Origin: Octopus sinensis
Lineage: Eukaryota
NCBI RefSeq assembly: GCF_006345805.1
Contig: NW_021824283.1
Span: forward strand, 1 to 19,189
DNA: 19,189 nt
Direction: 5' to 3'
Each line of letters opens with the position of its first letter. Positions within the stretch are counted from its first letter, which is position 1. Below the pieces are notes generated by a model that worked only from the letters and a program-made list of their open reading frames with translations, was not told where the DNA came from and searched no databases. This document shows, in pieces, positions 1-19,189 of this stretch. A program made the position numbers and the translations under genes.

Positions 1-343
1 GCCTTCAACTAACACTATCTCCTCCGAGACCCTGCAGCACAAATTGACCAAAATTGAGAGTATGATAGAAGAAGGCTTGCTCTTCCTTCCGTAGAAGAAA
101 AAATTCAAATCGGACCATGTTAACACCAAAAATTATTTACATCAAAAAGTGCTTTTTTTCTATGAAAATCCCTATTTTTTACGATTTTTTTACTGCTGTG
201 TCGCCATTTTTCGGTGTATTTCAACCAGAAAAATGTTCACTTAAAGAGAATAACAAGCTACATAATGCAAAATTTTTACTTTTCCAAAATTCCAATTCTA
301 AAGGGTCGAAACAAACCCGAGCAACGTTGGGCGATACTGCTAG
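1..343 (+). mobile_element. Helitron-like element, 3' end (5' part lies outside the window)
   Basis: GC-rich subterminal hairpin CCCGAGCAACGTTGGG (316-331), followed 8 nt later by CTAG (340-343) and then T: the canonical Helitron 3' terminus. The interior is AT-rich and non-coding. Confidence 0.7.
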
Positions 344-474
344 TATATGTATATGTTTGTGTGTCTGTGCTTTTCCCCCAAGCCTCGCTTGACAACCTCT
401 GTGTGTATGTGCGTGCGCATTTATCTACATACGTCTATGTTTATATTTGTGGCATATATAGTTACATTAGCCAT

Positions 475-860
475 GTGCATTTTGTACACATGGAAACAAT
501 AAGAGGAAACAGTAAGAATAAACAAAACCAACGTTCATGAGAAAATACACACCTCAACACATGTCACCCAACTTCGTTAAAACAGGCATATACGCATGCA
601 AATATCACAGTACACATACATTTAGACATACAACGACACACATGCACACACACACACACACATACACACATTCTGTGTTCTACTTGAATGAAGATTGATC
701 TGTACTGTTATATTTTTTATCTAATTAACGTGTGTGTCCGTGTGTCCACGTGTGCACATGTATATGCATGTGTATAAGTGTGATTTTAGGTTCACCTACA
801 TATGTACTTGCCTCTATTTGTATATTTATCTTTGTTTATAAGCATTGTTGAGTGGTTGAG
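475..860 (+). repeat. Unclassified diverged repeat, copy 1 (paired with 1837-2160)
   Basis: Shares collinear blocks with copy 2: GTGCATTT-GTACACATGGAAAC--TAAGAGGAAACA, ACATTCTGTGT--TACTT-AATGAA-ATTG and CCTACATATGTACTT. Confidence 0.7.
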
Positions 861-865
861 TGGCT

Positions 866-1235
866 ATATATATATATATATAAATAATTACATATATATA
901 TATAATTACATATATATATATAATTATATATATATTATATATATATGTATATATTTATATATATACATATATATGTAATTATATATATATATATATGTAA
1001 TTATATATATGTATATGTAATTATATGTATATGTAATTATATGTATATGTAATTATATATATATGTCCATTATAAATATATATGTATATATATAATATAA
1101 GTATATATATATATATATGATATTATATAATTATATATATGTATATATGTGTATATATGTTGTATTATGTATATATATATGTATATATATATGTATTATA
1201 TATGTATATATATGTATATATATGTATATATATGT

Positions 1236-1266
<31 letters not shown>

Positions 1267-1832
1267 GTATATATATATGTATATATATATGTGTATATAT
1301 ATTGTATATATATATGTGTATATATAGTGTATATATATATGTATATATATATGTGTATATATATGTTATATATATATGTATATATATATGTGTATATATA
1401 TATGTACATATATATATGTTACATATATATATGTACATCTATATATGTACATATATATATGTGTATATATATATGTGTATATATATGTCATATATATATG
1501 TCATATATATATGTATATATATATATGTATATATATATATATGTACAATATATATGTACATATATATATGTACATATATATATGTACTATATATATGTAT
1601 ATATATATATGTACATATATATATGTATAATATTATATATGTATATATATATATATATATATATGTAGGGATGTATATATATGTATATATATGCAGAGAT
1701 GTAAATGTGTGTGCATATATATATATATGTATACATGCACACACATATATAGATATAAATGTTTATATGTATACATGCACACACATATATAGATATAAAT
1801 GTTTATATGTATACATGCATATATGTATATAT
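866..1832. repeat. Compound (TA)n/(TATG) microsatellite, including a 40-bp tandem unit at ~1731-1818
   Basis: Direct reading; source of the Y/I/C/M-rich ORFs. Confidence 0.97.
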
Positions 1833-1836
1833 AAAC

Positions 1837-2160
1837 GTGCATTTAGTACACATGGAAACGCTAAGAGGAAACACTAAAAATATAAACATCATCACCTGCT
1901 TGATAAAGTACACACCCTCACCAACACACACACACACATTTAACAATAATAACAATACAAATATGCACAAATACATTCTGTGTAATACTTAAATGAAAAT
2001 TGTCCTGTTGTTATTTTTTGCTTCATAAGTGTGTATGTGTGTGTGTATGTGTTGTGTGTGTGTGTGTGTGTGTGAATGACTTTATGTACGCCTACATATG
2101 TACTTATCACAATTTGTGTCTCTGTTTTTACCGTGTTTCTAAGACATCGTCATGTGGGTG
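1837..2160 (+). repeat. Unclassified diverged repeat, copy 2
   Basis: See 475-860. Confidence 0.7.
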
Positions 2161-2391
2161 TATGCACCTATACAAAATCACGAGATAGAATGACTTTGTC
2201 ACCAATCAGTGGAGAAAGAACGGTTTTTCTATGAATTCTTTAAGCAACGAGATAAAGATTCTTGCATTGAGTTAACTCTTTGCCTGGCCGCTCTGTCATG
2301 TGCAATACACAAGACATCTTTCTCTTGCATCCATGCATCGTATACGATACATATTCCCAACTTTTTCCAACCACCAGAGTAACTTGGAACA

Positions 2392-2893
2392 GCTGGCCAG
2401 CTTCCATGCCATGTAGCCCATAACAAGATCATAAACCATGGAGTAGTTGCTGCATGGTTCCCTTCCCAGCTTGAGCCATTGGGGCTAGACCAAAGGAACG
2501 GTAAAAGCCTGCATGATATGACAGTTTTCCCAATCCGTGATGGTAAGTGCCCCTCCATCATGTGGGATGCCACATGTTGTGACACCTTCTCCAATGGCAA
2601 CTTGGTATTGTCAGCTACCAGCCCAATGTCTGCTACTTGCCAGGCTGAGAAAAACAAATGGTCAAAGTATTGGTAACTCTCTGACAGGTTTGCGGTCAAG
2701 CCTGTGGCAGTTGAGATCTCCAGCATCCTCAGCCCCTGGGCCATATCCCTGCTCACTACTATTGGGGCAGAGATGGCTGTCTGCCAATGTGAGCTCTATG
2801 AGTGCAAATAACTGTTTAACACATCCCCCTCGTTGCCCTCTGGCGCAACACCTTTTCCATTTTGTCTGCTGGGGCCATGAGAAATATTTCTAA
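2392..2893 (+). mobile_element. Decayed CRE-clade non-LTR retrotransposon, C-terminal restriction-like endonuclease region
   Basis: The + frame reads AGQLPCHVAHNKIINHGVVAAWFPSQLEPLGLDQRNGKSLHDMTVFPIRDGKCPSIMWDATCCDTF...AEKNKWSKYW*LSDRFAVKPVAVEISSILSP...(frameshift)HIPLVALWRNTFSILSAG. This follows the CRE-type pattern as I recall it: GR.PRH..LN.I..R.L.....LEP.GL.R.DGKRPDG.T..P...G..L.WD.TC.DT...AE..K..KY..L.....F.P.AVET.G...QR.S.A..RGNA.SIL. It has internal stops and the PD motif is lost. Confidence 0.85.
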
Positions 2894-2949
2894 ATTTTAG
2901 AAATATTTCTAAATATTTCTAAATAAAGGCAAGATTCTCTGTTAATCCT

Positions 2950-3346
2950 TCTATTTATTCTTTCACTTGTTTCAGTCATTTGACTACGACCATGCTGGAG
3001 CACTGCCCTTAGTTGATCAAATCAACCTCAGGATTTCTTTTTGTAAGCCTAGTACTTATTCTAGTGCTTAGTTATTGGGACATAAACGCACCAGTATTGG
3101 TTGTCAAGTGATGTTGGGGGGGGGGGGACAACACAGACACACAAATATATACACACACATACATATATATATACATATATATACGATGGGCTTTTTTCAG
3201 TTTCTGTCTACAAAATCCACTCACAAGGCTTTGGTTGCCTCAAGGCTATAGTAGAAGACACTTGCTCAAGGTGCTACGCAGTGGGACTGAACCTGGAACC
3301 ATGTAGTTGGTAAGCAAGCTCCTCGCCACACAGCCACTCCTGCACC
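2950..3346 (-). mobile_element. tRNA-derived SINE family A, full length
   Basis: On the minus strand: head with A-box TGGCTGTGTGG and B-box GGTTCAGTCCC, a CORE-like CCTTG(A/G)GCAAGTGTCTT, an internal TA/TG microsatellite, and a tail ending GAAACAAGT plus AAGAGTA-like repeats. Confidence 0.9.
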
Positions 3347-3703
3347 TACATATAATCACCTCTGTATATCTCTTCCTTTCCTTCTTTTGTTTTATGAATA
3401 TTCTCTCTCTCTCTCTCCCCCCTTTGCACAGAAAGCTTTATATTACTCAGGATGTATGAGACAAAGGCTGACCAAAAGCTTGAAAATAATCATGGATGTT
3501 TAGGACAAACTTATAAAAATGCCCTCAACAGGCAAAGGGTTGAGAGTGAGTGCATAAACAGACAAAATAACCCCCATGATGCTTGCAACACAGTGGCAAA
3601 CAGATCTTAAGAATTTGGTGACCACCAGACTACAGAGCATGGTGACCTGTCAAAGATCTTCTCCAGGTTGATGATGAATGGTAGCTATAGTATCTCCTGT
3701 TAT

Positions 3704-3884
3704 CTTCTATTACTTGTTTCAGTCATTGGATTGCAGCCATGCTGGAGCAATGCCTCGAAGGGTTTCAGTTGAACAAATCAACTCCAGGACTTTTAAGTTT
3801 CCTTTTAAGTTCAGTACTTATTCTCTCGGGCTCTTTTGCTGGATTACTAAGTTATGAGGACGTAAACAAACCATCACTGGTTGA
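3704..3884 (-). mobile_element. SINE family A, 3' half (older variant)
   Basis: TACTTGTTTCAGTCATT...GCCATGCTGGAGCA...AGTACTTATTC...GACGTAAACA matches the 3' half of the other copies. Confidence 0.8.
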
Positions 3885-3886
3885 TA

Positions 3887-3990
3887 TGGGTGCTTAATAC
3901 ATGGCACCAACATGGGTGCTTTATAAGTGGCACCAGGACGGATGCTTTCCACGTGGCGCCAGCACGGGTGCTTTTTAGATAGCACTAGTA
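3887..3990. repeat. Degenerate ~25-27-bp tandem repeat (~4 units) related to the family B 3'UTR motif
   Basis: Units GGGTGCTT....TGGCACCA.CA resemble the reverse complement of GCCGGTGGCACGTAAAAGCACCC in family B. Confidence 0.6.
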
Positions 3991-4138
3991 TGTTTGAATA
4001 ATGAAATATCTTTAGTATTTCAGTAACTATCCTTGATGAGTCATTTACTTCTCATTCCTTCATAACCATGATGATATGTTTTGACCATCCAAGTGCCACT
4101 TCCTGTAGTTGGTCCCTCTGTATCTTCATGGGTTACAC

Positions 4139-4436
4139 CAGTGGTTCCCAAACGTTTTCAGGCTGCTGCCCCCTTGATTCTAAGGCCACATCCCTAGTGC
4201 CCCACCACACCCCACTCACCATCACAGACATATATCATTTTATGCAACAAATTCAAAACAACAGTATTCCACAAATAAGACTTGACCTAATTAACCCTTT
4301 ATTTTGTTTGTGTTTTTTACATATATTGCCTCGTTTTGGTGACCCCATTATCGCCCCAGTTTTCTTCAACAGCCCTTGAATCTTTCCACCATCCCTCCCA
4401 GTGGGGTATGATACCACCCTCTTTAGGGAACCACTT
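4139..4436. mobile_element. Non-autonomous hAT-type MITE (298 bp)
   Basis: TIRs CAGTGGTTCCC (4139) and GGGAACCACT(T) (4426-4436); perfect 8-bp TSD GGTTACAC at 4131-4138 and 4437-4444. Confidence 0.92.
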
Positions 4437-4566
4437 GGTTACACCCTCTCTCTCTTACATGCATTTTCTTTATTCAACAAACCCTCACTGTGATATTTCC
4501 GTGCCTTATCTTAGTATCAGAGCAAGTGTGCCATTATCTTTCCATACACTTCTTCTGTTGGTGCCA

Positions 4567-5000
4567 TACTCTCTTTTACTCTTTTACTTGTTTCAGTCAT
4601 TTGACTGTGGCCATGCTGGAGCACCGCCTTTAGTCGAGCACATCGAGCCCAGGACTTATTCTTTGTATGCCTAGTACTTATTCTATCGGTCTCTTTTGCC
4701 AAACCACTAAGTTACGGTGATGCAAACACACCACCATCGGTTGTCAAGTGATGGTGGGGGGAGGGAGGACAAACACAGACACACAAACTTATACACACAC
4801 ATACATACATACATATATATATATATATACATATATGCGATGGGCTTCTTTCAGTTTCCGTCTACCAAATCTACTCACAAGGTTTTGGTCGGCCTGAGGC
4901 TATAGTAGAAGACACTTGCCCAAGGTGCCACGCAGTGGGACTGAACCTGGAACCATGTGGTTGGTAAGCAAGCTACTTACCACACAGCCACTCCTACGCC
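4567..5000 (-). mobile_element. SINE family A, full length
   Basis: Same architecture as the other copies, with a (TACTCTTT)n tail on the + strand. Confidence 0.93.
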
Positions 5001-5381
5001 ATGTCCAGAATATAGGAGGTCACAGATCATGTCCTGCCACAATTCTCTGTTTTCCGTAATAACCCCGCTTCCTGATTTTCTATGCATCTTTCTTCCAGCC
5101 AATTCATCAAGCTCAAAATTCCTCTCATCCTTCTCCTTTCTCTGTTGCTTTTCCTTCAATCCTTCTGGTCATCATCAAATTCTCCAGGCCCTCTTTTCTT
5201 ATCACACGACCAAGAAATCTCAGTTACTTGGACCTTAACTCACGAAGCAGTTTCCTATTTACTGCAGCCCAGTGCCATCACTTCTTCATTAGACACTTCG
5301 TCTGCCCATGCTAACCTCAATATTCTCCTTAAGAACCACATTTCACAGCTCTCCAAGCTTCTTCTAATTTCTGACATTATA
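5001..5381 (-). mobile_element. RTE-clade LINE ORF2 C-terminal remnant (downstream part)
   Basis: Minus-strand translation IMSEIRRSLESCEMWFLRRILRLAWADEVSNEEV...LRFLGRVIRKEGLENLMMTRRIEGK...ENRELWQDMI matches RTE post-RT motifs (EMW..RR.L.I.W...V.NEEV; L...GH..R...LE.....G.IEGKR). Frameshifted. Confidence 0.88.
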
Positions 5382-6414
5382 GAAGTGGTGAAACACGACC
5401 TTCGAACATTAGGCCTCAACGAGGCCATGACCAGTGACTGAGAATTTCGGAAATATGCTGTGCTTGAGAAGACCTGGCAAGCCAAGTGAGACCATAATCT
5501 TGTGGCCTATGCCAGGGGTATAGCCAGCCCACTTATACGTACATTCCCTTCATTGGACGCTGCTTGCAAAGACCTGTTGAGGCAAGTGAAATTGGAATCG
5601 AAATCAAATTCGATGACTGGCATCCGTGCTAGTGGAGCATTAAGAGCACCATCCGAGCGTGATCGTTGCCAGAGCAGCTAACTGGTGTTCGTACCGGTGG
5701 CACCTAAAAAGCACCGTTCAAGTGTGATCGTTGCCAGAGCAGCTAACTGGTGTTCGTACCGGTGGCACCTAAAAGGCACCGTTCAAGTGTGATCGTTACC
5801 AGAGCAGCTACTGGTGTTCGTACCGGTGGCCTAAAAGGCACCGTTCAGTGTGATCGTTACAAGAGCAGCTAACTGGTGTTCGTAACCGGTGGCACCTAAA
5901 AGGCACCGTTCAAGTGTGATCGTTACCAGAGCAGCTAACTGGTGTTCGTACCGGTGGCACCTAAAAAGCACCGTTCAAGTGTGATCGTTGCCAGAGCAGC
6001 TAACTGGTGTTCGTACCGGTGGCACCTAAAAGGCACCGTTCAAGTGTGATCGTTACCAGAGCAGCTAACTGGTGTTCGTACCGGTGGCACCTAAAAGGCA
6101 CCGTTCAAGTGTGATCGTTACCAGCGTCGCCTTACTGGCACTTGTGCCGGTGTGCAGGTGACACGTAAAAAAAAAAACACGATTTTCCATGACCGCTGCC
6201 AGTACCGCCTGACTAGCCCTCATGCCGGTGGCACGTAAAAGCACCCACTACACTCTCTGAGTGGTTGGTGTTAGGAAGGGCATCCAGCTGTAGAAACTCT
6301 TCCAAATTAAGATTGGATCCTGGTGCAGCCATCTGGTTTGCCAGTCCTCAGTCAAATCATCCAACCCATGCTAGCATGGAAAGCGGACGTTAAACAACGA
6401 CGATGATGATGATG
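5382..6414 (+). mobile_element. Family B: 5'-truncated RTE-type LINE (ORF end, long 3'UTR, (GAT)n tail)
   Basis: Begins EVVKHDLRTLGLNEAMTSD*EFRKYAVLEKTWQAK*, resembling an RTE C-terminus (V..DL..LG......DR..WR). Ends CCAACCCATGCTAGCATGGAAAGCGGACGTTAAAC plus (GAT)n. Confidence 0.85.
5655..6124 (+). repeat. 65-bp minisatellite, 7 full copies plus a partial copy, inside the family B 3'UTR
   Basis: Unit AAGTGTGATCGTT(G/A)CCAGAGCAGCTAACTGGTGTTCGTACCGGTGGCACCTAAAA(A/G)GCACCGTTC starting at 5655, 5720, 5785, ~5847, 5912, 5977, 6042 and 6107. Confidence 0.97.
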
Positions 6415-6565
6415 TAGCTTACCTCACTTTCATACATTAGCCCAAGGTAGACATAGCAATCCAATGCATGGATCTTGGTCTTGATGCTCAGTGTATGGTT
6501 TCTTAAGATGTCATTCATATTTGAAAATGCAGATTTTACCAGCACTTTTCAAAGTTTCAGTCAGC
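6415..6565 (-). mobile_element. RTE-clade LINE ORF2 remnant (upstream part of the 5001-5381 element)
   Basis: The minus strand reads VKSAFSNMNDILRNHTLSIKTKIHALDCYVYLGLMYESEV, matching A..AF..M...L....LS..TK......V...L.YG.E.W. In RTE ORF2 this motif directly precedes the segment found at 5381. Confidence 0.85.
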
Positions 6566-6645
6566 TCTACTATTGTAAGACTGTGGCAGCTAAAACATAT
6601 TACTTACTTACATTCATTTATATATATATATATATATATATAAAA

Positions 6646-7065
6646 GGCGCAGGAGTGGCTGTGTGGTAAGTAGCTTGCTAACCAACACCACATGGTCCGG
6701 GTTCAGTCCCACTGCGTGGCATCTTGGGCAAGTGTCTTCTGCTATAGCCCCGGGCCGACCAATGCTTGTGAGTGGATTTGGTAGACGGAAACTGAAAGAA
6801 GCCTGTTGTATATATGTATATATCTATATATATATAATATATGTGTGGTGTGGGGGGGGTTGTGTGTTTCTGTGTTTGTCCCCCTAGCATTGCTTAACAA
6901 CCGATGGGGTTGTGTTTACGTCCCCGTCACTTAGCGGTCGGCAAAAGAGACCGATAGAATAAGTCCTGGGCTTACAAAAGAATCAGTCCTGGTCGATTGA
7001 TCCGACTAAGGCGGTGCTCCAGTATGACCGGAGTCAAATGATGAAACAACCAGAGTAAAAGAGTA
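6646..7065 (+). mobile_element. SINE family A, full length
   Basis: GGCGCAGGAGTGGCTGTGTGG head, GGTTCAGTCCC B-box, GAGTAAAAGAGTA tail. Confidence 0.93.
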
Positions 7066-7097
7066 TATATATAAATATCTATATATATATATATATA

Positions 7098-7210
7098 GGT
7101 ATATACATAATGTTTTAAGTGAAAAATTCAGGGGTTAAGTTAGTACTTATGAATACTTATAAACCATTGTATTATTCTAAATAATTAAGAATGTTTAATG
7201 ACTGGTTACA
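7098..7210 (-). repeat. 113-bp repeat, inverted relative to 10776-10888
   Basis: Its reverse complement aligns ungapped to 10776-10888 with 6 mismatches by hand count. Confidence 0.93.
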
Positions 7211-7665
7211 GTCATTAAAACATTCCATTACGAAATAGTCAAATCACTCAATTACTTGGTTTTTAAATACTGGATTAAACTTTGAACTTTGACATTTACA
7301 TTGTCAAAGCAAAAGATTAAATCTAATGAAACCATTATTAACTAAAACTATTGTCACACCTGTTTACTAAAAATCTCCCTGTATCTACCCACATCCTTTT
7401 TTTGTGAACCACTAAGAAACAATCCCATGACCTAAATTGGACATACTTAAATATACACACCTGCTTACAAAGTTCTACAGGTATGAATAAATTCTAAACA
7501 ATAACATGATCCCAAATTAAACCAATAAAAATTTCTCCAAAACACCTCTCCATAACAACCCACCTACGAGGTAATTACCTTTCCACTCAAATCCAATGGA
7601 GATTTTAATTCAACAGAAACTATATTGAGCCAAGATGAACTTCAATGCATCCCGGTCTGATGATG

Positions 7666-7989
7666 CTTTCCTTTTTTTATTTCCTCGCCCATTTCAAGCC
7701 TAGCCAGGCTCATGGGCTGGGTTCCCCGGTTTCTGTGGTGTATGTGTTCCCCCCAGCTGGACGGGACGCCAGTCCATCGCAGTGTTACTCAAGAAACAGG
7801 AAGAGAGAGTGAGAGAAAGTTGTGGCAAAAGAGTACAAAAGGGGTTGCCACCCCCACTCTGCCGGAGCCTCATAGAGCTTTTAGGTGTTTTCGCTCAATA
7901 AACACACACATCGCCCAGTCTGGGAATTGAAACCGCGATCCTCCGACTGCAAGCCCGCTGCCCTAACCACTGGGCCATTGTGCCTCCAC
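7666..7989 (-). mobile_element. tRNA-derived SINE family C with TSD
   Basis: Minus-strand head GGAGGCACAATGGCCCAGTGGTTAGGGCAGCGG...GGTTTCAATTCCC (A and B boxes), A-rich tail, flanked by CTGATGATG at 7657-7665 and 7990-7998. Confidence 0.88.
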
Positions 7990-8027
7990 CTGATGATGGC
8001 TTACCTGAGCGAAACTTCAAAGTCACT
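7990..8027 (+). ncRNA. Minimal hammerhead ribozyme motif interrupted by the SINE (5' helix I strand at 7654-7656)
   Basis: Removing the SINE gives GGT CTGATGA TG GCT-TACCTG-AGC GAAAC TTCAAA GTC ACT. Confidence 0.6.
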
Positions 8028-8125
8028 ATCAGCAATATTTTTGTTGAAGAATAATAAAGTTGAGCTCTACAACCATAAGGATTAATGTAACCTTTTTCCC
8101 CTTTCATCATAACTGAACATTTTAA

Positions 8126-8350
8126 GGCAACGAGCTGGAAGACTCATTAGCATGCTGGGCAAGATGATTATCTGCATTTTGTCAATCTTTATGTTCTGAG
8201 TTCAAATTCAACCAAGGTCAGCATCATCTTTAATCATTTTGGGGTCGATAAAATGAGTACCAGTTGAACACTGGAGTTGATGTAATCAATTTAGCATCAT
8301 CCACAAAAAAAAAAAAGAAAGAAATTACTGGCCTTGTGCCAAAATTTAAT
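8126..8350 (+). mobile_element. tRNA-derived SINE family D (Nin/Deu-like central domain)
   Basis: GGC..CGAGCTGG head, GAGTTCAAATTC B-box and GGGGTCGATAAAATGAGTACCAG motif. AACTGAACAT occurs on both sides (8111, 8357) and may be a TSD. Confidence 0.8.
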
Positions 8351-8367
8351 CATTAGAACTGAACATA

Positions 8368-8524
8368 AGTGGCTGTGTGGTAAGTAGCTTGTTTACCAGC
8401 CACATGGTTCTGGGTTCAGTCCCACTGCGTGGCACCTTGGGCAAGTGTCTTCTACTATAGCCTCGGGCCAACCAAAGCCTTGTGAGTGGATTTGGTAGAC
8501 GGAAACTGAAAGAAGCCCGTCGTA

Positions 8525-8555
<31 letters not shown>

Positions 8556-8796
8556 GTTTGTGTGTGTTTGTGTGAGTGTGTTTGTCCCCCTAGCATTGCT
8601 TGACAACCGATGCTGGTGTGTTTATGTCCCCGTTACTTAGCGGTTTGGCAAAGGAGACCAATAGAATAAGTACTGGGCTTACAAAAGAATAAGTGCCGGG
8701 GTCGAGTTGCTCGATTAAAGGTGGTGCTCCAGCATGACCACAGTCAAATGTCTGAAACAAGTAAAAGAGTAAAAAGAGTAAAAGAGTATAAAAGTA
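8368..8796 (+). mobile_element. SINE family A, nearly full length
   Basis: A and B boxes, internal TA/TG tract, (AAAAGAGTA)n tail. Confidence 0.93.
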
Positions 8797-8864
8797 AATA
8801 TTAGTATATACTCTTTTTTGATGGAATAAATTTTTGATTGCATGTTTTGTTGATGACATTTTAA

Positions 8865-9450
8865 AGCAGCAAGCTGGTAGGGAGGGTCATTAGCATGCTG
8901 GGAAATGCTTAATAGCATTTTGTCCATTTCTTTTATTCTTTTACTTGTTTCAGGCATTTGTCTGCAGCCATGCTGGAGCACCACCTTTTAGTTGAGCAAA
9001 TCGACCCCAAGACTTACTCTTTGTAAGCCTAGTATTTATTCTATCGGCTCTTTTTGCTGAACTGCTAAGTTACGGGGACGTAAGCACACCAGCATCGGTT
9101 GTCAAGCAATACTGGGGATCAAACACATATGCACATACACACACACGACGGGCTTCTTTCAGTTTCCGTCTGCCAAATCCACTCACAAGGCTTTGGTCGG
9201 TCCGAGGCTATAGTAGAAGACACTTGCCCAAGGTGCCATGCAGTGGAACTGAACCTGGAACCATGTGGTTGGTAAGCAAGCTACTTACAATACTGCCACT
9301 CCTGTGCCTATGTTCTGGGTCCAAATGCTGCCGGGGTTGGCTTTGCCTTTCATCTGTTTGGGGTTAAGAAATTAAGTATCACCGAAGCACTGGGGTTGAT
9401 GAAATCAACTAGACCTCTCCCCCAAATTTTCAAGCCTTGTGCATATAATA
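8865..9450 (+). mobile_element. SINE family D split by a nested family A copy
   Basis: The head (8865-8930) resumes collinearly at ~9309 (TGTTCTGGGTCCAAAT...GCCTTTCATC...AATTAAGTA...CTGGGGTTGATG). Confidence 0.8.
8930..9308 (-). mobile_element. SINE family A, full length, nested in a family D copy
   Basis: Family A sequence on the minus strand. Confidence 0.92.
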
Positions 9451-9483
9451 AATAGGATTGTTGTTGTTGTTATTGATATTATT

Positions 9484-9681
9484 GAGCTGGCAGAATTGTT
9501 AGCATGCTTGACATTTCATTCATCTTTATGTTCTGAGTTCAAATTCTGCTGAGATTGATTTTGCCTTTCATCCTTTCAGGGTCAATAAATTAAGTACCAG
9601 TGGACCACAGGGGTTGATGTAATCGACTAGTCCCTTCCCCCCAAATTTCTGGCCTTGTACCTTTAGTGGAAGGGATTATTA
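9484..9681 (+). mobile_element. SINE family D
   Basis: GAGCTGGCAGAATTGTTAGCA...GAGTTCAAATTC...GCCTTTCATCCTTTCAGGGTCAATAAATTAAGTACCAG. Confidence 0.85.
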
Positions 9682-9766
9682 CTTTCACCTTTTTGATTGC
9701 ATCTTCTGGCCACTGATATATTTGCAAATAATTTTGAATTGATATATACGATATATCCTGCGTAAT

Positions 9767-9891
9767 CTGTAGAAACTCTGCCAGATCAAGATTGAAGCCT
9801 GGTGCAGCCATCTGGTTCGCCAGCCCTCAGGCATTCATCCAACCCATGCTAGCATGGAAAGCGGACGTTAAACGATGATGATGATGATGAT
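9767..9891 (+). mobile_element. Family B (RTE) extreme 3' end
   Basis: Matches 6288-6414, with a (GAT)n tail. Confidence 0.9.
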
Positions 9892-10577
9892 TTGTCATTT
9901 ATTTTTCACTCATATCCAGTTTTTTGCTGTGGCTCATTTAACTGGTTTCTTCTTATAAACACTGCACATGATGTTTGAATTCGGAATTTGAATTGTTTAG
10001 ATAGAGGTTGACACATTACTCTTGCCTATCAGAACACATGTTGAGCCCCAAGGTATGTTTTTTTGTGCTAAAATCTATGTACAGGAATGGATCCACTTTT
10101 GGTTCCTAACTTCGAAATTGCAATAGAGGACTAACCTTATATTTTTATTAAAATTGTGAATTCTTATGACCTGTTGCTTGCCGACAGCTTTTATAGTTGA
10201 GGAGATTAAATATGAGTGATTATAGTAGCTTTATAGTGGTTGACTGCTATTTCTAGACATGTAAGGGTTTTTATACCCCTCTCTCTTATAATTGTGATTT
10301 ATTCACAATTATATGATCTTCTTTGATAAAATAAAATTTTGATTGCATGTCCTGGCTACTGATATATTCGTTAATAATTTTGAATTGTTTACGATATATC
10401 CTGTGTAATGTATTTTTACAGTCACTCCTCTTCTTTTATATAAATATACATATAGTAAAAAACGGGAGGAAGAAATTTCGATTTTTCCCACGCAGTGAAT
10501 TGTAATACAAAAAATATATATATGAAGAGCATAGGCTAAAAACTTCTTAAGAAAATATGAAATCACAATAATTTCAG

Positions 10578-10610
10578 TGTCATGATTAGCAAAAGTGAAA
10601 CCGGTCAACA
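10578..10610 (+). ncRNA. Degenerate minimal hammerhead motif
   Basis: TGTC ATGATTA GC-AAAA-GT GAAAC CG GTC AACA. The GAAACCGGTC half is intact with a palindromic helix III; the CUGANGA box has 2 substitutions. Confidence 0.4.
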
Positions 10611-10775
10611 AGCACAATACTCAATATATCAAAACTATGTAAACTGTATGCATTTTCGTCCTTTTATTTTATATATACACACACACATACACATACACAC
10701 ACACACACACTATGTATGTATATATAGTATTCTGTTGAAGCTGAAACACTTCAGAAACTGTTGTTCTGGGTTTCA

Positions 10776-10888
10776 TGTAACCAGTCATTAAACATTCTTG
10801 ATTATTTAGAATAATACAATGGTTTATAAGTATTCATAATTATTAACCTAACCACTGAATTTTTCACTTAAAACATTCTGTATATACC
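10776..10888 (+). repeat. 113-bp repeat, inverted partner of 7098-7210
   Basis: See 7098-7210; ends in (TA)n. Confidence 0.93.
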
Positions 10889-11082
10889 TATATATATATA
10901 ATCAATAATAACAAAGGGTAAAATTAATTAATTAACTAGTAATCAATAATTTCACCAAGTAGAATTCGGCATGAAAAAGGACCATTTCATGGTGAGGAAA
11001 TAGCTAAGGTTCTTTTGGCTGCTATTTCTAAACTTCGGTATGTGGTAAAGCAAATCTTTGCTGAACCCTATTATAAAGTATT

Positions 11083-11465
11083 CTCTCTTTTACTCTCTTT
11101 TACTTGTTTCAGTCATTTGACTGCGGCCATGCTGGAGCACCACCTTTTAGTCAAGCAAATCGACCCCGGGACTTATTCTTTGTAAGCCCAGTACTTATTC
11201 TATCGGTCTCTCTTGCCGAACCGCTAAGTGACAGGGACGTAAACACACCAGGGGGACACACACATACACACACACATATATATATATATATACATATATA
11301 CGACAGGCTTCTTTCAGTTTCCGTCTACCAAATCCACTCACAAGGCATTGGTCGGCCCGGGGCTATAGTCAGAAGACACTTGCCCAAGTGCCACGCAGTG
11401 GGACTGAACCCGGAACCATGTGGTTGGTTAGCAAGCTACTTACACCACACAGCCACTCCTGCGCC
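11083..11465 (-). mobile_element. SINE family A, full length with a small internal deletion
   Basis: Family A sequence ending CCACTCCTGCGCC on the + strand. Confidence 0.93.
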
Positions 11466-11469
11466 TATA

Positions 11470-11551
<82 letters not shown>

Positions 11552-11912
11552 GTGTGTGTGTGTGTGTGTGTGTATATATGTGTGTGGGTGTGTGTGTGTG
11601 TATATATGTGTGTGTGTGTGTATAATGTGTGTGTGTGTGTGTATATATATGTGTGTGTGTGTTTGTGTGTATATATGTGTGGTGTGTGTTGTGTAATATA
11701 TGTGTTGTGTGTGTGTGTGTATATATGTGTGTGTGTGTGTTGTGTTATATATTGTTGTGTGTGTGTGTGTGTATAATATGTGTGTGTGTATATATATATG
11801 TGTGTGTGTGTGTGTATATATATATATGTGTGTGTGTGTGTATATATATATATATGTGTGTGTGTGTGTATATATATATATATGTGTGTGTGTGTATGTA
11901 TGTATACACATA
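11466..11912. repeat. Compound (TA)n/(TG)n microsatellite
   Basis: Direct reading. Confidence 0.97.
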
Positions 11913-12103
11913 TGTTACAAAACAGGAAGCTGGAGAAATTTTTGGTAAATTATTCAACTTCCTGTTTTGTTATTTAATAACTTGGCAAACAATATTTGCA
12001 GAATTTCCAATTCCATTACAACCCTAAGTACACAGTGGATTGTAATACAAGAAGAAGCAGACAGGTTCCAAGAGCATGCAGTCTTATATTTTACCCTTCC
12101 TAC

Positions 12104-12147
<44 letters not shown>

Positions 12148-12150
<3 letters not shown>

Positions 12151-12562
12151 TCTTTACTCTCTTTTACTCTTTTACTTGTTTCAGTCATTTGACTGTGGCC
12201 ATGCTGGAGCAGCACCTTTAGTCGAGCAAATCAACCCCAGGACTTATTCTTTGTAAGCCCAGTACTTATTCTATCGGTCTCTTTTGCCGAACCGCTAAGT
12301 GACGGGGACGTAAACACACCAGCATCGGTTGTCAAGCAATACTAGAGGGACAAACACAGACACACAAACATATACACACACATACATATATATATATATA
12401 CATATATACATATATACAACAGGCTACCAAATCCACTCACAAGGCTTTGGTCGGACCGAGGCTTTAGTAGAAGACACTCGCCCAAGGTGCCACACAGTGG
12501 GAATGAACCCAGAACCATTTGGTTTGTAAGCAGGCTACTTACAACACAACCACTCCTTCCCC
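12148..12562 (-). mobile_element. SINE family A, full length
   Basis: Family A sequence flanked by CA/TA microsatellites. Confidence 0.92.
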
Positions 12563-12605
12563 TTTCCGATATATACATACATATACATACATACATACAC
12601 CATAC

Positions 12606-12640
<35 letters not shown>

Positions 12641-12685
12641 CGCACACACACACACAAACACACACACACACACACGCATTAATAT

Positions 12686-13030
12686 TTACATATGGTGGAG
12701 TCTCTGGTCCTGAACGACAAGTGAGGGTTCAGTAAAACAAAGCAGTAATGATATTCTATGTACATGAATGTGTCTCTTGAGGCCTGCTGGTGCCTTGAAA
12801 ACATTTTGGCAAAGGGAACAAGTTGAGGACTGAGTTTGCTTGAGTGCTTGTGGATCATTTACTACGTGTTTTCTTGAGTGAACAGCAAGGCCTGCTTTGC
12901 CTTGTGCCACAAAACCACAATGACATGTAAAGTTTTCAGTTCGAGAAGCAGCATTTTACCAGTGTGTCCTCATGCTTTTCATGAAGTTTGTTCTGATGTT
13001 GGAGTTTGACTTTTCTCAAATCTTTGAGCT
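12686..13030 (-). pseudogene. Decayed coding remnant with two C2H2-like zinc fingers, probably the C-terminus of an RTE-type LINE ORF2
   Basis: Open frame 12955->12686 reads ...ENFTCHCGFVAQGKAGLAVHSRKH-VVNDPQALKQTQSST-CSLCQNVFKAPAGLKRHIHVH. There is no TGEKP linker, an in-frame stop lies at 12956-12958, and an upstream 'RFEK' sits in another frame. Confidence 0.6.
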
Positions 13031-13440
13031 GAGGGGAAACAGGACTGGCACCAGACCCTGCATTTTGATGCTGTAGTGTGACGGAGGAAAAGGGCAACAG
13101 AAAAAGAAGCAAACGGGAGCAAGAAATACAAAAGGCCTTACCTGTTGACCTCGGCGGAATGAGTGGTCACTCTCACAAAATAGACACATCTTTCGTCGCT
13201 GCCATCCCTGCTTGAACTCATCACATGTGCTTCCTGCCCACGCATGCCCTCTGCCTGTCTCACCGGCCCCTGTAAGCCTTACTTCCGTCCACCTCATCTG
13301 CAATCCCCTCCACCAACACCACATAACACCATCACAGCCCATAACACTACTAACACCACAGATGCTTTGTTTTTCCAGGAAGAAAAGGGAATGTTGTGCA
13401 CACGCGCGTGTGTATCGGCCACATTGCCTGACAGAGGCAC

Positions 13441-13826
13441 TGTGGTTGATGCCAGTGCTGCGTAACTTGCATCCATGCTGGTGGTATGTAAAAGACACCA
13501 TTTGAGCATTGGGCCTCACAGAGGCAATGACAAATGACCGAGGCCCTTGGCAATATGCATTGCTAAAGAAGAAGACGTATCAAGCCAATTGAAATCATAG
13601 TTGTGGCAGATACAGATGTCATGCAACTGGCACTTGTACCAGTGGCATGTAAAAAGCACCCATTACACTCTTGGAGTGGTTGGCATTAGGAAGGGCACCT
13701 ACTGGTAGAAACCATGCCAAGTCAGACTGGAGTCTGGTGCAGTACCTCGGCTTGCCAGCCCTGTTCAAACTGTCCAACCCATGCCAGCATGGACTATGGG
13801 CATTAACTGATGTTGATGACGATGAT
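13441..13826 (+). mobile_element. Family B (RTE) 3' end, older short-UTR variant
   Basis: TTGGGCCTCACAGAGGCAATGACAAATGACCGAG (LGLTEAMTNDR)...AAAAGCACCC...CCAACCCATGCCAGCATGG...(GAT)n. Confidence 0.85.
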
Positions 13827-13865
13827 ATATATATATATAGACAAACCACAAGAAGCCAGTTATAT

Positions 13866-13897
<32 letters not shown>

Positions 13898-13911
13898 ATA
13901 TATATATATAT

Positions 13912-14532
13912 ATGCGTACCTTTTCCTTCTTGGATACAAACTCTGCTTGCGAAGATCTGTTGAGGCAAGTGAAATCAAAATCAAAGTGAAATTCGATGAC
14001 TGGCACCTGTGCTAGTGGGGTGCAAAGAGCACCATATGAGTGTGATCGTTGACAGAGCGGCTAACCAGCTTCTGTGTCAGTGGCACATAAAAGGCACCAT
14101 TCAAGTGTGATCATTACCAGCATCGCCTTACTGGCACTTGTGCCCCGTGCTAGTAGAATGCCAAGAGCACCAACCGAGCGTGATCGTTGCCAGAGCGGCT
14201 AACTGGCTTCCATGCCAGTGGCATGTAAAAAGCACCATTCGAGTTTGATCGTTACCTGCATCGCCTTACTGGCACCTCTGCCGGTGGCATGTGAAAAAAG
14301 ATTCAAGCGAGGTCATTGCCAATACCGCCTGACTGGCCCATGTGCCGGTGGCATGTAAAAGTACCCACTACATGCTTGGAGTAGTTGGCATTAGAAGGGC
14401 ATCCAGCTGTAGAAAGTCTGCTAGACCAAGATTGGAGCCTGGTGCAGCCATCTGGTTTGCCAGCCTTCAGTCAAACAGTCCAACACATGCTAGCATGGAA
14501 AGCGGACATTAAACGATGATGATGATGATGAT
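13912..14532 (+). mobile_element. Family B (RTE) 3'UTR
   Basis: Collinear with ~5535-6414, has fewer and more diverged internal repeat units, and ends in (GAT)n. Confidence 0.9.
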
Positions 14533-14566
14533 ATATATATATATATGTATATATATATTTATATAA

Positions 14567-14726
14567 CTGGCTTCTTTCAGTTTCTGTCTACCAAATCCAC
14601 TCATAAGGCTTTGGTCAACCTGAAGTGTTAATTGAAGACACTTGCTCAAGGTTCCATGCAGTGGGATTGAACCTGGAACCACGTGGTCGTGAAGCAGTCT
14701 TCTTTCCACACAGCCATGCCTGTACC
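14567..14726 (-). mobile_element. SINE family A, 5' half
   Basis: GGCTTCTTTCAGTTTC...CCACACAGCCA on the + strand. Confidence 0.85.
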
Positions 14727-15094
14727 TATACATAAATATAAATATATCCTTTGATTTTATCACTGAACAGTTGGAATAATTTCTCTGCCTCTCAGTGCCT
14801 ACTTTTTCTTTCTTTGTGTGTATGTGTTTGTGTATCAAATAGTAATTTCGTTTCTCCCTCTCCTTCCTTCCTTCCGTCCTTCCTCTGCCCACTCTCTTTC
14901 CATCCATTTATCTATCCAGCAGAAAACCATTTCCTGTTAATCACTTCTACATTATTGTTATTATTAAATATCTCTGTGTCTCGCTCACTCAAACAGCAGG
15001 CTTTATTTATTTCTTGACAATTCTTGCATCAACAAAATTGAATTACATGTTCAACATATAAGGTCGTCACTAGCTCACTAATTCTATGCTTTAA

Positions 15095-15187
15095 GCATAG
15101 TTGCGTGGTTAAGCAGCTCATTTTGCAACCATGTGATTTAGGGTTCAGTCCCACTGCACAACACCTTGTGTCTTCTATTATAGCCTT
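15095..15187 (+). mobile_element. SINE family A-like head fragment
   Basis: GGGTTCAGTCCCACTGC...GTGTCTTCTATTATAGCC. Confidence 0.7.
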
Positions 15188-15236
15188 ATCTATAATAGCC
15201 TTGCCTATAGCCTATAGCCCTGTCTATAGCACTTTA

Positions 15237-15336
15237 TCATCATCATCATCATCATCATCATCATTCAGCGTCCGTTCTCCATGCTAGCATGGGTTGGACG
15301 GTTCAACTGGGGTCTGTGAAGCTGGAAGGCTTCATC
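15237..15336 (-). mobile_element. Family B-like 3' tail
   Basis: (ATC)n followed by CGTCCG...CCATGCTAGCATGGGTTGGACG. Confidence 0.8.
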
Positions 15337-15371
15337 ATTATGTCTTCTATTATACGTCCCCATGACTTAGC

Positions 15372-15645
15372 AGTTATGGGGACATAGACACACCAGCATT
15401 GGTTGTCAAGTGATGTTGGCGGAACAAACACAGACTCAGAAACACACACACACACACAACACACACACACACATACATATGACAGGCTTCTTTCAGTTTC
15501 CGTCTACAAAATCCATTTACAAAGCTTTGGTCAGCCCGAAACTTTAGAAAAAGACACTTGCTCAAAGTGCCACACTGTAGGACTGAACCTGGAACCATGT
15601 GGTTGGGAAGCAAGCTACTTACCACACAGCCACTTTTGCTCCTGT
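15372..15645 (-). mobile_element. SINE family A, 3'-truncated
   Basis: Family A sequence; the truncation point is a fold-back, GTCCCCATGACT-TAGC-AGTTATGGGGAC. Confidence 0.88.
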
Positions 15646-15702
15646 AATAGTTGCATTTTCTCTTTCTTTTTCTCCAACAGAATTTATCTAAGATAAAATA
15701 AT

Positions 15703-16006
15703 TGGCTGTGTGGTAAGTAGCTTGCTTACCAACCACATGGTTCCGGGTTAATTCCCACTGCATGGCACCTTGGGCAAGTGTCTTCTACTATAGCCTCGGC
15801 CCGACCAAAGCCTTATGAGTGGATTTGGTAGACAGAAACTGAAAGAAGCCCGTCATATATATATATCATCATCATCATCGTTTGACATCCGCTTTCCATG
15901 CTAGCATGGGTTGGACGATTTTGACTGAGGGCTGGCAAACCAGATGGCTGCACCAGGCTCCAATCTTGATCTGGCAGAGTTTCTACGGCTGGATGCCCTT
16001 CCTATC

Positions 16007-16063
<57 letters not shown>

Positions 16064-16264
16064 GTGTGTCTGTGTTTGTCCCCCCAACATTGCTTGACAA
16101 CCGATGCTGGTGTGTTTACGTCCCCGTAACTTAGCGGTTTGGCAAAAGAGACCGACAGAATAAGTACTAGGCTTACAAAGAATAAGTACCAGGGTCGATT
16201 TGCTCGACTAAATGCAGTGCTCTAGCATGGCCACAGTCAAATGACTGAAACAGGTAAAAGAGTA
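15703..16264 (+). mobile_element. SINE family A with a nested family B tail
   Basis: 5' half at 15703-15855; the 3' half resumes after the (TA)n at ~16055. Confidence 0.9.
15865..16010 (-). mobile_element. Family B 3' end inserted in the SINE's internal (TA)n
   Basis: (ATC)n GTTTGACATCCGCTTTCCATGCTAGCATGGG...GGATGCCCTTCCTA, with TA repeats on both sides. Confidence 0.9.
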
Positions 16265-16489
16265 TATATTTTTAAGTTGGTAAGATGCGATACGAGTGGA
16301 ATATGGTTGCTACTTCTAGCAGATCAAGTAAGTGCAGACTGGCTTCTCTGTTCGTTAAAGCTGTTTACTGGCAAAGATTCTTATCAATCAAGTTCTGTGC
16401 TATCGTTTACTTCTATGGTTTCATAGTAACACTTAATCATTCTAAATATCCAACAACATATTGTTTATCTGTGTGTGTGCGCATTAGGG

Positions 16490-16668
16490 TGTATGTATAT
16501 GTGTATGTATGTATGTATGTATATGTGTATGTATGTATGTATGTATGTGTGTGTTTTAATGTATGTATGCTTATCTATGTAGGTGTGTACCTATATGATG
16601 TATAATTGTATGCGTGTATGTATACATCGTATGTATGGATGTACGTGAGTGTGTCTAATGTGTATAAG

Positions 16669-16711
<43 letters not shown>

Positions 16712-17030
16712 GTATTATATATATGTATATATATGTGTATAGTATATCTATATGTGTAATATATATGTATATATATATGTATATATATAATATGTATATA
16801 TATGTGCTATATATATATATGATTATATATATGTCTATTATATATATATGTATATAATATAGGTGTTATATATATATATGTATATATATGTGTATATATA
16901 ATGTGTATATATATGTATGTATATATGCTATATATAATTTATATATATATTATATATATATATATATATACACACCACACACACACATACACACATTTAC
17001 ACAACATACACCGCACAACATACACACTTG
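16490..17030. repeat. Compound (TATG)n/(TA)n/(CA)n microsatellite
   Basis: Direct reading. Confidence 0.95.
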
Positions 17031-17197
17031 TACAACATGAATATGTATTTGTTTTACAAGATACTTGATGCAACATTCTGTGTTGAAACAGATATTGTTA
17101 CAAGTGGGGATGGCCATATTTTTTCAATTAAACACTTGCACTAGCGTGTGTGTGCTTAATTGGCGAAACATGACCATCCCCAAGTATAACAGTATAT

Positions 17198-17407
17198 ATC
17201 ATCATCATCATCATCATCATCATTATTTAGCATATGTTGTTCATGCTGGCATGGGTTGGATGGTAAGTAGCTTGCTTCCCAACCACTTGGTTCTGGGTTC
17301 AGTCCCACTGCATGGCACCTTGGACAAGTGTCCTCTATTATAGCTTTAGGCTGACTAAAGCCTTGTTAGTGGATTTGGTAGACGGAAACTGAAAGAAGCC
17401 CGTCGTA
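17198..17407. mobile_element. Family B tail fragment (-, 17198-17260) abutting a SINE A 5' half (+, 17261-17407)
   Basis: (ATC)n..CATGCTGGCATGGGTTGGA, then TGGTAAGTAGCTTGC...GAAAGAAGCCCGTCG. Confidence 0.82.
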
Positions 17408-17579
17408 ACTGATGGAATGCCACGATAAAATGATGATTTAGTGACTGGACAATTTAGTGTCTATTTTTAGCATATAGGCATGGTCTTCTCTGTGTCATTA
17501 ATCACAGTTGTATCTTATACTATTACAAATTTCTGTGTATCAATTTTACCTAAATAGGTAAATTATATGCTGGCCACTC

Positions 17580-17991
17580 TCTCTCTCTTTTAATCTTTTA
17601 CTTGTTTCAGTGATTTGACAGTGGCCATGCTGGAGCACCGCCTTTAGTCGAGCAAATCGACCCCAGGACTTATTCTTTGTAAGCCTAGTATTTATTCTAT
17701 CGGTCTCTTTTGCTGAACCGCTAAGTTACAGGGACGTAAACACACCAGCATCGGTTGTCAATCAATGTTGGGGGAACAAACACAGACAAACAAACATATA
17801 CACACACATATATATATATACATATATACGACGGGCTTCTTTCAGTTTCCGTCTACCAAATCCACTCACAAGGCTTTGGTCGGCTCGAGGCTATAGTAGA
17901 AGACACTTGCCCAAGGTGCCACACAGTGGGACTGAATCCGGAACCATGTGGTTGGTTAGCAAGCTGCTTACCACACAGCCACTCCAACGCC
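17580..17991 (-). mobile_element. SINE family A, full length
   Basis: Family A sequence. Confidence 0.93.
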
Positions 17992-18042
17992 ACTGATAAA
18001 ATTTTTAATGATTTTATCCTTTAATTATATATATATATATTT

Positions 18043-18491
18043 ATAGAATGGTTGTATACTGTCAATCTAACACGAACGTGACAGTAGGAGTGTACACCAC
18101 CGCTGTTTAGCCCTAGGAAGCATCGACGCCTCCTGATGGCTTTGACACATTTCTCCTGTGTCCTTATATACATTTACGAAGGGGAGACAAATACCCCCAG
18201 CCGCCAGGGCTGCATCTAGGGACATGTGTTTCAGGATGATTGTCCTTCGTCGGCCTAGACTAGCAGACACTGGTCAGCTGATGATATTTGCCTCGACTTC
18301 ATAATGTATATATCTAAATTTCAGTGAAGTCTATTCACTGATTATCATAATCAGAAATACTAAATTTCTAAATCTTTCATAGAGACATGTACGGTGGTGG
18401 GGCGTTCGTATTAGATTGACAGTATACAACCATTCTATTGCCCCACCACCGTACATGTCTCTATGAGAGATTTAGAAATTTAGTATTTCTG

Positions 18492-18493
<2 letters not shown>
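18043..18493 (-). mobile_element. Candidate retrozyme or Penelope-dependent non-autonomous element: one 361-bp monomer plus a 90-bp inverted junction fragment, inserted in (TA)n
   Basis: 18440-18493 is the reverse complement of 18350-18403, and 18403-18438 is the reverse complement of 18043-18078 (1 mismatch each). The monomer contains a hammerhead motif and is non-coding. Confidence 0.72.
18215..18259 (-). ncRNA. Type I minimal hammerhead ribozyme
   Basis: Minus strand: TCTAGG CCGACGA AGGA-CAATCA-TCCT GAA AC-ACAT-GT C CCTAGA. Helix I is 6 bp, helix II 4 bp, helix III 2 bp with a tetraloop, and the cleavage site is GUC. The only deviation in the conserved boxes is U4C. Confidence 0.8.
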
Positions 18494-18524
<31 letters not shown>

Positions 18525-18564
18525 ATATATATATATATAATATATATATATATATTATATATGT

Positions 18565-18752
18565 TCTTTTATTCTTTTATTTGTTTCAATCATTTGACTG
18601 TGGTCATGCTGGAGCACTGCTTTTACAAAGAATAAGTCCTGGGGGTGATTTGTTCGAATAAAGCCCTTTAAGGTGGTGCTCCAGCATGGCTGCAGTCAAA
18701 TGACTGAAACAAGTAAAGGAATTAAAGAATAAAAAATACAAGAATAAAAGAA
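18565..18752. mobile_element. Two SINE family A 3' ends joined in inverted orientation
   Basis: TTGTTTCAATCATTTGACTGTGGTCATGCTGGAGCAC ... GTGCTCCAGCATGGCTGCAGTCAAATGACTGAAACAA, with tails pointing outward. Confidence 0.85.
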
Positions 18753-18859
18753 TTGCACAATCGTTTCAAGGTAGAACACAACTTTGTTTTGTGACACAGA
18801 TTCAAATTCTTGAGTTCATATTTACTGCAGAGCTGTTTGTAGTTCAGCAGTAAATTTAA

Positions 18860-19189
18860 TAGAAATATTACATTTCTAAATCTCTCAGAGAGAGTGTTGC
18901 AGTAACAGCATGATAAAGTGATGGCTTGTTGCTAACTTAATGTGGCAGTCCCAGGAAAGGGAAGAATGTTACTGTTATTTAGCCCTAAGAAACATCGTTT
19001 CTAGTTGGCTGCACGACACAAGCGTTCTGTGTTCTTAAGTTTTCAAACAGGGGAGAAAAGCATCTCCACCTAACAAAGCCAGCATTCAGAGACAAGTTTC
19101 AGGGTTATTGCTCTCCATTAGTCTGGGGTAGTTTGGCCTTGCTAGATGTCGCTGCTAATCCGCTGTTGAAAACTTATAGGATTTCAGTG
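18860..19189 (-). mobile_element. Diverged second copy of the hammerhead-bearing monomer family, circularly permuted; runs off the window
   Basis: AGAAATATTACATTTCTAAATCTCTCAGAGAGA ~ 18353-18385; TTTAGCCCTAAGAAACATCG ~ 18106-18125; GGGGAGA; terminal ATTTCAGTG ~ 18318-18326. Confidence 0.72.
19087..19125 (-). ncRNA. Degenerate hammerhead at the homologous position in copy 2
   Basis: Minus strand: CAGA CTAATGG AGAGCAATAACCCT GAAAC TT GTC TCTG. Helix I is CAGA/TCTG; the core has two G/A transitions. Confidence 0.6.

What the first reader, a model, noticed from the sequence alone, without database searches (positions are those of the whole stretch)
18215..18259. Near-canonical minimal type I hammerhead ribozyme (U4C variant, 2-bp helix III)
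Seen: all three helices pair and GAAA and GUC are intact; the core is CCGACGA rather than CUGANGA. The helix III loop ACAT is one CpG-type transition from the palindrome ACGT. Known: minimal Penelope and retrozyme hammerheads with palindromic helix III loops can cleave as dimers. Inference: the family consensus is catalytically active, while this copy may be weakened.
Basis: partly seen in the sequence, partly recalled or inferred. Interest (0 to 1): 0.8.

Follow-up and report, generated by a model that had tools for sequence, protein, structure and literature searches.

The report
Ribozyme repeat targeted by LINE retrotransposons
This is a hammerhead-ribozyme motif with an altered core inside a 362-base jumping repeat; it likely cuts itself in pairs, and other retrotransposons sit again and again at one spot just in front of it, likely at the repeat's transcription start.

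Summary
The hammerhead is real (minus strand, 18266-18210), longer than flagged, and of the canonical type I build rather than minimal. It lies in a ~362-nt dispersed, non-coding repeat with Penelope-like (PLE) insertion marks: a retrozyme-type element. U4C is the family state (581 exact genomic matches with C4, 34 with U4), not decay of this copy. The copy-specific defect is the helix III palindrome (ACAT for ACGT), which halves the predicted dimer helix; the locus has no tandem partner. Across five paralogous families all helices covary, while the core takes four forms. Unexpected: L1/Tx1-type LINEs, and ORF1-only derivatives under purifying selection, sit with 14-17-nt duplications at one homologous site just upstream of the ribozyme in at least five families (29 of the first 30 of 86 ORF1-only ends; control 0 of 30), 26-28 nt behind a TATA-like box. 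Truncated composites suggest the repeat then carries them along. Cleavage, transcription start and targeting mechanism are inferred, not shown. No autonomous partner with alignable ends was found.

The parts
18210..18266 (-). Full type I hammerhead motif including the distal helix I (18266-18263 with 18213-18210)
18247..18253 (-). Catalytic core box CCGACGA; C at position 4 (18252) is the family state
18222..18229 (-). Helix III strand; 8-nt palindrome in the family, broken in this copy at 18225; predicted cut after 18221
18043..18404 (-). One monomer (362 nt) of the dispersed non-coding repeat, family 1
   Evidence: tandem spacing 347-363 nt in L067, L068, L178
18403..18493 (+). Inverted, 5'-truncated second piece (last 36 nt of the monomer plus the 55-nt end extension), without ribozyme
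18492..18562 (.). (TA)n flank at the end of the inverted piece; a shorter TA run flanks the other end at about 18024-18045
18272..18285 (-). LINE target site, empty in this copy; duplicated on both sides of LINE insertions in other copies
18305..18312 (-). TATA-like box 27 nt before the target site (picked by eye; promoter function inferred)
18180..18191 (-). Short motif (TTRTCTCCCYT) shared with the 3' non-coding ends of intact RT + GIY-YIG PLEs of this genome
18860..19189 (-). Decayed copy of paralogous family 2, cut by the contig end; its broken hammerhead lies at about 19128-19085 (other copies have CUGAUGA and loop CUAG)

Best explanation
The motif is a type I hammerhead in a solo copy of a 362-nt non-coding repeat whose family carries C instead of U at core position 4; the family ribozyme likely cleaves slowly and as a dimer through its palindromic helix III, this copy is predicted to be weaker, and the repeat is likely moved by Penelope-like elements. 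Inferred cycle: a TATA-type promoter in one unit transcribes the next units; two ribozymes pair through helix III, cut after GUC and free a unit-length RNA, which a PLE reverse transcriptase/endonuclease copies into (TA)n sites, leaving partial tandems and inverted pieces. L1/Tx1-type LINEs and ORF1-only derivatives insert at the inferred start site 12-26 nt upstream of helix I, gain the promoter, and are then sometimes carried along as part of the repeat. Shown: fold, family states, covariation, insertion structure, site preference, selection on ORF1. Inferred: cleavage, dimer, start site, PLE as mover, order of events.
For: Covariation over 15 natural copies from 5 families: 95.3% of cells paired, 14 of 17 pairs with double changes, slid controls 29-48%. 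Helix III strands are perfect or near palindromes in all families, with different sequences. Two copies of the common family sequence cofold into the double-hammerhead as lowest-energy structure; the window copy does not. Core columns differ less than the 3' flank (1.6% against 4.6%). Of 28 loci, 16 have an inverted piece, 17 a TA-rich flank, none has the 55-nt extension at both ends, as described for PLEs (10.1101/2021.04.23.441226, passages). Intact RT + GIY-YIG PLEs with the same inversions and TA ends are present. LINE site; dN/dS 0.11-0.33. Composites truncated inside the LINE part yet ending like the repeat: L065, L066, L102, L104.
Against: No cleavage data; U4C lowers activity in vitro in a viroid ribozyme (PMC3088659, passage), and families 4 and 5 have a U3-G8 wobble, so relaxed selection on catalysis is possible. 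No Rfam hit. No alignable homology between the repeats and 6 PLE loci (best E 0.027), so the mover is not identified. In the cofold with longer slices, 4 of 7 family representatives gave the double-hammerhead as lowest-energy fold and 3 did not. Long multimeric arrays typical of retrozymes were not seen. Sequences are related, so the shuffle control overstates significance.
Confidence: 0.7

Rival explanations
1. The hammerhead is a fossil in this family: the fold was inherited from an active ancestor, U4C disabled it, and the repeat spreads through PLE machinery without cleavage.
For: Four core forms among sister families, two of them expected to be suboptimal; Naiad PLEs spread without hammerheads (10.1101/2021.04.23.441226, passages); U4 revertants have not taken over (34 against 581).
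Against: Family 1 subfamilies changed the helix III palindrome in length and sequence but kept it palindromic or nearly so, and kept G5, A6, G8, GAAA; U4C is tolerated in vivo in a viroid (PMC3088659, passage).
Confidence: 0.2
2. The LINE-plus-repeat composites come from one or a few old insertions that were then copied as whole units and shuffled by template switching; there is no continuing targeting.
For: ORF1 subfamily and repeat subfamily partly travel together; truncated composites show whole-unit movement; L079 looks like a template-switch chimera.
Against: Two ORF1 lineages only 26-31% alike (full LINE in family 5, ORF1-only in families 1, 3, 4) use the same relative site; target families are interleaved on the ORF1 tree; tandem arrays hold divergent copies separated by the duplication (L163); junction letters vary; a non-ribozyme repeat is hit at the same distance from a TATAAAA box.
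Confidence: 0.2
3. The LINE endonuclease recognises a loose DNA sequence or structure at this site, as in other Tx1 families, with no role for promoter proteins or ORF1p.
For: Tx1 target choice is mainly set by the endonuclease (PMC4494074, passage); the families are distantly homologous, so a shared weak motif may exist.
Against: The duplicated sequences differ widely between families, whereas the distance to the TATA-like box is constant; ORF1 is kept under purifying selection in elements lacking ORF2.
Confidence: 0.4

Closest known systems
Non-LTR retrozymes of animals (PMC7229834; mussel repeats of 350-390 bp, axolotl dimer-type hammerheads)
   Same: Non-coding repeat of 150-450 bp with one type I hammerhead per unit, short palindromic helix III, low GC, PLEs in the same genome.
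   Different: Mostly solo or 1-2 unit insertions with PLE-type inversions, no long arrays seen; family-wide U4C; sister families with U3-A8 and U3-G8; a fixed LINE target site.
Penelope-like elements and their pLTR hammerheads (PMC4209133; 10.1101/2021.04.23.441226; 10.64898/2026.07.22.740005)
   Same: Partial tandems, inverted 5'-truncated piece, extension at one end only, microsatellite targets, hammerhead in the repeat.
   Different: No RT or GIY-YIG gene between repeats in any locus examined; ribozyme has canonical, not minimal, helix sizes; no alignable partner found.
Target-specific Tx1 LINEs (Tx1L in Tx1D, Keno in U2 genes, Tx1-Mar in Mariner-N4; PMC4494074)
   Same: APE-RT LINE inserting at one site of a multicopy sequence, with tandem insertions around a duplication.
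   Different: Targets are several sequence-divergent ribozyme repeats and one non-ribozyme repeat, tied together by distance from a TATA-like box; composites seem to move by the host repeat's pathway.
HAL1 (PMC5753468) and Dictyostelium TRE5-A.2 (PMC3159450)
   Same: Non-autonomous LINE derivative that keeps only ORF1; in TRE5-A, ORF1p binds TFIIIB and is thought to select the site.
   Different: Here the site is at an inferred TATA-driven start inside a ribozyme-bearing transposon, not upstream of tRNA genes; no binding partner is shown.

Membership tests
Type I hammerhead ribozyme | Three helices around the core, open at helix I, with covariation | tested here: met
Type I hammerhead ribozyme | Core CUGANGA / GAAA / NUH | tested here: inconclusive
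   All positions met except U4, which is C in the family; U4C is a known natural variant (PMC3088659, passage)
Type I hammerhead ribozyme | Score at an Rfam hammerhead model | tested here: not met
Type I hammerhead ribozyme | Self-cleavage at NUH | not testable with these tools
   only assembled contigs were available
Minimal PLE hammerhead (min-HHR) | Helix III absent or near absent, helix II 7-8 bp, helix I 4-5 bp | tested here: not met
   6-bp helix I plus distal stem, 4-bp helix II, 2-bp helix III; definition from PMC4209133
Non-LTR retrozyme | Non-coding unit of 150-450 bp with one type I hammerhead, in tandem | tested here: met
   362-nt unit; tandem pairs at 347-363 nt; the window copy itself is solo
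Non-LTR retrozyme | Expressed as linear and circular unit-length RNA | not testable with these tools
   no run on record as RNA; contigs only
Non-autonomous PLE derivative | Partial tandem, inverted 5'-truncated piece, one-sided extension, microsatellite target | tested here: met
Non-autonomous PLE derivative | Homology to the pLTR of an autonomous PLE | tested here: inconclusive
   6 PLE loci of one protein search: no alignment better than E 0.027, only an 11-nt motif; other PLE families not examined
L1/Tx1-type target-specific LINE (the inserts) | ORF2 with APE, RT and zinc-binding domain; ORF1 with CCHC knuckle | tested here: met
L1/Tx1-type target-specific LINE (the inserts) | Target-site duplication and one target type in over 20% of flanks (criterion of PMC4494074) | tested here: met
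   29 of 30 ends, 21 of 22 sites; duplications
L1/Tx1-type target-specific LINE (the inserts) | RT groups with Tx1 rather than L1 in a tree of reference elements | not tested
   no reference set at hand; 2 of 119 homologues carry a TX1 name, best solved relative is human L1 ORF2p
HAL1-like ORF1-only element | Intact ORF1, no ORF2, LINE-type 3' end, many copies | tested here: met
   open frames of 444-463 codons in many of 112 matches; 3' end after about 200 nt; dN/dS below 0.35

The most novel reading that the evidence does not exclude
A LINE lineage finds TATA-driven transcription starts through its ORF1 protein, which is why ORF1-only derivatives keep it; by landing just in front of the hammerhead of retrozyme repeats it turns them into protein-coding, ribozyme-delimited RNA circles that are spread by Penelope enzymes: a three-layer parasite, with attenuated catalytic cores (C4, U3-G8) selected so that long read-through RNAs survive.
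Probability: 0.3. Interest if true: 0.8.

Novelty: new variant of a known kind. Interest (0 to 1): 0.58.

Why it matters
The ribozyme alone is a further mollusc-type retrozyme. Two things lift it. First, one genome holds sister families with four natural core forms on the same scaffold, a ready series for testing how much catalysis these elements need, which is an open question for PLE hammerheads. Second, LINEs inserting at a fixed distance from a TATA-like box across unrelated target sequences would be a form of site selection by promoter position not found in my searches for Pol II-type starts, and composites of a LINE gene with a retrozyme would give retrozymes a coding cargo.

Tried and rejected
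Rfam: no hammerhead hit. Expression: no RNA holder listed; contigs of four runs guessed to be RNA cover the repeat, with depth falling upstream of the predicted cut, but three larger runs of unknown kind, probably DNA, show the same fall, so I reject it as a sign of cleavage; it fits 5' truncation and sister families. Idea that the repeat pairs flank a PLE gene: every same-strand pair 2-5 kb apart that I opened (L061, L062, L164, L165) held LINE sequence instead. Idea that the ribozyme is the 5' end of the LINE itself: intact LINEs at L144-L154 have no ribozyme repeat at their ends. Homologue search with the ORF1-only protein found nothing at E 0.001; the Atlas gave CCHC / ZCCHC3-like clusters at 0.90-0.92, a lead only. 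One search was run with an unsuitable length range and added nothing. Dimer with the second window ribozyme: rejected, it is decayed and its family has another palindrome. Earlier scan findings: none by sequence or words. The paper most likely to list such core variants (Lunse, Weinberg, Breaker; PMC5785218) is not held.

Full report
Setting. The window is a whole 19-kb contig of a 2.72-Gb genome, AT-rich and full of microsatellites and short repeats. From the short-repeat content I take it for an octopus; that is recalled, not from a call (the Atlas's nearest cluster for an insert protein is mostly molluscan).

Observation. The motif is on the minus strand and is as described. A descriptor finds it once in the window and twice in 200 shuffled windows (thresholds set after seeing it). 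Rfam does not score it and its folding energy is ordinary.

The family. A 281-nt query gave 2298 first-look candidates, of which 40 were scored, the best at 93-96% identity. The unit is 362 nt (window 18404-18043); tandem pairs lie 347-363 nt apart. With the core left partly free, 53 of 64 exact matches read CCGACGA and 61 of 64 have C4. A pattern that spans the subfamilies gave 581 matches with C4 and 34 with U4; C4 sits in a CpG, so scattered U4 is what decay would give, although L178 has it in both tandem copies. In 86 aligned copies (overlapping loci not fully removed) window position 18225 reads G in 79 and A in 4; in three large runs of three coded organisms about 99% of depth has the ACGT form, and no change at position 4 is listed at 10% or more, with 6 rows hidden. 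So U4C is inherited and ACAT is this copy's own change. The helix III duplex falls from -10.3 to -5.2 kcal/mol, and two family-type copies, but not two window copies, cofold into the double hammerhead. The window has one ribozyme of this family; its inverted piece lacks one.

Sister families. Family 2 (a decayed copy lies at 18860-19189) has CUGAUGA; family 3 has U3-A8; families 4 and 5 have U3-G8, family 5 with a GUU triplet; a sixth appears. On 15 natural copies that I chose from five families, the extended fold holds in 95.3% of cells, 14 of 17 pairs change on both sides, and slid controls give 29-48% (relatedness inflates the shuffle test). Helix III is a different palindrome in each family. 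With longer slices, 4 of 7 family representatives fold to the double hammerhead as lowest-energy form. The distal helix I and the constant CAA in loop 2 make this the canonical metazoan type I of PMC4209133, not its min-HHR.

How it moves. Of 28 loci, 16 carry an inverted piece, 17 a TA-rich flank, 10 end with the 55-nt extension on one side and without it on the other, none on both (the script mis-called the window's right end, which by inspection has the extension). These are PLE marks (10.1101/2021.04.23.441226). [quoted passage not shown] The mover is therefore inferred by kind.

The LINE site. In many copies the stretch equal to window 18285-18272 is duplicated around an insert of about 1.6 kb that encodes a CCHC protein and ends shortly after AATAAA. 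The protein is 26-40% identical over its first 180 residues to ORF1 of intact APE-RT-zf LINEs and has the same kind of 3' end. Among 19 stop-free copies median dN/dS is 0.11 in the N-terminal part and 0.29-0.33 elsewhere (pairs not independent). As a sample not chosen through the ribozyme I took the first 30, in contig order, of 86 exact matches to the ORF1-only 3' end: 20 run straight into a hammerhead repeat of five families, 9 into the duplicated target followed by another LINE, 1 into neither; by site 21 of 22. The control, the first 30 of 20,630 matches to a related generic tail, mostly a short repeat, gave 0 of 30. A full LINE of a separate ORF1 lineage sits at the homologous site of family 5 (L164 with both junctions, L171 3' junction) and family 4 (L180). 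Other intact LINEs (L144-L154) use other targets. One ORF1-only subclade hits a repeat with no ribozyme seen, behind CCAAT and TATAAAA boxes. In 7 junctions the duplication starts 26-28 nt after a TATA-like box that I picked by eye, about where a start site would lie (established promoter spacing, recalled). On the ORF1 tree (52 rows) the main ORF1-only clade of 33 rows is well supported and target families are interleaved, with many open forks. L065, L066, L102 and L104 are truncated or inverted inside the LINE part and end like the repeat, which points to movement of the composite as one unit.

Literature. Seen: PMC4209133 parts 1-2 of 4; PMC7229834 parts 2-3 of 6; 10.64898/2026.07.22.740005 part 1 of 5 and passages; passages of 10.1101/2021.04.23.441226, PMC3088659, PMC6765202, PMC4494074, PMC5753468, PMC3159450, PMC6155905. 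PMC5785218 only as a title in a reference list; it reports many PLE hammerhead variants that cleave as dimers and may already hold U4C cases. No supplements were read; those of PMC4209133 list hammerhead families and could bear on novelty. Searches that found no report of octopus hammerhead repeats or of LINEs targeting retrozymes: (open-access library only; Repbase not searchable).

Verdict. Real feature; a retrozyme-type, PLE-dependent repeat with a family-wide variant core, this copy probably weak. New variant of a known kind. The stronger interest lies in the LINE site in front of the ribozyme. Interest 0.58.

Noticed in passing
window 18860-19189: Decayed copy of the older family 2 with a broken hammerhead; 1927 first-look candidates in the genome, canonical core in most copies.
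   Followed up: yes
L158:6370-6420, L159:6990-7040, L161 minus strand near its 3' end: Intact PLEs carry very small hammerhead-like motifs (2-3-bp helix II, CCGG palindrome); cores read U3-A8 in two and A3-U8 in one.
   Followed up: partly
L162, L182, L183: A repeat with CCAAT and TATAAAA boxes and head-to-head inversions is the target of one ORF1-only subclade; no ribozyme seen, identity unknown.
   Followed up: partly
L144 and L147: Two intact LINEs share one insertion site in another repeat, with no TATA-like box at the usual distance.
   Followed up: no
L214-L243: A short repeat with over 20,000 exact matches shares the 22-nt 3' tail of these LINEs and is probably their SINE partner.
   Followed up: no
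L146, L150, L152, L154: A second, separate ORF1-only lineage sits in tandem with intact LINEs.
   Followed up: partly
L156:5278-6762 minus strand: A 495-codon open frame directly upstream of and overlapping the PLE RT frame.
   Followed up: no
L085:2286-2350: Unrelated canonical type I hammerhead candidate (CUGACGA core, long loop 2, palindrome-like loop 3).
   Followed up: no
window 18207, runs X4 and X13: A contig joins the repeat 13 nt after the predicted cut to a LINE-type 3' tail, a second possible insertion point.
   Followed up: no
window 5659-6124 and 14009-14282: Tandem arrays of 65-nt and 138-nt units related to each other; and at least eight copies of a ~400-nt short repeat across the window.
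   Followed up: no
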